IMG/VR virus record: IMGVR_UViG_3300046492_000369
Coordinates: 1-64,000 of that record
Strand: one strand, 5' to 3'
DNA: 64,000 bases
Source of the DNA: a virus
Shown: in pieces, positions 1 through 64,000 of the stretch
How the letters are laid out: every line of letters begins with the position of its first letter
How positions within the stretch are numbered: position 1 is the stretch's first letter
Translations under genes and position numbers: made by a program
The notes under the pieces: generated by a model
Seen by the model: only the letters and a program-made list of their open reading frames with translations
What the model was told of the DNA's origin: nothing
Database searches by the model: none

Positions 1-136
1 CAGAACCTTCAATCAGTTCACTGAGTGTGGGGTGGGGTGTGCCGGTTATGACACGTACTTCCATGTCGCAATCGAAGCAGACATCACGGCCTGCCATGGC
101 AGTATTTGCGCATTTCTTGCATGAGTGGAGAATCAT
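1..136 (-). CDS. hypothetical protein, 5' part only (runs off the left edge); two CxxC motifs
   Basis: ATG at 136 after AAGGA; reads MILHSCKKCANTAMAGRDVCFDCDMEV... with no stop before position 1. Confidence 0.5.
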   Translation of the reverse strand, partial: MILHSCKKCANTAMAGRDVCFDCDMEVRVITGTPHPTLSELIEGS

Positions 137-145
137 TATTTTTCC

Positions 146-679
146 TTATATGTGTTGCCAACGTTGGCGCTTGACGATGCGATCAACTTGCTGGCGGGAG
201 ATGCCGAACTCGACTGCAATGGCCTTCAGGGATTCGTCTTCAGCACGACGACGAATTTCGCGTACCTTGTCTGCAGTGAGTACAGTTAAATTGCTACTTT
301 CACCCTTGGTTTGAGTACCGTGCAGGATGCGATCGGCTGCATTGGCCAAAGGTGTATCCCAGCGCAGATTGCTCAACTGGTTATTGTTGGTGTCACCATT
401 GTCATGGCAACCCTGCATGCTCTTCTCTGGCTTGGGTCCGATAAAGGCGTTGAGCACGGCAAGATGAACATACACGTTCTTCTTGCGGCCTTCCTTATAC
501 AGTGTGACATAGTGATAGCCACCACGACTGGCATCGGTGTAGGTACTGAGGATCTGTTCCGGCATGAAGCGGATGCCACCACGGTTGTTGCTGATATCCC
601 GGGCTACTGCACGTACTTGACCCATGTTGGACACTTCGTAGTAGCCTTCGTAATCCTTGACTGGCTTCCAGATTTCCAT
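146..679 (-). CDS. free-standing NUMOD4-HNH homing endonuclease with C-terminal HTH
   Basis: MEIWKPVKDYEGYYEVSNMGQVR (NUMOD4), VHLAV...GCHDNGDTNNNQLSNLRW (HNH), SLKAIAVEFGISRQQV (HTH); start moved to ATG 679 behind AAAGGA. Confidence 0.9.
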   Translation of the reverse strand: MEIWKPVKDYEGYYEVSNMGQVRAVARDISNNRGGIRFMPEQILSTYTDASRGGYHYVTLYKEGRKKNVYVHLAVLNAFIGPKPEKSMQGCHDNGDTNNNQLSNLRWDTPLANAADRILHGTQTKGESSNLTVLTADKVREIRRRAEDESLKAIAVEFGISRQQVDRIVKRQRWQHI

Positions 680-690
680 GGTTTCCTTTG

Positions 691-718
691 AAAGAAAAGG
701 ATCCCCCGGAGGGGATCC
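691..718 (-). terminator. intrinsic terminator after nrdJ
   Basis: minus strand GGATCCCC-TCCG-GGGGATCC followed by TTTTCTTT. Confidence 0.75.
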
Positions 719-734
719 ATGGCCTATTAGTTCA

Positions 735-3323
735 TTAGGACTGGTTGACGTTGGCACCAAAGTTAATCGGGCAGGCACCAGAGGCACAATCCACATGTTC
801 CATACCCACGTCTTCCTGCACATCGTCATTCGACTTGATCGCATTGACGATCATCTCGAATTCCGCTTTGGTGACAGGTTGTTCGGGTAGGTACTCGTAG
901 GCCGAGGTATCCGACTGCGGCATGACACTGCAGCAGCGAATCGAGCTCTGGCCTTCCATCAGCGTCCGCATGAACTCCGCGAAACTGGTGACCTGGGGCT
1001 TGTACTTCAGGGTGTAACTGACCTGATTGCCGGTATCACGCAGGGGCGTAACACCATCTTCTTCCACACCGACGATCCAGTATTTCTCCAGCAGGCGCAA
1101 CCACTGGTATTGGTCTTCAGGGGTGGCATCACCAGCAGTCACGAGCTTGTCGCCCATGCCCAGCGTGGCAATGGTAGGAATCGTCGGGAAGCCAACGATG
1201 GTGGTACCGTTGTAGGTTTGCAGTTCGCGGATCGGATAACCCTGCTTGCGGTACGTTTCGATCAACGGATCATCGTTGCGGAACTGGACCCAGCGCAGGT
1301 ACTCGCCCATGGATGGCAGGTGGGCACCTTCAGTCAAACCAAACAGCTTGGAGGTCGTCCCTGCTGGTTTCATCGTGGTATCGGTGTGCGGCACCACTAC
1401 GCCCAGCAGTTTTGAGTACACCAGTGCTTCATCTTGCACAGCACGTTTGAAGCGCGACAGCATTTGCCAGAACGGTTGTGAAACCTCTTCATCAACCAGA
1501 TCTTTCCAGCCGAAGCCAAAACGTGCCCAAGCGTATTCGTGCAGGCCGGTCATGCCGACACCAATGCGGTTGGTGCGTGCTACTTCCTTCTTGTACAAGG
1601 AGTCCATCAGGTTAGTGCGGATCAGGGCACGAGTAGCGACCTTGAAAGCGTCTTCTGCATCGTTGTCCCACTCATAGTGGCAAAGTTCTGCATCATCACT
1701 CAAGTTGGCCCTATAGGTGTACCCAGCATGGAACGGCACCACATCAGCGATGACGCAGTAACCACCGAGCAGGTTCAGGACGATCTCACCGCACGGATTG
1801 GTGATGACCTTGTACTTCATCCGGGACCATGCCTGTGCCAGCACACGGGCTAGTTGCTTACCTTCCGGAGTCATCTTGTACTTCTGGCTTTCTGCGAATT
1901 CGCCATCGAGCAGGTTGTCGGTACCATCACCATTCCATGTAAGACGTTCTACCGTGATGAAACCGGGTTCGCCGGTACCATCGAAGTAGGAAGCCTCGCA
2001 GGCTGCGGTGAACACCTTCCACGCATGGATCTGGGTCGGTGTGAAGCAGTCCTTACCAATTAACTTGTGGAAGCCGCCCTTGTCGGTCAGTTCATAGCCG
2101 TTGATCTGCATAAGAGCAGCAACATGCTTGACACCATTCCAGAACTCCATGTCCACCATGACGGAGTTATTCGAGCTCCACAGGAAGCCACCACGCTTCA
2201 GTTCAATGAAGCCAAAGATGGTTTCATCGGTCCAGCACTTGGTGGCCATCCGGGCTGCACGACGAGCTCCACCCACCAATACACATTCAGCGAAGTAGTG
2301 GTCGGCATACATCGCAGCACGCCATGGCTGCATGCCTGCATCACGCAGCTTGGCTACGCAGGCGATTGCATGCATCAGCGGTCCTGGCCCGGAAGCCGGA
2401 CGACCCTGCATGCCCCCAATCGGGGAACCCTTGCAGCGCACATCAGAGAAGTCGATGAGCAGGACATCATTACGGAAGCAACCCGCATAGGTCATGGTTT
2501 CCAGCTTCTCGATAGCCTGTGCCCAGCCTTCACGACTGTCCGGTACGCGGAAAGTGTGGATCGTCTTGTGTGCATACATGTGGGCTGCCGATCGGGCATC
2601 CAGTGCGACGATTTCACGCGATTGCACATCCTTGTGGGACATGTCGATCACGCAGACCACGGTGGGCATGAGGCGGTAATCCACCTGCATCATGGCGTCA
2701 TCGTAGCAGCGCCCGACTCCAGAACCGTTCAGCAGCAGGTAGAATTCGAGGAAGCTCATCGCACTGGTGCTGCAGTTCGTAAACACTTCCATGTTGCGGT
2801 TGATCTGGTTGGCATCCCCATGCTGCAGGTGTCGTCCCGACATGAGCAGGCTGGCTTGACGCAGATGATGGTGCATCGCGTCGAACTCGATCTGAAAGGG
2901 AGATGGACCTTGGGCTGCCAGCAGGGAGCTGGCATCGGGACTGCGGCGGTCCCATTGGGTGCGGGGATCGAGCATGGCATTGCCGTAGGAGACACGGTAT
3001 GCCACATCGGCCCACTTCTCAGTCTCAACGTCAGCAATGACATTGAGGGTAACGACCACAGTCTGGTCATCACCCTTATCGACTTTGTAGCCGTTAGGGG
3101 CGGCTTCAATCTTGAGGTGGTTGGATTTGCAGTAGGCTGCCACTTCATCGTCGAGCGAGATGTCGTCGCGTCGCGGCAGTTCGATGACTTGGGTCCGGGA
3201 GGCAGGACGATCAATCTTGCGGTTGATGGTGCGGTTGGCCACCGCATCTCCCATACCCTTATCGTATTCCCGGGCGGGTACATTAGCTGGACGACGCCAC
3301 GAGTTTTGACGGGTTACTTGCAT
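735..3323 (-). CDS. nrdJ: class II (adenosylcobalamin-dependent) ribonucleotide reductase
   Basis: FTNCS, LNGSGVG, VVGGxRR-like VLVGGARRAA, TNPCGEI thiyl loop, RIGVGMTG, KPAGTTS, C-terminal CASGACPI; no beta-subunit gene nearby. Confidence 0.92.
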   Translation of the reverse strand: MQVTRQNSWRRPANVPAREYDKGMGDAVANRTINRKIDRPASRTQVIELPRRDDISLDDEVAAYCKSNHLKIEAAPNGYKVDKGDDQTVVVTLNVIADVETEKWADVAYRVSYGNAMLDPRTQWDRRSPDASSLLAAQGPSPFQIEFDAMHHHLRQASLLMSGRHLQHGDANQINRNMEVFTNCSTSAMSFLEFYLLLNGSGVGRCYDDAMMQVDYRLMPTVVCVIDMSHKDVQSREIVALDARSAAHMYAHKTIHTFRVPDSREGWAQAIEKLETMTYAGCFRNDVLLIDFSDVRCKGSPIGGMQGRPASGPGPLMHAIACVAKLRDAGMQPWRAAMYADHYFAECVLVGGARRAARMATKCWTDETIFGFIELKRGGFLWSSNNSVMVDMEFWNGVKHVAALMQINGYELTDKGGFHKLIGKDCFTPTQIHAWKVFTAACEASYFDGTGEPGFITVERLTWNGDGTDNLLDGEFAESQKYKMTPEGKQLARVLAQAWSRMKYKVITNPCGEIVLNLLGGYCVIADVVPFHAGYTYRANLSDDAELCHYEWDNDAEDAFKVATRALIRTNLMDSLYKKEVARTNRIGVGMTGLHEYAWARFGFGWKDLVDEEVSQPFWQMLSRFKRAVQDEALVYSKLLGVVVPHTDTTMKPAGTTSKLFGLTEGAHLPSMGEYLRWVQFRNDDPLIETYRKQGYPIRELQTYNGTTIVGFPTIPTIATLGMGDKLVTAGDATPEDQYQWLRLLEKYWIVGVEEDGVTPLRDTGNQVSYTLKYKPQVTSFAEFMRTLMEGQSSIRCCSVMPQSDTSAYEYLPEQPVTKAEFEMIVNAIKSNDDVQEDVGMEHVDCASGACPINFGANVNQS

Positions 3324-3349
3324 ATTTTTATTTCCCTTTCCTGAGTGAC

Positions 3350-3393
3350 AAAAAAAGAGCCGATCATCCCAGGAATGGTGGACGGGCGGCTCT
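3350..3393 (-). terminator. intrinsic terminator/attenuator just upstream of nrdJ
   Basis: minus strand AGAGCCG...CGGCTCT stem running into a 7-T tract, ending ~27 nt before the nrdJ ATG. Confidence 0.7.
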
Positions 3394-3431
3394 GCTGCTT
3401 TGAGTTACTGAACGTGCTACGGGGAACACGT

Positions 3432-3459
3432 ATAGTACCCAAGATTCGATGTTGCACAA
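3432..3459 (-). promoter_or_regulatory. possible sigma70-type promoter
   Basis: TTGTGC-16 nt-TACTAT with an AT-rich stretch upstream. Confidence 0.35.
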
Positions 3460-3537
3460 GAGATTTATTTTCTCAAGGCAACTAACTCTTTGTCTGGAGT
3501 TTGTGCTAGATCACGGTAGTTGTTGTTCAACAACTAA

Positions 3538-4275
3538 TTAATACTCTCCCCTGGTAAGAGCAGCCCAGCTCACTGGGAATAGTGGAGCGATGATCTTATC
3601 CACTTGAGCAGCGATCAACTGGGTTTCTTTCTGCGCGTGACCTTCACTACGCTGGTTATACAAGTTAGCCCATGCATACAGCGAGCCAGTGAGTGCCCAA
3701 TGAACTTCCACGCCCTGTGGAAGGATGAAGCGGGCCTGTTCAGGTGCGATACCATCATCAATCATGGCTTCGTAGTGTGTAATCGAATGATTACAGTGTG
3801 AAATGTACCGTTCACGCCATACAGCGCTCTGTGGATGGATTCCCCCACTCCCTTGCTTGACATTAGCCGCTGCTGCACGGAATTCGTCGGGGATATACAA
3901 CACTGGACGGCCACTGATATAGCGTCGAGATTCTTCTGACTCGATCATGCCGATCTTGTGCTTGAAGAGCTGCCTTGCGATCGGTACTGGCGCTTCCATC
4001 ATAATGCTGATGTGCGGATGACCGAACGGAACCCAGTGTTCTGGGATCTTGCGCACGTAAACCAGCAGATCATGCGCTTCATCACGGGTTCCAACCGTAG
4101 TCAGCTTATCAATCAGGTTCTGCCAATCCCCGCTGGCCATGCCCCGGGCGAGGAATCGGATCAGATTGTGGTTTTGTTCGGGTGTGAAGTTCTCGGCCAG
4201 TTTAGCAAAACTCAAACGAGCGAAGTTTGCCACAGCCTGATCATCTAAATAATGCCCTTGATAAATAGCTTGCAT
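3538..4275 (-). CDS. thyX: flavin-dependent thymidylate synthase
   Basis: HWVPFGH, APVPIARQLFKHKIG..SEESRRY, APEQARFILPQ, HAQKETQ. Confidence 0.93.
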   Translation of the reverse strand: MQAIYQGHYLDDQAVANFARLSFAKLAENFTPEQNHNLIRFLARGMASGDWQNLIDKLTTVGTRDEAHDLLVYVRKIPEHWVPFGHPHISIMMEAPVPIARQLFKHKIGMIESEESRRYISGRPVLYIPDEFRAAAANVKQGSGGIHPQSAVWRERYISHCNHSITHYEAMIDDGIAPEQARFILPQGVEVHWALTGSLYAWANLYNQRSEGHAQKETQLIAAQVDKIIAPLFPVSWAALTRGEY

Positions 4276-4338
4276 ACAGGAAATTCCTTTAAAATGGAAG
4301 GGTTAAGCGCACAAATGCGCCCTCTTGAGGAGTTTGGT

Positions 4339-6546
4339 ATGACTTGTGAAGGTAATGTCTGCGGTACAGGCGGTTGGGGCGGCCCTAAGCCAGGTGATCC
4401 GAACAATGACAGCATTCTACGGGCTACACCAGCATTCGGTGGTATCGACATCAATTTTACTTACCCAACTGTCAATCCCTATGCGCTGGCTTACACAATG
4501 TTGTACAGGGGCGTCTTACCAGACTTTGCCAACGCTATTCTCATTCAGGATGCCTTGGCTGGCAGCTACTATTTCGATCGGGTAGATCCCGGCACCACTT
4601 ATTACTACTGGATTCAGTTCGTATCGATTAACGGCACTATTGGTGATGTTATTGGCCCTGCATCAGCCCAAGCCAGGGATTCGATCGAACAGACCCTGCG
4701 TGACCTGACTGGCAAGATAGATGCAGGTGTGCTGGCGCAAGCCCTGAAGACAGAGATCGCAAGGATCCCTGAAATCGATGACAAGATCTTTCAGGAGATT
4801 GAAGACCGACTCAGCAGTAATCAAGCTTTGTCCAATGCCATTGCACAGGTACAGAACGTGTCGGATGAGACACTGAGCTATGTACAGCAAGAGATCACCC
4901 AACGGCAGGATGCCGATGGTGTGTTGGCTGAATCGATCAATACCTTGTTCGCCCAGATGGCAGGCAATGCTGCAGCCATCAATGAGGAAAAGCTGGTTCG
5001 GGTCAGCAAGGATGACGCCCTGTCGCAGCGGATTGACACCCTGGCTACATCTTGGGGGCCAGACATTGCTGCTGCTATTGCGATCGAACAGACTGCCCGG
5101 ACCAATGCAGATGGAGCGTTGGCTCAGGACATCACGACCTTATTTACCCGGACGAATGACAATGCAGCAGCCGTCATTGCCGAGCAAACTGCCCGTACTA
5201 CGCATGAAGGCTCGGTAGCCACCACAATTGCTGACTTGTACACCAAGCATGGGGAAGCCCTGTCGGCGGTGGATACGGAACGAACATCCCGTACAAGCGC
5301 TGATAGTGCCCTGGCTTCGGACATTACTACCCTGTTTTCCCGGGTAAGTGGTGCTGATGCGGCGATTCAATCCACTAATCAAGCCATTGTAGATGCTGGT
5401 GTGGCAACAACCAGCCAGATCAACACAATGCGGACCACGATCAATGGCGATATCACGAATGCCATAAATGGGGAAGCTGGTGCCCGTAATGCTGCAATTT
5501 CCTCTGCAGTGCAATCGGAAGCCAATACCCGTTCTGCCGCAGACTCAGCCTTGTCCCAGCAGATTACTACGGCCGAATCGTCCATGGGCAGCAATCTAAC
5601 CCAAGTTCAGACGCTATTGCAGACAAATATCGACACAACCAACGGTAAATTGACTTCAATTGGTGCTTTGTACACGGCTAAGGTCAGTGTAAATGGCTTG
5701 ATTGGTGGTTTCGGTGTCTACAACGATGGTAGTGAAGTCGAAGCAGGGTTTGATGTTGATCGTTTCTGGGTAGGCCGAACTAACGACGACAAGATTAAGC
5801 CATTCATCATCGATAGCGGCACTGTCTACATCAATGAAGCAGTGATCCGGCACCTTGAAGTGGAAAAGATCACCAGTGGTAGTGTTAATTCGGAATGGCG
5901 CATCCGTGGTCTGGGTGGACGGATCGTCATGGACACCGGGGCAGTGATGAAGGTAATTGGTACTGGTTTTGGTGCCAACAAGGATCTCATCGAGTGGTTT
6001 GGTCCCAGTATGCCGATTGAAGCCTGTACGAAAGCCAATGCCACGATTTATGAAGCAATTGATGGTAGTGCCTACTATGGTGGCGCACTCCGGGCAGGTA
6101 CCTTGTACAACGCCCAACGTACTACACAGACTGCTGCTAATGCTCAAGTTCCTCTTGGTCCATTCTGGTCTAACGGTAATCCGAGGGTGCTGGTCGTTAG
6201 CTATACCTTCAACTGGGAGATGTTGAATAACAATGCTGGTTCGACTGGGTACCAATACCAAGGAGGGGATACTTACGCCGATATCCAGCTCTGGAAAGGG
6301 AATACCATGGTGTCTTCCAGCAGAATGACGGGAAGCTATACCATTGATAACGATCTGAGTGATCCAGACAGCGCCAGTATCAGCATTGGTGGTTCTTTCA
6401 CCTTCACGGACACAGGCCCAGCCGGTAACTATTCATACAGCGCTGTTATTGTGTCGCGGAGCCTGGCAAACATCACTCATAGCTCTGGAGCCAACACCTC
6501 TTCAAATATCACGCAATCACTGGGCATTGTGAGTACTGAAGCCTGA
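4339..6546 (+). CDS. tail tip / host-specificity protein (coiled-coil repeats plus DUF1983-like region)
   Basis: start ATG 4339 after GAGGAG; FnIII-like YYYWIQFVSING; ~32-aa E..AR..AD.ALA..ITTL repeats; YTAKVSVNGLIGGFG...FDVDRFWVG...PFIIDSGTVYI. Confidence 0.75.
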   Translation: MTCEGNVCGTGGWGGPKPGDPNNDSILRATPAFGGIDINFTYPTVNPYALAYTMLYRGVLPDFANAILIQDALAGSYYFDRVDPGTTYYYWIQFVSINGTIGDVIGPASAQARDSIEQTLRDLTGKIDAGVLAQALKTEIARIPEIDDKIFQEIEDRLSSNQALSNAIAQVQNVSDETLSYVQQEITQRQDADGVLAESINTLFAQMAGNAAAINEEKLVRVSKDDALSQRIDTLATSWGPDIAAAIAIEQTARTNADGALAQDITTLFTRTNDNAAAVIAEQTARTTHEGSVATTIADLYTKHGEALSAVDTERTSRTSADSALASDITTLFSRVSGADAAIQSTNQAIVDAGVATTSQINTMRTTINGDITNAINGEAGARNAAISSAVQSEANTRSAADSALSQQITTAESSMGSNLTQVQTLLQTNIDTTNGKLTSIGALYTAKVSVNGLIGGFGVYNDGSEVEAGFDVDRFWVGRTNDDKIKPFIIDSGTVYINEAVIRHLEVEKITSGSVNSEWRIRGLGGRIVMDTGAVMKVIGTGFGANKDLIEWFGPSMPIEACTKANATIYEAIDGSAYYGGALRAGTLYNAQRTTQTAANAQVPLGPFWSNGNPRVLVVSYTFNWEMLNNNAGSTGYQYQGGDTYADIQLWKGNTMVSSSRMTGSYTIDNDLSDPDSASISIGGSFTFTDTGPAGNYSYSAVIVSRSLANITHSSGANTSSNITQSLGIVSTEA

Positions 6547-6570
6547 TTTACATCATTTAACCGCCTAACA

Positions 6571-6602
6571 GTGGACTTGTAGCCAACAAGCCACGGTTTT
6601 CT
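6571..6602 (+). terminator. possible terminator
   Basis: GTGG-ACTTGT/ACAAG-CCAC imperfect stem followed by GGTTTTCT. Confidence 0.4.
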
Positions 6603-6675
6603 GCGTTAATTAATGAGCACTGCAACGAATTGTTGTGGGACAATAGTGCTTACTGTAAATAAAGCTGGAGCCTGC

Positions 6676-7491
6676 ATGACGCCCGTATCGATGCAATTCC
6701 TTACTTCAACCGGAGAACCCATCGCGCATGCTCCGGTTGAGATCCGGCTCGCCCGCTCCGACTACGATGAAGCCCAGTCAGGCATCATCATGCCCCGACT
6801 GGTCACGGCAACGACGGATGAACAGGGCGAAGCCACGGTGAACCTGACGCCCTGTGACACGATGTATCACGTCACGGTTTATGACACGCTTAGTGATGCA
6901 GCGTTGCATTACGACTTCTATGTACCGACGCTGGATGTACCAGGAACGACGGTACGTCTGCAGGATATCGTGGTGGTCAAGCCCATCTCGCCCAAGAAAT
7001 ACGACGAGACAGCGTTGCTGGCCATCCAAAATGCCAAGGCCAATACGCTTTCGGCAATGCTGTCGGCTGAACAGGCCCGGGATGCCAGCATTACGGCCGC
7101 CAGCGATGCAGCGGACAGTGCTCGCTTAACTATCCCAACCACTTCCGCACTACCTCCGGACAATCCCCTGGAAAACCAAGAGTGGATCAACACGACCAAT
7201 GGCAAGCGCTTCAACTGGTTGGTTACGAATGGTCATGGGGCGTGGGTTGAAACCTACGCTTCCGTGGTCGTCAACACTCCTGATGCGGCAGCCATTCCGG
7301 CAGGTGTCGATGCGGAAGAAGTGGTTGCCATCGTTACGGAACAAGGAGTGCAAGTCACCGATCTGGAACTGGTGCAGTCCTTGGCTTCCACCGACATCCT
7401 GACCATTACCCAGCAAGATGGAGTAGAACGCCGGGTTACATTGGCAGAACTGGCTGCCATGATCGATCAGATCAATCGCGGTATCGCTTAA
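6676..7491 (+). CDS. virion protein, probable fibre adaptor
   Basis: ATG 6676 after GGAG; beta-rich N-domain (ATTDEQGEATVNL), Ala-rich helix, P..P....W.NT..G...W module, C-terminal DL...L..TD.L...Q.G..RRVTL module; position in the tail block. Confidence 0.55.
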   Translation: MTPVSMQFLTSTGEPIAHAPVEIRLARSDYDEAQSGIIMPRLVTATTDEQGEATVNLTPCDTMYHVTVYDTLSDAALHYDFYVPTLDVPGTTVRLQDIVVVKPISPKKYDETALLAIQNAKANTLSAMLSAEQARDASITAASDAADSARLTIPTTSALPPDNPLENQEWINTTNGKRFNWLVTNGHGAWVETYASVVVNTPDAAAIPAGVDAEEVVAIVTEQGVQVTDLELVQSLASTDILTITQQDGVERRVTLAELAAMIDQINRGIA

Positions 7492-7517
7492 TTAATCATT
7501 CACTATAGAGGCTCATC

Positions 7518-7985
7518 ATGGCTGTAGGACCAATTGTCATTCCCCAGAAAGCTGACTTCAATTTCGTCAATGCCACTAATCTGCTGGCTGCCAACCCAGC
7601 CAACTTCAAGCTGATGCTGGTAGGTTCCGGCTGGGTACCCAACAATGCAACCGACGAAGTAATTGCCGACATCGGTGCCAATGAAATCGCTGCAGGTAAC
7701 GGCTACACAGCCGGTGGTACAGCACTGACTAACGTCAGCTTGGCGCTGGTAGCTGGTAAAGCCAAGTTCACCTGCGATCCTGTAGTGTTCAATGGAACTG
7801 GTGCTGGTTTCCCAGCCTGGCGACGGGGTGTGTATTACTACAATGGCACACTCAACGGCAAAGTTAATCCTATCGTTGGACACTTTCTTGGTGATGCCGC
7901 ACCAGCTGATGTTCCGGCCACGACGCCTGCCAATTCGCCATTGACGATCACTCCTAATGCTGCTGGCTTGCTGACGGTAGGTTAA
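7518..7985 (+). CDS. small beta-rich virion structural protein
   Basis: FKLMLV...NEIAAGNGYTAGG.AL pattern seen in phage fibre-associated proteins; SD GAGG. Confidence 0.55.
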   Translation: MAVGPIVIPQKADFNFVNATNLLAANPANFKLMLVGSGWVPNNATDEVIADIGANEIAAGNGYTAGGTALTNVSLALVAGKAKFTCDPVVFNGTGAGFPAWRRGVYYYNGTLNGKVNPIVGHFLGDAAPADVPATTPANSPLTITPNAAGLLTVG

Positions 7986-7987
7986 TC

Positions 7988-8308
7988 ATGGAATGGGCCA
8001 GCGGTAATATCTTCATACGTCCAAATCCTCTGCCGAAAGCAGGGGATCAGGTGCAAGGGCATGCGCATAACTTTGACCACACGACTATCGCATTCAAAGG
8101 CGCTATCAGGGTCAAGCGCACACTTACCGATGGCACTGTACAAACCGTCGATCTGGTCGCGCCTGCTCATTGCCTGATCGAGGCTGGCGTGGAGCATGAG
8201 ATCACCGCTTTGGAAGATAACAGCGTGTTCTGGTGCGTCTACTCGCATCGCGAACCGCAGGGCGACATCGTGCAGGACGTGACTGGCTGGTCGGAGGCGT
8301 ACCAATAA
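7988..8308 (+). CDS. cupin-fold protein
   Basis: GHAHNFDHTT...KG and IEAGVEHEITALED cupin motifs 1 and 2. Confidence 0.75.
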   Translation: MEWASGNIFIRPNPLPKAGDQVQGHAHNFDHTTIAFKGAIRVKRTLTDGTVQTVDLVAPAHCLIEAGVEHEITALEDNSVFWCVYSHREPQGDIVQDVTGWSEAYQ

Positions 8309-8703
8309 TGGCCGAGCTTCTGGTGCGCGTGTTTAGCAAATCAAGTACTGACCCGGCGCAGGACGCTAAGCTCACCAAGCGTGGCGACGTGATCGTGGTC
8401 GTCCCTGACGGCTGGGGATGGTCGGATATCGAGTGCACCAATCCACACTGGCGCATCTTCAAGTGGCCGAGCGTGACCGAATCGGAGGCAAGTGCGCTGC
8501 TCACACCCGAACTACCCATCTCTGAAGCGGATGTGGATAACCCGCTGCTGCAACGACGTGGTTTTAACCTAAACCTTGATGCTGCGATCCTACCTGCCGC
8601 GTTGAAGGCGTACCTTGCTGACGATAGCCGTGTACAGCCGTTCTTCAACGTGCCTGCGCAGGTAACGCTGGCGAGCATCAAAGCCAAGAAAGCACGGCGT
8701 TAA
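8308..8703 (+). CDS. hypothetical protein of the tail block
   Basis: TAATG coupling at both ends, SD GGAGG; MAELLVR...KRGDVIVVVPDGWGW. Confidence 0.7.
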   Translation: MAELLVRVFSKSSTDPAQDAKLTKRGDVIVVVPDGWGWSDIECTNPHWRIFKWPSVTESEASALLTPELPISEADVDNPLLQRRGFNLNLDAAILPAALKAYLADDSRVQPFFNVPAQVTLASIKAKKARR

Positions 8704-10865
8704 TGGCAACGATCACCTCTACCATCGGCACCGCCAGCCGTAATTATTCGACCCTGCAGGCTTGGGAAGATGCCCTGCCTGCCAGCGCAGTTGCGGCAGG
8801 CAATGACTACGTCGGTGAGGTCTACAAGGACAGCGAGTTTGTTGTAGCGCTGCCGCTGATCATTGCTGGCATCGTGACTGACGCGACCCACGGAATTACG
8901 TTGCGAGCAGCGGCGGGACAGTCGTTCCGTAATAATGCCAATGTGCGAACCAACGCACTGCGTTACAACGCGGCCAACGGTGTGGCGATTCGGGGCACGT
9001 CCGGCTACAACTCGGCCATTGAAATCCAGGGCGTGCACTATGTCACGTTCGACGGGCTGCAGATTGCCCACCAAAACAATGGGCGGGCGATATTCTCCTC
9101 GGGCGCGACGCCTGGTTCCAACACAACAGTGCAGAACTGCCTGTGCGAGGCACCCGGTTCTTTCGCGTCTGGACTGCGGATCGACGGCGCTAATGCCGTT
9201 GTGAGAAATACGCTGGTCGTAAATACCGGAAGCGGCCTTGCAATGCAGATGACCGGGGCAAATGGCAAGCTGCACGGCAATACGGTGGTCAAGACCGGAA
9301 CGGCGGCAGTAACAGGCATTCAGGGCAATTCGTCAACCGAAATCCGCAACACGGTTTCAGCCAACTTTGCTACCTGTTTCACCGGCATGACTGCGGCTAA
9401 TTGCTCGAACAATGCTTCGACCGATGCCACCGCACCTGGCGCAAATTCTAAGACTGCACTGACACTGGCGAGCCTGTTCGAGGCACCTGGCACCGATTAC
9501 CGCACAAAATCTGGTTCTGCGCTGATTGACGCAGGTACGGTCGTGGGCTTGGCGGTAGACATCAGCAACACCGCTCGTCCACAGGGTAGTGCCTATGACA
9601 TCGGCGCATGGGAAGTAACTGCACCAGCTACGTCTGGCTTTACGTTCGTCCGCAGCTCTAGTGCTCGAATCGATAGCGATACAGGGGCACTATCCAGTCC
9701 CGCTACCGCACTGACGGCGGGTAACCATGTGTTCGTCCACATTCGATGGGAAAGTGGTGATGCTGACCCCGTCATTAGTGACACGGCAGGTAATACCTAC
9801 ACCATTCTCCCGTCTAATATGTCGCAACGGGGAGCGTGTGGTCGTTGGTTCTACTGCCTAAACGCCAAGGGTAATGCAGCGAACTCGGTTTCTGTCACGC
9901 TGACGCCTGCACGTTTCTACCGATCTATCCGGGTGTTGGAGTTCTCAGCGGCCAGTGCTGCATTCGACAAGCAAGTAGTCGGTGATAACGGTGTAGGTGC
10001 CACGACAGTAGCCACCCCGGCATTTTCAACTACAGGTGCTGGCCTGGTACTGGTCGGTGAATCGAGCTATGACGGTGATGCTGGCAGCAATTTTGGTGCA
10101 GCCTACACCTCGCTGCCGGTATCGGTACCGTTCTCGAACGAAGCGTACTGGATCACAACAGGGCCGCTGACCAATGAGGTCATCACATTCACGGATACGC
10201 AGTACACGCAGCGTAACATCGAGGCTGTTTCATTTGTAGCTGCAGCACCCGGAACAAGTCTTACACCTGTTACTGCAGCACTTGCAGTCACGGGTTATAG
10301 CCCTTCCGTTGCACAAGCACGCAATCTTGCTTTGGCTAGCAGCACGGTAGCCACAACTGGCTATGCACCCAATGTAGCCCAAGCTACCCGGCTGAACATT
10401 GATACCGGGGTAGTGGGTGTCATGGGCTATGCTCCCAGCATCGCTCAAGCCAGTAATTTGAATCCACTCACCGGAGTGGTTGTCGCCACTGGTTTTGCAC
10501 CAAGCATTGCCCAAGCTACCAACCTCTTCGTCGATGCAGGAAGCTCGCCTGTACAAGGTTACGTACCTGCGATCGCTCAGGCAGTCAACCTGTTTCCGGA
10601 TACGGCAGCATCTGAGGTTACTGGTTTTGCACCTTCAGTAGCACAAGCCAGCAATCTGGTATTGCCTGCCACGACCCAGAATGTGACAGGGTATGCACCC
10701 ACGGTACAGCAGGCATCAGCTCCCCTTGTTCTTGCACCGGCCACAGTCAGCACATTGGGTTACGCCCCGGGTGTCCGACACAAACCAGTGTTGGTAATCC
10801 GTCTGGCTTCAAATGGTAAGCCGCTCCTACGTAATAACAAACCTGCGCTCCTCTACAGCAAATAA
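8703..10865 (+). CDS. receptor-binding protein: right-handed beta-helix, beta-sandwich domain, C-terminal 22-aa repeats
   Basis: YSTLQAWEDA start, Asn-ladder turns (VQNC, VRNT, HGNT, IRNT, SNN), SALIDAG...RPQGSAYDIGAWE cap (choice-of-anchor Q-like). Confidence 0.7.
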   Translation: MATITSTIGTASRNYSTLQAWEDALPASAVAAGNDYVGEVYKDSEFVVALPLIIAGIVTDATHGITLRAAAGQSFRNNANVRTNALRYNAANGVAIRGTSGYNSAIEIQGVHYVTFDGLQIAHQNNGRAIFSSGATPGSNTTVQNCLCEAPGSFASGLRIDGANAVVRNTLVVNTGSGLAMQMTGANGKLHGNTVVKTGTAAVTGIQGNSSTEIRNTVSANFATCFTGMTAANCSNNASTDATAPGANSKTALTLASLFEAPGTDYRTKSGSALIDAGTVVGLAVDISNTARPQGSAYDIGAWEVTAPATSGFTFVRSSSARIDSDTGALSSPATALTAGNHVFVHIRWESGDADPVISDTAGNTYTILPSNMSQRGACGRWFYCLNAKGNAANSVSVTLTPARFYRSIRVLEFSAASAAFDKQVVGDNGVGATTVATPAFSTTGAGLVLVGESSYDGDAGSNFGAAYTSLPVSVPFSNEAYWITTGPLTNEVITFTDTQYTQRNIEAVSFVAAAPGTSLTPVTAALAVTGYSPSVAQARNLALASSTVATTGYAPNVAQATRLNIDTGVVGVMGYAPSIAQASNLNPLTGVVVATGFAPSIAQATNLFVDAGSSPVQGYVPAIAQAVNLFPDTAASEVTGFAPSVAQASNLVLPATTQNVTGYAPTVQQASAPLVLAPATVSTLGYAPGVRHKPVLVIRLASNGKPLLRNNKPALLYSK
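10251..10781 (+). repeat. eight tandem ~66-nt (22-aa) coding repeats, consensus AxNL-x9-TG(Y/F)APSVAQ
   Basis: read directly from the translation of 8703..10865. Confidence 0.9.
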
Positions 10866-10873
10866 AGGCATAT

Positions 10874-13867
10874 ATGATCGAATTTCCTCTTAATCCTGCC
10901 GTCGGCCAGCAGTTCAGTGTCGGTACCAAATCCTGGGAATGGACTGGTGTAAGCTGGGATCTGCTGGCTTTCTCCACGGTGGAGTTGCGTCGGGTGGATG
11001 CAGCAGTAACCAGTGCTGAACAAGCAGCTACTGCAGCACAAACAGCAGCCGATGTAGCAGTTACGGCTGCAGATCAACTCGCTAATTTGACAAAAATCTC
11101 GGTAGGTCTGGGTAATGTAGACAACACGGCTGATGCAGACAAGCCAGTAAGTACTGCTGTTGCCACAGCATTGAGCTTGAAGGCTGATAAGTCCCAGATC
11201 TCCAATATCAACAATACCAGTGACGCCAACAAGCCAGTCTCCATTGCCCAACAGGCAGCTCTGGATCTGAAGGCACCTTTGGTATCTCCTGGTTTCAGTG
11301 GTGTACCGACTGTACCGACTGCGGGTGCTGGCACCAATACCCTGCAAGTAGCATCAACTCAATTCGTGACCAGTGCTGTGGCACAAGCCAAGGCTGATAT
11401 CGTCAACAGTTCACCAGCTGCACTGGATACGCTCAATGAATTGGCCACGGCACTGGGTAATGATCCGCAGTTCGCTACGACGACAGCTACTGCAATTGGT
11501 AACCGACTTCGTGTCGATACCGCTGCGCAGGGATTGACCGCAGCACAGCAAGGTAATGCTAAGGTGAACCTGGGGCTTGGGAACGTGGATAACACCTCAG
11601 ACGCCAACAAGCCGGTTAGCTCTGCGCAACAGACCGCGCTGAATGCAAAAGCAAATCTGAGCGGCGCAAAATTCACTGGCACAGTCAACAGCAGCGCAGG
11701 AATTTTCGCAGTCGGTGCGGGTAATGATGTTGCTAACGGCATCGGCCCAGGCGCTGTGTTCTCAACAGGTGCTGACGGCGCGGCTAACGTCTACCGCGGG
11801 TTCTGGTGGCAGTTGGGGGCAGCTGACCAAGCGCGCCTGTTCATTGGTAATCAGACGCAGACCGCATGGCGCAACCCAATCACGGTGGATACAGCGGGCA
11901 CTGTCGGTATCGGTGCTCCTAGTCCCACGTTGGGCGCAGGTTATTCAGGACTGCATATCAACAGCGACAGTACGCCCGGTACTCAGATTCACTTGACAAA
12001 CCCTACCACTGGAACAACTGCGGCTGACGGACTTACCCTATCCAATGATGTATCAAGTGCTTACCTGTGGAACTACGAAAACACTCCGTTAGTATTCGGC
12101 ACGAACTCAGCTGAACGGCTGCGGATTGCTGCTTCAGGTGCTGTCGGTGTCGGTGTAATTCCTAGTGCATGGTCTTCAGCCGCCCTACAGGTGAAAGCTA
12201 CTGGCATTACCGAAACCTCTAGCGGTGGCGAGTTCACCTATAACACCTACCAATCTGCACCGGGAACATGGAAAGCCATTGCGGCAGGTGGTGCAGCACG
12301 TTACGGGCAGGCTGGCGATCATCGCTGGTATGTGGGCAACGCTGCTACTGGTGCTGATATCGCTTGGACTCAGGCGATGACCTTGGGGGCTAACGGCAAT
12401 CTCTTGATCGGCACTGCGGTTGATAACGGCGCTGATAAGCTACAAGTGGAAGGATCGGTGTCTGCTAAGGGAATCGCGCTGGCCCATGCCCCCCTTACCG
12501 GCGTCAGTGTCTCTACTGGTTCCATGACACGGGAAGGGACGGTTGCGCGTTGTTACGTTGGCGACGGCACCGGCTGGTCCTGGGCATTTAGCAAGCGGGC
12601 CGCGTCTGCTACTACTGATCTGGTCACTATCAAGGACAATGGTGACGTCCTGATCGGCTCTACAATCGACAACGGCACGGACAAATTGCAAGTTACAGGC
12701 TCGATCAGGGCAAGTAACGGTAATCTTATCAATACTGATGGGGTCTATGTACAGACATCTACCTCAGCAAATGCATCGGCCCGTAACTTTGCGTTCGGTC
12801 AAATCTCCTCCTTCGGTCGCTTCGAGCTTACTGTAGGTAATGTCAAGGATGCCGACCCTACGACTGCTGGTATTCCGTTGATGAGCTGGACATCTTCCGG
12901 CAACGTCGGTATCGGTAATACAGCGCCTTCTTCCGCACTCAGCATTGGACCAGCAGTAAGTAAAGGAACAGCATTAGCAGAAACGATAACGTTCCCCGGA
13001 TACTCTACCAGTCCCCAATATCGACTCCTGATTAACCATACAGGGTCAGGGATATTGGGTATCGGCAGCGATGGCGCAGGATCAATGATCCTTGGTCGCG
13101 CTATCGACTTTGCCGGCACACCGCAGATGGAATACGCAAGGTTTGATGCCAGCGGCAACCTGTTGGTAGGGGCGACGAGCGGTAATAGTCACATCTTCGT
13201 TAAGCAAGTAGCTGAGGGACAGACCATTCTCGGGGTTCACAACGGGAGCAACTACTCATTCGCCGCATTCGCGGTAGCGAACATGAGTTGGAACGCCGCT
13301 GGATGTGCTGTCGTAACAGGTAAAAACGCCACCACTGACCGCTCGATCAACACCGCAGGCACCATCAACGCATCTGGCGCTGACTACGCCGAGTACATGA
13401 CCAAGGCTGAGGGCTGCGGCGTGCTGACTAAGGGCCAGATCGTCGGTGTCGATGCGGAAGGCAAGTTGACCGACAAGTGGGCAGAGTCGGTGTCCTTCCT
13501 CATCAAGTCCACTGACCCGTCGTATGTCGGTGGTGACGTGTGGGGCAGTGAGGAGGCGCTGGGACTGGCCTACCCTACCGACGAAACCAGTGAAACTTAT
13601 GCTGCTGATTTGGAAGCCTTCAATTCCGCGCTGGAAGCAGCACGTCAGAAGGTTGATCGAATCGCTTACGCAGGCCAGGTACCTGTCAATGTGCAAGGTG
13701 CCATTCCTGGTCAGTACGTTGTGCCTCAAGCTATGGCTGATGGCAGCATTGGAGCCCGTCTGGTAGGAGCTTCAGGGATCTCACTGCCGGAATACATGGC
13801 TGCTGTGGGCATCGTGCAGAACATCCTGCCTGATGGTAGGGCTAATGTCCGTGTGAAAGTCGTTTAA
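10874..13867 (+). CDS. long tail fibre with C-terminal intramolecular chaperone (peptidase G2-like)
   Basis: three GLGNVDNTxDxxKPVS-type repeats, PAALDTLNELATALGNDPQFATT, two G(N/D).LIG...DNG.DKLQV repeats, GADYAEY...AGQVPVNV. Confidence 0.88.
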   Translation: MIEFPLNPAVGQQFSVGTKSWEWTGVSWDLLAFSTVELRRVDAAVTSAEQAATAAQTAADVAVTAADQLANLTKISVGLGNVDNTADADKPVSTAVATALSLKADKSQISNINNTSDANKPVSIAQQAALDLKAPLVSPGFSGVPTVPTAGAGTNTLQVASTQFVTSAVAQAKADIVNSSPAALDTLNELATALGNDPQFATTTATAIGNRLRVDTAAQGLTAAQQGNAKVNLGLGNVDNTSDANKPVSSAQQTALNAKANLSGAKFTGTVNSSAGIFAVGAGNDVANGIGPGAVFSTGADGAANVYRGFWWQLGAADQARLFIGNQTQTAWRNPITVDTAGTVGIGAPSPTLGAGYSGLHINSDSTPGTQIHLTNPTTGTTAADGLTLSNDVSSAYLWNYENTPLVFGTNSAERLRIAASGAVGVGVIPSAWSSAALQVKATGITETSSGGEFTYNTYQSAPGTWKAIAAGGAARYGQAGDHRWYVGNAATGADIAWTQAMTLGANGNLLIGTAVDNGADKLQVEGSVSAKGIALAHAPLTGVSVSTGSMTREGTVARCYVGDGTGWSWAFSKRAASATTDLVTIKDNGDVLIGSTIDNGTDKLQVTGSIRASNGNLINTDGVYVQTSTSANASARNFAFGQISSFGRFELTVGNVKDADPTTAGIPLMSWTSSGNVGIGNTAPSSALSIGPAVSKGTALAETITFPGYSTSPQYRLLINHTGSGILGIGSDGAGSMILGRAIDFAGTPQMEYARFDASGNLLVGATSGNSHIFVKQVAEGQTILGVHNGSNYSFAAFAVANMSWNAAGCAVVTGKNATTDRSINTAGTINASGADYAEYMTKAEGCGVLTKGQIVGVDAEGKLTDKWAESVSFLIKSTDPSYVGGDVWGSEEALGLAYPTDETSETYAADLEAFNSALEAARQKVDRIAYAGQVPVNVQGAIPGQYVVPQAMADGSIGARLVGASGISLPEYMAAVGIVQNILPDGRANVRVKVV

Positions 13868-13892
13868 TCTATCAACAACAAGGATCTGAGCA

Positions 13893-14177
13893 ATGCATAT
13901 TCTTTCCATGGTTTCTTTGTTAGTACTGGCAATCCTGCAGCTTTGTGATGGTCTGCTTACTGCAAGAGTGTTGGCTCGTGGTGGATGGGAATTGAACCCT
14001 GTTATGCACTACCTAATGGATAAATTGGGTATCACTGCAGGGCTGATCCTACCTAAACTGGTTTTAACGGTGCTGCTCTGGCTTTACGTGAGTAATTATC
14101 CATTGGTGTTGGTGCTGCTCGTGATTACCTATCTGATCGTGGTAGTCCACAACTGGCAACAGTTGAGCAAGGATTGA
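13893..14177 (+). CDS. small membrane protein (DUF5658-like)
   Basis: LQLCDGLLT...GGWELNPVM motif, three hydrophobic segments. Confidence 0.7.
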   Translation: MHILSMVSLLVLAILQLCDGLLTARVLARGGWELNPVMHYLMDKLGITAGLILPKLVLTVLLWLYVSNYPLVLVLLVITYLIVVVHNWQQLSKD

Positions 14178-14309
14178 GTCACTGAATCTTGCGTTCTGTC
14201 CAGAAACCAACGATTTGTTTGACTTAATTCATTCTTACAGGCAACAATTCCTATGAACAAGGTAGAATACTCCGACACCATTTTTAACCTAAATTTACAG
14301 AGATTCAAA

Positions 14310-14537
14310 ATGCGAAATGTGAGTGCTCCCGAGTTCACCAGCTATGCCGGATCAGTCACTGCCATCGGCGCGTCCATGACGCTGACCAATATTGGCATCC
14401 TGATCGGTATTGTTACTGCACTGCTGACGTGTGCACTCAACATTTACTTCATGCGACGCAAGGATCAGCGGGAACAACGGGAAAGTGATGCCAGGATGGC
14501 ACTGCTGTCCCAGAAAGAGGATGTGGTTCATGGATAA
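14310..14537 (+). CDS. holin
   Basis: hydrophobic helix then charged tail (YFMRRKDQREQRE), directly before and overlapping the endolysin. Confidence 0.75.
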   Translation: MRNVSAPEFTSYAGSVTAIGASMTLTNIGILIGIVTALLTCALNIYFMRRKDQREQRESDARMALLSQKEDVVHG

Positions 14538-15051
14538 TGACACCAGCAACCGGCTCAGGGTGGCAGTGGCCAGCCTGGCTCTGTCTGCAGCAGGCTTCAT
14601 TGGCATCATCTCCAGCGAGTATTACACCGATAACGCCGTGGTGCCGACATTAAACGATCGGCCCACAGTAGGCTTTGGCTCGACCTACTGGGAAGATGGT
14701 ACACCCGTCAAGATGGGCCAGAAGATCACGCCAGTGCGGGCCTTACTAGTGGCCAAGACGCACATCAGCAAGGAGGAAGTGAGCTTCCGAAAGTCTTTGC
14801 CCGGTGTCGCACTGTCGCAGACCGAGTACGACGTGTACATGGATTGGGTCTACCAGTACGGCACCGGCGCTTGGTCCGGCTCCAGCATGCGCAGTCACCT
14901 CCTAAGAAAAGAATATGCAAGTGCTTGTGGGGCACTGCTGGCATATAAGTTCTCCGGTGGTTATGACTGCAGCATCCCCGGTAACAAGGTGTGTGCGGGC
15001 GTCTGGACACGCCAGAAAGCCCGCTACACCACCTGCATGGGGGCACAATGA
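14530..15051 (+). CDS. endolysin, GH24 lysozyme with probable SAR anchor
   Basis: ATG 14530 after GAGG; Ala/Gly-rich VAVASLALSAAGFIGII, catalytic E (SEYY), PTVGFGST, YQYGTGA, GVWTRQ. Confidence 0.88.
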   Translation: MDNDTSNRLRVAVASLALSAAGFIGIISSEYYTDNAVVPTLNDRPTVGFGSTYWEDGTPVKMGQKITPVRALLVAKTHISKEEVSFRKSLPGVALSQTEYDVYMDWVYQYGTGAWSGSSMRSHLLRKEYASACGALLAYKFSGGYDCSIPGNKVCAGVWTRQKARYTTCMGAQ

Positions 15052-15416
15052 ATATTCAAGGTCTGTTGATTGCGGTATTACTCTGGGTTGCTTCGATAGC
15101 TGGCTCATTCTTCTATGGTCAATCGGTAGGAACCGACCAGGAGAAGGTCAAGCAGACTGAAATCAAGCAAGCTATCGAAGACACCCGTGAAGTGGCACGT
15201 CAAGGAGCTGCAAGTGAAATTGCAAAAATTAAAGTTCGGAACACCACCATTCAAGGCAAGGTCACCACACTGGTCCGTGATAATCCTGTGTACCGCGATT
15301 GTGTCAATGATCCTGCAGGGCTGCAGCTCATTAACGAAGCGCTCACCGGTAAATCCAGTGGGACCGGACGCTACAGTGGTGATGGCTTGCCCACTACTGT
15401 CTCCCCTCTCCGATAG
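15048..15416 (+). CDS. i-spanin (Rz-like)
   Basis: ATGA overlap with endolysin, single N-terminal TM, helical periplasmic part. Confidence 0.75.
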   Translation: MNIQGLLIAVLLWVASIAGSFFYGQSVGTDQEKVKQTEIKQAIEDTREVARQGAASEIAKIKVRNTTIQGKVTTLVRDNPVYRDCVNDPAGLQLINEALTGKSSGTGRYSGDGLPTTVSPLR

Positions 15417-15507
15417 TTCCTTCGGAGGCACCGTGGCCAAGCTAGTGGAGGTAGGTAGCCAATACAACGAATGTCGTACTGCTGCCCTGGCTGGATTAAA
15501 AAAGTGA
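15277..15507 (+). CDS. o-spanin (Rz1-like lipoprotein); start uncertain, frame open from 15187
   Basis: overlaps i-spanin in +1 frame; lipobox LQGC, Pro-rich CPLLSPL, QYNEC. Confidence 0.75.
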   Translation: MIILCTAIVSMILQGCSSLTKRSPVNPVGPDATVVMACPLLSPLSDSSFGGTVAKLVEVGSQYNECRTAALAGLKK

Positions 15508-15727
15508 TTAGCCTCCTGTCCCAGATGTTGATACTGGTTAGTGAAATACCTGCCCAGCCTGAACCGAAAAGAATCACTGCAGCTGAGCCAGTATATCGGC
15601 CTCGCTGCAGCGAATGTGACGACGAAGGACGAGATGCCCGTCTTCCTTGTGAAGGGCATGACTGAATCTGGGAAAGGAGGTGATCTTATCTACACCGATG
15701 CCCCGGATGTTCTCGGGGCATTTGTGT
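15506..15727 (+). ncRNA. candidate structured non-coding RNA
   Basis: 15506-15526 pairs with 15666-15685 (19 bp); inner stems 15531-39/15586-94, 15540-44/15574-78, 15602-13, 15634-39/15654-59; terminator-like hairpin follows. Confidence 0.55.
15698..15727 (+). terminator. hairpin at the convergence of the lysis and rII transcripts
   Basis: ATGCCCCG-N8-CGGGGCAT then TTGTGTT. Confidence 0.6.
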
Positions 15728-15927
15728 TATTGGCGCACCAAACTGGCAGCAGGTACGGGAATGCAGTAAGCGTACAGGAAAGCTCCTCCACTTCTATCGC
15801 GGGATTGCTGTTGTAAGTCTGCTGCTGCAGCCCTACATGCCTGCCCATCATTCATCACTGCCAGTGTAGAAGGGGAAGTGTGACCCCCACTTGACCCAAT
15901 CAGAAGCCAGACAATTGCCTTGATCAT
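15727..15927 (-). CDS. small hypothetical protein, hydrophobic N-terminus, two Cys
   Basis: ATGA overlap with rIIB stop. Confidence 0.65.
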   Translation of the reverse strand: MIKAIVWLLIGSSGGHTSPSTLAVMNDGQACRAAAADLQQQSRDRSGGAFLYAYCIPVPAASLVRQ

Positions 15928-17783
15928 TTGGCTTCTACCAGCTTCAGGATCTGAGCAACCTGCTCTTCAGTCACCCCAAGCACCGTCCAGCTCTTCTTGG
16001 CCTTTTGCTTGATGGTCAGGATAGCCTGAGCTACACCAACCGAAGTAATCCCAATAGCCAGCATCTTCTGGATGCGTTCCTTGGGTCCACCTTCCCCCAG
16101 CTCGACACCATTAACGACACGCTTGGTCGATGCCATGACTGGTGCGTCATCCCGGGCATCATTCAAGACATCAGCACGGGTGTCTTCGCTACCGTCCAGT
16201 TCAACTTCCATGACCTGAGGTGTAGGCTTAACTGGCTTGGCTACTGTCGGTTTCGGGAATGGCTTTGGTGGTTTGGTCTTAGTACCTGGCTTAGTGGTAG
16301 GATCAGGAATGCCGAGGCGATCCCAGCCAACTTTGGCTGTTTTTTTAAAGATCACTAACGCATCCAGATCGTCACGGTGGCCACTAGCCTGCCACTTAGC
16401 ATACATGGCTTGAGCCTGCTCCTTACGGGACAGCTGTACCTTTTCTTCTTGCTGTTCGACCTCGGCCACCACTTCTTTCGGGTCAGTGGGTTGGTCCAGT
16501 GTCTCAGCTTCAGCATTACCGATCGCTTCCGCTTGAACAGGTGCTACCAAAGTAGCTTTCACCTCTAGCTTCATGGTTCCCAGCTTCTTCACCTGCACAC
16601 CGCCACCATGCTGTGCCGTGATACGCACTTCATGGGTCTTGCCGATGTGCTGACCGCTAAGTGCCTTAGCTAGCAGCTGCTTGCCATCTTCCAGCTTGGT
16701 GATGGGCTCATTACGATTTAGTAAGTTGTACTGTTCCTTGGTGAGCTCCGCGATGATGTGATAACCACAGACACGCATCTTGTTGGCGTCGTAGGTCGGC
16801 ACAGCGATCACGTCTTCCGGAGTCAGCTTGGCCAGTACGCACACGTCGCCATTGAAGCCCCTGATGTAGCCACGACGGGCCACATGCAGGCCGTTGGAGC
16901 ACTCGTTGTTGCGGTTGTGGTCCACCAGCTTCTCATCCATGCAGACGTAGGCCCCGACCCACTGTTCTACCTTCTGGGTATGGCAGTCCACGTACGTGTC
17001 CTTGCCATAGGTACGAAGTACCTTGTAGATCAGGATGGTGCCATCATCCGCGATTGGCAGGTCAGCTCGCTCCAAGAACTTGAGCAGGTCTTCCACCGAG
17101 TGACTGCGTTTGTCGATTACTGAAGCCAGCCGCTGTAGGAACGCTTCGACACCCTGAGTCGAACCGAGCTTGGAGGCCCGGGCGAACTGGGTCTTGATCC
17201 GTTCCATACCCGGGATGATGGTATCCCCTACCACGGCGATGATGGTGTCCGGTGCCGCAGCATGGACTTCATCATTGCGGTCATTGGGAGTTTCCCCATT
17301 GGCTTCCACCACATTGCCCTGCTTGCCGACCGTGACTTCATGGAAGTCTGGTGACGATACCGGCACAGCATGCTGCATGATCTCGGCCACGACAGACTGG
17401 GTCTGTTCGACTTTGGATGGCATCTTGGCAGCCATTACTGCTTCAATACTTTCCTTCGTTGTCGGAATGTGGCCGAGCGCCTGTTCCGGGACCACCTCTA
17501 CTGGCTTCGGTGTGAACAGGTTCTTCAGCCTTTCCTTGGCCACCCTGAAGAACTTGACCACGCCCCCGGATTTCTCCTCGAACTGGGCATAGCTGTTGTC
17601 CTCCGGTTGGTCGATGGCCACGTAAGCATGGTCCCTCTCGACCAGCTGGGGCGTGACGGCATCGACGATCCGACGCAGGCGCGGATCGCCTTGGGGAATG
17701 ACGATCGTACTGCCATCGTCCTTGTACAGAGTGAGATTGCGGGTATCGACCACTGCCGCAACGATACGAATGAGATTACTCAT
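15924..17783 (-). CDS. rIIB: rIIB-like protein
   Basis: FLERADLPIADDG.ILIYK, ECSNGLHV, DVIAVP.YDANKMRVC.Y; follows rIIA. Confidence 0.9.
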   Translation of the reverse strand: MSNLIRIVAAVVDTRNLTLYKDDGSTIVIPQGDPRLRRIVDAVTPQLVERDHAYVAIDQPEDNSYAQFEEKSGGVVKFFRVAKERLKNLFTPKPVEVVPEQALGHIPTTKESIEAVMAAKMPSKVEQTQSVVAEIMQHAVPVSSPDFHEVTVGKQGNVVEANGETPNDRNDEVHAAAPDTIIAVVGDTIIPGMERIKTQFARASKLGSTQGVEAFLQRLASVIDKRSHSVEDLLKFLERADLPIADDGTILIYKVLRTYGKDTYVDCHTQKVEQWVGAYVCMDEKLVDHNRNNECSNGLHVARRGYIRGFNGDVCVLAKLTPEDVIAVPTYDANKMRVCGYHIIAELTKEQYNLLNRNEPITKLEDGKQLLAKALSGQHIGKTHEVRITAQHGGGVQVKKLGTMKLEVKATLVAPVQAEAIGNAEAETLDQPTDPKEVVAEVEQQEEKVQLSRKEQAQAMYAKWQASGHRDDLDALVIFKKTAKVGWDRLGIPDPTTKPGTKTKPPKPFPKPTVAKPVKPTPQVMEVELDGSEDTRADVLNDARDDAPVMASTKRVVNGVELGEGGPKERIQKMLAIGITSVGVAQAILTIKQKAKKSWTVLGVTEEQVAQILKLVEAK

Positions 17784-17794
17784 GGGGCTTCCTT

Positions 17795-20242
17795 TTAGTT
17801 TTTAAGTACGAGAGCCAGGACATCAATGGCAGCCTTGGCTAGCTGGGGAGAGGTATCGCTCGAATTCAACAAACGAGCTAAACCAGACTTATCAAGGATA
17901 CTCAACAGTTCACTATCCTTGACCTTTTTAATGAACAGTGCATTCGCTGGATCGAGAGGAATAGCATTCAAATATGTGCGCACACTGGCCATATCAGGCG
18001 GGATGTTGTAGCGATGATGGGAAATCAAGTCCTTCCAGAGGTGCACATACTTCCTGTCTTCCTCGGTCAGATTATTCACCAAGCCAAATTCCTGTCGCAA
18101 GATCTCAGTGTTGTACACCATTTCAATGACTGAAGTGTTATAGAAGCAGTCGGAATAGTACGTCGTCAAAGCCCGGTTCACATCGAATGCCCAGTATTCC
18201 CTGATAGTCGGACTGTTCAGCATGTAATCACAGACCTTTTGCCGAACATAGTCCGTCATCTCGGGAATATTCTTGCCCTTCCACTTCGCATGCATGGATG
18301 AATTGGTGGTAATGCCACCTTTATCCCCGAACAATTCGACGATATAAAAAGACGCCAATTCATCCCAATGATCCAACACCAAGGTCGAAGTGGTCTTATT
18401 GATTTTTACTTCTACCAAGAACTCAGGATTCTCAATACGGGGTGCCGTATCCAGTCGAGACAATGTAGTATTAATATGCATGCGAACATTCTTGGCTGGC
18501 ACGACTGACTTCAGGCACGCCAAGCCTTTCTGTACTGGCTTGCGTGCAGAATAGTCCCGCTTTTCTGGTTCTTCTTCCCAATCCTGTCGTGTAGTCAGGT
18601 CCACCACAGTCATACCACTAGCTTGGAAGAACGTAAGTGCTGCTTCCTGCTCGGCCTTCTTCATGCCAACGTGGTACACCAGGAAGCCCTCGTACTTGCC
18701 GAGCTGCTTGAACACGTCATGACGGAAGATCCGCAACTTGAGATCTCGGCGTGATTTGGTGAGTACGACGATGTTGCGCAGGTAAGGCAGTGTGGCAAAC
18801 AAATGACGTGGAGCCACCATGTTGAAGGCCACCATGGGCGGGGTGCTGGTGTCGTAGGAATTGCTAGGTGCATTGGCGTCACCGGAATCGAACACATACA
18901 GCTTCTTGTGGTCGATGCCCGCCTTGATCAGCTTGACGACCAGCGGGCCCACCACACAACGCTGCAGCCAGTCGTTGGGTTCATGACCACGCTGGAAACC
19001 AGCTTTCACCTTGTCCAGATGCCGCAGGAAGGTCTGCACCGTGCCACGCTGCAGCAAGCCAGCCACCACCATCTTCTCCAACCGGAACTTGATGTCTTGC
19101 TTGCGGAAGTCCAACGACTTCGGATAGTTCGATTCCATGTACCGCTGAGACATGGTCAGCAGATCGCTGATATGGGTCGGATGGGTGGAGTCTCCCTTGA
19201 TCGGCAGGCATTCAGCCGTGGTCAAGAGATCGGCAATACGCTTGTCGGCTACCGCATTTTCCACTGCAGCTTGGGCGAACTCGCTGCAGGCTTCCTTGAA
19301 GGTCGTGTTGAGCGTATCGACGAAGCCACCCAGCAGCATCTTCAGCGTCTTGATGGTGTGCTCTTGCATCGACAGGGATTCTCGGCTTGGGGTCACCGAG
19401 ATGCTGTGCGGGGGAGCTTGGAAGATGATGTTGTAGTTCCGGCTGTGGCGACCCAAGGCTTCGAGATGTGCCTTGATAATCTTGTATTCGTGGCCGATCT
19501 CCGAAGCCGTATCTACCGGATAGATCACGTTCCCATACCGCACCATAATGTCGGTTTGGTTCTCGATGAATTCGCCGGGTGCGATCAGGTAGTTGGCTTT
19601 GGTCGTATCGAAGCCAAGGGTTTCCACTTGCTTCCCGTTGAAGAGCACATTCATGTCGCCGTTCTTGGCGATACGCTGCACCAGCCGCATGAAGCGATTG
19701 CGATTCATGTTGTTGAGGATGCGGATCGTCACCTGCAGGCCGGTATCCGTGGTTGGGAACGAAGCGATCGGAATGATTCCTGGCTTGCCCATGGCCTGTG
19801 CCGACGACTTGGAAAGGTTGTAAATTGTTTTCACCCCATCGTGGCAGGATATCACCTCGAAATGGTCAGTGTAGGCAAAGGGTGCCTTGCAACCCAGACC
19901 GAAGCCACCAGTCTGCTGGCCATCGTTCTTTTTGGTCGAGTTGCCGTAGGTGCCGTAGATTAGCCCCATGTCATCCTTGTGGATGCCCCGGCCAAAGTCC
20001 TTGATGATGAACTTATCGTCGGTGATGGTGACTTCCACTGGCTTGTCGGTATAACCCGCTTCGATATGGGCATCCCATGCATTGCACAGCACTTCACGCA
20101 CCACAGCCAGAATCTGATCCTTGTACAACGTGGACGACAGGATGTTGAAGAACTCGGCACTGGACGAGATACCGAATTCAATGGGCTGGCTGCCACCAAT
20201 GATAGCGTGCGTGATATGGTCTTTTTGATGTGCTACTTGCAT
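17795..20242 (-). CDS. rIIA: rIIA-like protein (N-terminal GHKL ATPase)
   Basis: LSSTLY...VREVLCNAWDA, DFGRGI, STKK...GGFGLGCKAPFAY. Confidence 0.92.
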   Translation of the reverse strand: MQVAHQKDHITHAIIGGSQPIEFGISSSAEFFNILSSTLYKDQILAVVREVLCNAWDAHIEAGYTDKPVEVTITDDKFIIKDFGRGIHKDDMGLIYGTYGNSTKKNDGQQTGGFGLGCKAPFAYTDHFEVISCHDGVKTIYNLSKSSAQAMGKPGIIPIASFPTTDTGLQVTIRILNNMNRNRFMRLVQRIAKNGDMNVLFNGKQVETLGFDTTKANYLIAPGEFIENQTDIMVRYGNVIYPVDTASEIGHEYKIIKAHLEALGRHSRNYNIIFQAPPHSISVTPSRESLSMQEHTIKTLKMLLGGFVDTLNTTFKEACSEFAQAAVENAVADKRIADLLTTAECLPIKGDSTHPTHISDLLTMSQRYMESNYPKSLDFRKQDIKFRLEKMVVAGLLQRGTVQTFLRHLDKVKAGFQRGHEPNDWLQRCVVGPLVVKLIKAGIDHKKLYVFDSGDANAPSNSYDTSTPPMVAFNMVAPRHLFATLPYLRNIVVLTKSRRDLKLRIFRHDVFKQLGKYEGFLVYHVGMKKAEQEAALTFFQASGMTVVDLTTRQDWEEEPEKRDYSARKPVQKGLACLKSVVPAKNVRMHINTTLSRLDTAPRIENPEFLVEVKINKTTSTLVLDHWDELASFYIVELFGDKGGITTNSSMHAKWKGKNIPEMTDYVRQKVCDYMLNSPTIREYWAFDVNRALTTYYSDCFYNTSVIEMVYNTEILRQEFGLVNNLTEEDRKYVHLWKDLISHHRYNIPPDMASVRTYLNAIPLDPANALFIKKVKDSELLSILDKSGLARLLNSSDTSPQLAKAAIDVLALVLKN

Positions 20243-20255
20243 GGGATTCCTCTAA

Positions 20256-20528
20256 TTATTCGTTGGGTTCGTTGATGTAGTGTTTGAATTCCAGCCGGGT
20301 GACGTGGTATTCCTCCAATAACCGATCCACGTCTTCCTCGGTCATCTGTTTTTCCAGCCAGGGGGCTTTGATCTTGCGATGGTCAAGGATCGTGTAGCTG
20401 AATTCCTCGTCGTAGCCTTCCTCGGCGTCTTCCATCGGGCCGGATACCTTGTCCGGTCGGCCCGGGGAATAGTGATCAACCCTGCAGTAGCAGGGGATGT
20501 CATTGATCTTGGTTTCAAAGGTCACCAT
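20256..20528 (-). CDS. hypothetical protein
   Basis: ORF in operon, SD GAGGAG. Confidence 0.75.
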   Translation of the reverse strand: MVTFETKINDIPCYCRVDHYSPGRPDKVSGPMEDAEEGYDEEFSYTILDHRKIKAPWLEKQMTEEDVDRLLEEYHVTRLEFKHYINEPNE

Positions 20529-20530
20529 GC

Positions 20531-20743
20531 TTAGTACTCTCCTCTTCGGTCAGGGTCTACTTGCTGGTGCTGGAGTTTATGGATGTACAGGGCCAGATCA
20601 TTCTGAGCCTGTTGCAGCTCCAGCCTGACCTGTTCCCTGTAGTTAAGATCAATGACTCCGCTCATTCGGGCATTGTCCAGTTCCGCTTCGACCAATTTAC
20701 GGATCTTTAGCACTAGTATTCTGGCCTGTCTATCATTGAACAT
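20531..20743 (-). CDS. hypothetical protein
   Basis: ORF in operon, SD AAGGAG. Confidence 0.7.
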   Translation of the reverse strand: MFNDRQARILVLKIRKLVEAELDNARMSGVIDLNYREQVRLELQQAQNDLALYIHKLQHQQVDPDRRGEY

Positions 20744-20755
20744 GGCATTACTCCT

Positions 20756-23488
20756 TTATGCTGCTTCTTTCTCCTTGGGGTTGAGATAATCATTCACCGC
20801 TTCCTTACAGATGGTGATGATCTCTTCTTTACCAGCATTGTTGGGTAGAGTGATCGGGTTATGCCAGGCAGGCCAGAAGATGTCCAATGCAGCACCCAGC
20901 TTCACGGTCGGATGCTGTATCTCAGGCAGCTCCTGCCACTCCATGCAGGCGATCAGTTCCCGGTTGACCCACTCCGTCACTTCGGCGTCATCGGTCCACA
21001 GGTAGTACTGGGCATCATGAATCTGTGCACAAGGCCAGATGTCATAGCGATACTTCGAGGCCCATACCTTCTCCATGAAGGCATTGGCTGCCCGGTTGTT
21101 CAGCAAGCCATAGGACTGTCCCAGTGCATTGCCTGCAGTCCGGCCTTCCGCTGCAGCTTCATACGGCATGCGCGATGCACCGTAAATCACCTGCTTGAGT
21201 AGGGGGGTCCGCAACCGCAGCCCGAATGCCACTTCCACGTAGCCATCCTTGGTGGCCTGCTTGATGCGATCGGCCACATACTGGTCCGACACCTTGTAGA
21301 GCTCATGGTAGTTGGCTTCGATACGCTGTGACTTCTCCTTGGGCCAGCCGAGGTTGGCCATCATGCCGTGGTACGTGCCTCCGTACGTCAGCAGGAAGGT
21401 TGGAGCCTTGCTGTCCTGTCGCCAGTGCTTGGCTTCCTTCTTGATGCGGTTCACCGACTTCGGATCGGTCACATCAATGTTCAGTCCTTCCGCAATGAGC
21501 TCTTCCCGAAAGTAATACGCTGCACGCAGACAGTGACCATCGAATCCTTGGATGTACACACCCAATTTGTTCGGATCTTTGGTAGTGAGTGCCGAGATAT
21601 AGTCTTCCAGCGAGTTGAAGTCCGCTCCACCGAACACCATACCCTTGGGAGCCATGAAGATGGTCTTGATCAGCTTACCGAGGTGTAGTTCCACGCCGTC
21701 GATCATCATAGTGACGTTCGATGGAATGTTTTGCATGTTCGGATCGGAGGATGACAACCTGCCCGATACCGTGCCTCCGAGGTTAAAGCTACCATGAAGC
21801 CAGATGATGCCATCCTTGGCTTTCTCGATCCCCTTCTCAAACGCCGGGATGAAGTTAGACAGGATAGTGGTCACTTGGCCATGGCCGATCAGTGCCGTGA
21901 TCAATCCCTTGTAGGCATCGTCATCGGTGTGGTGCAGCAGCTTCTCCAATGTCTCCGCTCCGGTGGCAGGCAGCTTGGTGTCGGTGAAGTCGAGTACCGG
22001 CAGCCCCATCAGCTCGTACAGCAGGAACTGCAACTGTGGACCACTGTTCGGGTTGAACTCAAAACGGGGGAAGGTAGCCCGGTCCTTGGGCTGGATCTTG
22101 TCAGGATTCTTGGCTTTGCCTCGCCGTTCTTCATAGTCTTTCCGCCATTCCTTCTCGGTCATGGCGTCTTCGAACGTGGACAGCACCGGGGTCTTGCGGA
22201 TCGTAGCCAGGAATTTATCCCGAATCCGCTCCAGCTGCTCCTTGACCTCTTGCACCCGCTGCTTGTTCATCGGCATGCCGGTCAACTCCATCTGCAGGAT
22301 GGTCTTCAGGCTCGGAAGGAACAGGTTGTGGTAGATGGCTTCCTGATTGTCGGCCACCAGCACCGGCCAGTACTTGCCACGGACATAGTGGGTGGACAAG
22401 GTATCGACACCGTTGTACTGCAGCAGCTCCGGCAATGGGATGCGCCGGATGTCCTTGATATCGTCCTTGGCCCAGTTGCCAGCGAATTCATGGGCTAGCG
22501 ACTTCAGGCCCAGTACATTGCCAGCGGTAGAATTGGTGGCCAGGTAGGCGATCAGGCGGGTGTCGTCGATGCCTCCTACCCGGGTCATCACTTCCAACCC
22601 TTCCAGCAGCCCTCTCGTATCGAGCAGGTCCTGCATGTACAGCGTGTAGATGATCACCTTCACGTCATAAGCGGCATGGTGCCAGATCAGCTTGCCCTTG
22701 TAGGTGTTGAAAAACTGCTTGAGCGCGGCACGAACGGCAGGATTGGGAGCGAAGCGACCAAAATCCGACCGCCGTTCAGTGCCAAGCGGGGCAAGAAGGG
22801 AATTATTGGGCTGGTAGTCACATGGAAAAGCAACAAACCGATGTTGATCAGGAGCAAAAGCGATGGTCCCGATCCCTGCCTCGTTAAAACGCAGCGAGAA
22901 GGCTTCGATGTCACAGGCGAGGGTTGGGTACTCATGGAGGGCATTTAAGGCCGCCTGGATCGAACTGACGCCTTCTGGGTACACTGCCTGATGGATGATC
23001 CCCGTTCCCGGTGCCTGATACGCACCCTGCAGGTGCGAAGCCAAGGCAAACAGTCCCGCATCGAGCTTGGTTTGCAGGGAGGGATCATAGATCAGTTGCT
23101 GGTAGTTCATCCCCAGCACGACATGCAGGTGCTGGAAACCATCAATCTTGCAGGGGAGAACGTAGCCAGCGTGGACATCGGCCTTGGCTTGGCCGGTGAG
23201 TACCTTGAAGAAGGCACTATCGGAACAATACAGGTGGGTAACCTTCAGGGAGGTGAGCGCCGGAAGCAGGGATTCAAGGAGATACTCCTTAATGTGCTTC
23301 ACGGGCGCCTTCCCCAGTTCATTGTATTCTAATGTATAAGCGATAACATTAGTAGGGCTCAAACCGTGCGCGGCCAGCTTGTTGACGTAATTCTTCCGCA
23401 GTTCGTCCTGTTTGAAGGCTGACACCTTCATCAACAGGGCGACTTGGTAGTTGCCGTCCACTGACGGCTCGAAGAGGTGGTAGCGCAT
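20756..23488 (-). CDS. family A DNA polymerase with 3'-5' exonuclease, N4-type
   Basis: CDIEAF (ExoI), YNGVD (ExoIII), TVSGRLSSSDPNMQNIP, GADFNSLE (A), RQDSKAPTFLLTYGG (B), QIHDA (C). Confidence 0.96.
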   Translation of the reverse strand: MRYHLFEPSVDGNYQVALLMKVSAFKQDELRKNYVNKLAAHGLSPTNVIAYTLEYNELGKAPVKHIKEYLLESLLPALTSLKVTHLYCSDSAFFKVLTGQAKADVHAGYVLPCKIDGFQHLHVVLGMNYQQLIYDPSLQTKLDAGLFALASHLQGAYQAPGTGIIHQAVYPEGVSSIQAALNALHEYPTLACDIEAFSLRFNEAGIGTIAFAPDQHRFVAFPCDYQPNNSLLAPLGTERRSDFGRFAPNPAVRAALKQFFNTYKGKLIWHHAAYDVKVIIYTLYMQDLLDTRGLLEGLEVMTRVGGIDDTRLIAYLATNSTAGNVLGLKSLAHEFAGNWAKDDIKDIRRIPLPELLQYNGVDTLSTHYVRGKYWPVLVADNQEAIYHNLFLPSLKTILQMELTGMPMNKQRVQEVKEQLERIRDKFLATIRKTPVLSTFEDAMTEKEWRKDYEERRGKAKNPDKIQPKDRATFPRFEFNPNSGPQLQFLLYELMGLPVLDFTDTKLPATGAETLEKLLHHTDDDAYKGLITALIGHGQVTTILSNFIPAFEKGIEKAKDGIIWLHGSFNLGGTVSGRLSSSDPNMQNIPSNVTMMIDGVELHLGKLIKTIFMAPKGMVFGGADFNSLEDYISALTTKDPNKLGVYIQGFDGHCLRAAYYFREELIAEGLNIDVTDPKSVNRIKKEAKHWRQDSKAPTFLLTYGGTYHGMMANLGWPKEKSQRIEANYHELYKVSDQYVADRIKQATKDGYVEVAFGLRLRTPLLKQVIYGASRMPYEAAAEGRTAGNALGQSYGLLNNRAANAFMEKVWASKYRYDIWPCAQIHDAQYYLWTDDAEVTEWVNRELIACMEWQELPEIQHPTVKLGAALDIFWPAWHNPITLPNNAGKEEIITICKEAVNDYLNPKEKEAA

Positions 23489-23499
23489 TGTTATTGTTC

Positions 23500-24021
23500 C
23501 TATGTAATGACCAGTTCCAGCACCATCCGCTTTTTGAGCATCAGGAGCCAGTCCTTGTGTGCTTCCTTGAATGCTTCCACCTGTTCATCCGTCATCTCCC
23601 GTGGTAAGACGAACTCAGCAGGCAAGAACAGGTTGTAGATGGCGCTGTGTAAGCTCTCTGGCAGGATCTGCAGGTAGTCATGCACACTGTTGCTGGCATT
23701 GAGCATCTTGTTGAAGAAACCAACGACGAAAGGCACCTCGGTGTACTCAAGGTGCTTCTTTTCCGCCAAGTATTCATCCATGCTTGGCTGCAATTCTGGC
23801 AGAAGTCGGTTGGTTTTGAAACGGGGATGGGTGAATTCGAAGCTGTAGTACTCGCCCTTGTAGGTGAAGGACTCATGTACGTACCGGGCTGCCGTGGTGT
23901 TGGTACGCAACAGTTCCTTCAGTTTGGCTTCGAAACGCCGGTGGGTCGGCGCATACATGGCGGCTTCAAGGGCGTTCTTGATGGTCTGCTTGACCCGAGG
24001 TTCCAGTTTGGGTCTGTGCAT
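23500..24021 (-). CDS. conserved N4-like hypothetical protein upstream of the DNA polymerase
   Basis: clean ORF with SD AGGGAG; position. Confidence 0.75.
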   Translation of the reverse strand: MHRPKLEPRVKQTIKNALEAAMYAPTHRRFEAKLKELLRTNTTAARYVHESFTYKGEYYSFEFTHPRFKTNRLLPELQPSMDEYLAEKKHLEYTEVPFVVGFFNKMLNASNSVHDYLQILPESLHSAIYNLFLPAEFVLPREMTDEQVEAFKEAHKDWLLMLKKRMVLELVIT

Positions 24022-24032
24022 GGGAGTCTCCC

Positions 24033-24233
24033 TTAGTTGGGTGCCCCCTTGGCTTGCCTCTGGGAGCGGAGTCGATCGGCAGCCTGCACGATCAAGCTGA
24101 TCAGTGCACGCATCTTGTAGGTACTGCCTTCTGAGCTGTTGGCTAAAGCCAACTGCTGTCCATAGATCCGGGCCAGACTGTCCAGCTCATCGAAGGTCAG
24201 TCCGCAATCATCCATGCTGGATTGGTTGGTCAT
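24033..24233 (-). CDS. hypothetical protein
   Basis: ATGA-coupled ORF. Confidence 0.65.
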   Translation of the reverse strand: MTNQSSMDDCGLTFDELDSLARIYGQQLALANSSEGSTYKMRALISLIVQAADRLRSQRQAKGAPN

Positions 24234-24424
24234 TGTTTCCTCGCGTATTGCATATCCTGCAGGTGATGCAGTGTGACCAGCAGCACCTTACGGGTAATTT
24301 CAAATGCAGAGCCAAGTTTTCTCAGACTTTCTATCGCTTCCTGATAGTCCTTGATGCCCTGCTCCAGCTCATCGTTGGTGATGCTTCCACCATCACAGCA
24401 TTTACGATAGAGATCACGACTCAC
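24230..24424 (-). CDS. hypothetical protein
   Basis: GTGA-coupled ORF, SD GGAGG. Confidence 0.65.
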   Translation of the reverse strand: MSRDLYRKCCDGGSITNDELEQGIKDYQEAIESLRKLGSAFEITRKVLLVTLHHLQDMQYARKQ

Positions 24425-24810
24425 AGCAGCCCCTCCGGTATGTCGACTTCATCGCCCAACTTGCTGGCGATTAGGCAGCGCATGGCGGCGATCAGGGGCG
24501 TTTGGCCGTGGATATTGCGGCTACTATCCTTCGACGCCAGCCATAGCTCTTCGTAGTGGTCACCCTTCTCGTTCCCTTTTGGGAAGTACAGGTCATTACC
24601 ACGAAGTACATTAATGCGCTCGCGCTCGATGATCGGACCGCCCTGTGCCCAGTTGGTGGAATGGGACTGCTGCCACAATCCCGCCTCCCATACCGGATTG
24701 GGGAACAACGAGCCGTCATCGTTACGCATCAACGTGGTGTTCTTCCCCTCGCACTTTGCCACCGCCCAGTCAAGGGCAGCGCCGATTAATTCGCTGGTTT
24801 TGATCATCAT
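24421..24810 (-). CDS. NinX/DUF2591-like phage protein
   Basis: KTSELIGAALDWAVAK...STNWAQGGPIIERE...G.TPLIAAMRC..ASKLG. Confidence 0.8.
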   Translation of the reverse strand: MMIKTSELIGAALDWAVAKCEGKNTTLMRNDDGSLFPNPVWEAGLWQQSHSTNWAQGGPIIERERINVLRGNDLYFPKGNEKGDHYEELWLASKDSSRNIHGQTPLIAAMRCLIASKLGDEVDIPEGLL

Positions 24811-26150
24811 GCGAAGTCTCCAACGAGATAAATATAATGACGTGCCCTACTTACGGCTACATACATCAAGCGAGCAATCAGGTCACCCAAGTTACACCGG
24901 CTCACATCGTCCAAGTCGATGAATACTTTGTCGTAAGTGGAGCCCTGACTCTTGTTGATGGTCTGCGCAAACGCTGCACGCAGGTCGAACCAGCATTCCT
25001 CGATTTCGGCCAGCAGTCGATATTCGTTGAGGGCTTTGGCTCGCTTCACGCGCTCATTCTTGGCAGCCAAGGACTTGGGGAAGAATGCCCGGATGCTGTA
25101 ATCGACCGTGACCCAGTTGCCGACGACATCGTGGTACTCGACATCGGGTTCGATGCAGGTGATGTACACCAGTTGATCGGTCTTGATACTGTGCTTGCCT
25201 ACGATGACATGCTTGTTGCATACCACGTAGTCACCCACTGCAAAGTGCGGGTCACCGGAAATGTGGTTATTCACCGCATGGTTGTAGTCGATCACGCACT
25301 TGTTGGTCCAGCCAAGGATCTTCGAATCGTTGTAACGCCAGTCGTTACGGGTGAATTCGTCGATGATCCTGTCCTCGAAGTCACTGCGCGGCAGATGGAC
25401 AATATGATGGCCATCTGGCTTGAAGTTAAACCACTGACCACTACTCACCGTATTTCGGAACTGGGTAGCTAGTGTGATGATCGGGTTGCCTTCAGCCTGA
25501 CGCATCACCTTCTCCAGTTTGGCCGTGGTAAAGCCTGCATCGAATACTGGAGTGTTGTTGTACTTCACAGGAGGAAGCTGGGCCGGATCCCCGATGAACA
25601 TGATCTTGCAGTTCTGGGTCTTCTTGAAGATCGTGGTCAAGAGCTTACTGTCGATCATGGACGCTTCGTCGATGATCAGGATGTAACCGAATTCCGGGAT
25701 TTCACTGCGAGGTACCAGTTCAGTATGGCCGGTACGGTAGTCCTTCGACACCCGCAAACCAAGGAAGCTATGAATAGTCCGCACTTCCATGCCGGTGATC
25801 TGGGCCAGTGCCTCGGCTGCCTTGTTAGTGGTAGCTGTCAGCTGAATCTGGTAGTCGAACATGCTCGGGTTGACCAGCTTAGCCATCTGCAAGTACTTGG
25901 GCATGTTGTCCATCAGAGTCTTGACCAGCGTGCTCTTGCCGGTGCCAGCGTAACCTTGCAGTACAAAGACCTGCTCGATCGGGCTGATCAGGAAATTGAT
26001 GAACATATTCTTGGCTTTTTCCTGGTCCTCGGACAGGATGAAGGCTGGAGCTGTGACATCGACTTCTTCCGGAGCAGGAGGCCACTCACTGCGATCAAAC
26101 AGATCATCTATCGCTGCATCTTCTTCTTCAGGCGAGTTAAAGTCACTCAT
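24807..26150 (-). CDS. SF1B (Dda/RecD-like) DNA helicase
   Basis: GYAGTGKS, TIHSFL, IIDEASM, GDPAQLPPV, TINKSQGSTY, YVAVSRAR. Confidence 0.93.
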   Translation of the reverse strand: MSDFNSPEEEDAAIDDLFDRSEWPPAPEEVDVTAPAFILSEDQEKAKNMFINFLISPIEQVFVLQGYAGTGKSTLVKTLMDNMPKYLQMAKLVNPSMFDYQIQLTATTNKAAEALAQITGMEVRTIHSFLGLRVSKDYRTGHTELVPRSEIPEFGYILIIDEASMIDSKLLTTIFKKTQNCKIMFIGDPAQLPPVKYNNTPVFDAGFTTAKLEKVMRQAEGNPIITLATQFRNTVSSGQWFNFKPDGHHIVHLPRSDFEDRIIDEFTRNDWRYNDSKILGWTNKCVIDYNHAVNNHISGDPHFAVGDYVVCNKHVIVGKHSIKTDQLVYITCIEPDVEYHDVVGNWVTVDYSIRAFFPKSLAAKNERVKRAKALNEYRLLAEIEECWFDLRAAFAQTINKSQGSTYDKVFIDLDDVSRCNLGDLIARLMYVAVSRARHYIYLVGDFA

Positions 26151-26158
26151 GTGGTTTC

Positions 26159-27325
26159 CTATTCGGTGTGGGTGTTGTAGTAGATAATTTTCCCGAACGG
26201 GGCAGTCCAGTCCGGGTTATCGTGGATCATCCACAGGATGTTGGTGTTACAGGTATCCCTGTCGTGATAGAAGCCACCATCAGTAAAGATCATGGCCACC
26301 TTCGGCTTGGTCTTCTCGATATGGTCCAATACATCGGTGATGACAGTACCACCCCGGCCATGGAACTTCACATTGGCCAAGTCCACGACGTTACGCACCG
26401 GAGTGATCGACTTGATGCAGGTGTCGAACTGTCCCAGCTCGATCTTTTTGGGCTTCATCATGCGCAGGATACCGTTGATCTCGGAGACGAAGCGTTGGAA
26501 GTCCTCATCGGTTTCCGAACCAGAGATATCCACCCATGCCTGGAAGTCCACCATGGCCCCTTCGCTCCACAGCGATGGAAGATAGTGATCTGGCATGAAA
26601 CGACGGTTGGGTCGCTTCCAGCTATAGTCGAACTTGCCCAAGCTTTTGAGCCACTTGCGCAGAATGGTCTGCCATGGCAACTTGGGGTCGAGCAGCTTGT
26701 CGAGGTACAGTTCGATCTCGCCAGGAATGGCTCCTGGCTTTTCATTGGCCATGCGGGAATGGGTAATGGCCCGAACCAAGATGTCATCGAGCGATCGCTT
26801 CAAATCATCGGCAGGCATCTTGTCGCCTTGCCCTTCACCGTCACCTTCCCCGGGTTCACGCAGGTCCGGCATGCCATTTTGCGGTTGCGGTGCCCCTTGC
26901 TGTTGTTCCTCCTGCAGGAGCTTGTACACTTCTTCGGTGCTCATGCCCTTGAAACGGTCATCGGCCAGTCGCATGGCAGGCAGCTTGAAGCCACGTTCCA
27001 GCAAGTACAGGTTGATAACATGATCGGCTGCAATGTTGAACAGGTTACGGTCCCGGGTACCTAGACGCACCGTATGCATGTAGGCCACATGGCAGCACTC
27101 GTGCACCAACACACCGATCCGTTCTTCTGGCCTCAGGCTCAGGAAGAAGTTACGGTTGAACCCCAGCTTCAGTCCCGTGGTCCATGCGGTTGGGTGGGCA
27201 TCATCCCAGACGAACTTCATGCTGAACAGGATGGTAGTAAAGAAGTGGGTTTCCGGGTGCTGCATCAGGCCGATCTTGGCCTTGTCCAGCAGCTTGTTCA
27301 GCTGGGCTTGATCAATGGTTTGCAT
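26159..27325 (-). CDS. metallopeptidase-vWA protein (DUF2201-like, N4 gp25-like)
   Basis: HECCH (HExxH), NIAADHVIN, MIDAS DISGS...GRGGT...FTDG. Confidence 0.9.
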   Translation of the reverse strand: MQTIDQAQLNKLLDKAKIGLMQHPETHFFTTILFSMKFVWDDAHPTAWTTGLKLGFNRNFFLSLRPEERIGVLVHECCHVAYMHTVRLGTRDRNLFNIAADHVINLYLLERGFKLPAMRLADDRFKGMSTEEVYKLLQEEQQQGAPQPQNGMPDLREPGEGDGEGQGDKMPADDLKRSLDDILVRAITHSRMANEKPGAIPGEIELYLDKLLDPKLPWQTILRKWLKSLGKFDYSWKRPNRRFMPDHYLPSLWSEGAMVDFQAWVDISGSETDEDFQRFVSEINGILRMMKPKKIELGQFDTCIKSITPVRNVVDLANVKFHGRGGTVITDVLDHIEKTKPKVAMIFTDGGFYHDRDTCNTNILWMIHDNPDWTAPFGKIIYYNTHTE

Positions 27326-27382
27326 GTGGTCCTCTGTGGATTGGAAGGGCGAAGCTCACCCAGCGCAGGACAGCGCCTGTCT

Positions 27383-27652
27383 TTAATAGGCTGGGTGAAA
27401 TTGGGCCACGTTAGGTTGAACAGCAGGCTCTTCATTTTTGTAGAGGAACTGCTTGAGCCGGATAATGCGGTTGTGGTGGTATTCGGCAGTCAACTTGTGG
27501 ATCTGCACTCGCAAAGCCGCGTATTCTGCCATGGATTGGGCTTGCAGCTCAGCCAGCTCTGCTTGTTTGAGTTCAGCATGGGCCAGCTTCATTGGAGTAG
27601 GTTGAAACCGCTGGAGGAAGCGTTCCCACCAGCTTAATGTCTGTCCGTACAT
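27383..27652 (-). CDS. hypothetical protein
   Basis: ORF with SD AGGGG, helical. Confidence 0.65.
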   Translation of the reverse strand: MYGQTLSWWERFLQRFQPTPMKLAHAELKQAELAELQAQSMAEYAALRVQIHKLTAEYHHNRIIRLKQFLYKNEEPAVQPNVAQFHPAY

Positions 27653-27666
27653 GATAATCCCCTATA

Positions 27667-27849
27667 TCATTTATATTGTTTTCCGTATTCGCAGTTACAG
27701 GGCTTCCTGCCCTGATCACAGTCACCAGCACAACCATAGACAATGCGATGTGCTTCGGTACGACGATCCTTGCCAGTACGACGTTCCCCGATCAGGTACT
27801 GCCAAAACAGTACCCAAGGCCATGTCGATCCCTTACGCCGGTCACTCAT
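27667..27849 (-). CDS. small Cys-rich hypothetical protein
   Basis: DRR/ERR repeats, GCAGDCDQGRKPCNC; ATGA coupling. Confidence 0.6.
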   Translation of the reverse strand: MSDRRKGSTWPWVLFWQYLIGERRTGKDRRTEAHRIVYGCAGDCDQGRKPCNCEYGKQYK

Positions 27850-28151
27850 AGCAACTTGTCCTTCGCTGGCCAGATGTGATCCACCTTATCCAGCAGTTCT
27901 TCCAGTGTGCTGGCCTCGTACGATTCAAAGCCAACCGGAGTCTCTGGGTATACCTGAAAGACAAAGACACCCTTTGGATCTACCGGCTCGTAGTACAGGG
28001 CACTTTGACGACAGTCGATGGAAGCGGAGACACCGGACTCCAGCATCTTCTTGAGCTTACGGAAGCGTGCACCATCCTTCAGCATGGCTTCAACATCCTG
28101 CTGAAAGGCCATCATCTCGTGATGGGTCATTACCTTGGCTTTGATACTCAC
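27846..28151 (-). CDS. hypothetical protein
   Basis: GTG 28151 after AAGGAG. Confidence 0.65.
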   Translation of the reverse strand: MSIKAKVMTHHEMMAFQQDVEAMLKDGARFRKLKKMLESGVSASIDCRQSALYYEPVDPKGVFVFQVYPETPVGFESYEASTLEELLDKVDHIWPAKDKLL

Positions 28152-28161
28152 TAGTTTCTCC

Positions 28162-28491
28162 TTACAGGAAGTAGGCAACGGCCCGGACAGGATTGCGACG
28201 CAAAGGATCGTCGAACTTAGTAGGATCATCCTTGTAGGTGGTTTCAACCCGGTTATCCTTGTGACGCACGAATTCAGCAAACAACCTGCCTGTGTCGGCC
28301 GAGAATACCTGCGCCACGCTGGAGCCATAATGGTTCATCGACATATGCATGAAGCAGCGCATGGCTGCCGTGTTCGGCTTGTTGGCGGTGGTCTTCTTCA
28401 CCACTACACCTTCTTCGATGTAGGCAGTAATGATCGGACGTTGGGAGTTGACCCCTTCCAGTACCTTGCGACGTTGAGTAATAGTGAACAT
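28162..28491 (-). CDS. hypothetical protein
   Basis: ATG 28491 one base after the HNH stop. Confidence 0.65.
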   Translation of the reverse strand: MFTITQRRKVLEGVNSQRPIITAYIEEGVVVKKTTANKPNTAAMRCFMHMSMNHYGSSVAQVFSADTGRLFAEFVRHKDNRVETTYKDDPTKFDDPLRRNPVRAVAYFL

Positions 28492-28492
28492 G

Positions 28493-28846
28493 TTAGGCAG
28501 CGATTTTCTCAAGGGTGAATGGATGGACATCACGGCCAAACAGCACCGCTTTGCCTCTTAATGTATTGATCTGATGGGTGACCGGCTCTAGATGAGCCGG
28601 GTTAACGCAACAACGAGTACTACAGCGATGGTCGAGCAACAGTCCTTCCGGGATGGGACCAACCAGTGCTTCATAGGCCAGCCGATGGGCCATACGCTCA
28701 TCGCCATCATGGAACAGCCTGCCATAGCCATTGCGGTTCAATCGAGCGACCCACACCCAGCACTCGCCAACAGGGGCAAGTACCAGTACGGGAACCACCC
28801 GATCAAGGATCTTCTCGATGAGCCTTTCTCGATGGGTGTGGGTCAT
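28493..28846 (-). CDS. HNH endonuclease (zinc-binding HNH_3 type)
   Basis: ECWVW...NGYG...AHRLAYE...LDHRCSTRCCVNPAHLEPVTHQIN. Confidence 0.9.
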   Translation of the reverse strand: MTHTHRERLIEKILDRVVPVLVLAPVGECWVWVARLNRNGYGRLFHDGDERMAHRLAYEALVGPIPEGLLLDHRCSTRCCVNPAHLEPVTHQINTLRGKAVLFGRDVHPFTLEKIAA

Positions 28847-28852
28847 GATGTC

Positions 28853-29221
28853 CTACCCGTTAAGAATGGCTGTGACGTGGACGACCTTCGAGATGATCAG
28901 GCCTACTCCGGCAATACGGTGCTGATAATTGGCATCCATGCAGCGGATATGCGCTAGTACTGCTTTGTGCAGCGACTGACCATCATTGATGAAGCCAGAA
29001 TTGAAATCGACTTGGCCGGGTGGTGGGGGTTCTCCCACGTACACGGCTTCAGCAATCCGGGTGTAGATGTTCCCATCCCAGAATTCAGTGGGGATCTCAT
29101 CGATCGGTGGTAGCAACCTCTGTGTACCTCGCCAGAATTCCAGCTCGGTGATCGAATCCAAATCAGCTTGGGTGATATTCCATGGCTTAGGGGGTTCAGG
29201 TGCTTTCTTCTTGGCTTTCAT
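28853..29221 (-). CDS. hypothetical protein
   Basis: ATGA-coupled ORF. Confidence 0.7.
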   Translation of the reverse strand: MKAKKKAPEPPKPWNITQADLDSITELEFWRGTQRLLPPIDEIPTEFWDGNIYTRIAEAVYVGEPPPPGQVDFNSGFINDGQSLHKAVLAHIRCMDANYQHRIAGVGLIISKVVHVTAILNG

Positions 29222-29901
29222 GAGTCATCCTTACGTGCGAGCTGGGCGGCACGCTCTGATACCTTTGGGTCAAGCGCGATTTCTTCTCGCCATGCGATCA
29301 AACGAGCTAGCGATCCCCGTGCATCGTTCTCGTCCCAAGGGAGTTCACCCGACACTACGCAGGCATCCGTTACGGCGTCATACCACTGCTTATAGCGCGC
29401 GAGCTGGGCTTGAACTTGAGCCAACGCCTTTTCGGATTCTGCTGCATGCCGTTGCTCATACTCCTTGGCCTGATGTGCACTGGCTAACTGGGCGCGCAGG
29501 TCGGCAGCTGTCTGCTCTAGCTCGATGCAATACAAGCTGGTCGCCTTCGAGATCGGACAGGCTTGCTGCTGGGCGCTATATGCTGCGATGGCGTCGAGGG
29601 CGTCGAGGGCGTACTGGCGCATCTGACGTGCGGTGTAGTACGGATCGCCTGCTTTCCCGAATACGCTTGTAAAGCGCAGCGTGTGGTCCGGCAGCGGCGG
29701 CAGTCCCTCGTCGCTCCCATGCGCAGCAACAGCGGAGGATGGGGCGGTGCGGCGGGCGGCTTGCCATGCTTCCCATAACTCGCAAACGTAATGATCCGTG
29801 TACGAGTCCCCTTCGCGTTCAGATTTCGGGCCAACCCTGTCATTCAGGCCAAGCCACGCCTCAAACGCTGCCCGCTCGGCTTCGATGTTCAGATTGCTCA
29901 T
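29218..29901 (-). CDS. hypothetical modular protein, temperate-phage style
   Basis: ATG 29901 (ATGA overlap, AAAGGA); ERAAFEAW..WEAWQAAR and LPPLP..YTARQMRQYA modules, coiled coil. Confidence 0.7.
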   Translation of the reverse strand: MSNLNIEAERAAFEAWLGLNDRVGPKSEREGDSYTDHYVCELWEAWQAARRTAPSSAVAAHGSDEGLPPLPDHTLRFTSVFGKAGDPYYTARQMRQYALDALDAIAAYSAQQQACPISKATSLYCIELEQTAADLRAQLASAHQAKEYEQRHAAESEKALAQVQAQLARYKQWYDAVTDACVVSGELPWDENDARGSLARLIAWREEIALDPKVSERAAQLARKDDS

Positions 29902-30248
29902 TGCTGTCCTTTCTCGCCCGACTCCGGGGCGGGGGTTCTCTGCTGATTCATTGCCGCCAGAATCTCGTCCTGGCGGGCCTTCATGAAGTCCGCGATGGTC
30001 TGCTGGATGTCCAGAAACTCGCACTTGGTCCGGCTGTGCTGCAATGTGTAGCCGCGCCGCGCCATGAACCACAGGAACACATCGATGGTGTAGATGTGTG
30101 CGTCACGCCAAGTGATGGCCTTAGTGCCGTCGTGCGCATGGACCAGTCCGTGGATCGTCTTGAACAGGTCTTTCTGGTCGTGGAAGTCGCGCATGAACTC
30201 CGGGAGGTATTCAGCGGAATCCAGCCACGCCCGCAGGTCGCGCGTCAC
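29898..30248 (-). CDS. conserved hypothetical phage protein
   Basis: GTGA overlap; YLPEFMRDFHDQKDLFK...HIYTIDVFLWFMARRGYTLQ. Confidence 0.75.
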   Translation of the reverse strand: MTRDLRAWLDSAEYLPEFMRDFHDQKDLFKTIHGLVHAHDGTKAITWRDAHIYTIDVFLWFMARRGYTLQHSRTKCEFLDIQQTIADFMKARQDEILAAMNQQRTPAPESGEKGQQ

Positions 30249-31030
30249 TTCGCACCGCCTTCCTGACCTGCTGCGCCCACAGCGGCGGCTCTGACCCCGC
30301 TGAGCAAACGCGCGTTGAGGTAGCCGTTGGCATCCTTGACCCGTACAAACACACGGTGCGCGTCCTTCTCGCCGTCTTTCACCTGATGCGACAGCGCGCC
30401 CCATACGTAGTAGCCGACGACGGTATGCTCGACCCATGCGTCTTGGCGAGCGAGGTGGATCAGCACTTTCGACCCAACTGGCGGCAGCAAGTCGCCCTCT
30501 ACCGGCTCCACTTCACCCGCATTGGCGGCAGCAGGCGCAGGGGCGGCTCGCTGGGCGAGCACTTCGCGCGCAAACTTCAGGATTGCATTCAATGGACCGC
30601 CGAAACTCAACCAACGGCTCTGTACCCGGTTGAAAATCTGCACAATCTTTTCGTCGGTCACTACTTCTATATGCTGTGCAGCCGAAGGGTTGGGGGATGG
30701 GGCGACGAACTTAGTAACTGCCTCGCGCACCTTCCGTGCTACGTCTTCACCTTTACCGATATAGCGCCATACTTCAGAGTTTCCTTCGCGGACAAGGCTC
30801 TGTGAAAAACTAGTAGTATCCAGTTCTTCAGCAACCATGCGAAGGATTTCATAAAGCTCGCGCGCTGCCGTGGTGGCCGCTTGCTGTGCAGTAGTGGCGC
30901 GGCGCGCGAGGGCGATCATTTCACGCAATTTGTCTGACGCACTGTACTGAAAGTTACCTTCCAACTGATCAGCGATTGCTTCCAGCTTGTCCAGGTCGAT
31001 GCCTCCCGGTTCGGTAGTGTGTTTGCTCAT
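30245..31030 (-). CDS. hypothetical modular protein, Ead/Ea22-style
   Basis: ATG 31030 after GAGGA; IDLDKLEA start, Ala/Pro linkers, SH3-like C-terminal module. Confidence 0.65.
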   Translation of the reverse strand: MSKHTTEPGGIDLDKLEAIADQLEGNFQYSASDKLREMIALARRATTAQQAATTAARELYEILRMVAEELDTTSFSQSLVREGNSEVWRYIGKGEDVARKVREAVTKFVAPSPNPSAAQHIEVVTDEKIVQIFNRVQSRWLSFGGPLNAILKFAREVLAQRAAPAPAAANAGEVEPVEGDLLPPVGSKVLIHLARQDAWVEHTVVGYYVWGALSHQVKDGEKDAHRVFVRVKDANGYLNARLLSGVRAAAVGAAGQEGGAK

Positions 31031-31034
31031 GGTG

Positions 31035-31244
31035 TTATTCCTCGCTGGCTTTCTCGGTGTTGCTGGCGGCGGTGCGCCGGACTTCGCGCTCGATGGCGCG
31101 GGCAAATTTGAGCCATCCGGGCGGTAGTCGCTTCGGAACTTCGTGCGTGATTGAGCCGAGCGCGGCCAAAATTTGCTCGTCGGTCAGCTCGCCCGGTACC
31201 TCTGCGCTCTGCTGCGGTGCTGGTGGGACAGGTGTTGTCATCAC
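31035..31244 (-). CDS. hypothetical protein
   Basis: SD AAAGGA; LTDEQI...FARAIE motif. Confidence 0.65.
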   Translation of the reverse strand: MMTTPVPPAPQQSAEVPGELTDEQILAALGSITHEVPKRLPPGWLKFARAIEREVRRTAASNTEKASEE

Positions 31245-31266
31245 AGTTCCTTTCTTGGTTTAAGGT

Positions 31267-32208
31267 TTAAAACAAGGCTTCAGCATGCATACCCAACCAC
31301 TTCTGCATGTCTGCATCGTTGACCAGCTCTTTGTTGCGACCCAGCACCATCCTTACGCACACCACTTGGAATTCCAGTGGCAGGCGCTTGATGTACTTCA
31401 TCAGTGGGTTGATGTTCACCTTGTTGATCTTGTCCGCAATGCTACCGGACAGAGCAAACAGGATGCTTGGCTCACCTGGTACCTGGATCGATTCAGGATT
31501 GGCCATGATCTCGGCTACCGTGGGCAACTGGTCGAAGATCTTGCAGTAGCTGAGAAATTCCCGTGCCACGCCTTCGGACAGGGTACCAGCCAACAGCGGC
31601 AGCATGTCGGCGTCGTTGGCGTCCATGATCTTCAGGAAGCTATCCGCAAATTCCCATGTCCGTGGCGAAGCATAGGTACGATCCGAGTGGTCTGGCTTGA
31701 AGGTGTACAACAACGTAGGTCGGAACTCCATGAAGCTGATGATGCGGTGGTCAAGACCAGTAGCAGACGCCCACTGTACCCATTCAACAGGATTAACCAC
31801 CATTTCCATGTGCACGATACGCGACTGCAGTGCAGTGCTCATCTGCTCGACGATGGCTCCATCGGTTTCTAGGTTACCAGCACAGACTACCGCCACATTC
31901 TTATGCAGGTTGTACTTGCCCACCATCCGATCGAGCACGACCTTGTAAGACGCGGCTTGAACGGCGACCGAAGCACTGTTGAACTCATCCAGGAACAGCA
32001 ACCAACCATTATAAGCTTGGCCATTTTCTGGATTAATAGGTAATGAGTCACCTTCAATAGGAAAAGTGTCCATTGGCAAATACCCGGCACGATTACCTTG
32101 TATATTAGGAAATCCGAGGATATCTGTAGGGTCACATTGAGAAAGACGTAAATCAATCAATTTAAGATTATATTCACGCGCTATTTGATGCACGATTCCT
32201 GACTTACC
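31267..32208 (-). CDS. MoxR-type AAA+ ATPase (N4 gp24-like), exon 2
   Basis: begins GKS (second half of Walker A), IDLRLSQCDPTD, LLFLDEFNSA (Walker B), AGN, STALQSR, SPRTW; join(33213..33091,32208..31267) gives 354 aa. Confidence 0.92.
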   Translation of the reverse strand, partial: GKSGIVHQIAREYNLKLIDLRLSQCDPTDILGFPNIQGNRAGYLPMDTFPIEGDSLPINPENGQAYNGWLLFLDEFNSASVAVQAASYKVVLDRMVGKYNLHKNVAVVCAGNLETDGAIVEQMSTALQSRIVHMEMVVNPVEWVQWASATGLDHRIISFMEFRPTLLYTFKPDHSDRTYASPRTWEFADSFLKIMDANDADMLPLLAGTLSEGVAREFLSYCKIFDQLPTVAEIMANPESIQVPGEPSILFALSGSIADKINKVNINPLMKYIKRLPLEFQVVCVRMVLGRNKELVNDADMQKWLGMHAEALF

Positions 32209-33090
32209 CTTGGTATTCAAGAGAGTACGTTACCCCCCTCTCCGCTATTAAGCTGCTCATGCTTTCGCATGAGAATAGACTATATCTTCATCTTATACTG
32301 ACATGGCCGACACATAATGTTGGTCTGTCTCAGCGTCGAAGAATCAGTTCTGCATACAAGTTTTGTAGGGCAATTAGAGCAATAAAATTCTACAAAATTA
32401 CGTGGATTTTCATTGATCACTCGAATAAAATTCAAGCCTAATTTTTCCCTGAAAAATTTCTCTGTTACAGCAAACTTGGCAGCACTTGCTGCTTTACTGG
32501 CATTCAGATAGGGTGTTTTACCCATACTAATCGCGTGTAATTGATTTCCTGATTTTGTAGTCCATTCCAGATTGTCTTTCCAATCATGGCCAGGAACCAA
32601 ATCCTTGTGATTTACTTCCACATCATCTGGTCCTTTGACCAGATAAATTTCAGCAACCATTCGGTGTACAAAAAATCGTTCAGTTTTACCTTGTATTGAC
32701 AGAGTAACCCGACGATAGCCTTTTGGCATTACATCGGCTTTTAGTGCAGTACTTTTTCCTTTTCGATATACATTCCCATCTTCTGATACCAGATAAGGCG
32801 TATTTCTGAATTGACGCATATTTTACCTTTTAAGGAGAACCACATACATGGTAGACCTGTTGAGGTAAAAAGTAAAGAGCTTCCCATTTCCACCCACTTG
32901 GGTGTACGGCTTTCGCCTAGTCGTTGAACGTTCACCTATACGGTGCTTCGCTGCTGATTGCCCAATTCTCATACTTTTCAAGCCTTGGCTTTGTCTTTCG
33001 ACGCGCAGTGGCAATGAGACTATCAGGAGTTTCCAGCAATTAGAGAAGTTTGTTTTGACACCTCACGGTGAAAGCTATCTAGTAGAGTCA
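32209..33090 (-). mobile_element. group I intron (IA2-like) with homing endonuclease ORF
   Basis: P AATTGCTGGAAA (33041-33030), Q AATCAGCAGC (32959-32950), R GTTCAACGACTAG (32929-32917), S AAGATATAGTCT (32288-32277); P1 GCTATT/GATAGC with U.G at the splice site; terminal G at 32209; P9 CTCATGC-GAAA-GCATGAG. Confidence 0.93.
32280..32819 (-). CDS. intron-encoded HNH homing endonuclease with C-terminal Cys cluster
   Basis: YLVSEDGNVY..., VHRMVAE...VNHKD...NLEWTT.SGNQLHA, CSNC...C...CRPC. Confidence 0.88.
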   Translation of the reverse strand: MRQFRNTPYLVSEDGNVYRKGKSTALKADVMPKGYRRVTLSIQGKTERFFVHRMVAEIYLVKGPDDVEVNHKDLVPGHDWKDNLEWTTKSGNQLHAISMGKTPYLNASKAASAAKFAVTEKFFREKLGLNFIRVINENPRNFVEFYCSNCPTKLVCRTDSSTLRQTNIMCRPCQYKMKI

Positions 33091-33213
33091 AATAGCTGGT
33101 GAGCCATGAATCATGGCCACACGCTTAGCCTTGATGCAGGCCGTGACCATGCGGATGGCCTGACTGATGGTGACTTTCAGGGTCTGTTGTACTTCGTTGT
33201 CGTTCTTTGCCAT
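33091..33213 (-). CDS. MoxR-type AAA+ ATPase, exon 1 (41 codons, absent from the ORF track)
   Basis: MAKNDNEVQQTLKVTISQAIRMVTACIKAKRVAMIHGSPAI; joins exon 2 in frame to give GSPAIGKS. Confidence 0.9.
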
Positions 33214-33230
33214 GTTGTACTTTCGTTGGT

Positions 33231-33881
33231 TTAGCAGCTGCAGGACAGGAAATTACCCTGATTTTCGTTGTCTACTTTCTGTCCAGTGACGATCTCGTAA
33301 GCAGGCCAGAAGATGTCCGGGTCGATCGAACGTCCTTCAAAACGACCACCTTCGGACCAGTAGTGCCAGCCATCAGCGGCATGTACTTTGGCATGAGCCA
33401 TCAGATCGTCATATTCGACGCCCAGCCGGTCTGCGATGTCCATAATGGTCTGCTTGGCTACAGCCCCTTCTTCACGCACCAGCAGCTTCATCTGGTGCAG
33501 CTGTTCTTCGGTGGCTTGAGGTTCACGCACCTGTTCAGTCTCACCACTGGCCGGGAAGTCCGGGTGTTCCCAGACATGACGCAGGGAGGTGATTTGACGG
33601 GGATACACGATCAGCCAGAAATGCTCACCTTTTTTGATACCACCGCGCTTGATAATAAAGGGATCTACGATACCTACCGTTTTCCAGTCTTCGCCTGTTT
33701 GAGCGTAGTTATATGCTTTACCATCGTGACCAATGCCCACATGTTGCCCAGGCTTCAGGTCACATCCAGCTTCGATGGGTTCTACGCCAAGGTGAATAGC
33801 GTCACGCTTTTCTTGTTGCGTATGAATCATGCCAAGGGTAGCCAAGGCATCGGTGATGGGGGAACGGCTATCTGCGGCCAT
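33231..33881 (-). CDS. conserved hypothetical phage protein ending in CSC
   Basis: ATG 33881; RDAIH...VGIVDPF...ITSLRHVWEHPDF. Confidence 0.75.
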   Translation of the reverse strand: MAADSRSPITDALATLGMIHTQQEKRDAIHLGVEPIEAGCDLKPGQHVGIGHDGKAYNYAQTGEDWKTVGIVDPFIIKRGGIKKGEHFWLIVYPRQITSLRHVWEHPDFPASGETEQVREPQATEEQLHQMKLLVREEGAVAKQTIMDIADRLGVEYDDLMAHAKVHAADGWHYWSEGGRFEGRSIDPDIFWPAYEIVTGQKVDNENQGNFLSCSC

Positions 33882-34053
33882 ATTTTTCTCTCTCTGAAGT
33901 GGGAAGCACCAACGCCAGCATGGTGTTGTGCTTACGTTGTAGTTTGATGAGCCTGCGCAGCTCACTGCTGGGAGTGTTCTTCACACCCCGTTTTTGAAGG
34001 AATGAGATCCGTTGATTAACCTCAACCGGTGTGAATGCCTTCACACCTTTCAT
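33868..34053 (-). CDS. small basic hypothetical protein
   Basis: ATGA overlap with upstream gene. Confidence 0.55.
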   Translation of the reverse strand: MKGVKAFTPVEVNQRISFLQKRGVKNTPSSELRRLIKLQRKHNTMLALVLPTSEREKYGRR

Positions 34054-34847
34054 GGCATGGCCAGAGTTTTCTGGAAAGTTGTCTTAGCTACTTCTTTAGG
34101 CTTGAGACCACCTTCAATAAAGTACTGATGCAGCAGAGTGTTGATCATGCGTACACCAATGGTGTTCTTCTCGTGGTTTTCGGTCAAAACCTTCATGATG
34201 GACGTAACTACCAGATCTTTGCTGACAGTAGGAATCAGAGTCAGATAATGGGCCAGTAGTTTGCTGTTCTCCAGAATATTCTGCATCTGTTCAAGGCTGA
34301 CTTTATCCATTCCATAAGCCAAGCCAACACGACCAAGAAATTCTGTCTTCAAACCGAATTCACGCAGCCTGTCGATCGTAATGTTCTCTTCACCATTGAA
34401 AGCACCAGCAAAGATGAATAAGACATTATCTGTCTTGATGTTATGGTACTTGCCGTAGTCAGCCGAGATGTTGGCCAGTCCTTCAAGCGCTTTCAGGAAC
34501 TCATTCTGCACGCCATTGGTGGTTTCATGGGCCAATGCGGAGTTGGAGTTGCCACTGATGAACAGCTTGTCAAACTCATCAACGAAGCACACCACTGGAC
34601 GGCCACCATACTGCACCAATGGAGCCAGTGCCTTGGACAGGGAATTGCCTGCGGTGCCTTCCTTGGTCAAGCCAGCCGCATTGATCTCAACCATGGGGAG
34701 GTCAAGCTCTTCGCACAGCATGCCGATGTTGTGGCTCTTGCCTGAACCGGAGGGACCGGTGACGATGAAATGCGGACGGATCTCGCCTTCACTGTTGAGG
34801 TAGATGTTAAGGATGCGACGGATGCTGTCGATGGACTTCTGGCTCAC
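34050..34847 (-). CDS. ClpX/HslU-like AAA+ ATPase, truncated form
   Basis: GPSGSGKS, FVDEFDKL, GVQNEFLKALEG, VLFIFAGAF, FGLKTEFLGRV, IGVR; GTG start after AGGAG. Confidence 0.85.
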   Translation of the reverse strand: MSQKSIDSIRRILNIYLNSEGEIRPHFIVTGPSGSGKSHNIGMLCEELDLPMVEINAAGLTKEGTAGNSLSKALAPLVQYGGRPVVCFVDEFDKLFISGNSNSALAHETTNGVQNEFLKALEGLANISADYGKYHNIKTDNVLFIFAGAFNGEENITIDRLREFGLKTEFLGRVGLAYGMDKVSLEQMQNILENSKLLAHYLTLIPTVSKDLVVTSIMKVLTENHEKNTIGVRMINTLLHQYFIEGGLKPKEVAKTTFQKTLAMP

Positions 34848-34857
34848 GGCAATACTC

Positions 34858-35001
34858 CTATTTTTTGGTTTTGGTTCGGTTGATTTGTTGAATATTTAAT
34901 TTTTTAAACATGCGACGAGCTTCGTGCAGGGCTGGTGACATGTGGGTAAGTCCCAGGCGGTAGTGCACGATGTTCCAAGCCCAGCGAATATGGAACCACA
35001 T
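34858..35001 (-). CDS. 47-aa hypothetical protein
   Basis: MWFHIRWAWNIVHYRLG...; TAATG coupling, fills operon gap. Confidence 0.5.
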   Translation of the reverse strand: MWFHIRWAWNIVHYRLGLTHMSPALHEARRMFKKLNIQQINRTKTKK

Positions 35002-35144
35002 TACTGTGCATCCAGCAGTTCTAGTACAGCTTCGCTTACCGCCTGATCATAGGCAGTTAGTACGTCATTGCGACCCCAGCCAGTCTTAGTGGCTAATTTG
35101 GCGGCAAACTTGGCACGAACCAAGTCAAGTAGCTTTTTGTTCAT
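35001..35144 (-). CDS. 47-aa hypothetical protein
   Basis: MNKKLLDLVRAKFAAKLATKTGWGRND...; SD AAGGAG. Confidence 0.6.
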   Translation of the reverse strand: MNKKLLDLVRAKFAAKLATKTGWGRNDVLTAYDQAVSEAVLELLDAQ

Positions 35145-35340
35145 CTTGTAGCTCCTTCAGCAGCGTGTTGTGGTAGATCATCAGCAAGCTGACGATAGAG
35201 TTGGGTGTTTGTAGTGGTAACTGACTTAAAGCAAGGTCAATAACCGACTGAAGGCTGTTCAGTGTGGGGAACAGCCCCATTGGTACCGGACGGACGACCG
35301 GCTGCTCAGTTGACTTAGTTGAACTTGCTTTAGTACTCAT
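35125..35340 (-). CDS. hypothetical protein
   Basis: ATGA coupling, SD GGAGG; PMGLFPT...YHNTLL. Confidence 0.7.
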   Translation of the reverse strand: MSTKASSTKSTEQPVVRPVPMGLFPTLNSLQSVIDLALSQLPLQTPNSIVSLLMIYHNTLLKELQDEQKAT

Positions 35341-35810
35341 GCAGCCTCCAGATCAAAGCCAAGTTGTGCACTCTTTGGAATTGGCTTGCCTTCAGGAGCT
35401 GCATACAGTGCTTGTACCGCCAAACTTTTCTTCTGTGGGTCATCTGAAAGGATCAAGCCAGCACCAATCAGGATGACAGCTAATTGTTCCCTATTGCACT
35501 TCTTCAGGAACACGGAGATGTTGCCTGGTGTCAGTGCCGGGGTATTCAGTATCTGTTCCAGCATGTTCGGGTCAATCTTGTGCTTGTACAGCAACTGGAT
35601 AACCTTATTGGCTTCAGTGTTTACATTGCCAAAGCGTGCTTTCATCGGGCTGTCGATGCCCTTCTCTTCCAACACACGGCCCACGGTGCGGGTGGAGACA
35701 CCAAGAAAACTGGCGATCTCCTTGATCGTCTTGGGCTTGTCTTTGGACGTGTAAATGGTGACGATCGCCTCTTTCTGGGCGTCGGTGATTTTCTTGACAG
35801 GCATGTTCAT
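35337..35810 (-). CDS. HTH DNA-binding protein
   Basis: TIKEIASFLGVSTRTVGRVL; SD GAGG. Confidence 0.8.
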   Translation of the reverse strand: MNMPVKKITDAQKEAIVTIYTSKDKPKTIKEIASFLGVSTRTVGRVLEEKGIDSPMKARFGNVNTEANKVIQLLYKHKIDPNMLEQILNTPALTPGNISVFLKKCNREQLAVILIGAGLILSDDPQKKSLAVQALYAAPEGKPIPKSAQLGFDLEAA

Positions 35811-35915
35811 ACCTCGTTGGTTTATCGGTTGGATATAGTAGAAAAATCAAAAATTTTATTAATTACTATATCGGTTGAGTAGTTTTGGGGAAGTCAGGGA
35901 CACTTGTAAAAACTT

Positions 35916-36206
35916 CTACAAAATCACCCTGTTAGTGAGATTCATACGCTTGGCCATGGGCTCGACCTTCCACGCACCATGGATATTCTGGCTGCCTAGC
36001 AGCCCACCTACACGCAAGGGACGAGGGAAAGCATTGGGGATAATTCTCCGCAGGTTGTCAATCTGGCGGATATCATAAGCAGACAGGAAAGCCATGACTT
36101 CCTTGCCAGAGTACTTGGCCAATGTTTCAACTGTCTGGCTTCCCGGATCTTCCGGATTGTTAGCCACGAACTGGGCAATCTTGATCAGCAGAGTTTGATA
36201 CAGCAT
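35916..36206 (-). CDS. hypothetical protein
   Basis: ATG 36206 after AAGGA. Confidence 0.6.
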   Translation of the reverse strand: MLYQTLLIKIAQFVANNPEDPGSQTVETLAKYSGKEVMAFLSAYDIRQIDNLRRIIPNAFPRPLRVGGLLGSQNIHGAWKVEPMAKRMNLTNRVIL

Positions 36207-36226
36207 GAATATTGTTATTCCTTGGT

Positions 36227-36643
36227 TTAAAGATGTTCCCCACACTTGGGGCAACCGCACATATAACGCTGTGCTTCGTTCATGAAAGCGCCACAGTGGT
36301 GGCAGTTGGAGAGCTTCTTGACCTTGGGTACCGATCGAATATCCAAGCCAGTGTCCACCAGTGCATCACTCTGCTGGCACAAGTTGGTATCCACCGTCGG
36401 ACGTACCCGCTCGTCAATGTATTCCTTGGGCCAAGGTACATCGGTGGGACGACGATAATGCATGGCCTGAGCCAGTTCAGCATCAATGACCAAGGCTTCA
36501 TTCAGGTTAGTGGTGTAGCCTTCATAGCCCTGCCTCCACCACACCATGCAGTTACCGAGATAAGTACGACTGTCTTGCAGGTAGAACTGTCTCACGCTAC
36601 CTCCTGTGGGAATCTGTGGGAAAAAATAGGGGAGAGCAGCCAT
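36227..36643 (-). CDS. hypothetical protein with C-terminal zinc ribbon
   Basis: ATG 36643 after GAGGAG; YLQDSR..GN...WW...GYTTNL..A; CHHC...CPKC. Confidence 0.75.
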   Translation of the reverse strand: MAALPYFFPQIPTGGSVRQFYLQDSRTYLGNCMVWWRQGYEGYTTNLNEALVIDAELAQAMHYRRPTDVPWPKEYIDERVRPTVDTNLCQQSDALVDTGLDIRSVPKVKKLSNCHHCGAFMNEAQRYMCGCPKCGEHL

Positions 36644-36695
36644 GTAGGCTCCTCTCCTCCAACTCACCCACCGCCCGGAGCGGCGGATGCCCTAA

Positions 36696-37937
36696 TCAGG
36701 ACAATGCATAATTACTTCCCCTGATTAGTTGCCCCAAGTTGTTATTCAGTTTGGTGTAGGTACCTGGCACACCATGAATCTGGCTCAGAATGTCAGCCAG
36801 CAGCTCGCTCTCAGCCAGCTCAGCAAAGATGTTGATGTAGTGTTGGCGCAGGTGGTTCATGTGATTACCGCCACACTTGAACTCGTCATGGACGGTCACC
36901 ACTGGGAAGGGCTTGTGCTTCAACATCGAAAACACGATACCAGTCAGCCCTTCTAAATGCTGCGTGGAGAGCTGGTGCACGTTGTTGTCATTGACGTATG
37001 GGAGGATCACGACATCAGCGATGCCACTACGGTTGTACTGCTCGATGTAGTAGGCCAGCTTGGTGCCAGCCTTCACATCCAATGCCGTGCAGCTGTGATT
37101 CTGGCGTATGCTGAGCTCTGCCATCATTACATCGTAGGCATTGTTCGCCATGGCTTCATCATAGTTGCAGCGACGCTGGATGCAGCGCAGGATGTAAGCA
37201 TCGACACTGTGGATCACATTGGCAGCATTGGCCCGGCCCTTCTCTTCCGGTTCATTGACAGCAAAGTTGTAGGTGAACGAGGTGTGATCGAGCTCATCAA
37301 TCTCGATGCGCGCGTCCTTGTCTACCATGACCTTGATCCGCGCATCATACCCGTCCGGCAGCTTCCATGCATGTACCAATGCATGAGGTTGCCAAGAATC
37401 CAACAGTTCCTGTAACAGGATCCACGCCCCTGGTCCGATGATGCTGGCTGCTTCATAGAAGGCTGCCAGTTCCGGGGTATCTTCCCCGAAGATCTTCTTC
37501 GGTTCAGCCTTGGAGCCATACAAGGACTTCATGTAGGCATCCTTGGAGTCGTTCCTGCTTACCCCTGTGCTGACACCGAGGATGTCCTTCATGACCTCAT
37601 TGAGCTCAGTATAGGCATCCGACCGCACATTCGGATCAACCAAGCCAGTGGCAGTAGCGCCCTTGATGCAGCCAGTGAGCACGCTCATGATCTGCAAGCC
37701 AGAACAGCAGGCATCCAGTCCAACCAGATGGCCGGTTGGTTCACCATTCAATACCTTGCGGATGGTCAGTACCGCCTTCATATACAGCGGCTTCTTGTCT
37801 GCTTTATCTGCCAATGCTTCTAATTGATGCAGGTTGTTGTTAGCCCATTCGATACGTTCTTCGAACAGCAATTTATCCAAGCCAAAATGATTAGCCAAAT
37901 CAATCAGCAAGTATTCCCAGCCTGAGTATAAAACCAT
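36696..37937 (-). CDS. N4-type RNA polymerase II subunit 2 (gp16-like)
   Basis: FGLDKLLFEERIEW, GLDACCSGLQ (A), RNDSKDAYMKSLYG (B), NVIHSVDA, VHDEF (C). Confidence 0.95.
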   Translation of the reverse strand: MVLYSGWEYLLIDLANHFGLDKLLFEERIEWANNNLHQLEALADKADKKPLYMKAVLTIRKVLNGEPTGHLVGLDACCSGLQIMSVLTGCIKGATATGLVDPNVRSDAYTELNEVMKDILGVSTGVSRNDSKDAYMKSLYGSKAEPKKIFGEDTPELAAFYEAASIIGPGAWILLQELLDSWQPHALVHAWKLPDGYDARIKVMVDKDARIEIDELDHTSFTYNFAVNEPEEKGRANAANVIHSVDAYILRCIQRRCNYDEAMANNAYDVMMAELSIRQNHSCTALDVKAGTKLAYYIEQYNRSGIADVVILPYVNDNNVHQLSTQHLEGLTGIVFSMLKHKPFPVVTVHDEFKCGGNHMNHLRQHYINIFAELAESELLADILSQIHGVPGTYTKLNNNLGQLIRGSNYALS

Positions 37938-37949
37938 GTTATTTCTCCT

Positions 37950-38180
37950 TTATAGTGGAATGTTCAGTACTAAGCAGAGCATCTTGATCTCTGCCGGGAT
38001 ATCTGAAAGATTAATTGGACTGGTATGGGATACCGTTATTACGCGGTACCAGAATGCAGATTTATTGCCCCAATGATGTCCAAGCTTTTCTCGAATGATA
38101 GCGCCATAAGGAAGAAACTTTGGCCATTCATCGTATTCTCCATACAGTTTGCCTTCGTAAAACACGATAACCTTAGCCAT
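37950..38180 (-). CDS. paralog array member 5
   Basis: MAKVIVFYEG...FWYR...IPAEIKMLCLVLNIPL; SD AAGGAG. Confidence 0.8.
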   Translation of the reverse strand: MAKVIVFYEGKLYGEYDEWPKFLPYGAIIREKLGHHWGNKSAFWYRVITVSHTSPINLSDIPAEIKMLCLVLNIPL

Positions 38181-38189
38181 AAGTCTCCT

Positions 38190-38408
38190 TTATAGATTCA
38201 ATACCAGTGCCAGCATTTGAGTTTTCTTAGGTACATTATGTACTGGGATAATTACTCCATCGGTGTTATACCAATTAGTTGGAATACCCATCAATGGTTG
38301 ATAAGTACGATTGAACACATAGATATCATCTCTACATTCTGGTAGATCGTACCAATGATTAGATGATGCTATTACTTTGTCATTCTGAAATACTGTGAAG
38401 AGCGCCAT
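38190..38408 (-). CDS. paralog array member 4
   Basis: MALFTVFQND...NWYN...VPKKTQMLALVLNL; SD AGGAG. Confidence 0.8.
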   Translation of the reverse strand: MALFTVFQNDKVIASSNHWYDLPECRDDIYVFNRTYQPLMGIPTNWYNTDGVIIPVHNVPKKTQMLALVLNL

Positions 38409-38416
38409 GTAATCTC

Positions 38417-38653
38417 CTATAGATTTAATACCAATGCCAGCATCTGTAATACCTTGGGTACATCCTCGATTAATACTGGTGTCTTATCTGATCTGTACCA
38501 TCGAGTGTATTTGTTTTCTGGGACATGGACATAAGCACCGTTATAGACCTCGTGATAATCCTCCATGGATCGTAGATATTGGTGATATTCCTTCCAGCTA
38601 TCGAACTCACCGAATACCTGAGTTCCATAGAAGACCACTAATTGCTTTGCCAT
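38417..38653 (-). CDS. paralog array member 3
   Basis: MAKQLVVFYG...RWYR...VPKVLQMLALVLNL; SD AGGAGG. Confidence 0.8.
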   Translation of the reverse strand: MAKQLVVFYGTQVFGEFDSWKEYHQYLRSMEDYHEVYNGAYVHVPENKYTRWYRSDKTPVLIEDVPKVLQMLALVLNL

Positions 38654-38661
38654 GTAGCCTC

Positions 38662-38904
38662 CTATGGATAGACCAATGCGGTCATCTGATATTGTTTAGG
38701 TACTTCACCCAATTCCAATAGTTCCCATTGATTGCCTTTGTCACGTCCAAGCGTACTGTAGAACACACGCACCCATGCCCATTCAGTTCCAATCTTCTGA
38801 CATGCGATGGTATCTACAGGTAATCCATAAGGCCGAGGCAGTGTTTGTACCACCAGCCCCAGCACCCTGCCATCCGGGTAGAACAGGATGAGATTTGATG
38901 CCAT
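38662..38904 (-). CDS. paralog array member 2
   Basis: MASNLILFYPDG...AWVR...VPKQYQMTALVYP; SD AGGAG. Confidence 0.8.
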   Translation of the reverse strand: MASNLILFYPDGRVLGLVVQTLPRPYGLPVDTIACQKIGTEWAWVRVFYSTLGRDKGNQWELLELGEVPKQYQMTALVYP

Positions 38905-38913
38905 TGGTTTCTC

Positions 38914-39195
38914 CTATGGATGGACGAGTGCGATCATCTGGAACTTCTTAGGTGGATCAGCACGACCGGGACCATAATGAACCCAATCTATCTGAAGAGA
39001 CTTATCTGATTGGCTCCAGCTTGCCATTCTTAATTGGCTCCATGGATCTTGTAATGGATAACCTTTTAGTTCAGGGTTATATGCCCATGTACCAATCGGA
39101 TGGTCTATCTTATTGGGATATCCCATCCCTGCATATTCCACAATGGTTCCATCAGGATAGAACAACAGCAGTCTAGTAACCACTTGGTACCCCAC
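38914..39195 (-). CDS. paralog array member 1
   Basis: ...RLLLFYPDG...PWSQ...PPKKFQMIALVHP; GTG start inside the 3' end of the RNAP subunit 1 gene. Confidence 0.75.
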   Translation of the reverse strand: MGYQVVTRLLLFYPDGTIVEYAGMGYPNKIDHPIGTWAYNPELKGYPLQDPWSQLRMASWSQSDKSLQIDWVHYGPGRADPPKKFQMIALVHP

Positions 39196-40111
39196 TCAAA
39201 TATTCCTGATCAGCTAATTCGATCATGGCTTTCTTGAAGGCTGCTCCTTGTGGATTAATGTGATAACCCTGCGAGTAGATCCGACCACGCTTGTCTACCT
39301 TATGGGTCATGTAGAATACATTCCCCTGGCTGGCCATCAGGTCATACATCTGGTAGCTGTGACGCTTGAACATCTTCCAGTTGTCGATCTTCTCCGGTGT
39401 ATCCAACTCATGCGTAGGCTCCTCTTCCACCTTGCACAGAAAGTCCAGTGCCAAGCTCAGTGGTACACGATTCATCAGGTTTAGCACATCGAGACACAGA
39501 TCCCCATCGTGATGGTTACCTGATCCCAATACCAATGAATCATTATGGGTCAGATAACCAGAGCAGAAATTACTCTTCAATTCCAATGGCTCAATCACCA
39601 TGGGAGGCAGGCACCGGCTCTCTTCAATGAAGGTGATCAGTTTCTCGCTAAGTGGCATCCTGCTGATGATGCACAGGCTAGCCATGCGATCGGGCTTCAC
39701 GATATCGAAGGCATCGGTATTACACAGTACGGCAATCAGTTCAGCAATGGTAGTAATGGCTTCCACCTTGTCACTGAACCGTAAACGTGATGCCATCTGA
39801 GCCGTTACTGCCGTGAACAGTTCTTCACGCTGGCAATAAGCAATACCAACGAAGATATCAGTCACCAGTACTTCAATGTCCATGTTCTTGAGCTGAGCAA
39901 CACGGGTATTCTTGGAAGTGAACTCCTTGGTTTCACCATTCTTGGTGGTATAGGTGTAATGCGTATTAATATATTGTTCCACCAGCTTGATACCCTGCTG
40001 GACCTTCTTCTGCATGATGGGATCCGTTTGAATTGCATCACGGATATATCCATCAATATGCTTGCGATTGAATCGCTTTTCATTGTGCTCTTGTACGATG
40101 TAATGGGACAT
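39173..40111 (-). CDS. N4-type RNA polymerase II subunit 1 (gp15-like)
   Basis: LPPMVIEP, SGYLT, DVLNLMN, FYMTHKVDKRGRIYSQGYHINPQG (DxRGR motif). Confidence 0.94.
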   Translation of the reverse strand: MSHYIVQEHNEKRFNRKHIDGYIRDAIQTDPIMQKKVQQGIKLVEQYINTHYTYTTKNGETKEFTSKNTRVAQLKNMDIEVLVTDIFVGIAYCQREELFTAVTAQMASRLRFSDKVEAITTIAELIAVLCNTDAFDIVKPDRMASLCIISRMPLSEKLITFIEESRCLPPMVIEPLELKSNFCSGYLTHNDSLVLGSGNHHDGDLCLDVLNLMNRVPLSLALDFLCKVEEEPTHELDTPEKIDNWKMFKRHSYQMYDLMASQGNVFYMTHKVDKRGRIYSQGYHINPQGAAFKKAMIELADQEYLSGVPSGY

Positions 40112-40114
40112 TAT

Positions 40115-40282
40115 TCACTCCTTGGCTTCTAGTTGAGCAAGTTCTTGTTTACATTTTGCGATCTCAGCCAAGAACACACGTATTTCTGTTGGAGTACTGA
40201 AGGCTAAATAACTCTCTAGTCTGTGAATATATTTGCGCAATATCCTCTTACGCTGCCAAATACGCCACCATTGCTTAATCAT
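40115..40282 (-). CDS. 55-aa hypothetical protein
   Basis: MIKQWWRIWQRKRILRK...; SD AGGAGG. Confidence 0.65.
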   Translation of the reverse strand: MIKQWWRIWQRKRILRKYIHRLESYLAFSTPTEIRVFLAEIAKCKQELAQLEAKE

Positions 40283-40321
40283 TCAATCCTCCTGTAGTTA
40301 TCTGTTGTCGAACACCACCCA

Positions 40322-40338
40322 CAATATGCCCGGAGGGC
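40322..40338 (-). promoter_or_regulatory. vRNAP hairpin promoter (template is the + strand), upstream of the RNAP II operon
   Basis: + strand CAATAT-GCCC-GGA-GGGC; matches the N4 C-GGA-G triloop with C at predicted +1 (40322). Confidence 0.7.
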
Positions 40339-40412
40339 CAACTGTGTATCTGTGGTTTAACTGTCTTGGATGTAGTCTGTCTGTTGTGTAAAGCAACCAA
40401 AGTCGCCAGGAC

Positions 40413-40447
40413 AAAAAGAACACCACCTTCCCCGAAGGGAAGGCGGC
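40413..40447 (-). terminator. intrinsic terminator
   Basis: minus strand GC-rich stem with TTCG loop followed by TTCTTTTT. Confidence 0.8.
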
Positions 40448-40456
40448 AGCAGCATA

Positions 40457-40732
40457 TTACTCAGGCAGATCGAAGCCAGCCGATTCATCCGATACAGCCG
40501 GGTTGTACTCAACTTGCAGTTGAGCCAGCAGTACCTTGATGCGCTCCGGATCAGCCATCAGCCAGTCAGCCAGAGTGGCTTCGTTGGCATAGGCTTCACG
40601 CAGGGTGATGGCACCCAGCTTACGACGGCCACCATCCTTCTTCGGCAGGTAGAAGTTCAGGTAGCCCACGGCCTTCTTGTTGGCCGGGATATTGTTGGAA
40701 CGAGCAGCAGCAGCAGGGCGATTGAATGCCAT
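40457..40732 (-). CDS. conserved early protein, possibly an ssDNA-binding RNAP II cofactor (N4 gp2 analogue)
   Basis: GYLNFYLP...RRKLGAI.L, acidic/aromatic C-terminus GFDLPE; last gene of an early unit; function is inference. Confidence 0.55.
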   Translation of the reverse strand: MAFNRPAAAARSNNIPANKKAVGYLNFYLPKKDGGRRKLGAITLREAYANEATLADWLMADPERIKVLLAQLQVEYNPAVSDESAGFDLPE

Positions 40733-40843
40733 GATAGATTCTCCAGTTGAAGGATTAGAAAATGTAGAAACAAGATAGCGGAAGGAGGGTTTTGCCCTTG
40801 ACCTTCCACCATAAGGACGGAGTCCCGGATGATTAGTGTTAGC

Positions 40844-41155
40844 TTAATGCAGCAAGGTACCAGCCTCAGGCATATGCTCTTCAGCCAGATGCTGCGTATA
40901 AGAAGCAAAGACTTCATTGAACAGCCTGCACAGTATGTCCAATGAGATCTTACTGATGGTTTCAGGATGGTAGAACACCACACCGAACTCTCGGTGCAGT
41001 GCTACTCCTTCCATCTCGAAGTACTCAACGAAATGCAGCTGGTCACAGCAGGGATGCGCAGGCAATAACAGCCGCTGCGCTTCCAGTACCATGTCCCTGG
41101 CTTGGGCCGATGTCACAGGTGCATGTAGTAGCTCCACAGGCAGGTTGATCATCAT
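40844..41155 (-). CDS. early hypothetical protein
   Basis: ATGA-coupled ORF. Confidence 0.65.
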   Translation of the reverse strand: MMINLPVELLHAPVTSAQARDMVLEAQRLLLPAHPCCDQLHFVEYFEMEGVALHREFGVVFYHPETISKISLDILCRLFNEVFASYTQHLAEEHMPEAGTLLH

Positions 41156-41415
41156 GGCTGCACCTTCTGTTCCAGCAGATGCATCATGTGAGCCACACCA
41201 CGCGGCGTCACACAGTGCCGACCATCGTAGCGCACCAAACCAGCATCCATGAGCTCACGGATACGGGCAGAGAACACCTGATGGGATAGGAAGTGTCCCT
41301 TTTGCAGGCGTGTATCGAAGTCACCTTGGTAGATGGCGGTGAGATATAGCAGGTGCAGAGGCTTGAGCTCAAAGCTATTCAAGAACTCCAGTTCCATTTG
41401 GCTTGGCTTGGGCAT
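41152..41415 (-). CDS. early protein, winged-helix-like
   Basis: ATG 41415 after AAGGAG; LSHQVFSARIRELMDAGLV....CVTPRG resembles a MarR/HxlR wing. Confidence 0.6.
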   Translation of the reverse strand: MPKPSQMELEFLNSFELKPLHLLYLTAIYQGDFDTRLQKGHFLSHQVFSARIRELMDAGLVRYDGRHCVTPRGVAHMMHLLEQKVQP

Positions 41416-41471
41416 AGTGATTCTCCTTGTAATTATGACAACTATGGGGCATTGCTGCCCCATATGATTTA

Positions 41472-41699
41472 TTAATGCTCCTGCATGTCAGCAATCATGC
41501 TATCGTACATATCACGACCATGTTGCAAGTATTCAGCACGGCCATACACATACAGACCACGCTTCAGGGCATGCTCACGGTACTCGTGATGCGTGAGATC
41601 GCATGCCGAGCAGTGGCTCATGAAATGATGGGCAGCTTGTGTGTCAACAGGTACAACAGGGTTACGGACATCAGTAGTGATGGTATGCAGCATGGACAT
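41472..41699 (-). CDS. early His/Cys-rich hypothetical protein
   Basis: SD AAGGAG; HHFMSHCSAC. Confidence 0.7.
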   Translation of the reverse strand: MSMLHTITTDVRNPVVPVDTQAAHHFMSHCSACDLTHHEYREHALKRGLYVYGRAEYLQHGRDMYDSMIADMQEH

Positions 41700-41975
41700 G
41701 GTGAACTCCTTGTAGTTTTAACAAGTATAGAGAACAGATAGGGAACACTGATAGAAGGCAACAGTGTACGACAATTAGTATATCGGTGGGATATCGGAAT
41801 GAAGATAAGGATGGATAGATGTGGTGAGTGTAGTTATGCACAGGAGTATGGAGCTAGACATCATGAATACACAGTGCTACTCAGCACAGCCATCCCAGTA
41901 TCCATCAGACTTGCGGTGTAAGTGAGTACTAACTAACTCAGTTAGATTGAGTGAGGGATGAGTACTGAATTAGGA

Positions 41976-41996
41976 CTATCCACACAGTTATCCACA
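41976..41996 (+). promoter_or_regulatory. two tandem DnaA-box-like 9-mers
   Basis: CTATCCACA (41976-84) and perfect TTATCCACA (41988-96). Confidence 0.4.
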
Positions 41997-41999
41997 TCC

Positions 42000-42016
42000 T
42001 CATACAGCCGGAGGCT
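42000..42016 (-). promoter_or_regulatory. vRNAP hairpin promoter
   Basis: + strand CATAC-AGCC-GGA-GGCT in an intergenic region after a terminator. Confidence 0.65.
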
Positions 42017-42130
42017 TATAGTTTAGACCCACTATCCCAAGACGCTGACTTCTGTAGGAAGTTGAGGCCCATGGTGCGCTGGTGCTAGCTATGGTCTGTC
42101 TTATTGTGTGTAATGTGTAGTGTGTGAAGT

Positions 42131-42160
42131 AAAAGCGTGAACCACCCGAAGGTGATTCAC
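42131..42160 (-). terminator. intrinsic terminator
   Basis: minus strand GTGAATCACC-TTCG-GGTGGTTCAC-GCTTTT. Confidence 0.8.
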
Positions 42161-42164
42161 ATTG

Positions 42165-42446
42165 TTACCTATTGCTCAGCTCTGCGATCTTTGCTTTGCG
42201 ATGCGCTTCAGCTGCATCAGCGAATGCATTGAAGTCCACTATCGGTTGATCAGCCAAATCCTCATGCTTGCTATAGATAGCAGGCAGGATGAACATCATA
42301 ACGATGGCCAAGGTAGCAATCGGGAATGCGATCGCTGGATGCAGACCATGACCGAAGTTAATCCAATCCATGCCAAGGTTGAAGGACACGAATGCAGCGA
42401 ACATCAAGCCAATCAGTACGAGATGCTTGAGGAAATTGGTGAACAT
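42165..42446 (-). CDS. early membrane protein (2 TM)
   Basis: two hydrophobic segments; SD AGGAG. Confidence 0.75.
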   Translation of the reverse strand: MFTNFLKHLVLIGLMFAAFVSFNLGMDWINFGHGLHPAIAFPIATLAIVMMFILPAIYSKHEDLADQPIVDFNAFADAAEAHRKAKIAELSNR

Positions 42447-42511
42447 TGTTAGCTCCTGATATTTTGGTTAGATGATGAGCCACCACGGTAAGGTGATGGC
42501 TCATGAATTAC

Positions 42512-42748
42512 TTAAGCAGCAGCTACTTTAGCAGCAGCCTTCTTCTCTGCTTTAGGTAGAGCCGAGATGCCAGCTTCCTTCAGCATTTCCTTGATACGCT
42601 CCTGACGCTTGTGACGTGCTTCGTCTTCGAACGTACCTGCTGCTTCATCTGCCCACGTTGCCAGGTGATTGGCAGCCGATGCAGTCTTTTCGAATGCACC
42701 GAACAGTTGAGTCAGTGCTGCGAACAGAGCGGTGAACATTGCACCCAT
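42512..42748 (-). CDS. first early protein, Ala-rich helical
   Basis: SD AAGGAG, directly behind the first hairpin promoter. Confidence 0.8.
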   Translation of the reverse strand: MGAMFTALFAALTQLFGAFEKTASAANHLATWADEAAGTFEDEARHKRQERIKEMLKEAGISALPKAEKKAAAKVAAA

Positions 42749-42796
42749 GGTGATACTCCTTAGCTAAGTTAATGGAATGATGGTGATCAACCACCA

Positions 42797-42813
42797 CCAT
42801 ATGGGCGGAGCCC
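42797..42813 (-). promoter_or_regulatory. vRNAP hairpin promoter (first early promoter)
   Basis: + strand CCATAT-GGGC-GGA-GCCC, C at predicted +1 (42797). Confidence 0.75.
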
Positions 42814-42819
42814 GGCTGC

Positions 42820-43160
42820 ACCCAGCTCAGAGGCTAAAGAATTCTTTTTGCATATTCACCGGGGGGGATGTTTTGCTTTTCGCTTGGCCATGCTCAGTAC
42901 TACGTGCGTACCTATTTTGTAAAAAATCCCTAAACCTGCAGACGGTTTTCTCACTACACACGTACCCATTTTCCCGATTTCCCCAAAAGTTGGGGTTATA
43001 AATTTTATAATCCCCCTCCCTACAGAGTTTCGTTAAAAATTTTATAACTCTGTCGCTAAAACCTGCGGATTAGCTTACTCTGTGTTGGTTTGTTTCCCTT
43101 CTACATGTTTCTTCTGTACAATCCCCTACGATATAAGGCCGGGGGCCTAACTACGGGATT
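42820..43160. other. probable genome-end / terminal-repeat junction
   Basis: non-coding divergence point between early genes and terminase genes, as at N4-like genome ends; G-run near 42860, AT-rich palindromes at 42992-43053. Confidence 0.55.
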
Positions 43161-43166
43161 AAGCCA

Positions 43167-43871
43167 ATGACAGCACTTGCTCCACTCACCGTTGAACAGT
43201 TCAAGGACGCTCTTCCAGCCAAGATGAAGAAGAGTGTCAATCAAGAGCTGATTGACCAAGTTAATTCGATGCTCTCCGATCCTGCGATGTTTGAACAGTA
43301 TCGGGAGAACTTGGTCAGCTATACCAGCGTCATGAGCGATGGTAAGTTCAAGATTGAGAGCTATGTGGATGCAGTGAAGTATGTAAGCCACAAGCTGCTG
43401 GGGTGTACGAACATTGATGCATACATCAAGACATTCCCGGACAAGCATGCAGCGTTTGTGGCTTCCGGGGTGTCGGCTAAGGATATTGCCTCGTATGTGA
43501 CCGCGTATAACAAGGGCAAGCTGGTGAATCTGATCATGGCCCAGACCTTGGTGCCGAGTTACGTGTTGAACCAGGATCTGTATCAGCGGGCATTGAATGT
43601 GCAGGCAGACCTGATGATGTCGGCCAAGAGCGAGAAGGTACGGTCCGATGCAGCGGCTCACTTGATGAATGCCCTGAAGATGCCTGAGGTGATGAAGGTG
43701 GAGCTGGATGTGGGGGTCAAGGAGGATAGCGCGATTGCTCAGCTGAGGGCAACGACACTGGAATTGTCTCGTATGCAGCGGATGCAGATTGAGGCTGGGG
43801 CGATGAATGCGCAGGAGGCAGCCCACAGCAAACTGATTATCGACATGGGTGATGCGGAGGTGGTGCAATGA
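43167..43871 (+). CDS. probable terminase small subunit (N4 gp69-like)
   Basis: YVDAVKYVSHKL.G, YNKGKLV, SEKVRSDAA..L...LK.PE; precedes terL. Confidence 0.7.
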   Translation: MTALAPLTVEQFKDALPAKMKKSVNQELIDQVNSMLSDPAMFEQYRENLVSYTSVMSDGKFKIESYVDAVKYVSHKLLGCTNIDAYIKTFPDKHAAFVASGVSAKDIASYVTAYNKGKLVNLIMAQTLVPSYVLNQDLYQRALNVQADLMMSAKSEKVRSDAAAHLMNALKMPEVMKVELDVGVKEDSAIAQLRATTLELSRMQRMQIEAGAMNAQEAAHSKLIIDMGDAEVVQ

Positions 43872-44059
43872 TGCGTAGCCGAATGACCAAGAGTGAACGG
43901 GTGGAGTACGTGGTAGTGGGGCTGGTATTGTCAGGTGCCTGCGGGTTGATCCTCGGTGGTGCCTTGTCGATCGCCTTTCATTCCTTCTGGCTTGGAATGA
44001 CGGTGGCAGCTGCGTCTGCTACCTACTTTGGTGTGTTGTACTTTTCGGAGTCTCGATGA
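43868..44059 (+). CDS. small 2-TM membrane protein
   Basis: ATGA overlaps at both ends, hydrophobic. Confidence 0.65.
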   Translation: MMRSRMTKSERVEYVVVGLVLSGACGLILGGALSIAFHSFWLGMTVAAASATYFGVLYFSESR

Positions 44060-45720
44060 TTGGGCTTACCAACGCTGCAGCAGCGATAGCTCTGTCAGCT
44101 TCCTTGGTTTACGGGCCAGTGGTCGAGGCAATTCAGTCGGCTGCACCATGGAAGGTGGAAGACTACCTGAACCACACCAACTATCGGGTGGATCCGAAGT
44201 ATGTGCCCAGTGAATTCGCACTGGAGTTCATTACCTTCATCAAGCTGGTGAACGGGCAGGAAGGGGAAGAGCACAAGACGCCACTAGTGCATTATCACAT
44301 GTTGGACACCCTGACCAAGGGTGGTTCCCGCGTCATCAACCTGTGCCACCGGGGTATCGCCAAGACCACGCTGATGGGGGAATACCTGTTCCTGTACATT
44401 GCCTGCTATGGGGAGATTCCTGGCTTTGGTCGGATCGACCTGGCCCTGTATGTGTCCGACTCGATCGAGAACGGGGTCAAGAACATGCGGAAGAACTTGG
44501 AATTCCGCTGGGAGAACTCGGACTTCCTGAAGCAATACATCCCCGAAGCCCACTTCACGGATATTCGCTGGGCCTTCAAGAATGCTGATGGCAAGATGTT
44601 TGTCATCAAGGGTTACGGCGCGAAGACAGGTGTGCGTGGTGCCAAGGAGATGGGTAAGCGTCCGGGTCTGGCCGTGCTGGATGACTTGATCAGCGACGAA
44701 GATGCGCGCTCGGCTACTGTGATCAGCGCAGTAGAAGATACCGTGTACAAAGCGGTGAACTACGCACTTCACCCGACCAAGAACATGATCATCTGGTCTG
44801 GTACACCATTCAATGCGAAGGATCCTCTGTACAAGGCCGTTGAATCAGGAGCATGGGCGGTCAACGTGTTCCCTGTATGCGAGCAGTTCCCTTGTAGCCG
44901 GGAAGAATTCCGGGGTAGCTGGCCAGACCGCTTCACCTATGACTACGTCAAGAAGCAGTATGACGATGCCGTGAAACTGGGGAAGGTGGAAACCTTCAAC
45001 CAAGAGCTGATGCTGCGGATTATGTCGGAGGAAGACCGACTGATCCGGGATGAGGACATCAAGTGGTTCAAGCTGGAGACTGTTCTCCAGAACAAATCCA
45101 AATTCAACTACTTCATTACCACTGACTTTGCCACTAGTGAGAAGCAGGCCGCCGACTTTTCCATCATCAGCGTCTGGGCATTCAACTCGAATGGCGATTG
45201 GCTCTGGGTAGACGGGATTTGCAAGCGCCAGGACATGGGCAAGAACGTCGATGATCTGTTCAAACTGGCCCAGAAGTGGCGACCCATGGGCGTCGGCATC
45301 GAGGTATCGGGCCAACAGGCAGGCTTTGTTCCTTGGATTCAGGATCAGATGCTGTCCCGGAACATCTATTTCACCTTGGTTTCGGAAGGGAATGACAACA
45401 AGCCGGGTATCCGACCCAACACCAACAAGATGGTGCGTTTCAATACCATGGTGCCGATGTTCAAGGCAGGCAAGATGTACTTCCCCAAGGAACTGGAGAA
45501 GACTACCGCAATGCTGGAGGCGATGAACGAGCTCAGTCTCGCCGCAGTATCCGGATTCCGTAGTAAGCACGATGACTTCATCGACTCGATTTCGATGCTG
45601 TCGAGTATGAAAGCGTGGAAACCATCGGAAGAAGCACCGATCCAGGAATCCGAAAGCGGGATGTGGGAGATCGAAACCAACGATGCTTCTGCCGATCGCA
45701 TGTCCTCTTACATTGTTTAA
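44056..45720 (+). CDS. terL: terminase large subunit
   Basis: HRGIAKTT (Walker A), GVRG, AVLDD (Walker B), SGTP, TTDFATS and HDDFIDS nuclease acidic motifs. Confidence 0.95.
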   Translation: MIGLTNAAAAIALSASLVYGPVVEAIQSAAPWKVEDYLNHTNYRVDPKYVPSEFALEFITFIKLVNGQEGEEHKTPLVHYHMLDTLTKGGSRVINLCHRGIAKTTLMGEYLFLYIACYGEIPGFGRIDLALYVSDSIENGVKNMRKNLEFRWENSDFLKQYIPEAHFTDIRWAFKNADGKMFVIKGYGAKTGVRGAKEMGKRPGLAVLDDLISDEDARSATVISAVEDTVYKAVNYALHPTKNMIIWSGTPFNAKDPLYKAVESGAWAVNVFPVCEQFPCSREEFRGSWPDRFTYDYVKKQYDDAVKLGKVETFNQELMLRIMSEEDRLIRDEDIKWFKLETVLQNKSKFNYFITTDFATSEKQAADFSIISVWAFNSNGDWLWVDGICKRQDMGKNVDDLFKLAQKWRPMGVGIEVSGQQAGFVPWIQDQMLSRNIYFTLVSEGNDNKPGIRPNTNKMVRFNTMVPMFKAGKMYFPKELEKTTAMLEAMNELSLAAVSGFRSKHDDFIDSISMLSSMKAWKPSEEAPIQESESGMWEIETNDASADRMSSYIV

Positions 45721-45730
45721 GGAATAACTT

Positions 45731-46480
45731 ATGATGAAACTCTCCGAAATCTTCGAACAACTGACCACGGGGGAGCTTTCTCAGGTCGCCATTGGGGGCA
45801 ATGAGCAGGGGGGGATCGACGAAGCCAATTACCGGGCCGTGGCCAATCATGTCAAGCTGGGATTGACCACCCTGTACAACCGTTTCGACCTGAAACGTAG
45901 TGAAGTCGATGTGCTCTTGATGCCAGACCAGTACGTGTACCCACTGCAGAGCAAGTATGCCCTCAATGGGAAGAACTCGACCGAGCCGAAACGCTGGATC
46001 ATGGATACACCTTTGTCACCTTTCGGTGAAGATATCCTGAAAATTCTGGTTGTAAAGGGAGATACCGGAGAAGAATTCCCGTTGAACGACTACACCAACG
46101 AATATTCGGTTCATACCCCAACGATGGACAGTATCCGGGTGCCGGTGGAGGTGGTTACTCCAACCGACAGGACGCCAGTCTGGTACCGGACCACACAGTT
46201 AATGCTGTGTTACCAAGCCAATCACCCAAATTTCCTGCCTCGGGTGGGGTATTTTGATCCGGAGCTGACCAATATCGAGCTGCCGCTGACCCATCTGCAG
46301 GCATTGCTGTACTTTGTGGCTTCGCGGGTACATAACCCGATCGGTATGGGCCAGGAATTCAATGCCGGGAACAACTGGGCACAGCGATTCGAAGCAGAAT
46401 GCCAGCGACTGGAACAGGAAGGCCGGGAAATTGACAGCACTGCCGGGAATACCCGGGCAGAGCGGGGAGGATGGTGCTGA
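45731..46480 (+). CDS. virion protein (N4 gp67-like adaptor)
   Basis: L..GELS...G, IELP..HLQALLYFVASR; position after terL. Confidence 0.75.
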   Translation: MMKLSEIFEQLTTGELSQVAIGGNEQGGIDEANYRAVANHVKLGLTTLYNRFDLKRSEVDVLLMPDQYVYPLQSKYALNGKNSTEPKRWIMDTPLSPFGEDILKILVVKGDTGEEFPLNDYTNEYSVHTPTMDSIRVPVEVVTPTDRTPVWYRTTQLMLCYQANHPNFLPRVGYFDPELTNIELPLTHLQALLYFVASRVHNPIGMGQEFNAGNNWAQRFEAECQRLEQEGREIDSTAGNTRAERGGWC

Positions 46481-46495
46481 TTATGCGTAAATACT

Positions 46496-46530
46496 AAGAG
46501 AAGCGGCCCCCGAAGGGGCCGTTTTCTTTT
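46496..46530. terminator. probably bidirectional terminator
   Basis: AAGAGAAGCGGCCCC-CGAA-GGGGCCGTTTTCTTTT between convergent genes. Confidence 0.85.
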
Positions 46531-46543
46531 GAAGAGGTGGCGC

Positions 46544-46963
46544 TTAGCCGGTTGAACCGAACCCGCCAGTACCACGACGGGTTGGAGTGAGCGTAAGAAC
46601 ACGCTCTGGAGGGGAATCGAGGACTGGAACCAGTACGTATTGCAGGATTCTATCCCCTGCAGCCCAACCATAGCCAGGATAGTTCTTGGTTTTAAGGGAG
46701 GCAATCCATTCGCCACGGTAATCGGAGTCGATGATGCCGCAGGTATTGTTCAGTTCAAGGCCATGTTTGGCCCCAATACCGGAACGCGGGAAGATCATGG
46801 CCACATAACCTTCCGGAACTTGGGCTGCAAAGCCTAAAGCCACCCTTGTAGCCGTGTGTTCAGACGTAAAGCCAGCTTCAGGCATGTAGATGTCGTATGC
46901 ACCGGCACCTTCTGTCCCTTTTGTCGGAAGTTTGGCGTTTTCGTGGAAGATTAGTACTTTCAT
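46544..46963 (-). CDS. dut: trimeric dUTPase
   Basis: AGAYD, PRSG, GIIDSDYRGE, GDRILQ, RGTGGFGSTG; ATG 46963 after AAGGA. Confidence 0.95.
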   Translation of the reverse strand: MKVLIFHENAKLPTKGTEGAGAYDIYMPEAGFTSEHTATRVALGFAAQVPEGYVAMIFPRSGIGAKHGLELNNTCGIIDSDYRGEWIASLKTKNYPGYGWAAGDRILQYVLVPVLDSPPERVLTLTPTRRGTGGFGSTG

Positions 46964-47028
46964 GCAACGTATTCCTTTACAGAAAGGATTTCTATGGGAT
47001 AATCGAGCATCATTTCTTTGGGACAATC

Positions 47029-49212
47029 ATGATTGATCAAGCACAGCTCAGCAAAGAGGATGACGACGCGGGCAGCGACACGGTGGACAAGGAGAACTCT
47101 CCTGATCAGCTTACTGATTGGGTTAATCCACCGACAATTTATGATCTGAAGCAAGATCTTCAGGATGCCCGAAGTACTCATTCCGGTCAAGAAACAAAAA
47201 TTGGCGAGTATCTCGACAATCTGAATGTCACCGGGAAAGCCAAGGTCAAAACCCCCAAGGGCAACTCCTCGATTGTCCCTAAACTTATTCGCAAACAGGC
47301 CGAGTGGCGTTATGCCGCCCTGTCCGAACCGTATCTGAGCACCGATGATGTCTTCAAGGTGCAACCGGTCAGCTGGGAAGACCGTGCAGCCGCACAGCAG
47401 AATCAGATCCTGCTCAATAACCAGTTCAACACGAAGATTAACAAGGTCAACTTCATTGATACGTTGATCCGCACCGCTGTGGATGAAGGAACAGCGATCG
47501 TGAAGGTTGGCTGGGACTTCAGGGAAGAAGAATACGAAGCTGTCGTGCCAAAGACACAATATGTGGTTGATCCTAGCTTCATGCCGACAATTCAGTACAT
47601 TGACCAACTAAAGAATAACTCTCCCAGTCAGTACGACACTGATGTACCGGACGAACTCAAGACTGCTTACGAGATGTCGGTCGAGCAGAAACAAGCCATT
47701 CGTCCCGAGATCGTTGGCCAGGAAACGGTTACCAAGACCCGCACTGTCAAGAATTGTCCGACTGTAGAAGTCTGCGACTACCGCAATGTTATCGTGGACC
47801 CAACCTGCCATGGTGATGTCGAGAAAGCTGGCTTCATCATCTATTCCTTCGAAACTTCGCTAGCCGAGCTTCGCAAGGATGGCAAGTACAAGAACCTTAA
47901 TAGGGTGAATGTCGCCAACAATGGCCCGCTCAATGAGCCAGACCATCGTACCGATTTGGATGTCGCCAGCTTCAACTTCAATGACGAGCCTCGCAAGAAA
48001 ATCGTCGTGTATGAATATTGGGGCTTCTGGGATATCCACAAGAATGGCACCACAGTACCGATCGTAGCCGCTTGGGTTGGTGATCAACTGATCCGGATGG
48101 AAGAGAATCCTTTCCCGGACAAACAAATCCCATTCGTCATCATCCATTACCTGCCAGTGCGTCGTTCCAACTATGGCGAACCGGATGGTGTGCTGATTGA
48201 AGACAACCAGAAGATTGCTGGCGCAGTCACCCGGGGCATGATCGACATCCTCGCCAAGTCGGCTAATGGCCAGACTGGTATGCGCAAGGACATGCTGGAC
48301 TCCACGAACAAGAAGAAGTGGCAGAACGGTGAAGACTACGAGTTCAATGGCAATGTAGATCCCCGTGTTGGTGTGCACATGCATACCTATCCGGAGATTC
48401 CACAATCTGCGGGCATGATGCTGCAGCTTCAGAACATGGAAGCCGAGTCGTTGACGGGTGTGAAGAGCTTCAGCCAGGGTGTGTCCGGTAATGCCCTCGG
48501 TGAAGTGGCTGCTGGTGTACGTGGTGCGCTTGATGCAGCCTCCAAGCGAGAATTGGGTATTCTTCGTCGTATCTCCGCAGGTATTGTAGCCATTGGTCGC
48601 AAGATCATCAGCATGAATGCGGAGTTCCTTGAGCCCCAAGAAGTTATTCGGGTCACCAACGAAGACTTCGTGAAAGTTCGTAAAGACGACCTTCCAGGTA
48701 ACTTTGACCTGAAGCTGGGTGTATCCACGGCTGAAGAAGATGAGAAGAAGGCGCAGGAACTGGCCTTTATGCTCCAGACCATGGGTAACAACATGGATCC
48801 AGAGATGACCAAGATGATCCTGTCGGATATCGCTCGTCTACGCAAGATGCCGGAACTGGCCAAGAAGATCGAAATGTACCAACCAAAGCCAGATCCTATG
48901 CAGCAACAGATGCAACAACTACAAATGCAGCTGATACAAGCGCAGATTGCAGAATCTAACGCCAAAGCTCAAGCAGCACTGTCTTCTGTTGGTTTGCATC
49001 AGGCTAAAGTGGGTACAGAGCTGGCTAAAGCGGATCACTTCAAGGCTGATACGGATCAAAAGAATCTTGACTACGTTGAGCAAGAAAGTGGCGTGAAACA
49101 GGAGCGAGAGCTGGAGAAAGTGGACCGCCAGGCCACACATCAAGCTAGTAACGACCTTCTGAACCATTACATGGAACAAAAAGCCGCAAAAACTGCTGCC
49201 GCAAGTAAATAA
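47029..49212 (+). CDS. portal protein (N4 gp59-like)
   Basis: PKLIRKQAEWRY.ALSEP, AVDEGT.IVKVGW, EENPFPD..PF, AESLTGVKSF, Gln-rich C-terminal barrel; ATG 47029. Confidence 0.93.
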   Translation: MIDQAQLSKEDDDAGSDTVDKENSPDQLTDWVNPPTIYDLKQDLQDARSTHSGQETKIGEYLDNLNVTGKAKVKTPKGNSSIVPKLIRKQAEWRYAALSEPYLSTDDVFKVQPVSWEDRAAAQQNQILLNNQFNTKINKVNFIDTLIRTAVDEGTAIVKVGWDFREEEYEAVVPKTQYVVDPSFMPTIQYIDQLKNNSPSQYDTDVPDELKTAYEMSVEQKQAIRPEIVGQETVTKTRTVKNCPTVEVCDYRNVIVDPTCHGDVEKAGFIIYSFETSLAELRKDGKYKNLNRVNVANNGPLNEPDHRTDLDVASFNFNDEPRKKIVVYEYWGFWDIHKNGTTVPIVAAWVGDQLIRMEENPFPDKQIPFVIIHYLPVRRSNYGEPDGVLIEDNQKIAGAVTRGMIDILAKSANGQTGMRKDMLDSTNKKKWQNGEDYEFNGNVDPRVGVHMHTYPEIPQSAGMMLQLQNMEAESLTGVKSFSQGVSGNALGEVAAGVRGALDAASKRELGILRRISAGIVAIGRKIISMNAEFLEPQEVIRVTNEDFVKVRKDDLPGNFDLKLGVSTAEEDEKKAQELAFMLQTMGNNMDPEMTKMILSDIARLRKMPELAKKIEMYQPKPDPMQQQMQQLQMQLIQAQIAESNAKAQAALSSVGLHQAKVGTELAKADHFKADTDQKNLDYVEQESGVKQERELEKVDRQATHQASNDLLNHYMEQKAAKTAAASK

Positions 49213-49297
49213 TTGCTGCACATAAACTAGAAAGTGGTTATAGTGGCGTCGATGTAACCACTTTCTATTAACTTCTTATAGCACTGGTAGAACTTAA

Positions 49298-49642
49298 ATG
49301 AGCACTCAAGACGAGATTAACTCGATCGAACGTGATGTAAAGGTGGCACAGAAGGTTAAAGACCTTGGTGCTGCACTAGAACGTCTGTATTCCAACCGGG
49401 ACTTCCGCACTGTAATTAAGAGTGCGTACTTTGAAGGAGAAGCAGTGCGCTTGGTGCACGCTAAAGGCGATCCAAGCTGCCAGACCCCGGAAAAGCAGGC
49501 CAGTATCGTCAAACAAATCGATGCTATCTCGACGTTGAACCAGTTCTTCCTCACCATTCAGCATCAAGCCGGTCTGGCACTCAAGCAGATCGAAGAAGGC
49601 GAAGCGGTACTCGAAGAACTGCGGGCTGAGGAGCTCAAATAA
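49298..49642 (+). CDS. conserved head-module protein (N4 gp58 position)
   Basis: ALERL..NRDF..VI...YF..EAVRLV; TAATG coupling. Confidence 0.75.
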   Translation: MSTQDEINSIERDVKVAQKVKDLGAALERLYSNRDFRTVIKSAYFEGEAVRLVHAKGDPSCQTPEKQASIVKQIDAISTLNQFFLTIQHQAGLALKQIEEGEAVLEELRAEELK

Positions 49643-50895
49643 TGGCTACTGAAGACCAAAACCAAGATCAAGCACCTGACTTCCTGAGTATGTCGGATGA
49701 CGAGCTTGCCAACTTCGACCCAACCTCCATGGCTTCGGAAGCGGATAAGGAAACAACGACTGAACTATCCGATAAAGAAGCAGAAGAATATGGTGGTGAA
49801 CCGCAAAACGTAACCGACGTTCAGGATGACGATGCCGGTAACGGCAAAGGTGCTGGCGATGCAGACGAAGACCAAGACGACACGCAAGATGATGTGGACG
49901 GCGGTACTGCAGATGCGGCGGATAAGGCAGACAAAGATGCTGATGGCAAGGACGGCAAAACTACCGACCCAAAAGCCAATGACGGCAAAGATAAAGCAGT
50001 AAAAGATGGCGAAGCGAAGTCCGGCACCGAAGGTGCCAAGGACGAGAGTGCAGCCGTCGATTACAAGTCAGCTTATGAAAAGCTGATGGCTCCTTTCAAG
50101 GCCAATGGTCGTGAAATTCAAGCCAAGAGTGTAGAAGACGCGATCTCCCTGATGCAGATGGGCGCGAACTACAACAAGAAGATGGCAGGTTTGAAGCCGA
50201 GCATGAAGTTCCTGAAGATGCTCGAATCGAATGACCTGCTCGATGAAAGCAAACTCGGATTCTTGATCGACCTGTCAAAGCGTGACCCGGCAGCGATCAA
50301 CAAGCTGGTCTTGGATAGCAAGCTGGATCCCCTGGATCTCTCTGCTGAAAAGGCTGGTGAATATAAACCCGGTAACCACTCTGTCGATGATCGTGAGGTG
50401 GAACTGGATGAAGTGATCAATGAGCTGCGTAGCTCGGAACACTTCACCCGGACACTCCAAGTCGTTGGCAAAGACTGGGATGTGAAAAGCCGAGGGGTTG
50501 TAGCTTCTACCCCTGACCTGATGCGCGTGATTAACGGACACATGGAGTCCGGCATCTACGATCGCATCGTGGCAGAGATGGAAAGTGAACGTACCTTCGG
50601 TCGTTTGAAAGGATTGTCTGATCTCGAAGCATACCGGCAAGTTGGTGATGCGATTGAGGCGCGTGGTGGATTTAACGACCTGTTCAAGGGTAGCTCCCAA
50701 GAGCAGGCGAAATCGGCACCAGCGACCAAACAAATCGTGGAACCGAAACCGAAGCAGGCTGAAGACGACAAGCTGAAGGATAAGCGACGTGCTGCCAGCG
50801 GAACCCGCGCTGCACCCGCTGCCAAGGGAGTCCCTGCGGACTTCAACCCTTTAAATATGTCGGACGACGACTTCGCTAAGTTCCAACCAACTTAA
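49642..50895 (+). CDS. scaffold-like protein (N4 gp57-like)
   Basis: acidic disordered N-terminus, PFKANG...LMQMGANY.KKM, MSDD motif at both ends; directly before the capsid gene. Confidence 0.75.
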   Translation: MATEDQNQDQAPDFLSMSDDELANFDPTSMASEADKETTTELSDKEAEEYGGEPQNVTDVQDDDAGNGKGAGDADEDQDDTQDDVDGGTADAADKADKDADGKDGKTTDPKANDGKDKAVKDGEAKSGTEGAKDESAAVDYKSAYEKLMAPFKANGREIQAKSVEDAISLMQMGANYNKKMAGLKPSMKFLKMLESNDLLDESKLGFLIDLSKRDPAAINKLVLDSKLDPLDLSAEKAGEYKPGNHSVDDREVELDEVINELRSSEHFTRTLQVVGKDWDVKSRGVVASTPDLMRVINGHMESGIYDRIVAEMESERTFGRLKGLSDLEAYRQVGDAIEARGGFNDLFKGSSQEQAKSAPATKQIVEPKPKQAEDDKLKDKRRAASGTRAAPAAKGVPADFNPLNMSDDDFAKFQPT

Positions 50896-50907
50896 GAAAG
50901 GCACCAA

Positions 50908-52083
50908 ATGACTGCACGTCAGTATAACGGCGGTAACGCCGCAGGCAATCTGTCTACCATGTCGCCCCAACTCCTGGACCAGTACTTCCAGAAGCAGGCG
51001 CTGATCGAAGCACGCAAGACCCAGTTCTTCACCCAGCTGGCCGATGTCACGGCCATGCCGAAGAACATGGGCAAGAAGATCATTCGCTACCACTACCTGC
51101 CGCTGCTCGATGATGCCAACATCAACGACCAAGGCATCAATGCGGCTGGCGTCACGATCGCCAACGGTAACCTGTACGGTTCGTCGAAAGACATCGGTAC
51201 CATCCCGGGCAAGATGCCGGTGCTGTCGGAAGCCGGTGGCCGTGTCAACCGTGTTGGTTTCAAGCGCAAGACCATCGAAGGTACCTTCGAGAAGTTTGGT
51301 TTCTTCGACGAATATACCCAGGAATCGGTGGACTTCGACTCGGACGCTGACCTGCTGCAGCACATCAACCGCGAGATGATCAACGGTGCCAACGAGATCA
51401 CCGAAGACGCCCTGCAGATCGACCTGATCAATGCAGCTGGTGTGGTGAAGTACGCTGGTAACGCGACCTCGAACGCCACTGTTGGTGCTGATGATGTCGT
51501 GACTTACTCGGACCTGATGCACCTGTCGATTGACCTCGACAACAACCGCACGCCGAAGCACACCACGGTCATCACCGGCACCCGTCTGGTTGATACCCGT
51601 GTGCTACCCGCAGCCCGTGTCATGTACGTCGGTTCGGAGCTGATCCCGACCCTGCGTGCGATGAAGGACCTGCACAACAACCCGGCTTACATCTCGGTCG
51701 AGAAGTATGCGGCTGGTGGCAACACCGTGACCGGCGAAGAAGGCGCAGTGGACAAGTTCCGCATCGTCGTCGTGCCGGAAATGATGAAGTGGGCTGGTGC
51801 TGGTGCGGATGCTTCCGCAGACGCTGCGCACTACGAAACCAATAGCAAGTTCGACGTGTTCCCGATGCTGGTTGTCGGTGACGAATCGTTCACCACCATT
51901 GGCTTCCAGACGGACGGCAAGACCGTGAAGTTCAAGATCACCCACAAGAAGCCGGGTGACGAGACTGCGGACCGCAACGACCCGTATGGTGAAACCGGCT
52001 TCATGTCGATCAAGTGGTACTACGGCTTCATGGCCCTGCGCCCGGAACGTATCGCCCTGATCAAGACCGCGGCCTCGCTGTAA
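50908..52083 (+). CDS. major capsid protein (N4 gp56 family)
   Basis: [57 protein letters not shown]; strong codon bias. Confidence 0.96.
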
Positions 52084-52101
52084 TCGGCAAGTAGCGTGAT
52101 A

Positions 52102-52127
52102 GGGGAGGGGGCAACCTCTCCCCATTT
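52102..52127 (+). terminator. terminator-like hairpin after the capsid gene
   Basis: GGGGAGGGG-GCAA-CCTCTCCCC-ATTT. Confidence 0.65.
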
Positions 52128-52170
52128 CAACCTCACTCACCCCACTGATATCTATTCATTAGGACACAAC

Positions 52171-52896
52171 ATGGAAAACCAAGACCAAATCCCGGGCGTT
52201 GATGACGAACAGCCTGCCCTGCCCCAAGTCGATGAACTAACCGCCCTGAAAGAGCGTGCCGACCTGATGGGTATTCAATATCATCCCTCGATTGGCTTGG
52301 AAAAGCTACGCGCAAAGATCAACGAAGCCATCACGACTGAAGGTGCTCCGAAGCGTGCTGAAGACGCTCCCGTTGCAGCCCCTGTCGCTGTCCCGACTCA
52401 AGCCTACCAGGCTGAATCGCTGGCTCCGGTACCGGAAAAAGCTGCACCAGTTCTCGAAAAGCGTACTTTCCTGACCCCGAAACAGCATGCTGATGCCGAA
52501 TCGGTGCCAGTTGAAGGTGAAACCCTCTCCCAGAAACGTGTACGCCTGAAGCGTCATGCCAATGAGCTGATCCGTATTCGTGTCACCTGCATGAACCCGG
52601 CCAAGAAGGAATGGGAAGGCGAAATCATCTCGGTAGGTAACAGCCTCGTCAAGACGATCTCGAAATATGTCCCGTTCGGTATCGACGAAGGCTGGCATGT
52701 ACCCCGCATCCTGTACAACGTCCTGCGTGATCGCCAAGCCCAGATCTTCGTCACCGTGACTGATGAAAAGGGTAACAAGGTACGCAAGGGCAAGCTCATC
52801 AAAGAATTTGCAATCGAAGTGCTGGAGCCCCTGACCAAGGAAGAACTGGCCGAACTGGCAGCCCGCCAAGCAGCCAGCCGCTCGGTTGACGCCTAA
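52171..52896 (+). CDS. N4 gp55-like protein
   Basis: LKERADLMGI.YHPSIG.EKLR, LIRIRVTCMNP.KK...GEI, EFAIEVL.PLT.EEL; ATG 52171 after AGGA. Confidence 0.8.
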   Translation: MENQDQIPGVDDEQPALPQVDELTALKERADLMGIQYHPSIGLEKLRAKINEAITTEGAPKRAEDAPVAAPVAVPTQAYQAESLAPVPEKAAPVLEKRTFLTPKQHADAESVPVEGETLSQKRVRLKRHANELIRIRVTCMNPAKKEWEGEIISVGNSLVKTISKYVPFGIDEGWHVPRILYNVLRDRQAQIFVTVTDEKGNKVRKGKLIKEFAIEVLEPLTKEELAELAARQAASRSVDA

Positions 52897-52928
52897 ATAG
52901 TAAATACTGACCACCACCCGGATAGAAC

Positions 52929-53762
52929 ATGACTGAATTGACGATCACTGATCTGACCGATGGCACCTTGGATGGTGCCGGTGTCTTCGACAAGATGATG
53001 GCTGCCGTAAAGGCCCACCTGGAGTCGGAGTACCTGAAGAATCGGATCAAAGGACCGGAGTACGCCACGGTCTATCTGGGTGCGTTACAAAATGTGCTGA
53101 ATAGTGGCCTGCAGTTCGTACTGCAGAGGCAAACTGCTGCTTTACAGGCAGATCTGTTGGCTCAACAGATCTTACTGGCTGAAGTCGAAGTCCAGAAAGC
53201 CAACGTCCAGTTGGAATTGCTGGCTTTGGAAAAGGACAAGTCCAATGCCGAGATTGCCCAGTTGACTGCTCAGACGGCACTGGTTGAAGCCCAACAAGCC
53301 AAGGTGGAAGAAGAAACGCTGCTGGTACCGAAACAAGGTGAGCAGATCGAGGCTCAGACGGCACTGCTGGTACAACAGGAAGCCAATGCAGTCCTCGAAG
53401 GCAAGGTACTAGTGGCACAGGAGTGCAAACTGCGTGCCGAGTACGACCTGACAGTGAATACCAACACCAAGACCACGGCAGAAATCTCGGTGCTGAATCA
53501 GAAGCTGGCCACTGAAAAAGCCCAGATCTTGTCGATGGGTGTGGATGAAGACAGTGTGATTGGTCGCCAGAAGCAACTGTATGCCAAGCAATCCGCTGGT
53601 TTCGACCGGGATGCCGAGCAGAAGGCAGCCAGCTTGATGGTTCAGTCGTGGAATACTCGCCGCATGACTGATGAAGCCACGGTTGCGGATGGTACCAACA
53701 TGCTCAATGATGCCACGGTGGGTCGAGCAGTAATCAAGCTCCTCTCCGGTATCAACGCTTAA
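52929..53762 (+). CDS. virion protein (N4 gp54-like)
   Basis: G.GVFDKMM...HL..EY.KNRI.G.EYA, coiled coil, G.Q..LY..Q..GF.RDAEQK. Confidence 0.8.
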   Translation: MTELTITDLTDGTLDGAGVFDKMMAAVKAHLESEYLKNRIKGPEYATVYLGALQNVLNSGLQFVLQRQTAALQADLLAQQILLAEVEVQKANVQLELLALEKDKSNAEIAQLTAQTALVEAQQAKVEEETLLVPKQGEQIEAQTALLVQQEANAVLEGKVLVAQECKLRAEYDLTVNTNTKTTAEISVLNQKLATEKAQILSMGVDEDSVIGRQKQLYAKQSAGFDRDAEQKAASLMVQSWNTRRMTDEATVADGTNMLNDATVGRAVIKLLSGINA

Positions 53763-53792
53763 GAATGCCTTAGCCACCAGCGATGGGCCTTT

Positions 53793-53821
53793 GGGGAGCA
53801 TAAAGCTCCCCGTTTTTTATT
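53793..53821 (+). terminator. intrinsic terminator
   Basis: GGGGAGC-ATAAA-GCTCCCC-GTTTTTTATT. Confidence 0.8.
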
Positions 53822-53833
53822 CAGGAGCAGTGC

Positions 53834-56116
53834 ATGGGTCTGTTCAGTAGCAAATACGTCACTAATGTGTCCACCACGGTGGCCAGGGTGATCGAGGATC
53901 ACTCGCTACCGAACTCCCTCAAGCATGGTGCCTTGAAAGGTTTGCTGGAAGATCCCGAGCAAATCGTGGAATACATACAGGAAGAAATGGTGGGCAGTCT
54001 TGGTATCAAGGCCCATAGCATGTTCCGTTACGGGAAGAACACCTACCTGTATGGCTTACCGTCCGGTTCAATCCACGCTTCCGATGATGGCAGGGATGTA
54101 GCCCAAACCACGATCGCAAGTATCGTAGGCCAGTCCGTAACACTGGACTATTACCATTTTGGTGTCCTGAACAACCTGCATGTAGGTTGGGTCAAGCTCA
54201 TTACCGAACATGGTTACAACACCAAGACCAATGTACTAGGTAACCTGACAGCAGCCAAAGGCAAACCAGTAGTACTCAATAACATGGTAGTAGTAGTGCA
54301 GGAAGCAACACTACCTGAGCTATCCAATGGTTCACTGGACCAATGGGGTACACCCCCATGGGCTACATCACAAGCGACTGGTGGCAGCAATGACCTCTTC
54401 CTTAATGCTGTCAACACTGTTGTCAAGCCTCAGCACTTATTCGAAGTAGATGCTACGGCAGCCAATGATTATGTGCGTGTTGAATATTCCTGGCTTGAAG
54501 ATGTCGTTGCGCAGGTGGAAGGTGTCAATATCACCCGTCAGCAGAAGCAGACTGGCAGCTTCAGAATAGAGCTCCTTGGTTTGGATGACAACGCTGCCTG
54601 GCACCAGGCCAAGTACACCCGAGCTGATGGTGAAATCGGCTACTGGCTGTATCAGGCGGGAACCAATACTTACCCAGAAATTGATAGCCTGCATGACCCG
54701 GATCATGATGAGAACGGTAGCTATTTCCCATTCGGGTACTTCCGCTATGCCAAGGTGAGTGGTCTACAGGACAAGAACAGCGATTGGTTCAAGCACAGCA
54801 AAAAACTGATGAACTGCATCGGCATAGACTATGAAACCGTGACCGACGCGATCCACCAGAATCCAGGTATCGAAAACGTGGAACAAGCCATGCTTACCAT
54901 GGCTGTACCTGCTGTGACCGAAAATCAGGTGGAGATGCGCTACCTGTTCGACTATTTCAGCGAACTGATGGTGCTTACGGGTGGTTCACTGGGATCTCAC
55001 CCCATTGGGGACACTAATGGCATTAAGGAACTGATTAACAAGGTACTCAATGGTGGTATGGCGGATAACGCCATCATCATTCAGGATAAACGCTTCAAGA
55101 TGGCCTTGAGCTTCCGGGGCATCTACAAAACCATCGTCCAAGGCAGTATAGGTGATATCGGTACCTATGCTTGTGGCTGGAACATGCGGACCACAACTGA
55201 AGACTTCAAGGACGTGAACACAGGCGAGTCTGCACCATGGAATACAACTACCCGGGCACACTGGTACCGTAAGCAAGTTAGTGATACCCAATACGAAGAG
55301 GTTCAAGTTAGTAACCTGAAGATGACCTACTACATCTATGGCGACTACACGACTGTAGGGGATGAGAACGACGACATCCTGCTGGTCCCGATCGACAAGT
55401 TCATCACCAATAACTACACACTGAAGGTACGGGAAGAGCTCTATGCACGCAGCCTGCACTACGTCTTCAACAGCCGTGTCATTACAGAAGTAAAGTGGTA
55501 CCAGCAAGGCTGGTTCAGGGCACTCATGGTGGTGGCAGCCATCGTCATCACAATCATTACTCAGGGTGCAACATGGCAAGCCATTGGGGCTGCTCTTGTA
55601 GCAGGGACTATTACGATTGAGGCTGTAATTTACATGATAGCAATCGCTATCTTGAAATATGTAGCGATCAGTATCGCGGTAAAGCTCTTCATCAAAGTAG
55701 TGGGTGTCAAATTTGCCTTGATTGTAGCTATTGTGGCTGCTATTGCGGGCTCCTACCAAGCCATTGAAGCAGGATCCATTAAAGGCGCACCCTGGGCCAG
55801 TCAACTGCTACAGGCGTCCACCAGCATCAGTAAAGGCGTCAATCTTGAATTGAAGAGGGAATTTGCTGAACTAAAGGTGGATGCCGAGAACTTCCAGCAA
55901 TACACCAAGGATCAGAAAGAAAAACTTGATGCAGCCAAGAATTTGTTGGTTAATGACACCGATTACTTGACACCCATCGTGATTTTTGGCGAAAAGCCAA
56001 CTGAATATTTTCAACGAACAGTGCATTCCGGTAACATTGGGGTTTTAGGGCTCGATGCGATATCGGCGTATGTAGATGTGGCGCTCCAGCTGCCTAAATT
56101 GACCGATACCTTATAG
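53834..56116 (+). CDS. virion protein with C-terminal TM helices (N4 gp53-like)
   Basis: MGLFSSK start, KWYQ.GWF then ~85 hydrophobic residues, GE.P..YF.RT. Confidence 0.8.
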   Translation: MGLFSSKYVTNVSTTVARVIEDHSLPNSLKHGALKGLLEDPEQIVEYIQEEMVGSLGIKAHSMFRYGKNTYLYGLPSGSIHASDDGRDVAQTTIASIVGQSVTLDYYHFGVLNNLHVGWVKLITEHGYNTKTNVLGNLTAAKGKPVVLNNMVVVVQEATLPELSNGSLDQWGTPPWATSQATGGSNDLFLNAVNTVVKPQHLFEVDATAANDYVRVEYSWLEDVVAQVEGVNITRQQKQTGSFRIELLGLDDNAAWHQAKYTRADGEIGYWLYQAGTNTYPEIDSLHDPDHDENGSYFPFGYFRYAKVSGLQDKNSDWFKHSKKLMNCIGIDYETVTDAIHQNPGIENVEQAMLTMAVPAVTENQVEMRYLFDYFSELMVLTGGSLGSHPIGDTNGIKELINKVLNGGMADNAIIIQDKRFKMALSFRGIYKTIVQGSIGDIGTYACGWNMRTTTEDFKDVNTGESAPWNTTTRAHWYRKQVSDTQYEEVQVSNLKMTYYIYGDYTTVGDENDDILLVPIDKFITNNYTLKVREELYARSLHYVFNSRVITEVKWYQQGWFRALMVVAAIVITIITQGATWQAIGAALVAGTITIEAVIYMIAIAILKYVAISIAVKLFIKVVGVKFALIVAIVAAIAGSYQAIEAGSIKGAPWASQLLQASTSISKGVNLELKREFAELKVDAENFQQYTKDQKEKLDAAKNLLVNDTDYLTPIVIFGEKPTEYFQRTVHSGNIGVLGLDAISAYVDVALQLPKLTDTL

Positions 56117-56127
56117 GAGATAGATAC

Positions 56128-56697
56128 GTGGGACTCTTTTCTAATATTGATGGCTTGGGGAACCCTGCTGACTACGGGTCATTGGGTGGATATGGGCTTA
56201 ACCAAGCCCTGGCTCCCCCTGTCCCGGTTGCAGACTACGTTACCAAGACTCCGTGGACTTCGCCCCCGATCGACCCATTGACTGGCCAACAGGACTTTCT
56301 AGCAGGAATAGGCGCACCTGCACAGGCTTCAGGACAGGTTGACCTCAGTGGTCTGAACTTTGGTAATGCTTCTTCTGGAAGTTCCCTCAGTGACCTCTTT
56401 GGTGGCAATACTTTTGGTGGTTTCTTGGGCAAGACCGAGAACGGTGTGGCTACCCAAGGTTGGGGTGGTCTGGCCCTCGGAGCAGCACAAAGTATTGGTA
56501 ACATCTTCATGGGTATGAAACAGTATGGTTTAGCTAAAGATCAACTGACCCAATCCAAGAAACAGTTTGACTTAAACTTCGGTGCACAACAGAAGCTTAC
56601 CAACGCCAATCTGGAAGATCGCCAGCGTGCGCGAGTAGCCTCCAATCCGGGTGCTTACCAGTCGGTAGGCGATTATATGAAAGCTCACGGGATCTAA
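56128..56697 (+). CDS. ejection protein (N4 gp52-like)
   Basis: Gly-rich hydrophobic segment then KQYGLAKDQL...F..N...Q..LTN..LEDRQRAR; GTG after AGGAG. Confidence 0.75.
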   Translation: MGLFSNIDGLGNPADYGSLGGYGLNQALAPPVPVADYVTKTPWTSPPIDPLTGQQDFLAGIGAPAQASGQVDLSGLNFGNASSGSSLSDLFGGNTFGGFLGKTENGVATQGWGGLALGAAQSIGNIFMGMKQYGLAKDQLTQSKKQFDLNFGAQQKLTNANLEDRQRARVASNPGAYQSVGDYMKAHGI

Positions 56698-56698
56698 T

Positions 56699-58198
56699 AT
56701 GCCCCCTATCACTTGGCAAAACGTAAACCAAGGGGATGCCAGCACTGCCTGGCGTGCCATGGACTCCGCACAACGGAGCATGAACGGTGCATTCGATGGC
56801 TTGCAAGGTCAGATCACGAAAAGTGAAGACATCCAAGCCAAGAACGATGTCGCCATCAAGAACAACAACACGCAGGACTACCTGAACAAGCTAGCTGAGC
56901 TAGGTAAAACACCTGACGATCTGCAGCATGCGATCGACACAGGTGCAATAGCCCAGTTGAAAGCCAGCTATGGGAATGCCATCAACCATGATCAAGTCCG
57001 TGGTGCAGCAGAAACTCTATTGTCTCAACGGTACCAGCAAGTCAAACAAGGTGTGGATTTCAAGAATGCCATGCTGGATGAAAAGACTGCTCCGATCATG
57101 GACAAGTTCAAGTCAGCCTACTTGGCTGGAAATATGGATCTGGCCAACCAGTACCGTCAGCAGTACGCTGATGTGGGCGGCAAACATTCGTCCGATTTGG
57201 AGAGTTTCGCTCGTACCACTGGCCATGAAAATCTGGTCTGGGATGAGGAGAAGAAGCAATGGTCCCGCAACCAAGCCATGCATGAAGCCAATGTCACGCA
57301 CATGGCTAATCAGGACCGGATCGGCTTCGCTAATGTCGATGTGGCTCGACGTAATGCAGATACCAATGCAGAACAGGTCAAACTGCAGGGCAAGAGCCTG
57401 AACATGCAACTGCAGGACAAACTGGACCAACGCCTGGCTACTGCCATTGATGGCCTGGGTAAGGCACGTTCTTACGAAGCTGGCTCGCAAGAAGGTACCA
57501 AAGCAGTGATGGATAGCATCAAGGAGATGTTTGGTAAGGATGAAAACGGTGCTGCCAATGCTCGCATGGCCTTTAACGAGATCCTTCAGAAATATCCGGG
57601 TATCTCGACAGCAGATGCCATGAAAGCTGTTGGTGGTCAGGACGTAAGTCGGATCTATAAAAATGATTCGTGGGTTCGAGATAATACGGTCGAGCGTGCT
57701 GGCCAATTTGCCGGTACCAAAGAATCGCAGGAACGTAATGCTGCTTTGCTGGCCCAACGTGCCGCAGCCGAGTTGTACTACAAGAATGCCAAGAAAGCGG
57801 CGGAAGCTGGTCCTTTGGCTGCACTGAAATCTGGCATCAAAGTTGGTGGATCAGGGGTTGCTGCTGGTGCTAATCCAGTCATCAACCCTGCTGTGGTTAC
57901 GCCAGTAACTCCACCAGCGGCACCAGCAGCTGTTACAACGGTAGCTCCGGGTGGTGCACCTACTGCTGCTGATCTTGGTTTAAGGATCCCTCTCACTGCT
58001 GGCTTGCCAGAGGATACCCGGACCTTCAGCAAACCAATGGAGGCGCATCTGAAAGCTGTGGCCCGGGAAGAAGCAGCTAAAGCCGAAGCCCGGAAGACAG
58101 CAGCAAAAGCAGCCCAAATCGCCCAAGCAAATGCCACTGTGGCAGAAATGGTGCGATTAGGTAAATTGGCCGCCCAAGACCCTAATTTCTTCCAGTAA
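56699..58198 (+). CDS. ejection protein (N4 gp51-like)
   Basis: PITWQNV start, helical, directly before vRNAP. Confidence 0.7.
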   Translation: MPPITWQNVNQGDASTAWRAMDSAQRSMNGAFDGLQGQITKSEDIQAKNDVAIKNNNTQDYLNKLAELGKTPDDLQHAIDTGAIAQLKASYGNAINHDQVRGAAETLLSQRYQQVKQGVDFKNAMLDEKTAPIMDKFKSAYLAGNMDLANQYRQQYADVGGKHSSDLESFARTTGHENLVWDEEKKQWSRNQAMHEANVTHMANQDRIGFANVDVARRNADTNAEQVKLQGKSLNMQLQDKLDQRLATAIDGLGKARSYEAGSQEGTKAVMDSIKEMFGKDENGAANARMAFNEILQKYPGISTADAMKAVGGQDVSRIYKNDSWVRDNTVERAGQFAGTKESQERNAALLAQRAAAELYYKNAKKAAEAGPLAALKSGIKVGGSGVAAGANPVINPAVVTPVTPPAAPAAVTTVAPGGAPTAADLGLRIPLTAGLPEDTRTFSKPMEAHLKAVAREEAAKAEARKTAAKAAQIAQANATVAEMVRLGKLAAQDPNFFQ

Positions 58199-58206
58199 TT
58201 GCCATA

Positions 58207-58242
58207 AAGCCGGGTTAAGAAGGATTTAACCCGGCTTATTTC
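58207..58242 (+). terminator. terminator-like hairpin
   Basis: AAGCCGGGTTAA-N7-TTAACCCGGCTT-ATTT. Confidence 0.7.
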
Positions 58243-58282
58243 ATATATACTGCAGGAAATTCCCATTCCATCAGGAAACTTC

Positions 58283-61200
58283 ATGTCCTCTTCCAGCATC
58301 GACAAATACTTCGACAAAGTCACTTCCGAGCTCGTTGATCAGAAAATGGAAGAGGTCCGCGCAGCCACCGATGCCAAGATCGCTGAACTTAATGCACGTA
58401 TAGCTGGACCACACACCCCACCTCCTGTTGAACAAGCTGGTGTGCTGCGCACTGCTGGTGACGTGGGTATCAAGCTGGCTCAAGGTGCAGTTGATCTAGG
58501 CCAATCCGTAGTGGGTCTGGGAAGTCTGGTTACTGGTGGCTTGATTGGTGAAGGAATGCACGCTATCGGGTATGACCCGGAACGTACCAACCAGATCCTC
58601 GGTGAATACCTGTCGGACAGCCAGAAGGCTGCTGATGCCAAGGTCCAGCAGGCTGACGGCTTCATTGCGTCAATCAAGGCATACCTGAAGAATCCACGCT
58701 CGATTATGGGTGGTATTGCTGAGTCCACTCCAGGAATGTTGGGTGGTATGGGTGTTGCGGGCGCTGCAGCTCGTCGTATTGGTTTAAAAGCTGCTGAATT
58801 GGCTGGTGGTATGGAGACTGTGGCTGGTCAGAAAGCCTTCCAGACAGCGATCGAAGAAGCAGGTGCCAAGCTCTCAGCCCTCGGTGCAGTCACCGAAGGT
58901 GCCCAATCGGCGGGCCAGATCGCAGATCAGGCACAGGCAGCAGGCCGGGAATACAGTGATTACGCCTTGCCTGCACTGGGAGCTGGTGCCCTGACGGCAG
59001 GTATCGGTGCCGTATCAAACAAGTTCTTCGGGGATGCGGCCACGGATTTTGCTACCGGAGCCAAGACCCTGAAGGGGAGCCGCCTTGCCAAGCTGGCCAA
59101 GGAAGGATTCTCGGAAGGCGTCACCGAAGAGATGCCCCAGTCGGCGCAGGAGCAGTACTTCACCAACATGGCCATGGGCAAGGATGACCTCATGGAGGGG
59201 GTCGGCAATGCTGCAGGCTCTGGCTTGGTGGTCGGTGCTGCCATGGGGGTAGGGATGGGGGGGCTCCATAGGAGCCCAACCGCTAAAAATTCGGTAAAAA
59301 CGACCCAGGACCGTCAAAAATTCAAAGAGGCTGCTGCGAAGAACGACGTTTCAGCCTACATTGATCCACAGAGTCCAGATTATGACCTGTCCAAGGCGGT
59401 TGGAGTACTGTTGGGTCACGCAATGCAGGACTCTACCACCCCTGAAGTACGTCAAGCCAACCTTAAACAGGCTGGAGATATCGTCGCTAAGCTGGAAGAA
59501 GACCACGCTAAAGCGCTGCAAGACGTGGAAGCAGCCACTCCTACTGGCTTGGATGAGCTTCAAGGTCAGCTATCTGCAGTACAAGACCTGTTGAAGAAGA
59601 CTGATCCACAGGATAAGGCCAAGATTGCTACCTTCAACACGATGGTAGAAGACTTGACCGCCGAGATCGCGGATGCCAGCAATAATGACAAGGCTAAAGT
59701 AGCCCAAACCCGTGCTTCTAAGCTTGAACAGCAACTTGCTGCTGTGCGTGCTTCTGATCTGGGAAGGCAGCTTGATTCTGCTCGTGCACGCTTTGAAGGG
59801 CTGGCTACGGTCGCTGAACCTCAAGCCACCACGGCTGAAGTACAAGATTTGCTCAAACAAGCCAACTCAACCGACCACACCACAGCAACTGAGCCAATCC
59901 AGCGCATCATCAACCTGTCGATGACGCAACCGGACGCATTGTCCGCGAAACAGGCCAAATACTTGGCCAATAACAAGGCCAATGGCCTAACCGACGAACA
60001 GCGTACCCATCTGCGTATTTTCAGCGAAGCCAGGATGGCTGAGAATGCCCTGTCCTCTACAGACAAGGTCCAGAACGATGTCCTGATTGGCTCGGACAAG
60101 AACGTGGGTATCGTCCAGTACCGTTCCCGGATCGGTGCAGCGATCGCTGCTGGCAACCAAGCCATCGCTAACCGTCAGCTCGGCCTGCTGGAACGTTTTA
60201 CCAACGACCAAACCAGCAAGGCAGAAGCAGCCCAAAAAGCCATGACACTGGGCAAAGGCAACCAGATCGTCAAACTGACCGATGGCACTGGCTGGCAGGT
60301 GGTCCTGAAGGAGCAGGCACTGGATGAGGATAAGCTCAGGAAGAACGGTGGCCTGACCATGGACTCGCCCCGTCTAGTGGAAAACATCCAGAAGGAAGCC
60401 ACCGCCCTGCAAGCCACACTGGCTGAAATGAAATCTGCCACCCAGTTGAAATTCGGGGTACAATCCGTTTCCTCTGCAAAACAATCTACCCCTTCCAAAA
60501 ATAATCTACCTTCCAAGACTGTAGAGGATGCCGCACGTCCATCCCAAGGGAATGGACCCTCTGCCGCACAAGCTCCCTCCCCTGCTTCTAAACTTACCTC
60601 CCTGCAACAAGCAGAAGCGAAACACACCCGGCAAGAAGCCTTGGTGAAAGAAGCACAAGCCAAGTACGAACAGCGCAAAGCAGAACGGGAAGCTAAGGCT
60701 AAGGCTAAGGCGGCAGCAACCGAGCAGCAAGCTGTCACGAGCGAAGCGAGTGCAGCGCCAGCTGCAGAGGTTGCAACGCCTGCAGCGGTAGAGAAGAAAG
60801 ATAATCAATCTTCTCCTGTAGCCTCGCCAGCGTCGGAACCTTCCGCCCCAATCGCAGTCGCTGACGCTCCTGCTCAGGGCACGGTTCCTTCCTTGGCTTC
60901 GGCTACGGAAACTCAGGTAGAGGTGAAACCTACTGGTTTGAAGGTGTTCAGGCAGAAGGTTACTGGCTTGAATGGGAAGATGCAGGAGATCTTCCGCCAA
61001 GTAAATCCTATTGCCCAGTTCCTGACGCAACGAACCAACAGCGAACGCTACAAGACCCGTTTGCCACTGGTGGCCCAGCCAGACTTCTTTACTGCTATTA
61101 AGAACAAGACTGTTACACCCTTCGAGTTCATCGAAGAAGGTAGTAAGGAAAATACCACGCCAGAAGTTCGCCATGCACTGCGGAACATGTATGAAAACCT

Positions 61201-64000
61201 CAAATCATGGCTTCCGCTCATTGAACAGAACATTGCAGTCCACAATGGCAATGTGGACTTCAAGACTGAAGATATGATGCAGTACCTGCTGGAGCAGGAC
61301 GAACAAGGCAAACCAATCCGGGCAGTGGAAGAGAATGTCCGTACTGCCATCGCTTATGGTGCTTATTCCTGGTTTCTGGAACAGGCCCATTCCCCGGAAT
61401 GGAAAACCATGAGTGACATCGCAGCCATGCACGGCAAGGACAAGGAAACCTTTGTCAGCGATGAGGGTGTAGCCAAACTGCGTGAAATGGCCCACTTCGA
61501 AGACCGGATCATCTACCGTATCGGTGACAGGATCGTACAAGCCCTTGGTTTGCAGGCTGGTCCCAATGCTCCGCAGAATATCCTGCCACGCTTACGCATG
61601 GCATTGGGTACGCACGCCTTGCTGCTATTGGAGCACCCAGATGTCAAACTGATCGAACGGGTATCGCTGCCGACCAAGGAAGTTGAAAGCTACTTCGGGG
61701 TAGGTATCAGCGATAACGAAGACAGCTCGATCACCGAAGACGAAATTGACAACGTCGCCAAACTGAAAGAAAGCCGTAACAGCTACATCAAACTGTGGCG
61801 TGATGAAGATGGTCTGAGCCTGTCTGGTTTAGGTAAGGGCATCAAGGATGCGGATGTAGGTAGCCGGGGTGCAGTCGATCGCCTGTTTGGCAGTGACAAG
61901 GCTGGTCGTATGCCCAGCACCAAGCCAGTGGAGTTTACTCAGAAATTCGCCAAGGGTACCCGTCAACTGATCACCAAGATGCAGCGTAAGGCGATTCAGG
62001 AAACCATGAATACGCCGCACACCGTCATCCCCGAGATGATGCAGTTGTTCTCACATCTGGGACGGGATACAGTGCTTCGGATTGCTGGTGCCCGTGATGT
62101 CGATGACGGAACCGTGCACTCCCGGTACCTGCGTAGCGTCGAAGCCCAGAACAATAACCTGATCAACCAGTACGACAATGCATGGGAGCTAATCACCAGC
62201 TACCCGGAAGGTACCGAGTTCTTCGTCGAACAACAGGTGGGTAAGAACTTCCGTGGTTTCTTCTCGAATCAGGCGCTGAACCAGCAGACCAGCAAGATTC
62301 ACCGTGTCCTGTTCGCTCGCCCGGAGTGGAAGACCACGATCAAACTGAATGACGAAGCCATGGTCAATGAATTCAAGATTGCCGTGGCCATGTCCCTGGG
62401 CTTGAAGACAGACCAGCAACGCAATGTCACCACGCTGGAAGAATTCAACAAGGTACTGAAGGACCAGCCGGGCATCATGCAGGCTGTGGAATTGATCCGT
62501 ATCGGTACGCTTAATGATGATCCTTCCGTCTGGACCGACGAAGCCAAGCAACTGGTAGAGAAGGTCGCTGGAGGCAAGGAACGCATGATGAGTCTGCAGG
62601 CTCTGGTGGCTTACGCCAAGTACCAGGAAGCCTTGATCGACCAGAACCTGATGCACAAGACGGGGCAAGATGCTGCCGACCATTCGTTCGAAGTCACGCT
62701 GCTGGTGGGTGTCGATGGCAAGACCAACGGCCCAATGTTATCTCATCTGGCTTTGGGCGCAGCCCGCGATATTGACAGCTTCTATGCCCTGCTAAACCGA
62801 GGTGGCTTCTACAGCACCGAGGAAGGCCAGCCGGACCATTTCAGCGAGTGGTATGAGCGTGCCACCAGCATGGACCTGTACGAGGATCTGGGCAGCCGTA
62901 TCGTCGAACGGGTGCAGGGCTATGTCATGGAAAATTCGGCCCTGTGGGCACTACGCAAGGCAAACTACAAGGAGTCGAAAAAGTACTTCACCGAAGACCA
63001 TCTGAAGGCAGTCGAGATGGTGACCAAGCAGCTGATCAAGGATGGCAAGGCCACCAAGGACATGCGTAACCTGACCAAGGTGCCGCTGACTTCGTTCGCC
63101 TTTGGTTCCTCGCTGAAGAAGTCCATTCAGAACATGCAGGACAGCTTCATCGACTCGTTCTATTCGAATATTGAGAAGATGGCTGCTAACAAGGAGAATG
63201 GGGTCAAGGTCCGTACTTACCTCACCCAGATTAACACGCTGATGGATCTGGGTGACTATAAGCTCAAGTCGCCGGTCGATGTGGCCATGCCGATTGAAGC
63301 ACTGCTGAAATTCGAGCTGGACCACGATCAGGAAGTGGCCCTGCGCAAGGCATTTAATCAGGTGATCGGTAACTCGGTTCGGGAAGAGATGAACTCGTAC
63401 TTCGGTACCTTCATGGATCGACGTACCAAACTGAATAACACCATCCAGTCAGCCTACCAGGTGTTCGAGGCAGCCTATGCTTCAGCCCGGGTCAAGGAGA
63501 TGGAACGCCTGATGGATGAGGGTGAGATCGCTTCCCGTATTTCCAAAGCCAACGACGGTGTCGAGACTCGGGTACCACTGCATGACCTGACACAGGCACA
63601 GGAACAAGCTCTTCACGCCAAGGTGGAAAGCCTGATGCCGACGATGCACAGCGCCTATTCGATCGAAGCCAATGACCTGTCCTCTGGCTTGCAGATGTCC
63701 AAGTCGAAGGTCACGATCTCGGATTCTCCGCTGTACAAAAACAAGACCTACACCTACAAGAAGGTAGACCATGCCAATGGCACCAGCGTAGCGCATCTGA
63801 GCAGCAAGGCACAGACTCGTGTCGAGCAGTCTCCCGGTGTAGCTGGTGCTGCCTACTCGATCCACTCGACCGATTCGAGCATCATGCACCAGATGCTGCT
63901 GCGGGTGAAAGGCTCACTCAACGTGCACGATGAAGGTTCGAACGGCGTACACAAAACTCGTGATGTGGCCAGGGGCTTGAACCAAGCCACGGTGGAAACC
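58283..64000 (+). CDS. virion-encapsidated RNA polymerase (N4 gp50-like), 3' end beyond the window
   Basis: not in the ORF track because it has no stop; ATG 58283 after AGGA; in-frame GVDGKTNG (A, ~62710), RNLTKVPLTSFAFG (B, 63065), NVHDE (C, ~63920). Confidence 0.93.
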   Translation, partial: MSSSSIDKYFDKVTSELVDQKMEEVRAATDAKIAELNARIAGPHTPPPVEQAGVLRTAGDVGIKLAQGAVDLGQSVVGLGSLVTGGLIGEGMHAIGYDPERTNQILGEYLSDSQKAADAKVQQADGFIASIKAYLKNPRSIMGGIAESTPGMLGGMGVAGAAARRIGLKAAELAGGMETVAGQKAFQTAIEEAGAKLSALGAVTEGAQSAGQIADQAQAAGREYSDYALPALGAGALTAGIGAVSNKFFGDAATDFATGAKTLKGSRLAKLAKEGFSEGVTEEMPQSAQEQYFTNMAMGKDDLMEGVGNAAGSGLVVGAAMGVGMGGLHRSPTAKNSVKTTQDRQKFKEAAAKNDVSAYIDPQSPDYDLSKAVGVLLGHAMQDSTTPEVRQANLKQAGDIVAKLEEDHAKALQDVEAATPTGLDELQGQLSAVQDLLKKTDPQDKAKIATFNTMVEDLTAEIADASNNDKAKVAQTRASKLEQQLAAVRASDLGRQLDSARARFEGLATVAEPQATTAEVQDLLKQANSTDHTTATEPIQRIINLSMTQPDALSAKQAKYLANNKANGLTDEQRTHLRIFSEARMAENALSSTDKVQNDVLIGSDKNVGIVQYRSRIGAAIAAGNQAIANRQLGLLERFTNDQTSKAEAAQKAMTLGKGNQIVKLTDGTGWQVVLKEQALDEDKLRKNGGLTMDSPRLVENIQKEATALQATLAEMKSATQLKFGVQSVSSAKQSTPSKNNLPSKTVEDAARPSQGNGPSAAQAPSPASKLTSLQQAEAKHTRQEALVKEAQAKYEQRKAEREAKAKAKAAATEQQAVTSEASAAPAAEVATPAAVEKKDNQSSPVASPASEPSAPIAVADAPAQGTVPSLASATETQVEVKPTGLKVFRQKVTGLNGKMQEIFRQVNPIAQFLTQRTNSERYKTRLPLVAQPDFFTAIKNKTVTPFEFIEEGSKENTTPEVRHALRNMYENLKSWLPLIEQNIAVHNGNVDFKTEDMMQYLLEQDEQGKPIRAVEENVRTAIAYGAYSWFLEQAHSPEWKTMSDIAAMHGKDKETFVSDEGVAKLREMAHFEDRIIYRIGDRIVQALGLQAGPNAPQNILPRLRMALGTHALLLLEHPDVKLIERVSLPTKEVESYFGVGISDNEDSSITEDEIDNVAKLKESRNSYIKLWRDEDGLSLSGLGKGIKDADVGSRGAVDRLFGSDKAGRMPSTKPVEFTQKFAKGTRQLITKMQRKAIQETMNTPHTVIPEMMQLFSHLGRDTVLRIAGARDVDDGTVHSRYLRSVEAQNNNLINQYDNAWELITSYPEGTEFFVEQQVGKNFRGFFSNQALNQQTSKIHRVLFARPEWKTTIKLNDEAMVNEFKIAVAMSLGLKTDQQRNVTTLEEFNKVLKDQPGIMQAVELIRIGTLNDDPSVWTDEAKQLVEKVAGGKERMMSLQALVAYAKYQEALIDQNLMHKTGQDAADHSFEVTLLVGVDGKTNGPMLSHLALGAARDIDSFYALLNRGGFYSTEEGQPDHFSEWYERATSMDLYEDLGSRIVERVQGYVMENSALWALRKANYKESKKYFTEDHLKAVEMVTKQLIKDGKATKDMRNLTKVPLTSFAFGSSLKKSIQNMQDSFIDSFYSNIEKMAANKENGVKVRTYLTQINTLMDLGDYKLKSPVDVAMPIEALLKFELDHDQEVALRKAFNQVIGNSVREEMNSYFGTFMDRRTKLNNTIQSAYQVFEAAYASARVKEMERLMDEGEIASRISKANDGVETRVPLHDLTQAQEQALHAKVESLMPTMHSAYSIEANDLSSGLQMSKSKVTISDSPLYKNKTYTYKKVDHANGTSVAHLSSKAQTRVEQSPGVAGAAYSIHSTDSSIMHQMLLRVKGSLNVHDEGSNGVHKTRDVARGLNQATVET

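Follow-up and report, generated by a model that had tools for sequence, protein, structure and literature searches.

Shine-Dalgarno pairing with the 3' tail of 16S rRNA is the textbook signal for the start of translation. A long complement of that tail, placed behind the last stop codon of a lysis operon and lacking a start codon of its own, raises the question of what such a sequence does at the end of a message. The sequence concerned, GAAAGGAGGTGATC, was found at 15672-15685 of the window, by which we mean the whole stretch of DNA analyzed (64,000 nucleotides, positions 1 to 64,000 of the IMG/VR record IMGVR_UViG_3300046492_000369). The initial annotation had described the region around it as a multibranched non-coding RNA in which the complement is hidden by a long closing helix.

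The end of the lysis operon and its last gene

In an uncultured N4-like phage with a genome of 77,041 bp, the segment forms the 3' end of the late (lysis) operon. The phage carries spanins, from which we take its host to be Gram-negative. The features of the segment and its surroundings are as follows:

15187-15507, + strand: o-spanin open reading frame with PHROG matches to Rz-like spanins; its start is not fixed
15504-15665, + strand: small gene for a 53-residue protein whose family is undescribed, closing the late/lysis operon
15506-15526, + strand: 5' arm of a predicted long-range helix of 19 bp; it spans the first eight codons of the small gene and contains CCUCC
15666-15685, + strand: 3' arm of the same helix, directly after the small-gene stop codon and holding the 16S-tail complement
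15672-15685, + strand: GAAAGGAGGTGATC, the 14-nt complement of the 16S 3' tail, a start-less, orphan 'super-Shine-Dalgarno'
15686-15691, + strand: pyrimidine spacer TTATCT, delimited by alignment and local folds
15692-15733, + strand: extended intrinsic terminator with the foot ACAC:GUGU, an A tract, a GC stem (15697-15722) and a T-rich tail
15728-15923, no strand assigned: spacer with no counterpart in relatives, holding unconserved reading frames only
15924-17783, - strand: convergent rIIB-like gene (PHROG 2886, E 2e-168, and genome layout)

Homologues of the o-spanin were found in L002, L003 and L163. Its stop codon TGA (15505-15507) overlaps the GTG start of the small gene and lies, as initially reported, inside the 5' helix arm. 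The rIIB-like gene marks the end of the early/middle transcription block. Reading frames within the spacer before it comprise the tail of 15541-15816 on the + strand and a 66-residue frame on the - strand (15727-15927) that overlaps the rIIB stop codon. The frame 15541-15816 (91 residues) was rejected as a gene since it has neither a family match nor a relative, its similarity to related phages being that of the tract and terminator only; it had been named initially as one of two frames that might prove conserved, which it is not.

The frame 15504-15665 is a real gene for a conserved Cys-rich protein. A profile search with this protein gave ten matches at E <= 1e-3, and its identity to L003 is 58% (E 5e-20). 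The protein has eleven homologues, and ten residues are invariant in an alignment of eleven sequences. Its N-terminal helix follows the pattern M-[MI]-S-x-L-A-Q-L-L, and the C-terminal motif is YRxxCxxC..GRDARxPCxGH. The coding signature is clear: nucleotide differences in the C-terminal block of the gene are distributed over the three codon positions as 73/75/211, the third being the richest, and the window differs from L168 by 14 synonymous and two non-synonymous codons. We found no match to this protein in Pfam, PHROG or the PDB, none in a word-index protein search and a first metagenome scan, and no usable one in the Protein Atlas. An AlphaFold model was of modest quality (pLDDT 74), the protein being too small and the model too uncertain for a fold search.

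The start codon of the small gene overlaps the preceding stop codon as ATGA or GTGA in all six homologues with available DNA, and the overlap GTGA in the window points to translational coupling of the small gene to the o-spanin. The last two lysine codons of the o-spanin frame read A AAA AAG (15498-15504), a sequence that would shift ribosomes into the small-gene frame and that ends just two nucleotides before the helix begins. A dnaX-type -1 frameshift from the o-spanin into the small gene was nevertheless rejected, as L169 and L172 have GGT/AGT AAA AAA TGA at this place and L002 has the heptamer but not the small gene.

A conserved 16S-tail complement and its terminator

The coordinates first given for GAAAGGAGGTGATC are exact, as is its distance to the next ATG: the GGAGG ends at 15680 and this ATG, at 15698, follows 17 nt on. 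No ATG, GTG or TTG is present at working distance from the tract, and AUC (GUC in L172) stands there instead. Judging from AGAAAGGA, one of the true ribosome-binding sites of the phage, the tail of the host 16S rRNA probably ends in ...CCUUUCU, and the 14-nt complementarity is counted against this assumed tail. The longest other match to the 16S-tail complement on either strand of the whole genome is nine nucleotides, in agreement with the original remark that the tract far exceeds any other ribosome-binding site noticed in the window. Matches in 200 shuffled genomes did not exceed 12 nt. The tract occurs once per genome, and no other terminator of this genome bears one.

The tract is the conserved core of a 3'-UTR module found in nine related phages, three of which (L002, L152 and L155) have no small gene. 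The module consists of GAAAGG, zero or one variable nucleotide, AGGTGATCC, one to three nucleotides, (A/G)TCTACA and then a covarying terminator, the tract itself being GAAAGG plus AGGUGAUCC. In eight of the nine phages it starts 0-13 nt past the final stop codon of the lysis operon, and in L002 58 nt past it. GGTGATC and TCTACA are invariant across the module, while the rIIB proteins of the same phages share only 43-68% identity. Variation is confined to the inserted nucleotide (A, C, U or none), which falls exactly at the junction of GAAAGG and AGGUGAUCC. Two individual departures were observed: an A to G change in L155, which would give a G.U pair with the 16S tail, and the loss of the GAAA part in L171. 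A further scan of IMG/VR yielded no more members of the clade, all other matches being coding or true gene starts. No real match was obtained in a BLAST search of the clade module against cultured phages, and five cultured Schitoviridae contain one-mismatch matches to the tract only, all of them coding.

Alignment of these copies indicates that the module behind the last stop codon is a conserved non-coding element whose tract is complementary to the whole free 3' tail of 16S rRNA. Reading frames behind the tract vary in frame and length among the relatives, and together with the one-nucleotide indels these shifting frames exclude a coding role. That the tract arose by chance, or is the decaying and now functionless relic of an earlier gene start, is extremely improbable: a 14-mer of this kind is expected about 0.002 times per genome, and the tract has been kept in nine lineages while the adjoining non-coding bases differ.

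A start signal in disguise is very unlikely as well. Under this explanation the tract would be a real ribosome-binding site for a tiny reading frame that begins at a non-standard codon, either the AUC located 7-8 nt past GGAGG or the GUG within the tract, and runs into the terminator as a mini-gene. AUC does stand at ideal spacing in nearly all copies, and in L099 it is in frame with a 598-residue reading frame, 21 codons before the first ATG of that frame, which has no Shine-Dalgarno sequence of its own. Yet L172 has GUC, the frames that follow AUC or GUC vary in length across the clade from 7 codons to over 40, one-nucleotide indels shift them, and the likeness of their peptides (AP..GxF) is dictated by the terminator stem. 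The tract combines the longest 16S complementarity in the genome with the lack of a start codon 5-10 nt downstream that opens a conserved reading frame; it is best described as a real, conserved docking site that is predicted to initiate no gene, in line with its original description as start-less. Because the 16S partner is invariant, covariation cannot prove this pairing, and the conservation could equally reflect a protein or another RNA.

Other signals within the tract and spacer were considered. A CsrA-type GGA motif was rejected, being lost in L170 (GGC) and L172 (GGU). The (A/G)UCU of the spacer is conserved and can fold back weakly on AGGUG or GGUGAU (-2 to -6 kcal/mol), and a pseudoknot between AUCU and the terminator loop was discarded, the loop GAU occurring only in the window and L168/L169. 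AUCUA is also complementary to the 790 loop of 16S rRNA (UAGAU), which we take to be universally conserved, but five matching nucleotides are to be expected by chance in an rRNA of 1.5 kb, and the pairing is at most a speculative possibility.

The terminator at 15697-15722, noted at the outset as following the helix, is the sole terminator-like site within 13800-16200, and its stem extends to 15692-15705 and 15714-15727. It combines a GC-rich stem-loop with a T/U run where a transcription unit ends, at the convergence of the lysis operon with the rIIB block, and all nine relatives have such a terminator. Five of its pairs have changed on both sides, the feet being ACAC:GUGU, ACAG:CUGU or ACAA:UUGU. 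The U tails are mostly UUUUGUGUUUU. In every relative compared the module faces a convergent gene, which ends 3-10 nt from the T run.

This arrangement could be read as a translation-sensing terminator, in which a ribosome caught on the tract melts the terminator at its foot and 5' arm, so that coupled translation would allow read-through antisense to rIIB and uncoupled transcripts would terminate. The near-fixed distance between tract and stem (in eight of the nine relatives GATC is separated from the GC stem by 14-15 nt) agrees with it, as do the capacity of UAC/ACA to pair with the tract GUG or the terminator foot UGU and the constant position of the module opposite a convergent gene. We nonetheless judge it unlikely. 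The strong covariation keeps an efficient terminator, read-through would run into a convergent gene only a few nucleotides away in the relatives, and a conserved anti-terminator pairing was not found.

A lineage-specific helix between gene start and tract

In the window phage the tract is predicted to be paired over a long distance. The minimum free energy (MFE) structure of 15506-15727 on the + strand (-91.6 kcal/mol, z = -6.27, none of 200 shuffles as good) contains a closing helix of 5+6+8 = 19 bp, several inner hairpins and the terminator. An inverted-repeat finder recovered the arms 15512-15526 and 15666-15680 (15 nt, 93% complementary), and the arm duplex has an energy of -29.9 kcal/mol against -10.9 +/- 3.2 for shuffled 5' arms, none of 500 being as good. 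The strong fold and the 19-bp helix of the initial annotation were reproduced. A fold no less stable is obtained for the minus strand (-92.9 kcal/mol, z = -7.2), so energy does not choose between the strands. The preference for the + strand claimed at first is consequently not borne out by energy, and it stands on the T run and the invariant G.U pairs of the terminator.

What did not survive comparison with relatives is the reading of this fold as a conserved non-coding RNA. The closing helix is missing in L168, L169 and L170, the inner stems differ, and neither shows covariation, the terminator alone being covarying. The homologue comparison that had been named beforehand as decisive against a structured RNA gave the coding outcome, as the frame 15504-15665 is conserved and the closing helix is not. 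The Rfam check that had been proposed (Rfam 15, 14000-17000, E <= 1) matched no described RNA family and returned only a chance aceE-II match elsewhere. The long predicted helix is lineage-specific: in the window phage codons 1-8 of the small gene have acquired complementarity to the tract, and the resulting 19-bp helix hides both. In ordinary translational coupling with an occluded start, genes likewise overlap as ATGA or GTGA. The small gene resembles this in that its start codon shares bases with the preceding stop codon and lies within a helix that ribosomes arriving from the gene before it would open. What differs is the source of the masking strand, which is not a local hairpin but a conserved element of the 3' UTR at a distance of 140 nt.

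The helix also suggests a purely cis-acting role, in which the purine tract pairs with CU-rich starts or ends of the last gene and forces coupled translation, its Shine-Dalgarno likeness being a by-product. Pairing of the gene start with the tract is indeed seen in the MFE structures of L171 and L172 as well as in the window. In the six relatives that carry the reading frame, GGUG can pair with CAY+U (the His codon and stop) and AUC with GAU (in RDAR), and all changes at these GGUG and AUC pairs are wobble-compatible. We consider this role rather unlikely, since the tract is equally conserved in the three phages without the small gene and the partners differ among relatives, shifting with the sequence context; in L169 and L170 the gene start is paired with an internal AAGAAGGA instead. 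A conserved cis partner for the tract was not found among the relatives.

A function in the DNA or on the minus strand was weighed for the same segment. It would involve either a protein site made of GATC and TTATCTACA or read-through rIIB transcripts in which GGAUCACCU(N)CCUUUC reproduces the 16S tail. The good fold of the minus strand is compatible with this, no good minus-strand terminator was found between rIIB and the tract, and TTATCTACA, which differs at one base from the DnaA box consensus, is present at 15686-15694. Such a function is quite unlikely. TTATC occurs in the window and L002 only, two of nine, the others having CCATC, CTATC or CTCGTC, which makes a DnaA box improbable in itself, and the inserted nucleotide breaks the 16S-tail copy. 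The wobble-compatible A to G changes in L172 and L155 fit an RNA of the + strand, as do the T run and the invariant G.U pairs.

Proposed ribosome capture at the end of the message

Our best guess, and a tentative one, is that the tract captures the 30S subunit after termination, which would protect the message at its 3' end or tune its behaviour there. What constrains the tract would then be the need to pair with a 16S tail that does not vary. A 30S subunit that stays on the RNA once translation has ended at the last stop codon would be caught by the tract, its P site holding no usable start codon but only AUC or GUC, and would cover the short single-stranded gap before the terminator hairpin. 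Such a gap is the classical entry point of RNase E in rpsO mRNA, so that covering it would stabilize or tune the 3' end of the lysis message. In the window phage, the helix would open only while ribosomes arriving from the o-spanin translate the small gene, and exposure of the tract would then follow translation. The tract is predicted to be about 90% paired in the window phage and L171, so a bound 30S subunit would not be the default state there. A 30S subunit at the tract would also overlap the terminator foot, and could weaken termination rather than protect the message.

Two known systems offer partial parallels. In E. coli, ribosomes are described as shielding an RNase E site located 10 nt past the stop codon of rpsO (Braun et al. 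1998, PMC3997798). The likeness lies in a vulnerable gap that separates the last stop codon from the terminator hairpin, with nearby ribosomes protecting the rpsO message; unlike here, that protection comes from terminating ribosomes alone, with no 16S-complementary tract. The STAB-SD of the cry3A (cryIIIA) mRNA of Bacillus thuringiensis is described in the source cited as an orphan Shine-Dalgarno sequence that stabilizes the mRNA (Agaisse and Lereclus 1996, PMC3997798). Both it and the present tract are long, start-less and Shine-Dalgarno-like, and STAB-SD is thought to protect its mRNA by binding 30S subunits. STAB-SD lies in a 5' UTR in a Gram-positive host and blocks 5'-to-3' decay, whereas the tract lies throughout the clade in the 3' UTR after the last gene, between stop codon and terminator, in a phage of a Gram-negative host, and the stabilization proposed for it is putative.

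The 3' position of the tract equally invites comparison with small RNAs. Those derived from 3' UTRs in enterobacteria and Vibrio, such as CpxQ, DapZ and OppZ, usually have CU- or GU-rich seeds that pair with ribosome-binding sites in the mRNAs they target. In the initial reading, narrowed to the tract, the late message might likewise act in trans through its 3' end or a fragment of it, as a 30S decoy or as a sponge or small RNA pairing with CU-rich RNAs, and reprogram late translation. The tract shares with CpxQ, DapZ and OppZ its place 5' of its own terminator and a conservation above that of the neighbouring non-coding bases; small RNAs from 3' UTRs are laid out in this way, with a conserved tract of single-stranded type before the parental terminator. 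The match of the tract to the 16S tail, perfect over 13-15 nt, moreover occurs once per genome and recurs in unrelated phages. The tract differs in that it is itself a look-alike of a ribosome-binding site. A trans-acting RNA nevertheless seems improbable to us: there is no promoter-like site inside the small gene and no discrete transcript is known, Hfq would be poorly served by the interrupted U tail, a single site on each late message would be in competition with all ribosome-binding sites, and no second target complementary to the tract was found within the phage.

Recurrence beyond the clade bears on the capture of post-termination subunits more widely. A pattern scan of IMG/VR returned 41 stretches, among them eight non-coding families, and the permuted control pattern, the single one against which the enrichment of ATCTACA was judged, returned two stretches, both coding. 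A stricter pattern with GGAGG fixed gave one stretch in 596 Gb of prokaryote genomes. Start-less tracts with AUCUAC were also found in unrelated phages, including cultured Vibrio phages in which they stand beside lysis genes. The tract is fused to a stop codon or lies within two nucleotides of it in L074, L129, L146, L159 and the Vibrio phages P23, F89 and 1.265.O, and a related tract sits in the endolysin leader of Vibrio phage K172. Among the Vibrio phages, P23, 1.265.O, jenny 12G5 and the K172 group infect cultured hosts. It is possible, though we hold it with considerable reserve, that these represent a new class of cis-element: a start-less tract, present once per genome in phages of unrelated lineages, that pairs with all of the free 16S tail, directly succeeds a stop codon, has AUCU(AC) and a stable hairpin or terminator behind it, and often lies near lysis genes. 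Shine-Dalgarno pairing outside initiation would here trap the post-termination small subunit and set the stability or read-through of late messages, perhaps also the timing of lysis. The N4-like module would then be one member, and the cultured Vibrio phages would make the class testable.

For the annotation of these phages, the region first flagged as an RNA proves to be mostly a gene of a new family of small Cys-rich proteins, which closes the lysis cassette in the phages that carry it. A start-less, maximal copy of the Shine-Dalgarno sequence behind the last stop codon would show that phages reuse this contact to hold a ribosome at the end of a message. Since such copies recur beside lysis genes and some of the hosts are cultured, the behaviour of ribosomes on 3' UTRs after termination becomes accessible to experiment, and with it the question of whether these ribosomes set the life of the mRNA or the timing of lysis.

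The late-early convergence and its small protein gene

The record is 77,041 bp long with terminal repeats, the window covering its first 64 kb, and by gene content it is an N4-like phage (Schitoviridae). The closest cultured relatives by rIIB, at about 36-42% identity, are Pseudomonas phage Zuri, Burkholderia phages vB_BpP_HN01-05 and the Achromobacter/Pseudomonas Inbricusvirus. A tail-fibre gene precedes the lysis cassette on the + strand.

Genes around the finding
+ strand: DUF5658 protein, lysis cassette
14253-14537, + strand: holin, lysis cassette
end at 15051, + strand: lysozyme-type endolysin, lysis cassette
15048-15416, + strand: i-spanin, lysis cassette
15187-15507, + strand: o-spanin ORF overlapping i-spanin, lysis cassette
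from 15924, - strand: rIIB, transcribed leftward
17795-20242, - strand: 815-aa gene, probably rIIA, adjoining rIIB in the related stretches L002, L003 and L163
up to about 43.9 kb, - strand: early/middle block

This places the finding at the convergence of the late/lysis unit on the + strand with the early/middle unit on the - strand. The 196-bp spacer at 15728-15923 has no counterpart in relatives. A minus-strand 66-aa ORF (15727-15927), whose ATG overlaps the rIIB stop codon (AAATGA) and which ends at the terminator foot, has none in any fetched locus.

A structured non-coding RNA had been proposed for 15506-15727 in the initial annotation, which named two reading frames whose conservation would refute it. 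The interior (15504-15665) was found to be such a conserved coding frame; conservation of the other (15541-15816) was not found in relatives. In L003, a relative identified by its rIIB (53% identity), the corresponding position directly ahead of the convergent rIIB holds a 50-aa ORF with 58% identity to the translation of 15504-15662 (E 5e-20), and a profile search of 1.8 billion proteins gave ten matches with E <= 1e-3, mostly of 49-78 aa. The family combines an N-terminal helix with a YRxxCxxC..GRDARxPCxGH motif, in which CxxC..CxxH is possibly a zinc knuckle, and M1, Y31, R32, C35, C38, D44, R46, C49, G51 and H52 are invariant in 11 aligned sequences. No relative was found in Pfam, PHROG or PDB.

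The coding signature was assessed on six homologues with DNA. Nucleotide differences over the 22 C-terminal codons are distributed 73/75/211 by codon position, and the window differs from L168 by 14 synonymous and 2 non-synonymous codons. All six begin with a start codon that overlaps the stop codon of the preceding gene (ATGA or GTGA).

Small-gene homologues and the gene upstream
window 15504-15665, + strand: 53-aa Cys-rich protein; o-spanin upstream
L168:2501-2650: 444-aa gene upstream, as in L003
L169:2501-2656: o-spanin upstream
L170:338-484
L171:1607-1774: 212-aa protein upstream, at the end of the lysis cassette
L172:432-587: o-spanin upstream

Judged from these sequences, a new family of small proteins (49-78 aa) closes the lysis cassette in these N4-like phages. 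The o-spanin ORF ends in two Lys codons that read as a classical -1 slippery heptamer (A AAA AAG, 15498-15504) whose -1 frame is that of the small gene, the 19-bp helix starting 2 nt later; this is probably incidental, as the signal is not conserved in relatives.

The tract and its terminator

The initial annotation had singled out a 14-nt complement of the 16S rRNA tail lacking a start codon (the tract; 15672-15685, + strand). It is five bases longer than the next-best match in the genome, and no match above 12 nt appeared in 200 shuffled genomes. Following the small-gene stop codon in L003 are GAAAGGAAGGTGATCC, CATCTACA and a terminator with compensatory changes in its stem, and the same module occurs after the o-spanin in L002, where the small gene is absent. 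Pattern scans and the small-protein profile together placed the module in nine lineages (the window, L002, L003 = L168, L163 = L169, L152, L155, L170, L171 and L172), with L152 and L155 being N4-like and having no small gene in the fetched DNA.

The consensus consists of GAAAGG, at most one variable nucleotide (A, C or T) and AGGTGATCC, followed by 1-3 nt, (A/G)TCTACA, NCGAAG in most cases, a GC hairpin and a T run. The terminator covaries, and its foot includes part of TCTACA (ACAC:GUGU, ACAG:CUGU, ACAA:UUGU). The module occurs once in the genome, where no other terminator-like site is preceded by more than 6 nt of tail complement. Ribosome-dependent control of termination is unlikely.

Single-base indels at two places, and ORFs that change frame and range from 7 to over 40 codons, exclude the module as coding sequence; a mini-ORF with a non-standard start is highly improbable. 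An apparent peptide likeness behind the tract (IY..AP..GAF) is a product of the terminator stem sequence. The o-spanin candidate of L152 (93 aa, lipobox LVGC; motif-oriented 4676-4957) stops at the TGA inside GGTGATC, so that the tract there supplies the gene's final four codons.

GAAAGG joined to AGGUGAUCC is the exact complement of the assumed 16S tail of the host. The sole free position is one nucleotide inserted exactly at the GAAAGG junction, which would be a bulge in the 16S pairing, and the A-to-G change in the L155 tract would yield a G.U pair. This pattern of conservation is consistent with pairing to the 16S tail. Candidate gene starts at 29914 (-), 31255 (-) and 46981 (+) have AGAAAGGA, complementary to the very end of 16S (...UCCUUUCU), a few bases 5' of ATG; such putative ribosome-binding sites suggest a host tail of ...CCUUUCU that extends beyond the CCUCCUUA type of enterobacteria or Pseudomonas.

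Folding and masking of the tract

All coordinates in the initial annotation proved correct, and its fold is the + strand minimum-free-energy structure of 15506-15727 (19-bp closing helix, inner hairpins and terminator; -91.6 kcal/mol, z = -6.27). The two helix arms, also detected as an inverted repeat, give -29.9 kcal/mol alone versus -10.9 +/- 3.2 for shuffled arms. The sequence feature exists and lies far outside chance expectation. Its claimed + strand preference holds for the terminator T run and the invariant G.U pairs but not for energy, which gives no strand choice as the minus strand folds equally well (z = -7.2); a DNA-level or minus-strand role is very unlikely. A 16-nt stretch in the o-spanin gene (15458-15473), 81% complementary to the terminator 3' arm and T tail (15719-15734), could provide an alternative pairing.

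The long helix (15506-15526 with the tract region) is not a conserved structure. The first small-gene codons can pair with the tract in L171 and L172 but not in L168, and the CU-rich gene start of L169 and L170 pairs with an internal AAGAAGGA rather than the tract; the predicted partner shifts again when more upstream sequence is included. Short helices are all that an RNAalifold consensus of the six ORF-bearing relatives retained: GGUG pairs with CAY+U (His-stop codons), AUC with GAU (RDAR codons), and UUUCG/CGAAA forms a hairpin. No double changes occur in them, only one-sided, wobble-compatible ones. What had been taken for a structured non-coding RNA consists mainly of a gene for a small protein, together with a helix specific to this lineage.

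In these predictions the tract tends to be masked, with partners differing among relatives, and it is equally conserved where those partners are absent. The constraint would therefore be best explained by an invariant partner in trans; masking in cis only seems quite unlikely. That the element itself acts in trans, as a decoy or small RNA, is improbable.

Similar tracts in unrelated phages and a possible role

An IMG/VR scan found 41 stretches matching AAGG-N1-2-GGTGATC-N2-3-ATCTACA. Coding sequence accounts for about nine families (G-D-x-I-Y, or Hsp20 GDPYLH), while eight are non-coding copies serving no ATG, GTG or TTG, as a rule joined directly to a stop codon and with a hairpin or terminator behind them (our clade of nine lineages; L023/L148; L074; L099; the L129 group; L146; L159). 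The one permuted 7-mer used as enrichment control gave two stretches, both coding, and a stricter pattern with GGAGG fixed occurred once in 596 Gb of prokaryote genomes.

BLAST with a 33-nt copy identified cultured carriers, jenny 12G5 among the matches. Vibrio phages P23, F89 g1 and 1.265.O have UAGG(A/G)GGUGAUC(C/A)..AUCUACC after the last small gene of a lysozyme-holin cassette, and the K172 group (more than 200 near-identical records) has the variant AAGG-CU-GGUGAUCC-U-AUCUACC in the endolysin gene leader.

Start-less 16S-tail complement with AUCUACC and hairpin, annotated in none of the four phages
L201:703-734: P23
L202:701-735: F89 g1
L204:903-935: 1.265.O
L203:887-925: K172

The pyrimidine AUCU(AC) can fold back weakly on AGGUG/GGUGAU (-2 to -6 kcal/mol), a possible reason for its occurring together with the tract. 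L099 (846-925) may contain an AUC-initiated gene: the AUC behind its long Shine-Dalgarno tract shares the frame of a 598-aa ORF and precedes by 21 codons the first ATG of that ORF, an ATG that lacks its own Shine-Dalgarno.

The tract is a genuine, conserved and uncatalogued 3'-UTR element of a kind recurring in other phages, and a variant of a kind already known, the orphan Shine-Dalgarno element. These descriptive parts are far more certain than its benefit. The proposal for the latter builds on the site after the last stop codon, the missing start codon, conservation, single copy, the adjoining covarying terminator and variable masking. A small subunit staying on the message after release at the last stop codon would be caught by the tract with AUC or GUC, no start codon, in its P site, and would cover the gap of about 15 nt and the terminator foot. 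In this phage, the 19-bp helix would shut the tract and the small-gene start until ribosomes from the o-spanin open it.

In rpsO mRNA, RNase E removes a protective hairpin by cutting in such a gap, a site that ribosomes shield, and cry3A provides a known orphan Shine-Dalgarno stabiliser (PMC3997798). The gap between last stop codon and terminator corresponds to the rpsO site, and the tract, like the cry3A stabiliser, is an orphan Shine-Dalgarno. Because of these precedents we rank first, though tentatively for the statement as a whole, that the tract may serve as a 3'-end shield or tuner of the lysis message.

Follow-up and report, generated by a model that had tools for sequence, protein, structure and literature searches.

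A group I intron with an HNH endonuclease ORF in the Walker A codons of a gp24-like ATPase gene of an N4-like phage

The complete 77-kb genome record IMGVR_UViG_3300046492_000369, which has direct terminal repeats and represents an uncultivated N4-like (Schitoviridae-type) phage, carries a gp24-like AAA+ ATPase gene that cannot be read in one piece. At this locus, gene callers would report a 41-aa orphan and an 'ATPase' of 313–317 aa without a P-loop (e.g. the TTG-initiated 317-aa ORF at 32220..31267, among the listed ORFs), raising the question of what separates the two parts and whether an intact protein could still be made. A preliminary description had proposed a group I intron within the Walker A motif and foreseen that automated annotation would call a truncated ATPase; precisely this error is evident in the database records of Pollock and of Vibrio phages. 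Here, we analyzed a 64,000-nt stretch of the genome (positions 1 to 64,000; the window) and conclude that a group I intron with an HNH endonuclease ORF resides in the Walker A codons of gp24, and that it is very probably mobile, still splicing and derived by homing. It is a real but ordinary selfish element, in a spot already occupied in several known phages; once it is recognized, a gene belonging to the conserved core of N4-like phages is restored.

A group I ribozyme fills the break in the ATPase gene

In the 64-kb window, only one Rfam match reached gathering level, namely to RF00028 (Intron_gpI; 33102..32256 on the minus strand; 58.8 bits compared to a gathering score of 50 bits; E = 2.3e-12), and it covered the full model (positions 1–253). 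The intron starts with an in-frame TGA and ends with a G at 32209; its phase-0 insertion separates the Ile codon of Walker A from the following Gly codon (GSPAI|GKS). Exon 1 terminates at 33091 with GGC TCA CCA GCT ATT and exon 2 resumes at 32208 with GGT AAG TCA; conceptual splicing joins them into a 354-aa ATPase ORF with the Walker A sequence GSPAIGKS. Intron ends (33090..32209), junction and restored ORF coincide exactly with those of the preliminary description, and its group I assignment within Walker A is borne out by the junction and the Rfam score, by intron-less homologues being colinear with the joined exons and, as detailed below, by covariation of P1 and P10 in sister introns.

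Table 1. Coordinates of the intron, its elements and the flanking exons (window positions)
Feature	Coordinates	Strand	Details
Group I intron	32209..33090	–	882 nt; RF00028 58.8 bits; 41% G+C vs. 52% in the window
Intron 5′ end	33073..33090	–	In-frame UGA; P10 guide UGACUCUACUA 33090..33080; internal guide GAUAGCU 33079..33073
P2 hairpin CACC-GUGA-GGUG	33059..33070	–	Complementarity checked
Core P3-P4-P5/P5a-P6-P7(5′)-P7.1-P7.2-P3′ including P, Q, R	32880..33048	–	cmscan alignment
P8 5′ strand UCUUUAC	32872..32878	–	Pairs with GUA(U)AAGA at 32298..32291
P8 3′ strand and S element / P7 3′ strand (GUAUAAGA UGAAGAUAUAGUC)	32278..32298	–	
P9 (CUCAUGC-GAAA-GCAUGAG), P9.1, P9.2 (GAGAG...CUCUC), 3′ tail, terminal G (32209)	32209..32273	–	
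HNH homing endonuclease ORF, P8 loop	32280..32819	–	179 aa; PHROG 59 and PDB 1U3E matches
Exon 1, gp24-like AAA+ ATPase	33091..33213	–	41 codons, ends GSPAI; PHROG 1297 positions 3–36
Exon 2, gp24-like AAA+ ATPase	31267..32208	–	313 codons and stop, begins GKS; PHROG 1297 positions 37–349
Low-GC3 exon 2 patch, probable 3′ co-conversion tract	32005..32208	–	68 codons, 204 nt
Low-GC3 exon 1 end, putative short 5′ co-conversion tract	33091..33111	–	Last 7 codons, 21 nt

The P (AAUUGCUGGAAA), Q (AAUCAGCAGC), R (GUUCAACGACUAG) and S (AAGAUAUAGUCU) elements are near consensus in the cmscan alignment, and all core helices were complementary at the checked coordinates. Helices were checked sequence by sequence, since rows were offset by one column in P1/P2 when the 5′ halves of seven introns were aligned plainly with MAFFT. 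In P1, the 7-nt 3′ end of exon 1 (AGCUAUU) is paired with the internal guide (GAUAGCU), and the splice site is marked by a U.G pair, with the U contributed by the exon. P10 pairs intron nucleotides 1–11 with GGUAAGUCA of exon 2 over 9 bp and one bulge, at –7.9 kcal/mol; shuffled controls averaged –3.6 ± 2.0 kcal/mol (18 of 500 matched the observed energy) and non-cognate exons reached –2.5 at best. The four consensus elements, the U.G-bearing P1 and the P10 pairing had all been named in the preliminary description and were recovered here. Two further hairpins after R, which it had also noted, are present as P7.1 (GGC-GAAA-GCC, 32917..32908) and P7.2 (CACCC-AAGU-GGGUG, 32904..32891). Judged from these two hairpins, the intron is of subgroup IA architecture, similar to T4 td and SPO1; the finer label IA2-like then proposed is retained here as IA, since Rfam holds a single model for all group I introns and RF00028 does not distinguish IA1, IA2 and IA3.

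The interrupted gene encodes a gp24-like ATPase

Both exons matched the PHROG 1297 profile (exon 1, E = 9e-5; exon 2, E = 5e-112), together amounting to a full-length gp24 match. The conceptual 354-aa protein aligned as a single HSP across the junction in 81 of 82 IMG/VR relatives, with up to 67% identity, and intron-less relatives read G-S-P-[GA]-x-G-K-S without a break. In one intron-less allele (L011, 2971–3030), 27 of the 30 central bases agree with the joined exons of the present genome. A tblastn search with exon 2 matched 849 phage records, annotated as ATPase or MoxR-like ATPase. At the Pfam cut-off applied, exon 2 had no match to MoxR/AAA_3/AAA_5-type models, and full-length intron-less homologues gave only sub-threshold matches (AAA, AAA_5, bpMoxR, Sigma54_activat). 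An AlphaFold2 model of an intron-less homologue (L010; 67% identical, mean pLDDT 87.9) was compared to the PDB with Foldseek, which ranked NorQ on top (E = 2e-8; TM 0.63–0.66 by target), followed by dynein/Rea1 AAA modules and CbbQ. Membership in the MoxR/NorQ/CbbQ clade is supported at the level of this modeled fold; the 'MoxR-type' label of the preliminary description holds to that extent, but no Pfam model backs it at cut-off. A VWA-domain partner of the kind associated with MoxR-type ATPases is encoded in the window as well: a DUF2201_N and DUF2201 (VWA-like) protein (26159..27325, minus strand) lies on the same strand, ~4 kb downstream of the ATPase gene and not adjacent to it.

The P8 loop contains an HNH endonuclease ORF

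Absent from the preliminary description and added here is a homing endonuclease gene within the intron, whose UAG stop codon (32282..32280) lies inside the P7 3′ strand. Its product matched PHROG 59 'HNH endonuclease' (E = 4e-24) and I-HmuI (PDB 1U3E; E = 1.7e-9, residues 9–116), and consists of an I-HmuI-like catalytic domain followed by a C-terminal CxxC...CxxC zinc ribbon. Fifteen homologues share 50–88% identity and mostly the same length with the protein, and N70, H71, D73, N83, N92 and the four cysteines are invariant in the 16 family members. One of the 15 close homologues is located on a 75-kb contig. Identity to the ORFs of two same-site introns introduced below (L037, L295) is 34–40% over the full length, including the zinc ribbon.

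In Pfam, the intron ORF scored 18.6 bits with HNH_3, under the cut-off of 24.8, and its truncated N-terminus gave no NUMOD4 match, while the homologous ORFs of L037 and of Pollock intron 2 exceeded the cut-offs for both domains. With the NUMOD4 region truncated, the present endonuclease could be weakened. Scanning viral and metagenome contigs with the endonuclease yielded 0 of 160 loci with a flanking gp24 homologue, the hits being distant HNH genes only, and a scan of genome contigs found no relative.

Sister introns occupy the same codon boundary

Group I introns interrupt the same codon boundary in the Vibrio cholerae N4-like phage VCO139, in the Escherichia coli phage Pollock and in three IMG/VR genomes (L037, L313 and L295). 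The present intron thus adds to known gp24 introns and the site itself is not new, contrary to the hedged suggestion of the preliminary description. In the literature on group I introns in ATPases of N4-like phages/Schitoviridae, we found no description of the ribozyme at the Walker A site. Rfam group I scores at this site were 74 bits (L037), 101 bits (Pollock) and 52 bits (VCO139), and the intron and endonuclease matches of JA-1 and JSF3 were identical to those of VCO139. Among ATPase relatives, presence of the intron is sporadic.

The guide covaries with its own exon end in the five sister introns (exon end/guide pairs, the first being that of the present intron: AGCUAUU/GAUAGCU, GGUAUU/GGUACC, GGAAUU/GAUUCC, GGGUAUU/GAUACCC, GGUGUU/GACACC). 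In a matrix of P1 energies for five introns, the cognate exon was best in every row or tied with identical exon ends. For P10, the cognate exon was best for the present intron and L037, but not for L313, L295 and Pollock. Compensatory changes in the relatives extend to P2, P3, P6, P7.1, P7.2, P8 and P9, e.g. in P2 (GGGG/CCCC, UAAGC/GCUUA, UAUC/GAUA, CAUGG/CCAUG), in P8 of L037 (UCCGUUA/UAACGGA) and, in all relatives, in P9. Pollock intron 1 (390 nt) represents a 92.9% identical deletion derivative of the L295 intron (888 nt), in which a remnant of the last codons of the ORF is kept.

Other positions of gp24 are interrupted, too. Introns at other sites are annotated in Pylas and pYD6-A; ZC03/ZC08 and L018 share a further insertion site at around residue 70, and the site at residues 128/129 accommodates the second introns of VCO139-type Vibrio phages and of Pollock. 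With insertions at four sites or more, gp24 can be regarded as a hot spot for introns.

Relation to known phage introns

Classical phage IA2 introns with homing endonucleases include the T4 td intron with I-TevI and the SPO1 DNA polymerase intron with I-HmuI. With these, the present intron shares the P7.1 and P7.2 ribozyme plan and a highly conserved functional motif as target, and with SPO1 additionally a homologous endonuclease catalytic domain. It differs in its host gene and in the location of its ORF, in P8 and overlapping the P7 3′ strand, and the DNA-binding part of the enzyme is a CxxC...CxxC zinc ribbon, unlike the C-terminal domain of I-HmuI.

Intron 1 of VCO139 matches the present one in gene and codon boundary (GSPGV|GKS vs. 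GSPAI|GKS here), in its group I core and in an HNH ORF that sits in P8 and runs into the S element. However, the Vibrio phages possess a second intron at 128/129, compared to one intron in the present genome, and the endonucleases are only ~30% identical. According to the paper on VCO139 and JA-1 (Fouts et al. 2013, PMC3670811), the gp24 homologue is interrupted by an HNH gene that 'may be carried on an intron'; the records of VCO139, JA-1 and JSF3 contain no annotation or description of the ribozyme or of its position in Walker A. Pollock intron 1 (KM236242 / NC_027381, unannotated) occupies the identical site (GSPGI|GKS), follows the same P1/P10 logic and is ~70–75% identical in the core and 3′ domain, but consists of 390 nt and has no ORF. 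In the Pollock record, exon 1 is entered as a 29-aa hypothetical protein, and the genome announcement mentions the DNA polymerase intron only.

Klebsiella phage Pylas (MH899585) contains, in the same gene family, an 'ATPase split by intron' and an 'HNH homing endonuclease encoded in intron', as annotated by the authors of the record. Its insertion falls after ~125 codons, as estimated from record coordinates, close to where Pollock intron 2 is inserted (128/129), and its ATPase gene is directly followed by that for a DUF2201 metallopeptidase / VWA-like protein, in contrast to the present genome. In Pseudoalteromonas phage pYD6-A, the ATPase is a joined CDS with an HNH ORF in the split (site at around residue 225), a locus for which no Rfam group I match was returned.

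The closest ribozyme found lies in another gene of likewise N4-like phages, the RNAP2 (N4 gp16-like) gene of the Pseudomonas Litunavirus phages YH6, LP14 and Pa_WF01. This intron, annotated as Intron_gpI in OQ848593, is 84–85% identical over 171 nt from P3 to P3′ (84% for the core stretch 33049..32879). It differs from the present intron in host gene and guide and has a short P8 hairpin; its ORF is located 3′ of P9 and has no similarity to the present HNH enzyme.

A low-GC3 patch brackets the intron

The best low-GC3 segment of the ATPase gene comprises codons 35–109, with a G+C content at third codon positions (GC3) of 0.21 vs. 0.70 outside, and none of 200 permutations attained the observed likelihood ratio. 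This dip is not present in the same segment of intron-less relatives, abuts the intron on both sides and resembles it in composition. From synonymous composition, the patch looks like a co-conversion tract left by recent homing from a lower-GC donor. Together, the low G+C content of the intron and the adjoining patch indicate that the intron may have been acquired fairly recently, by homing from a relative whose codon usage is AT-rich; it is from sequence that we infer the direction and date of this transfer. In a protein search for a foreign origin, the nearest relatives of the patch were the same as those of the rest of the gene (75–78% identity), and hence no donor can be named. A Logan contig of 43.6 kb matched over the whole stretch with 0 differences and had no intron-less joint; it possibly derives from the same sample and does not count as independent DNA. 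If the co-conversion reading is true, so sharp a patch beside an intron illustrates cleanly, in a natural genome, the co-conversion of exon sequence.

Predicted splicing and homing, and alternative explanations

Structure and covariation predict splicing in vivo. In the transcript, P1 and its U.G pair would form between the internal guide and the 7-nt end of exon 1, and an exogenous G would attack the 5′ splice site; with exon 2 then aligned by P10, the terminal G (32209) would be exchanged. The ligated mRNA, with the junction ...CCAGCUAUU|GGUAAGUCA..., would encode the intact 354-aa ATPase, and ribosomes on unspliced RNA would be halted by the in-frame UGA with which the intron begins. At the DNA level, the element would spread by means of its own 179-aa I-HmuI-like HNH endonuclease. 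This enzyme is predicted to target the highly conserved P-loop codons in gp24 alleles that lack the intron and to nick or cut the DNA there; repair would then copy the intron plus flanking exon sequence.

Alternatively, the intron might be a dead relic that no longer splices, leaving the ATPase inactivated or represented only by the 313-aa, P-loop-less exon 2 product. The TTG-initiated ORF mentioned above, the likely pick of automated callers, would fit such a product. However, exon 2 alone would lack the first Gly of, and the strand preceding, the P-loop; 81 of 82 relatives possess the gene in uninterrupted form, and the genome record, bearing direct terminal repeats, is complete. Core helices, U.G pair, terminal G and P10 are all intact, and the guide fits the exon of its own genome better than those of the sister introns, implying selection for splicing after insertion. 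We therefore regard a relic as very unlikely. Even less credible, to the point of being nearly negligible, is a free-standing endonuclease insertion that left a 'gene in pieces', with two polypeptides reassembling in the absence of RNA splicing. A passage of PMC5418858 cites nrdA of Aeromonas phage Aeh1 as a precedent, and related gp24 cases were published as 'HE insertion' only (ZC03/ZC08, PMC5418858) or, for JA-1/VCO139, as an endonuclease gene that 'may be carried on an intron'. Yet here a full-length ribozyme encloses the ORF, the junction offers no start codon for exon 2, and the split falls inside the P-loop, which a 41-aa fragment ending in GSPAI would be unable to supply in trans; in Pollock, moreover, the ribozyme was kept despite loss of the ORF.

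More weight, although still unlikely, has the possibility that the intron splices but is immobile, its endonuclease being inactive and the patch having another cause, such as an assembly chimera with a lower-GC relative. Consistent with this, HNH_3 falls under its cut-off and NUMOD4 is truncated, the patch has no excess protein divergence, and the genome is metagenome-derived; a search of sequencing runs yielded a single DNA run with this stretch, possibly the source sample, and no RNA run. Nevertheless, the ORF is intact, and among its 15 homologues, mostly of equal length, N70, H71, D73, N83 and the four Cys are invariant, as would be expected if purifying selection acts on the protein. For a chimera, two switches would be needed, flanking the intron exactly. 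The GC3 dip adjoins the intron on both sides and matches it in composition, and a second assembler (Logan) produced the identical sequence over 43.6 kb, with no alternative joint.

Returning to a splicing and homing-derived intron, we slightly favor a joint reading in which the intron and its zinc-ribbon HNH enzyme form one old mobile lineage and the patch is a preserved, one-sided co-conversion tract. The present case leaves the current understanding of group I introns and homing unchanged and is one more instance of a selfish element occupying the best-conserved codons of a gene that looks essential. An old lineage, if true, would have moved among distant Schitoviridae with hosts as different as Vibrio, Escherichia and a rhizosphere bacterium; genomes with a Walker A intron range in G+C content from 36% (Pollock) to 52% (here), and GC3 is higher still in L037. 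Such wide movement might be possible because the P-loop codons are nearly invariant. The tract, if read correctly, would be a strongly one-sided patch of 21 nt and 204 nt left by a nicking-type HNH enzyme, and as such a natural record of the extent and direction in which donor exon sequence was copied. Likewise, the 84% core identity to the Litunavirus RNAP2 intron, with its unrelated ORF in another loop, would document reshuffling of ribozyme and endonuclease modules, and their retargeting, in N4-like phages.

A mobile group I intron splits the Walker A codons of a phage ATPase gene

The gp24-like ATPase gene of this virus, a complete record of 77,041 bp with direct terminal repeats and the gene content of an N4-like phage, is interrupted by an element that, from its sequence, is a group I intron of the mobile kind typical of phages and encodes an HNH homing endonuclease; splicing and endonuclease activity are both predicted. 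Exon 1 is a 41-codon ORF (33213..33091, –) whose last codons, GGC TCA CCA GCT ATT, are directly followed by TGA, and exon 2 a long ORF (32208 to 31267, –) starting with GGT AAG TCA. The intervening 882 nt (33090..32209, –) match Rfam RF00028 (Intron_gpI) over the full model length (58.8 bits vs. a gathering cut-off of 50 bits; E = 2.3e-12), the sole gathering-level Rfam match within the 64-kb window.

Exon 1 covers positions 3–36 and exon 2 positions 37–349 of the PHROG 1297 (ATPase) profile, and for 81 of 82 IMG/VR relatives the alignment to the conceptually spliced protein (354 aa) is a single HSP that spans the junction without a break, with identities of up to 67%. In uninterrupted relatives, Walker A reads G-S-P-[GA]-x-G-K-S; the one apparent exception, the IMG/VR genome L037, has an intron at the same place. 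At the RNA level, P1 (AGCUAUU/GAUAGCU) sets the final U of exon 1 opposite a G, the intron ends in G, and intron nucleotides 1–11 can form a P10 with GGUAAGUCA of exon 2 (9 bp and one bulge; –7.9 kcal/mol, compared with a mean of –3.6 ± 2.0 kcal/mol for shuffles). Profile match, colinearity and RNA pairings are three independent lines in agreement on an exact predicted junction, bearing out the intron, splice site, P1 U·G pair and P10 of the preliminary description. The two extra hairpins mentioned there correspond to P7.1 and P7.2, whose presence places the intron in subgroup IA (T4 td type), an assignment made to the IA level and not formally to IA2.

Predicted structural elements of the intron
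Element	Position	Strand
P2	33070..33059	–
P3	33048..33043 with 32885..32880	–
P4	33038..33033 with 32957..32952	–
P5a	33019..33014 with 32972..32967	–
P6/P6a	32951..32928	–
R element and P7 5′ strand	32930..32918	–
P7.1	32917..32908	–
P7.2	32904..32891	–
P8	32878..32872 with 32298..32291	–
S element and P7 3′ strand	32290..32278	–
P9	32273..32256	–
P9.1 and P9.2	32253..32221	–
Terminal G	32209	–

An HNH endonuclease ORF occupies the P8 loop

Absent from the preliminary description was a 179-aa ORF (32819..32280, –) in the P8 loop, which matches PHROG 59 ‘HNH endonuclease’ (E = 4e-24) and, over residues 9–116, I-HmuI (PDB 1U3E; E = 1.7e-9), while Pfam HNH_3 stays below its cut-off (18.6 vs. 24.8 bits). 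Its NUMOD4 N-terminus is truncated, and the C-terminal third carries a zinc-ribbon-like CxxC...CxxC module. The last codons, K-M-K-I-stop (32294..32280, –), double as P8 3′ strand and S element, which puts the UAG stop inside P7. A database search returned 15 homologues (50–88% identity, mostly of the same length). The catalytic Asn/His/Asp and the four Cys do not vary among them and most share the KMKI end, which points to purifying selection in a shared intron context. Both here and in most of the 179-aa relatives, the ORF runs through the S element as K-M-K-I-stop; in the IMG/VR genomes L037, L313 and L295, the ORF passes through this RNA in a different frame (D-E-D-I-V...) and its stop codon lies in P9.

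Introns at the same site covary with their exons

The preliminary description proposed surveying gp24-like genes for this site. Scanning IMG/VR for the R–P7.1 signature, together with searches of phage records, recovered five further genomes with introns at the identical codon boundary; JA-1 and JSF3 gave intron and endonuclease matches identical to those of VCO139.

Further introns at the Walker A site (slash, insertion point)
Genome	Intron and ORF	Walker A	RF00028
L037	977 nt, 206-aa HNH ORF	GSPGI/GKS	74 bits
L313	972 nt, 202-aa ORF	GNPGI/GKS	
L295	888 nt, 185-aa ORF	GSPGI/GKS	
E. coli phage Pollock	390 nt, no ORF	GSPGI/GKS	101 bits
Vibrio cholerae phage VCO139	940 nt, HNH ORF	GSPGV/GKS	52 bits

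Guide sequences follow their own exon ends (AGCUAUU/GAUAGCU, GGUAUU/GGUACC, GGAAUU/GAUUCC, GGGUAUU/GAUACCC, GGUGUU/GACACC). In a five-intron cross-table the cognate P1 energy was best in every row, with ties between introns of identical exon ends; P1 of VCO139, outside this table, was checked for complementarity only. P10 was best with the cognate exon for the present intron and that of L037, not for the other three introns of the table. Compensatory substitutions occur in P2, P3, P6, P7.1, P7.2, P8 and P9. Of all the evidence at hand, this comparative signal, albeit indirect, speaks most strongly for a ribozyme in use that would splice at the present junction.

Probable module exchange, endonuclease loss and a putative co-conversion tract

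Pseudomonas Litunavirus phages have an intron in their RNAP2 (gp16-like) gene, annotated as Intron_gpI in phage Pa_WF01 (L001:3453–4471), that is 84–85% identical to the present one over the ribozyme core (33049..32879, –). Its P8, in contrast, forms a short hairpin, and its ORF, of 222 aa and unrelated, is located 3′ of P9. A similar core with another ORF in another location implies that ribozyme and endonuclease combined independently, which indicates module shuffling.

The same-site intron is patchily distributed: of the 82 closest relatives L037 alone has it, yet it recurs in distant subfamilies. The Pollock intron (L003:855–1244) is 92.9% identical, in two pieces, to that of L295 (L295:707–1594, –), with the ORF cleanly missing and the codons C-R-K-C-S-K-D-E-D-I from the C-terminus of the lost ORF retained. 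By this comparison it is an endonuclease-deletion derivative of an L295-type intron, which corresponds to the stage of the usual homing cycle at which the endonuclease is lost.

G+C content is 41% in the intron and 38% in its ORF vs. 52% in the window. Within the host gene, G+C at third codon positions (GC3) falls from 0.70 to 0.21 over codons 35–109 (33111..32005, –), i.e. 21 nt upstream (33091..33111) and 204 nt downstream (32005..32208) of the intron. In 200 codon permutations the observed likelihood ratio was never reached, and intron-less relatives show no GC3 dip in this segment. Such a patch could alternatively stem from a metagenome chimera, but a second assembler's 43.6-kb contig, though possibly from the same sample, is identical. 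The patch is probably a one-sided co-conversion tract, supported at the level of synonymous composition; comparison at the protein level sets it no further apart than the remainder of the gene and points to no donor.

Recurrent insertion into gp24 and earlier reports

Insertions into gp24-type genes occur at a minimum of four sites (residues 41/42, ~70, 128/129 and ~225). Fouts et al. 2013 described HNH genes splitting the N4 gp24, DNA polymerase and gp43 homologues of JA1 and VchO139-I, which ‘may be carried on an intron’ (PMC3670811); judging from the sequences, what they reported for gp24 includes an insertion at the present site. The intron is new for this genome, not, as had been considered possible, for the gp24 gene or the site, which is occupied in VCO139, Pollock and three IMG/VR genomes.

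Amgarten et al. 2017 reported a homing endonuclease insertion in an ATPase-domain protein of ZC03/ZC08 (PMC5418858), ~28 codons beyond the present site; the ZC03 insert (L008:11096–12004) is a weak ribozyme match (25 bits). The paper's label of ribonucleotide reductase for the ZC03 host protein was rejected, as this is a gp24-type ATPase with intact Walker A. The insert of genome L018 (2124–3000, ~877 nt, ~residue 70) had no Rfam match at E ≤ 0.01. Pollock (L003 1488–2331) and VCO139 (L355 2260–2981) carry a second intron in the same gene, at residue 128/129, with sub-threshold Rfam scores (22–33 bits) and, respectively, a NUMOD4-HNH ORF and an annotated HNH endonuclease ORF in the region.

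In GenBank, Klebsiella phage Pylas carries the annotation ‘ATPase split by intron’, and the ATPase CDS of pYD6-A is entered as a join. In the Pollock record, exon 1 is given as a hypothetical protein of 29 aa, and the genome announcement mentions only a DNA polymerase intron. That exon 1 is repeatedly mis-annotated in public records is of some interest, as are the clean one-sided low-GC3 patch and the ribozyme shared with the RNAP2 intron.

Host ATPase and its neighbors

The host protein had been called MoxR-type. No Pfam match exceeded its cut-off; an intron-less homologue with 67% identity, modelled by AlphaFold2 (mean pLDDT 87.9), matched NorQ first, followed by dynein/Rea1 AAA modules and CbbQ, and a DUF2201 metallopeptidase/VWA-like protein (N4 gp25 type) is encoded on the same strand ~4 kb downstream (26159..27325, –). 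With NorQ/CbbQ fold matches and a VWA-like protein downstream, the label is reasonable at the level of fold and context, though not of Pfam family. In Pylas and Pollock the DUF2201 protein adjoins the ATPase, whereas here ~4 kb of small ORFs without family matches intervene. Two genes upstream of the split gene lies a 265-aa AAA/AAA_2 (Clp-like) ATPase (34050..34847, –).

What the first reader, a model, noticed from the sequence alone, without database searches (positions are those of the whole stretch)
37950..39195. Five diverged paralogs in tandem between the two RNAP II subunit genes
Seen: five 72-93-aa ORFs share an N-terminal hydrophobic strand ending (V/L)F(Y/Q), a central Trp, and a C-terminal P(K/A)xx(Q/K)Mx(A/C)LV helix, while their middles differ in sequence and length. 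Every junction, including the one into subunit 2, reads C(C/T)ATA(A)n-GGAG-N4-8-ATGG, with the stop fused to the next RBS. The block is AT-richer than its flanks. Inference: a gene accordion with a constant scaffold and variable surface, whose conserved 3' ends could seed recombination, expressed early with an essential operon. This fits a diversifying anti-defence or host-takeover family, or swappable RNAP II partners.
Basis: partly seen in the sequence, partly recalled or inferred. Interest (0 to 1): 0.78.

Follow-up and report, generated by a model that had tools for sequence, protein, structure and literature searches.

The report
Undescribed small-protein gene array beside phage RNAPII
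Five old, diverged copies of an unnamed ~75-residue protein sit between the two RNA polymerase II subunit genes of an N4-like phage. They belong to an undescribed family that related phages carry in 1 to about 18 tandem copies, and its function is still unknown.

Summary
Five minus-strand ORFs (72-89 aa) between the N4 gp15-like and gp16-like RNAPII genes are true paralogs. They share an N-terminal strand, an invariant Trp and a C-terminal P-x-x-x-(Q/K)-M-x-x-L-V helix. Stop codons are fused to the next Shine-Dalgarno site, and GC3 is lower than in the flanking genes.

A profile search of 1.84 billion proteins found about 44 further full-length members. All are metagenomic and have no name, Pfam or PHROG family. 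In related N4-like contigs the same slot holds 1, 2, 3 or about 16 copies. Distant members form runs of up to about ten (phCDa) and seven (Littlefix) genes just upstream of RNAP1 in these cultured Pseudomonas phages.

Two AlphaFold models (pLDDT 93.5 and 87.8) share a hairpin/hairpin/C-helix scaffold with a variable middle. No solved structure matches.

The copies are ancient. Three subtypes (A, B, C) keep their order across genomes, and one close ortholog pair has dN/dS 0.11. This is birth-and-death evolution, not a recent accordion.

The phage has its own Drc-like RNAPII cofactor upstream. Function is unproven. My best guess (about 0.45) is early-made, mostly acidic binders of host proteins, for takeover or counter-defence. 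The scan has noted this only on this same stretch, not on other DNA.

The parts
39173..40111 (-). RNAPII small subunit (N4 gp15 / RNAP1-like), 312 aa
   Evidence: PHROG 2166 'N4-like RNA polymerase' 8.7e-95. 45-48% identical to RNAP1 of Pectobacterium and Pseudomonas Schitoviridae.
38914..39183 (-). Paralog p1 (subtype A), 89 aa from GTG 39183. The ORF extends to GTG 39195. Its start overlaps the RNAP1 stop (39173-39175).
   Evidence: A public gene call of 89 aa exists (P0003). AlphaFold pLDDT 87.8.
38662..38904 (-). Paralog p2 (subtype A), 80 aa
   Evidence: BLASTP to p1 2e-8. Groups with p1 and L014_1 (92/86) inside the wider subtype-A group with L008_1 and L026_A (86/92).
38417..38653 (-). 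Paralog p3 (subtype B, closest to the family consensus), 78 aa
   Evidence: 51% identical to L008_2. AlphaFold pLDDT 93.5, pTM 0.82.
38190..38408 (-). Paralog p4 (subtype B-like, most AT-rich: GC 0.36, GC3 0.30), 72 aa
   Evidence: BLASTP to p3 1e-9. Composition.
37950..38180 (-). Paralog p5 (subtype C, ends ...MLCLVLNIPL), 76 aa
   Evidence: 53% identical to L008_3. Groups with L008_3 and L026_C (90/91).
36696..37937 (-). RNAPII large subunit (N4 gp16 / RNAP2-like), 413 aa
   Evidence: PHROG 2051 5.5e-149 and Pfam PF00940 1.3e-14. 51% identical to LUZ7 RNAP2.
37935..37958 (-). Junction p5 to RNAP2: CTATAAAGGAGAAATAACATGG. The same stop-SD-start design occurs at 38178-38198, 38405-38425, 38650-38670 and 38901-38922.
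   Evidence: Read. Alignment of the five junctions.
40457..40732 (-). Drc-like ssDNA-binding RNAPII cofactor homolog, 91 aa (context, not a family member)
   Evidence: 31% identical to LUZ7 gp14 (Drc), E 1e-11. PDB 6QLC 'ssDNA binding RNA Polymerase cofactor' E 0.0015.
40421..40448 (-). Intrinsic-terminator-like hairpin (12 bp stem, T-run) upstream of the RNAPII operon
40328..40338 (-). Candidate N4-type early promoter hairpin GCCC-TCC-GGGC (GGA loop on the template strand). It lies between the terminator and the 55-aa ORF that precedes RNAP1. Inference only.
   Evidence: A similar AGCC-TCC-GGCT lies at about 42005-42016. As a bare pattern it is not enriched over chance.

Best explanation
The five ORFs are real protein-coding genes. 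They are old paralogs of a previously undescribed small-protein family of N4-like (Schitoviridae) phages.

Fold. Each makes a roughly 9-kDa, mostly acidic, aromatic-rich alpha/beta mini-domain. An N-terminal beta-hairpin and a second hairpin are predicted. The conserved hydrophobic C-terminal helix (h-P-x-x-h-x-M-x-x-L-h) presumably packs against them, with the conserved F/Y, W, P and L residues in the core (inferred; no coordinates were inspected). The segment between the hairpins varies freely in length and sequence and is the likely binding surface.

Expression. The genes are translated from the same early polycistronic mRNA as the two RNAPII subunits, through fused stop-Shine-Dalgarno-start junctions. 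They would therefore be made in the first minutes of infection.

Evolution. The family evolves by gene birth and death at a hot spot next to the RNAPII genes. An ancestral A-B-C cassette became A-A'-B-B'-C here. Relatives hold 1-3 copies, and one holds about 16-18.

Inferred function, not shown: each copy is a stoichiometric binder of a different host protein, for host takeover or counter-defence. The repertoire is therefore accessory and host-specific, not part of the polymerase.
For: Shown:
- Paralogy and motifs.
- About 44 further full-length relatives among 1.84e9 representatives, all metagenomic and unnamed.
- No Pfam, PHROG or PDB family.
- Confident models with a shared scaffold and a differing middle.
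- No solved fold relative: best Foldseek E 0.64, best VIA Z 4.1.
- Copy number in the RNAP1|RNAP2 slot: 5 here, 3 in L008 and L026, 2 in L014, L015 and L025, 1 in L016 and L017. L018 has about 16 in the slot (15 intact ORFs, one of them doubtful, and one with an in-frame stop) plus 2 upstream of RNAP1.
- Distant members in cultured phages. phCDa_42 scores E 2.6e-7 and Littlefix gp52 9.7e-5 per whole record, with no hit outside the arrays next to RNAP1.
- BFVD fold hits for both models are dominated by Schitoviridae proteins, with probabilities up to 0.94 and 0.91.
- Purifying selection: dN/dS 0.108, against 0.12-0.13 for the RNAP genes.
- The genes are dispensable for RNAPII as such. Pectobacterium phage CB3 and Enterobacter phage SABI have RNAP1 and RNAP2 directly adjacent. 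Other phages carry unrelated cargo in the slot.
- A separate Drc-type cofactor is present.
- Accessory-gene signature: GC3 of 0.30-0.53 against 0.48-0.75 for the RNAP genes, in all six genomes checked.
- Mostly acidic (median pI 5.5) with 14% aromatic residues. This does not look like a basic DNA binder.

Inferred: early timing, from N4 biology, operon structure and a candidate hairpin promoter. The host-target binding role rests on analogy with other small early phage ORFans.
Against: No target, interaction or phenotype is known for any member.

The arrays abut RNAP1 or RNAP2 in every genome examined, across several genera. That could mean a functional tie to RNAPII instead of to host proteins.

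The one measurable ortholog pair is under purifying selection, not diversifying selection. The copies are ancient. Neither is the classic signature of an ongoing arms race.

No library of anti-defence proteins was available to test against.
Confidence: 0.45

Rival explanations
1. RNAPII accessory or specificity subunits. The conserved face (C-terminal helix) docks on the RNAP1/RNAP2 heterodimer. The variable middle tunes promoter choice, processivity or coupling to other factors. Different copies would then be swappable partners of the middle-gene polymerase.
For: Every array found touches an RNAPII gene: between the subunits in the metagenomic clade, and directly upstream of RNAP1 in phCDa, Littlefix and L018. 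Translational coupling to both subunits would give matched amounts. p1 overlaps the RNAP1 stop.
Against: Many Schitoviridae have adjacent RNAP1 and RNAP2 with nothing between them, or carry unrelated genes there. Copy number runs from 1 to about 18. The phage already encodes a Drc-type cofactor. LUZ7 RNAPII was purified and studied as a two-subunit enzyme plus Drc (PMC7145618). The proteins are mostly acidic and not DNA-binder-like.
Confidence: 0.2
2. Another phage-internal role unrelated to host proteins or RNAPII. Examples are hetero-oligomeric early scaffolds, regulators of the phage's own AAA+ ATPases or replication proteins, or superinfection exclusion.
For: The hydrophobic-rich conserved C-terminal helix could be a common docking or oligomerisation element. 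Paralogs are kept in a fixed A-B-C order in several genomes, as expected if they work together.
Against: No evidence for any specific partner. Single-copy phages (L016, L017) manage with one member.
Confidence: 0.2
3. A recent 'gene accordion' in the poxvirus sense: a fresh tandem amplification under acute selection, with recombination between the conserved 3' ends driving rapid expansion and contraction.
For: Tandem layout, uniform junctions, and 79-80% DNA identity over 43-46 nt between the p3/p4 and p1/p2 3' ends. Large differences in copy number between genomes.
Against: The copies are 22-36% identical. Branch lengths are about 1 substitution per site. Orthologs in other genomes are closer than neighbours in the array. 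No long exact repeats were found.
Confidence: 0.05
4. Non-functional filler ORFs, or gene-calling artefacts, in an AT-rich spacer.
For: Small size, low GC, no annotation anywhere.
Against: Core residues are conserved across about 60 very divergent sequences. dN/dS is 0.11. Fold predictions are confident. Every copy has a Shine-Dalgarno site and an ATG or GTG start.
Confidence: 0.03

Closest known systems
Hypothetical proteins phCDa_39-48 (Pseudomonas phage phCDa, MH382836) and gp49-56 (Pseudomonas phage Littlefix, MG775260)
   Same: Tandem runs of 70-115-aa proteins next to RNAP1, most ending in the same h-P-x-x-h-x-M-x-x-L-h helix. Profile hits occur only there in the whole records. They are the top fold matches in BFVD.
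   Different: Very distant in sequence: profile E 1e-7 to 1e-3, hhalign P 7e-6 over the C-terminal 25 columns. Most lie upstream of RNAP1, not between the subunits. They are often longer. They are likewise uncharacterised, so they give no function.
LUZ7 Drc (gp14) / N4 gp2, the known RNAPII cofactors
   Same: Small early proteins of N4-like phages encoded near the RNAPII genes. Drc binds RNAPII (PMC7145618).
   Different: No sequence or fold similarity: the PDB profile search did not find 6QLC. Drc is basic (pI 9.16 per the paper), whereas this family is mostly acidic. Drc is single-copy. This phage has its own Drc homolog at 40457-40732.
LUZ7 gp21 (phrog_30755, unknown function)
   Same: Occupies the same slot between RNAP1 and RNAP2. 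By eye it has LIFF..., WFWGY and SVPKEVRLM motifs.
   Different: No statistical support for homology: hhalign probability 0.4%, and no profile hit in the LUZ7 record. It carries a C-terminal extension.
Small early host-takeover ORFans of N4-like and other lytic phages (for example N4 gp8, an inhibitor of host replication; from my own knowledge, not checked here)
   Same: Size, early expression, accessory distribution and lack of database homologs.
   Different: Those are single genes with a shown target. Here there is a multi-copy family with a shared scaffold and no known target.
Poxvirus K3L-type gene accordions and multigene families of large DNA viruses (from my own knowledge)
   Same: Tandem paralogs whose number differs between related viruses.
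   Different: Accordion copies are near-identical and recent. These copies are ancient and retained in a conserved order.

Membership tests
N4 RNAPII heterodimer genes (gp15-like RNAP1, gp16-like RNAP2) as the flanks | Significant match to the N4-like small- and large-subunit families and to the T7-like RNA_pol domain | tested here: met
   PHROG 2166 8.7e-95; PHROG 2051 5.5e-149; PF00940 1.3e-14.
The new small-protein family (profiles A3/A9) | N-terminal hydrophobic strand ending F-Y/Q, conserved central Trp, C-terminal h-P-x-x-h-x-M-x-x-L-h helix, length about 65-110 aa | tested here: met
   All five copies have them. All five score 4e-7 to 1e-25 against the profile. About 44 outside members were found.
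The new small-protein family | Shared predicted fold among subtypes | tested here: met
   p3 reads b-b-a-a-b-b-a and p1 reads b-b-(short h)-b-b-b-a, with the same first hairpin, later hairpin and C-terminal helix. Models were compared by secondary-structure order only, not superposed.
Drc / N4 gp2 type RNAPII cofactor | Sequence or fold relationship to Drc (PDB 6QLC); basic, ssDNA-binding | tested here: not met
   The family profile against PDB does not recover 6QLC. Median pI is 5.5. The true Drc homolog is a different gene.
Recent gene accordion (poxvirus type) | Near-identical tandem copies | tested here: not met
   22-36% amino-acid identity. The longest DNA repeats are 43-46 nt at about 80%.
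Recent gene accordion (poxvirus type) | Copy-number differences between close relatives | tested here: inconclusive
   Copy number differs (1 to about 18), but only between phages whose RNAP2 is 57-68% identical. No close relative of this genome could be fetched.
Known anti-defence protein families | Match to a characterised anti-defence protein | not testable with these tools
   No anti-defence library was on hand. Pfam, PHROGs and PDB give nothing.
Any solved protein fold | Clear structural match | tested here: inconclusive
   Best Foldseek PDB E 0.64. Best VIA-align wide Z 4.1.

The most novel reading that the evidence does not exclude
The family is a phage-encoded, expandable repertoire of mini-binders built on one scaffold. 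The conserved hydrophobic C-terminal helix would dock all copies onto one common hub: the RNAPII heterodimer they are co-translated with, or another conserved phage or host machine. The hypervariable middle of each copy would recruit or block a different partner. That would make it a modular adaptor system whose repertoire (1 to about 18) is tuned to the host. It would explain why arrays always abut the RNAPII genes across Schitoviridae genera.
Probability: 0.12. Interest if true: 0.85.

Novelty: new variant of a known kind. Interest (0 to 1): 0.6.

Why it matters
Small early phage ORFans are the main source of new host-takeover and counter-defence proteins, but most are singletons that are hard to prioritise.

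This one is different. It is a whole family with a confident compact fold, a conserved core and a free-varying surface. Copy number ranges from 1 to about 18 at one genomic hot spot. Distant members exist in cultured Pseudomonas phages (phCDa, Littlefix), so genetics and biochemistry are possible now.

If the copies bind different host targets, the family would be a ready-made panel of natural inhibitors and a case study of birth-and-death evolution in a phage. If they bind RNAPII, they would be a new class of regulators of the N4-type middle polymerase.

The work also shows that the RNAP1|RNAP2 gap is a general cargo slot in Schitoviridae.

Tried and rejected
- Complex prediction with RNAP1 + RNAP2 + p3 (own alignments): no verdict, score 0.00 in both runs. 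This is neither support nor evidence against binding.
The 75-79-kb Logan/JGI contigs carrying P0053, P0055, P0061 and P0091 could not be fetched, so no close relative of this genome was available for gain/loss or site-wise selection tests.
- The look-up of sequencing runs: one DNA holder, a rhizosphere metagenome that is possibly the source sample. No RNA holder is listed.
- megablast of the locus against cultured phages: no match. tblastn of p3: only chance hits with E of 4 or more.
- The search for related loci with the full alignments failed for lack of a conserved 7-10-column stretch. The narrower subtype-B alignment worked.
- ESM Atlas: no informative cluster, best feature score 0.80.
- LUZ7 gp21 as a family member: rejected for lack of statistical support. 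ZC08 gp78 matches only weakly (E 1.5e-3 in a small database; no hit in the whole-record searches).
- The hairpin pattern GCCCTCCGGGC is not enriched in the window, so the promoter call is only a lead.
- Literature searches found no description of this family.
- dN/dS between the window and its nearest relative was not attempted. Orthologs are only about 50% identical, so synonymous sites are saturated.

Full report
**What is there.** The window belongs to a complete 77,041-bp virus record with direct terminal repeats. The region is transcribed on the minus strand. ORF 39173-40111 is the N4 gp15-like RNAPII small subunit (PHROG 2166, 8.7e-95). ORF 36696-37937 is the gp16-like large subunit (PHROG 2051, 5.5e-149; Pfam RNA_pol). 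Its nearest cultured relatives are Schitoviridae of Pseudomonas and Pectobacterium, at only 45-51% identity. Between the two genes lie five ORFs of 72-93 aa.

**Check of the observation.** The alignment of the five shows the claimed N-terminal strand (..LFY..VFY..VFQ), an invariant Trp, and the C-terminal P-(K/A)-x-x-(Q/K)-M-x-(A/C)-L-V motif. The middles are variable.
- Pairwise BLASTP links them well beyond chance: p1-p2 2e-8, p3-p5 2e-12, p3-p4 1e-9, p2-p5 1e-3.
- Profiles find exactly these five places in the whole genome.
- All five junctions, including the one into RNAP2, read C(C/T)ATA(A)(A)GGAG-N4-8-ATGG, so each stop codon is fused to the next Shine-Dalgarno site.
- p1 most likely starts at GTG 39183, as in a public gene call (P0003), and overlaps the RNAP1 stop.
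- The block is AT-richer: GC 0.36-0.48 and GC3 0.30-0.47, against GC3 0.57 and 0.65 in the RNAP genes.
- No terminator-like site lies inside the array, and only one weak sigma-70-like match does.

**A real, unnamed family.** A profile of the five, run against 1.84 billion representative proteins, gave 48 hits at E up to 1e-3.
- About 44 of them are full-length proteins of 65-109 aa.
- Their consensus is M..yTVFYg.q.ygEy...(variable)...e.YnGaY...WYR.D.TPVLlEDVPKELrMLaLlLn.
- A second database search shows all of them are metagenomic, with no source name and no Pfam domain. Several sit on 75-79-kb contigs, the size of an N4-like genome.
- No member matches any PHROG or Pfam family, and the profile finds nothing in the PDB.

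**Fold.** AlphaFold2 with the family alignment gives confident models.
- p3: pLDDT 93.5, pTM 0.82, with strands 5-9 and 12-17, helices 20-28 and 33-39, strands 40-45 and 50-54, and helix 67-75.
- p1: pLDDT 87.8, with strands 4-8, 14-18, 33-35, 48-57 and 62-69, and helix 79-87.

Both share the first hairpin, a later hairpin and the C-terminal helix, and they differ in the middle. This fits a constant scaffold with a variable surface. I compared the order of secondary-structure elements only and did not superpose the models.

No solved structure matches (best Foldseek E 0.64; best VIA-align Z 4.1). In BFVD the best matches of both models are uncharacterised proteins of Schitoviridae Pseudomonas phages: 98PfluR60PP, phCDa (several), Littlefix, ZC08, AM.P2 and phi176. 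Probabilities reach 0.94 and 0.91, although each E-value alone is weak (taxonomy).

**Copy number and the slot.** I examined the RNAP1|RNAP2 interval in related contigs.

| Locus | Family copies in the slot | Other content |
|---|---|---|
| This window | 5 | none |
| L008 (RNAP2 67-68% identical) | 3 | one unrelated ORF |
| L026 | 3, in order A-B-C | none |
| L014 | 2 | none |
| L015 | 2 | one unrelated ORF |
| L025 | 2 | one further copy upstream of RNAP1 |
| L016 | 1 | none |
| L017 | 1 | an unrelated 105-aa ORF |
| L018 | about 16 | two further copies just upstream of RNAP1 |

- The L018 slot holds 15 intact ORFs (one of them, 6907-7191, lacks the conserved Pro and is doubtful) and one carrying an in-frame stop.
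- The divergent L018 groups match the main family by profile-profile comparison, with P 1e-5 to 5e-5 over the C-terminal module.
- Elsewhere the slot is empty (CB3, SABI) or holds unrelated genes (LUZ7 gp21, ZC08 gp73, a 97-aa ORF in L011, five ORFs in L012). The gap between the two polymerase genes is therefore a general cargo site.

**Cultured phages.** phCDa has a run of small genes (phCDa_39-48) immediately upstream of RNAP1, and four more between RNAP1 and RNAP2. Littlefix has gp49-56 upstream of RNAP1. Most of these end in the same h-P-x-x-h-x-M-x-x-L-h helix.
- A six-frame profile search of the whole records hits only these arrays: phCDa_42 at 2.6e-7, phCDa_46 at 1.8e-3, Littlefix gp52 at 9.7e-5 and gp56 at 1.9e-3.
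- hhalign of the cultured group against the family gives P 7e-6 over the C-terminal 25 columns.
- None of these proteins has a PHROG.
- LUZ7, CB3 and ZC08 give no whole-record hit.

**Age and mode of evolution.** For p1, p3, p4 and p5 the best match is a copy in another genome, not a neighbour in the array.
- A tree separates subtype A (p1, p2, L008_1, L014_1, L026_A and the two L018 upstream copies; support 86/92) from subtypes B and C.
- It recovers subtype C (p5, L008_3, L026_C; support 90/91).
- Terminal branches are about one substitution per site.
- The order A-B-C recurs in L008 and L026, and A-B in L014. The window reads A-A'-B-B'-C.
- The only close ortholog pair (L016 and L017, 90% identical) has dN/dS 0.108 at dS 0.47. 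That matches RNAP1 (0.122) and RNAP2 (0.134).
- DNA repeats between the 3' ends are 43-46 nt at 79-80% identity.

This is long-term birth and death of constrained genes, not a fresh accordion.

**Function.** Nothing ties the proteins to a known activity.
- They are mostly acidic (median pI 5.5) and rich in aromatic residues, unlike the basic ssDNA-binding cofactor Drc (PMC7145618).
- The phage has its own Drc homolog at 40457-40732. A strong terminator-like hairpin follows it, and then a candidate N4-type hairpin promoter ahead of the RNAPII operon. The promoter call is inference only.
- Low GC3 relative to the flanking early genes holds in all six genomes checked, an accessory-gene signature. 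Low GC in Schitoviridae early regions generally is noted in PMC8472413.

I therefore favour early, co-translated binders of host proteins (takeover or counter-defence) at about 0.45. RNAPII-associated factors come second at about 0.2, because every array found touches an RNAPII gene. Another phage-internal role is about 0.2.

**Novelty.** Arrays of small early ORFans are a familiar kind of thing in phages. This superfamily, its fold, its anchoring next to the RNAPII genes and its 1-to-18 copy range appear undescribed: the databases hold no family for it, and five literature searches found nothing. The scan has noted this stretch before only on this same genome.

Noticed in passing
L017:7000-8319: In this relative the RNAP2 gene is split. 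tblastn matches residues 1-252 at 6277-7026 and residues 240-413 at 8319-8846. A 330-aa ORF (7307-8299) lies in between. This is probably an intron or intein with a homing-type gene.
   Followed up: no
L019:1403-3177 and 4536-4949 (Pectobacterium phage CB3, CB3_013-018 and CB3_023): A different tandem family of 89-137-aa proteins upstream of RNAP1 shares a [DE]-x-[IL]-R-T-x-x-L-L motif near the N-terminus. Paralog arrays beside the RNAPII genes therefore seem to recur in Schitoviridae. Seen by eye only.
   Followed up: no
window 40457-40732 (-): Homolog of LUZ7 Drc, the ssDNA-binding RNAPII cofactor (31% identity, E 1e-11; PDB 6QLC E 0.0015). Similar G-Y-L-N-F-Y-L proteins lie upstream of RNAP1 in L018 (1501-1794) and, more weakly, in CB3_021.
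   Followed up: partly
L011:4693-4986 (and the same slot in L009): The 97-aa ORF between RNAP1 and RNAP2 in these relatives looks by eye like a helix-hairpin-helix domain of the RpoA-CTD type. It is unrelated to the family studied here.
   Followed up: no
L018:5724-5998: A family member with an in-frame stop between its N-terminal half and its C-terminal ...IPDEDLGYFKMKMMLMG half. It is a likely pseudogene inside the 16-gene array, consistent with gene death.
   Followed up: partly
L008:4811-4996 and L015:6189-6422: A conserved, unrelated 61-77-aa ORF (...HYYSG...ITK(E/Q)QAM.FFNL...) sits directly before RNAP2 in two relatives and is absent from the window.
   Followed up: no
L017:5684-6001 versus L008:6267-6578: The 105-aa ORF in the L017 slot is clearly similar by eye (LPPWAI, GAQL.TRDGRRCGNAHII, VLRKFDR) to an ORF that lies downstream of RNAP2 in L008. 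Small early genes move around the RNAPII genes.
   Followed up: no
window 40328-40338 (-) and about 42005-42016 (-): Two short hairpins with a TCC loop (GGA on the template strand): GCCC-TCC-GGGC and AGCC-TCC-GGCT. The first follows a strong terminator-like hairpin at 40421-40448. They are candidate N4-type virion-RNAP early promoters. The bare pattern is not enriched over chance.
   Followed up: partly
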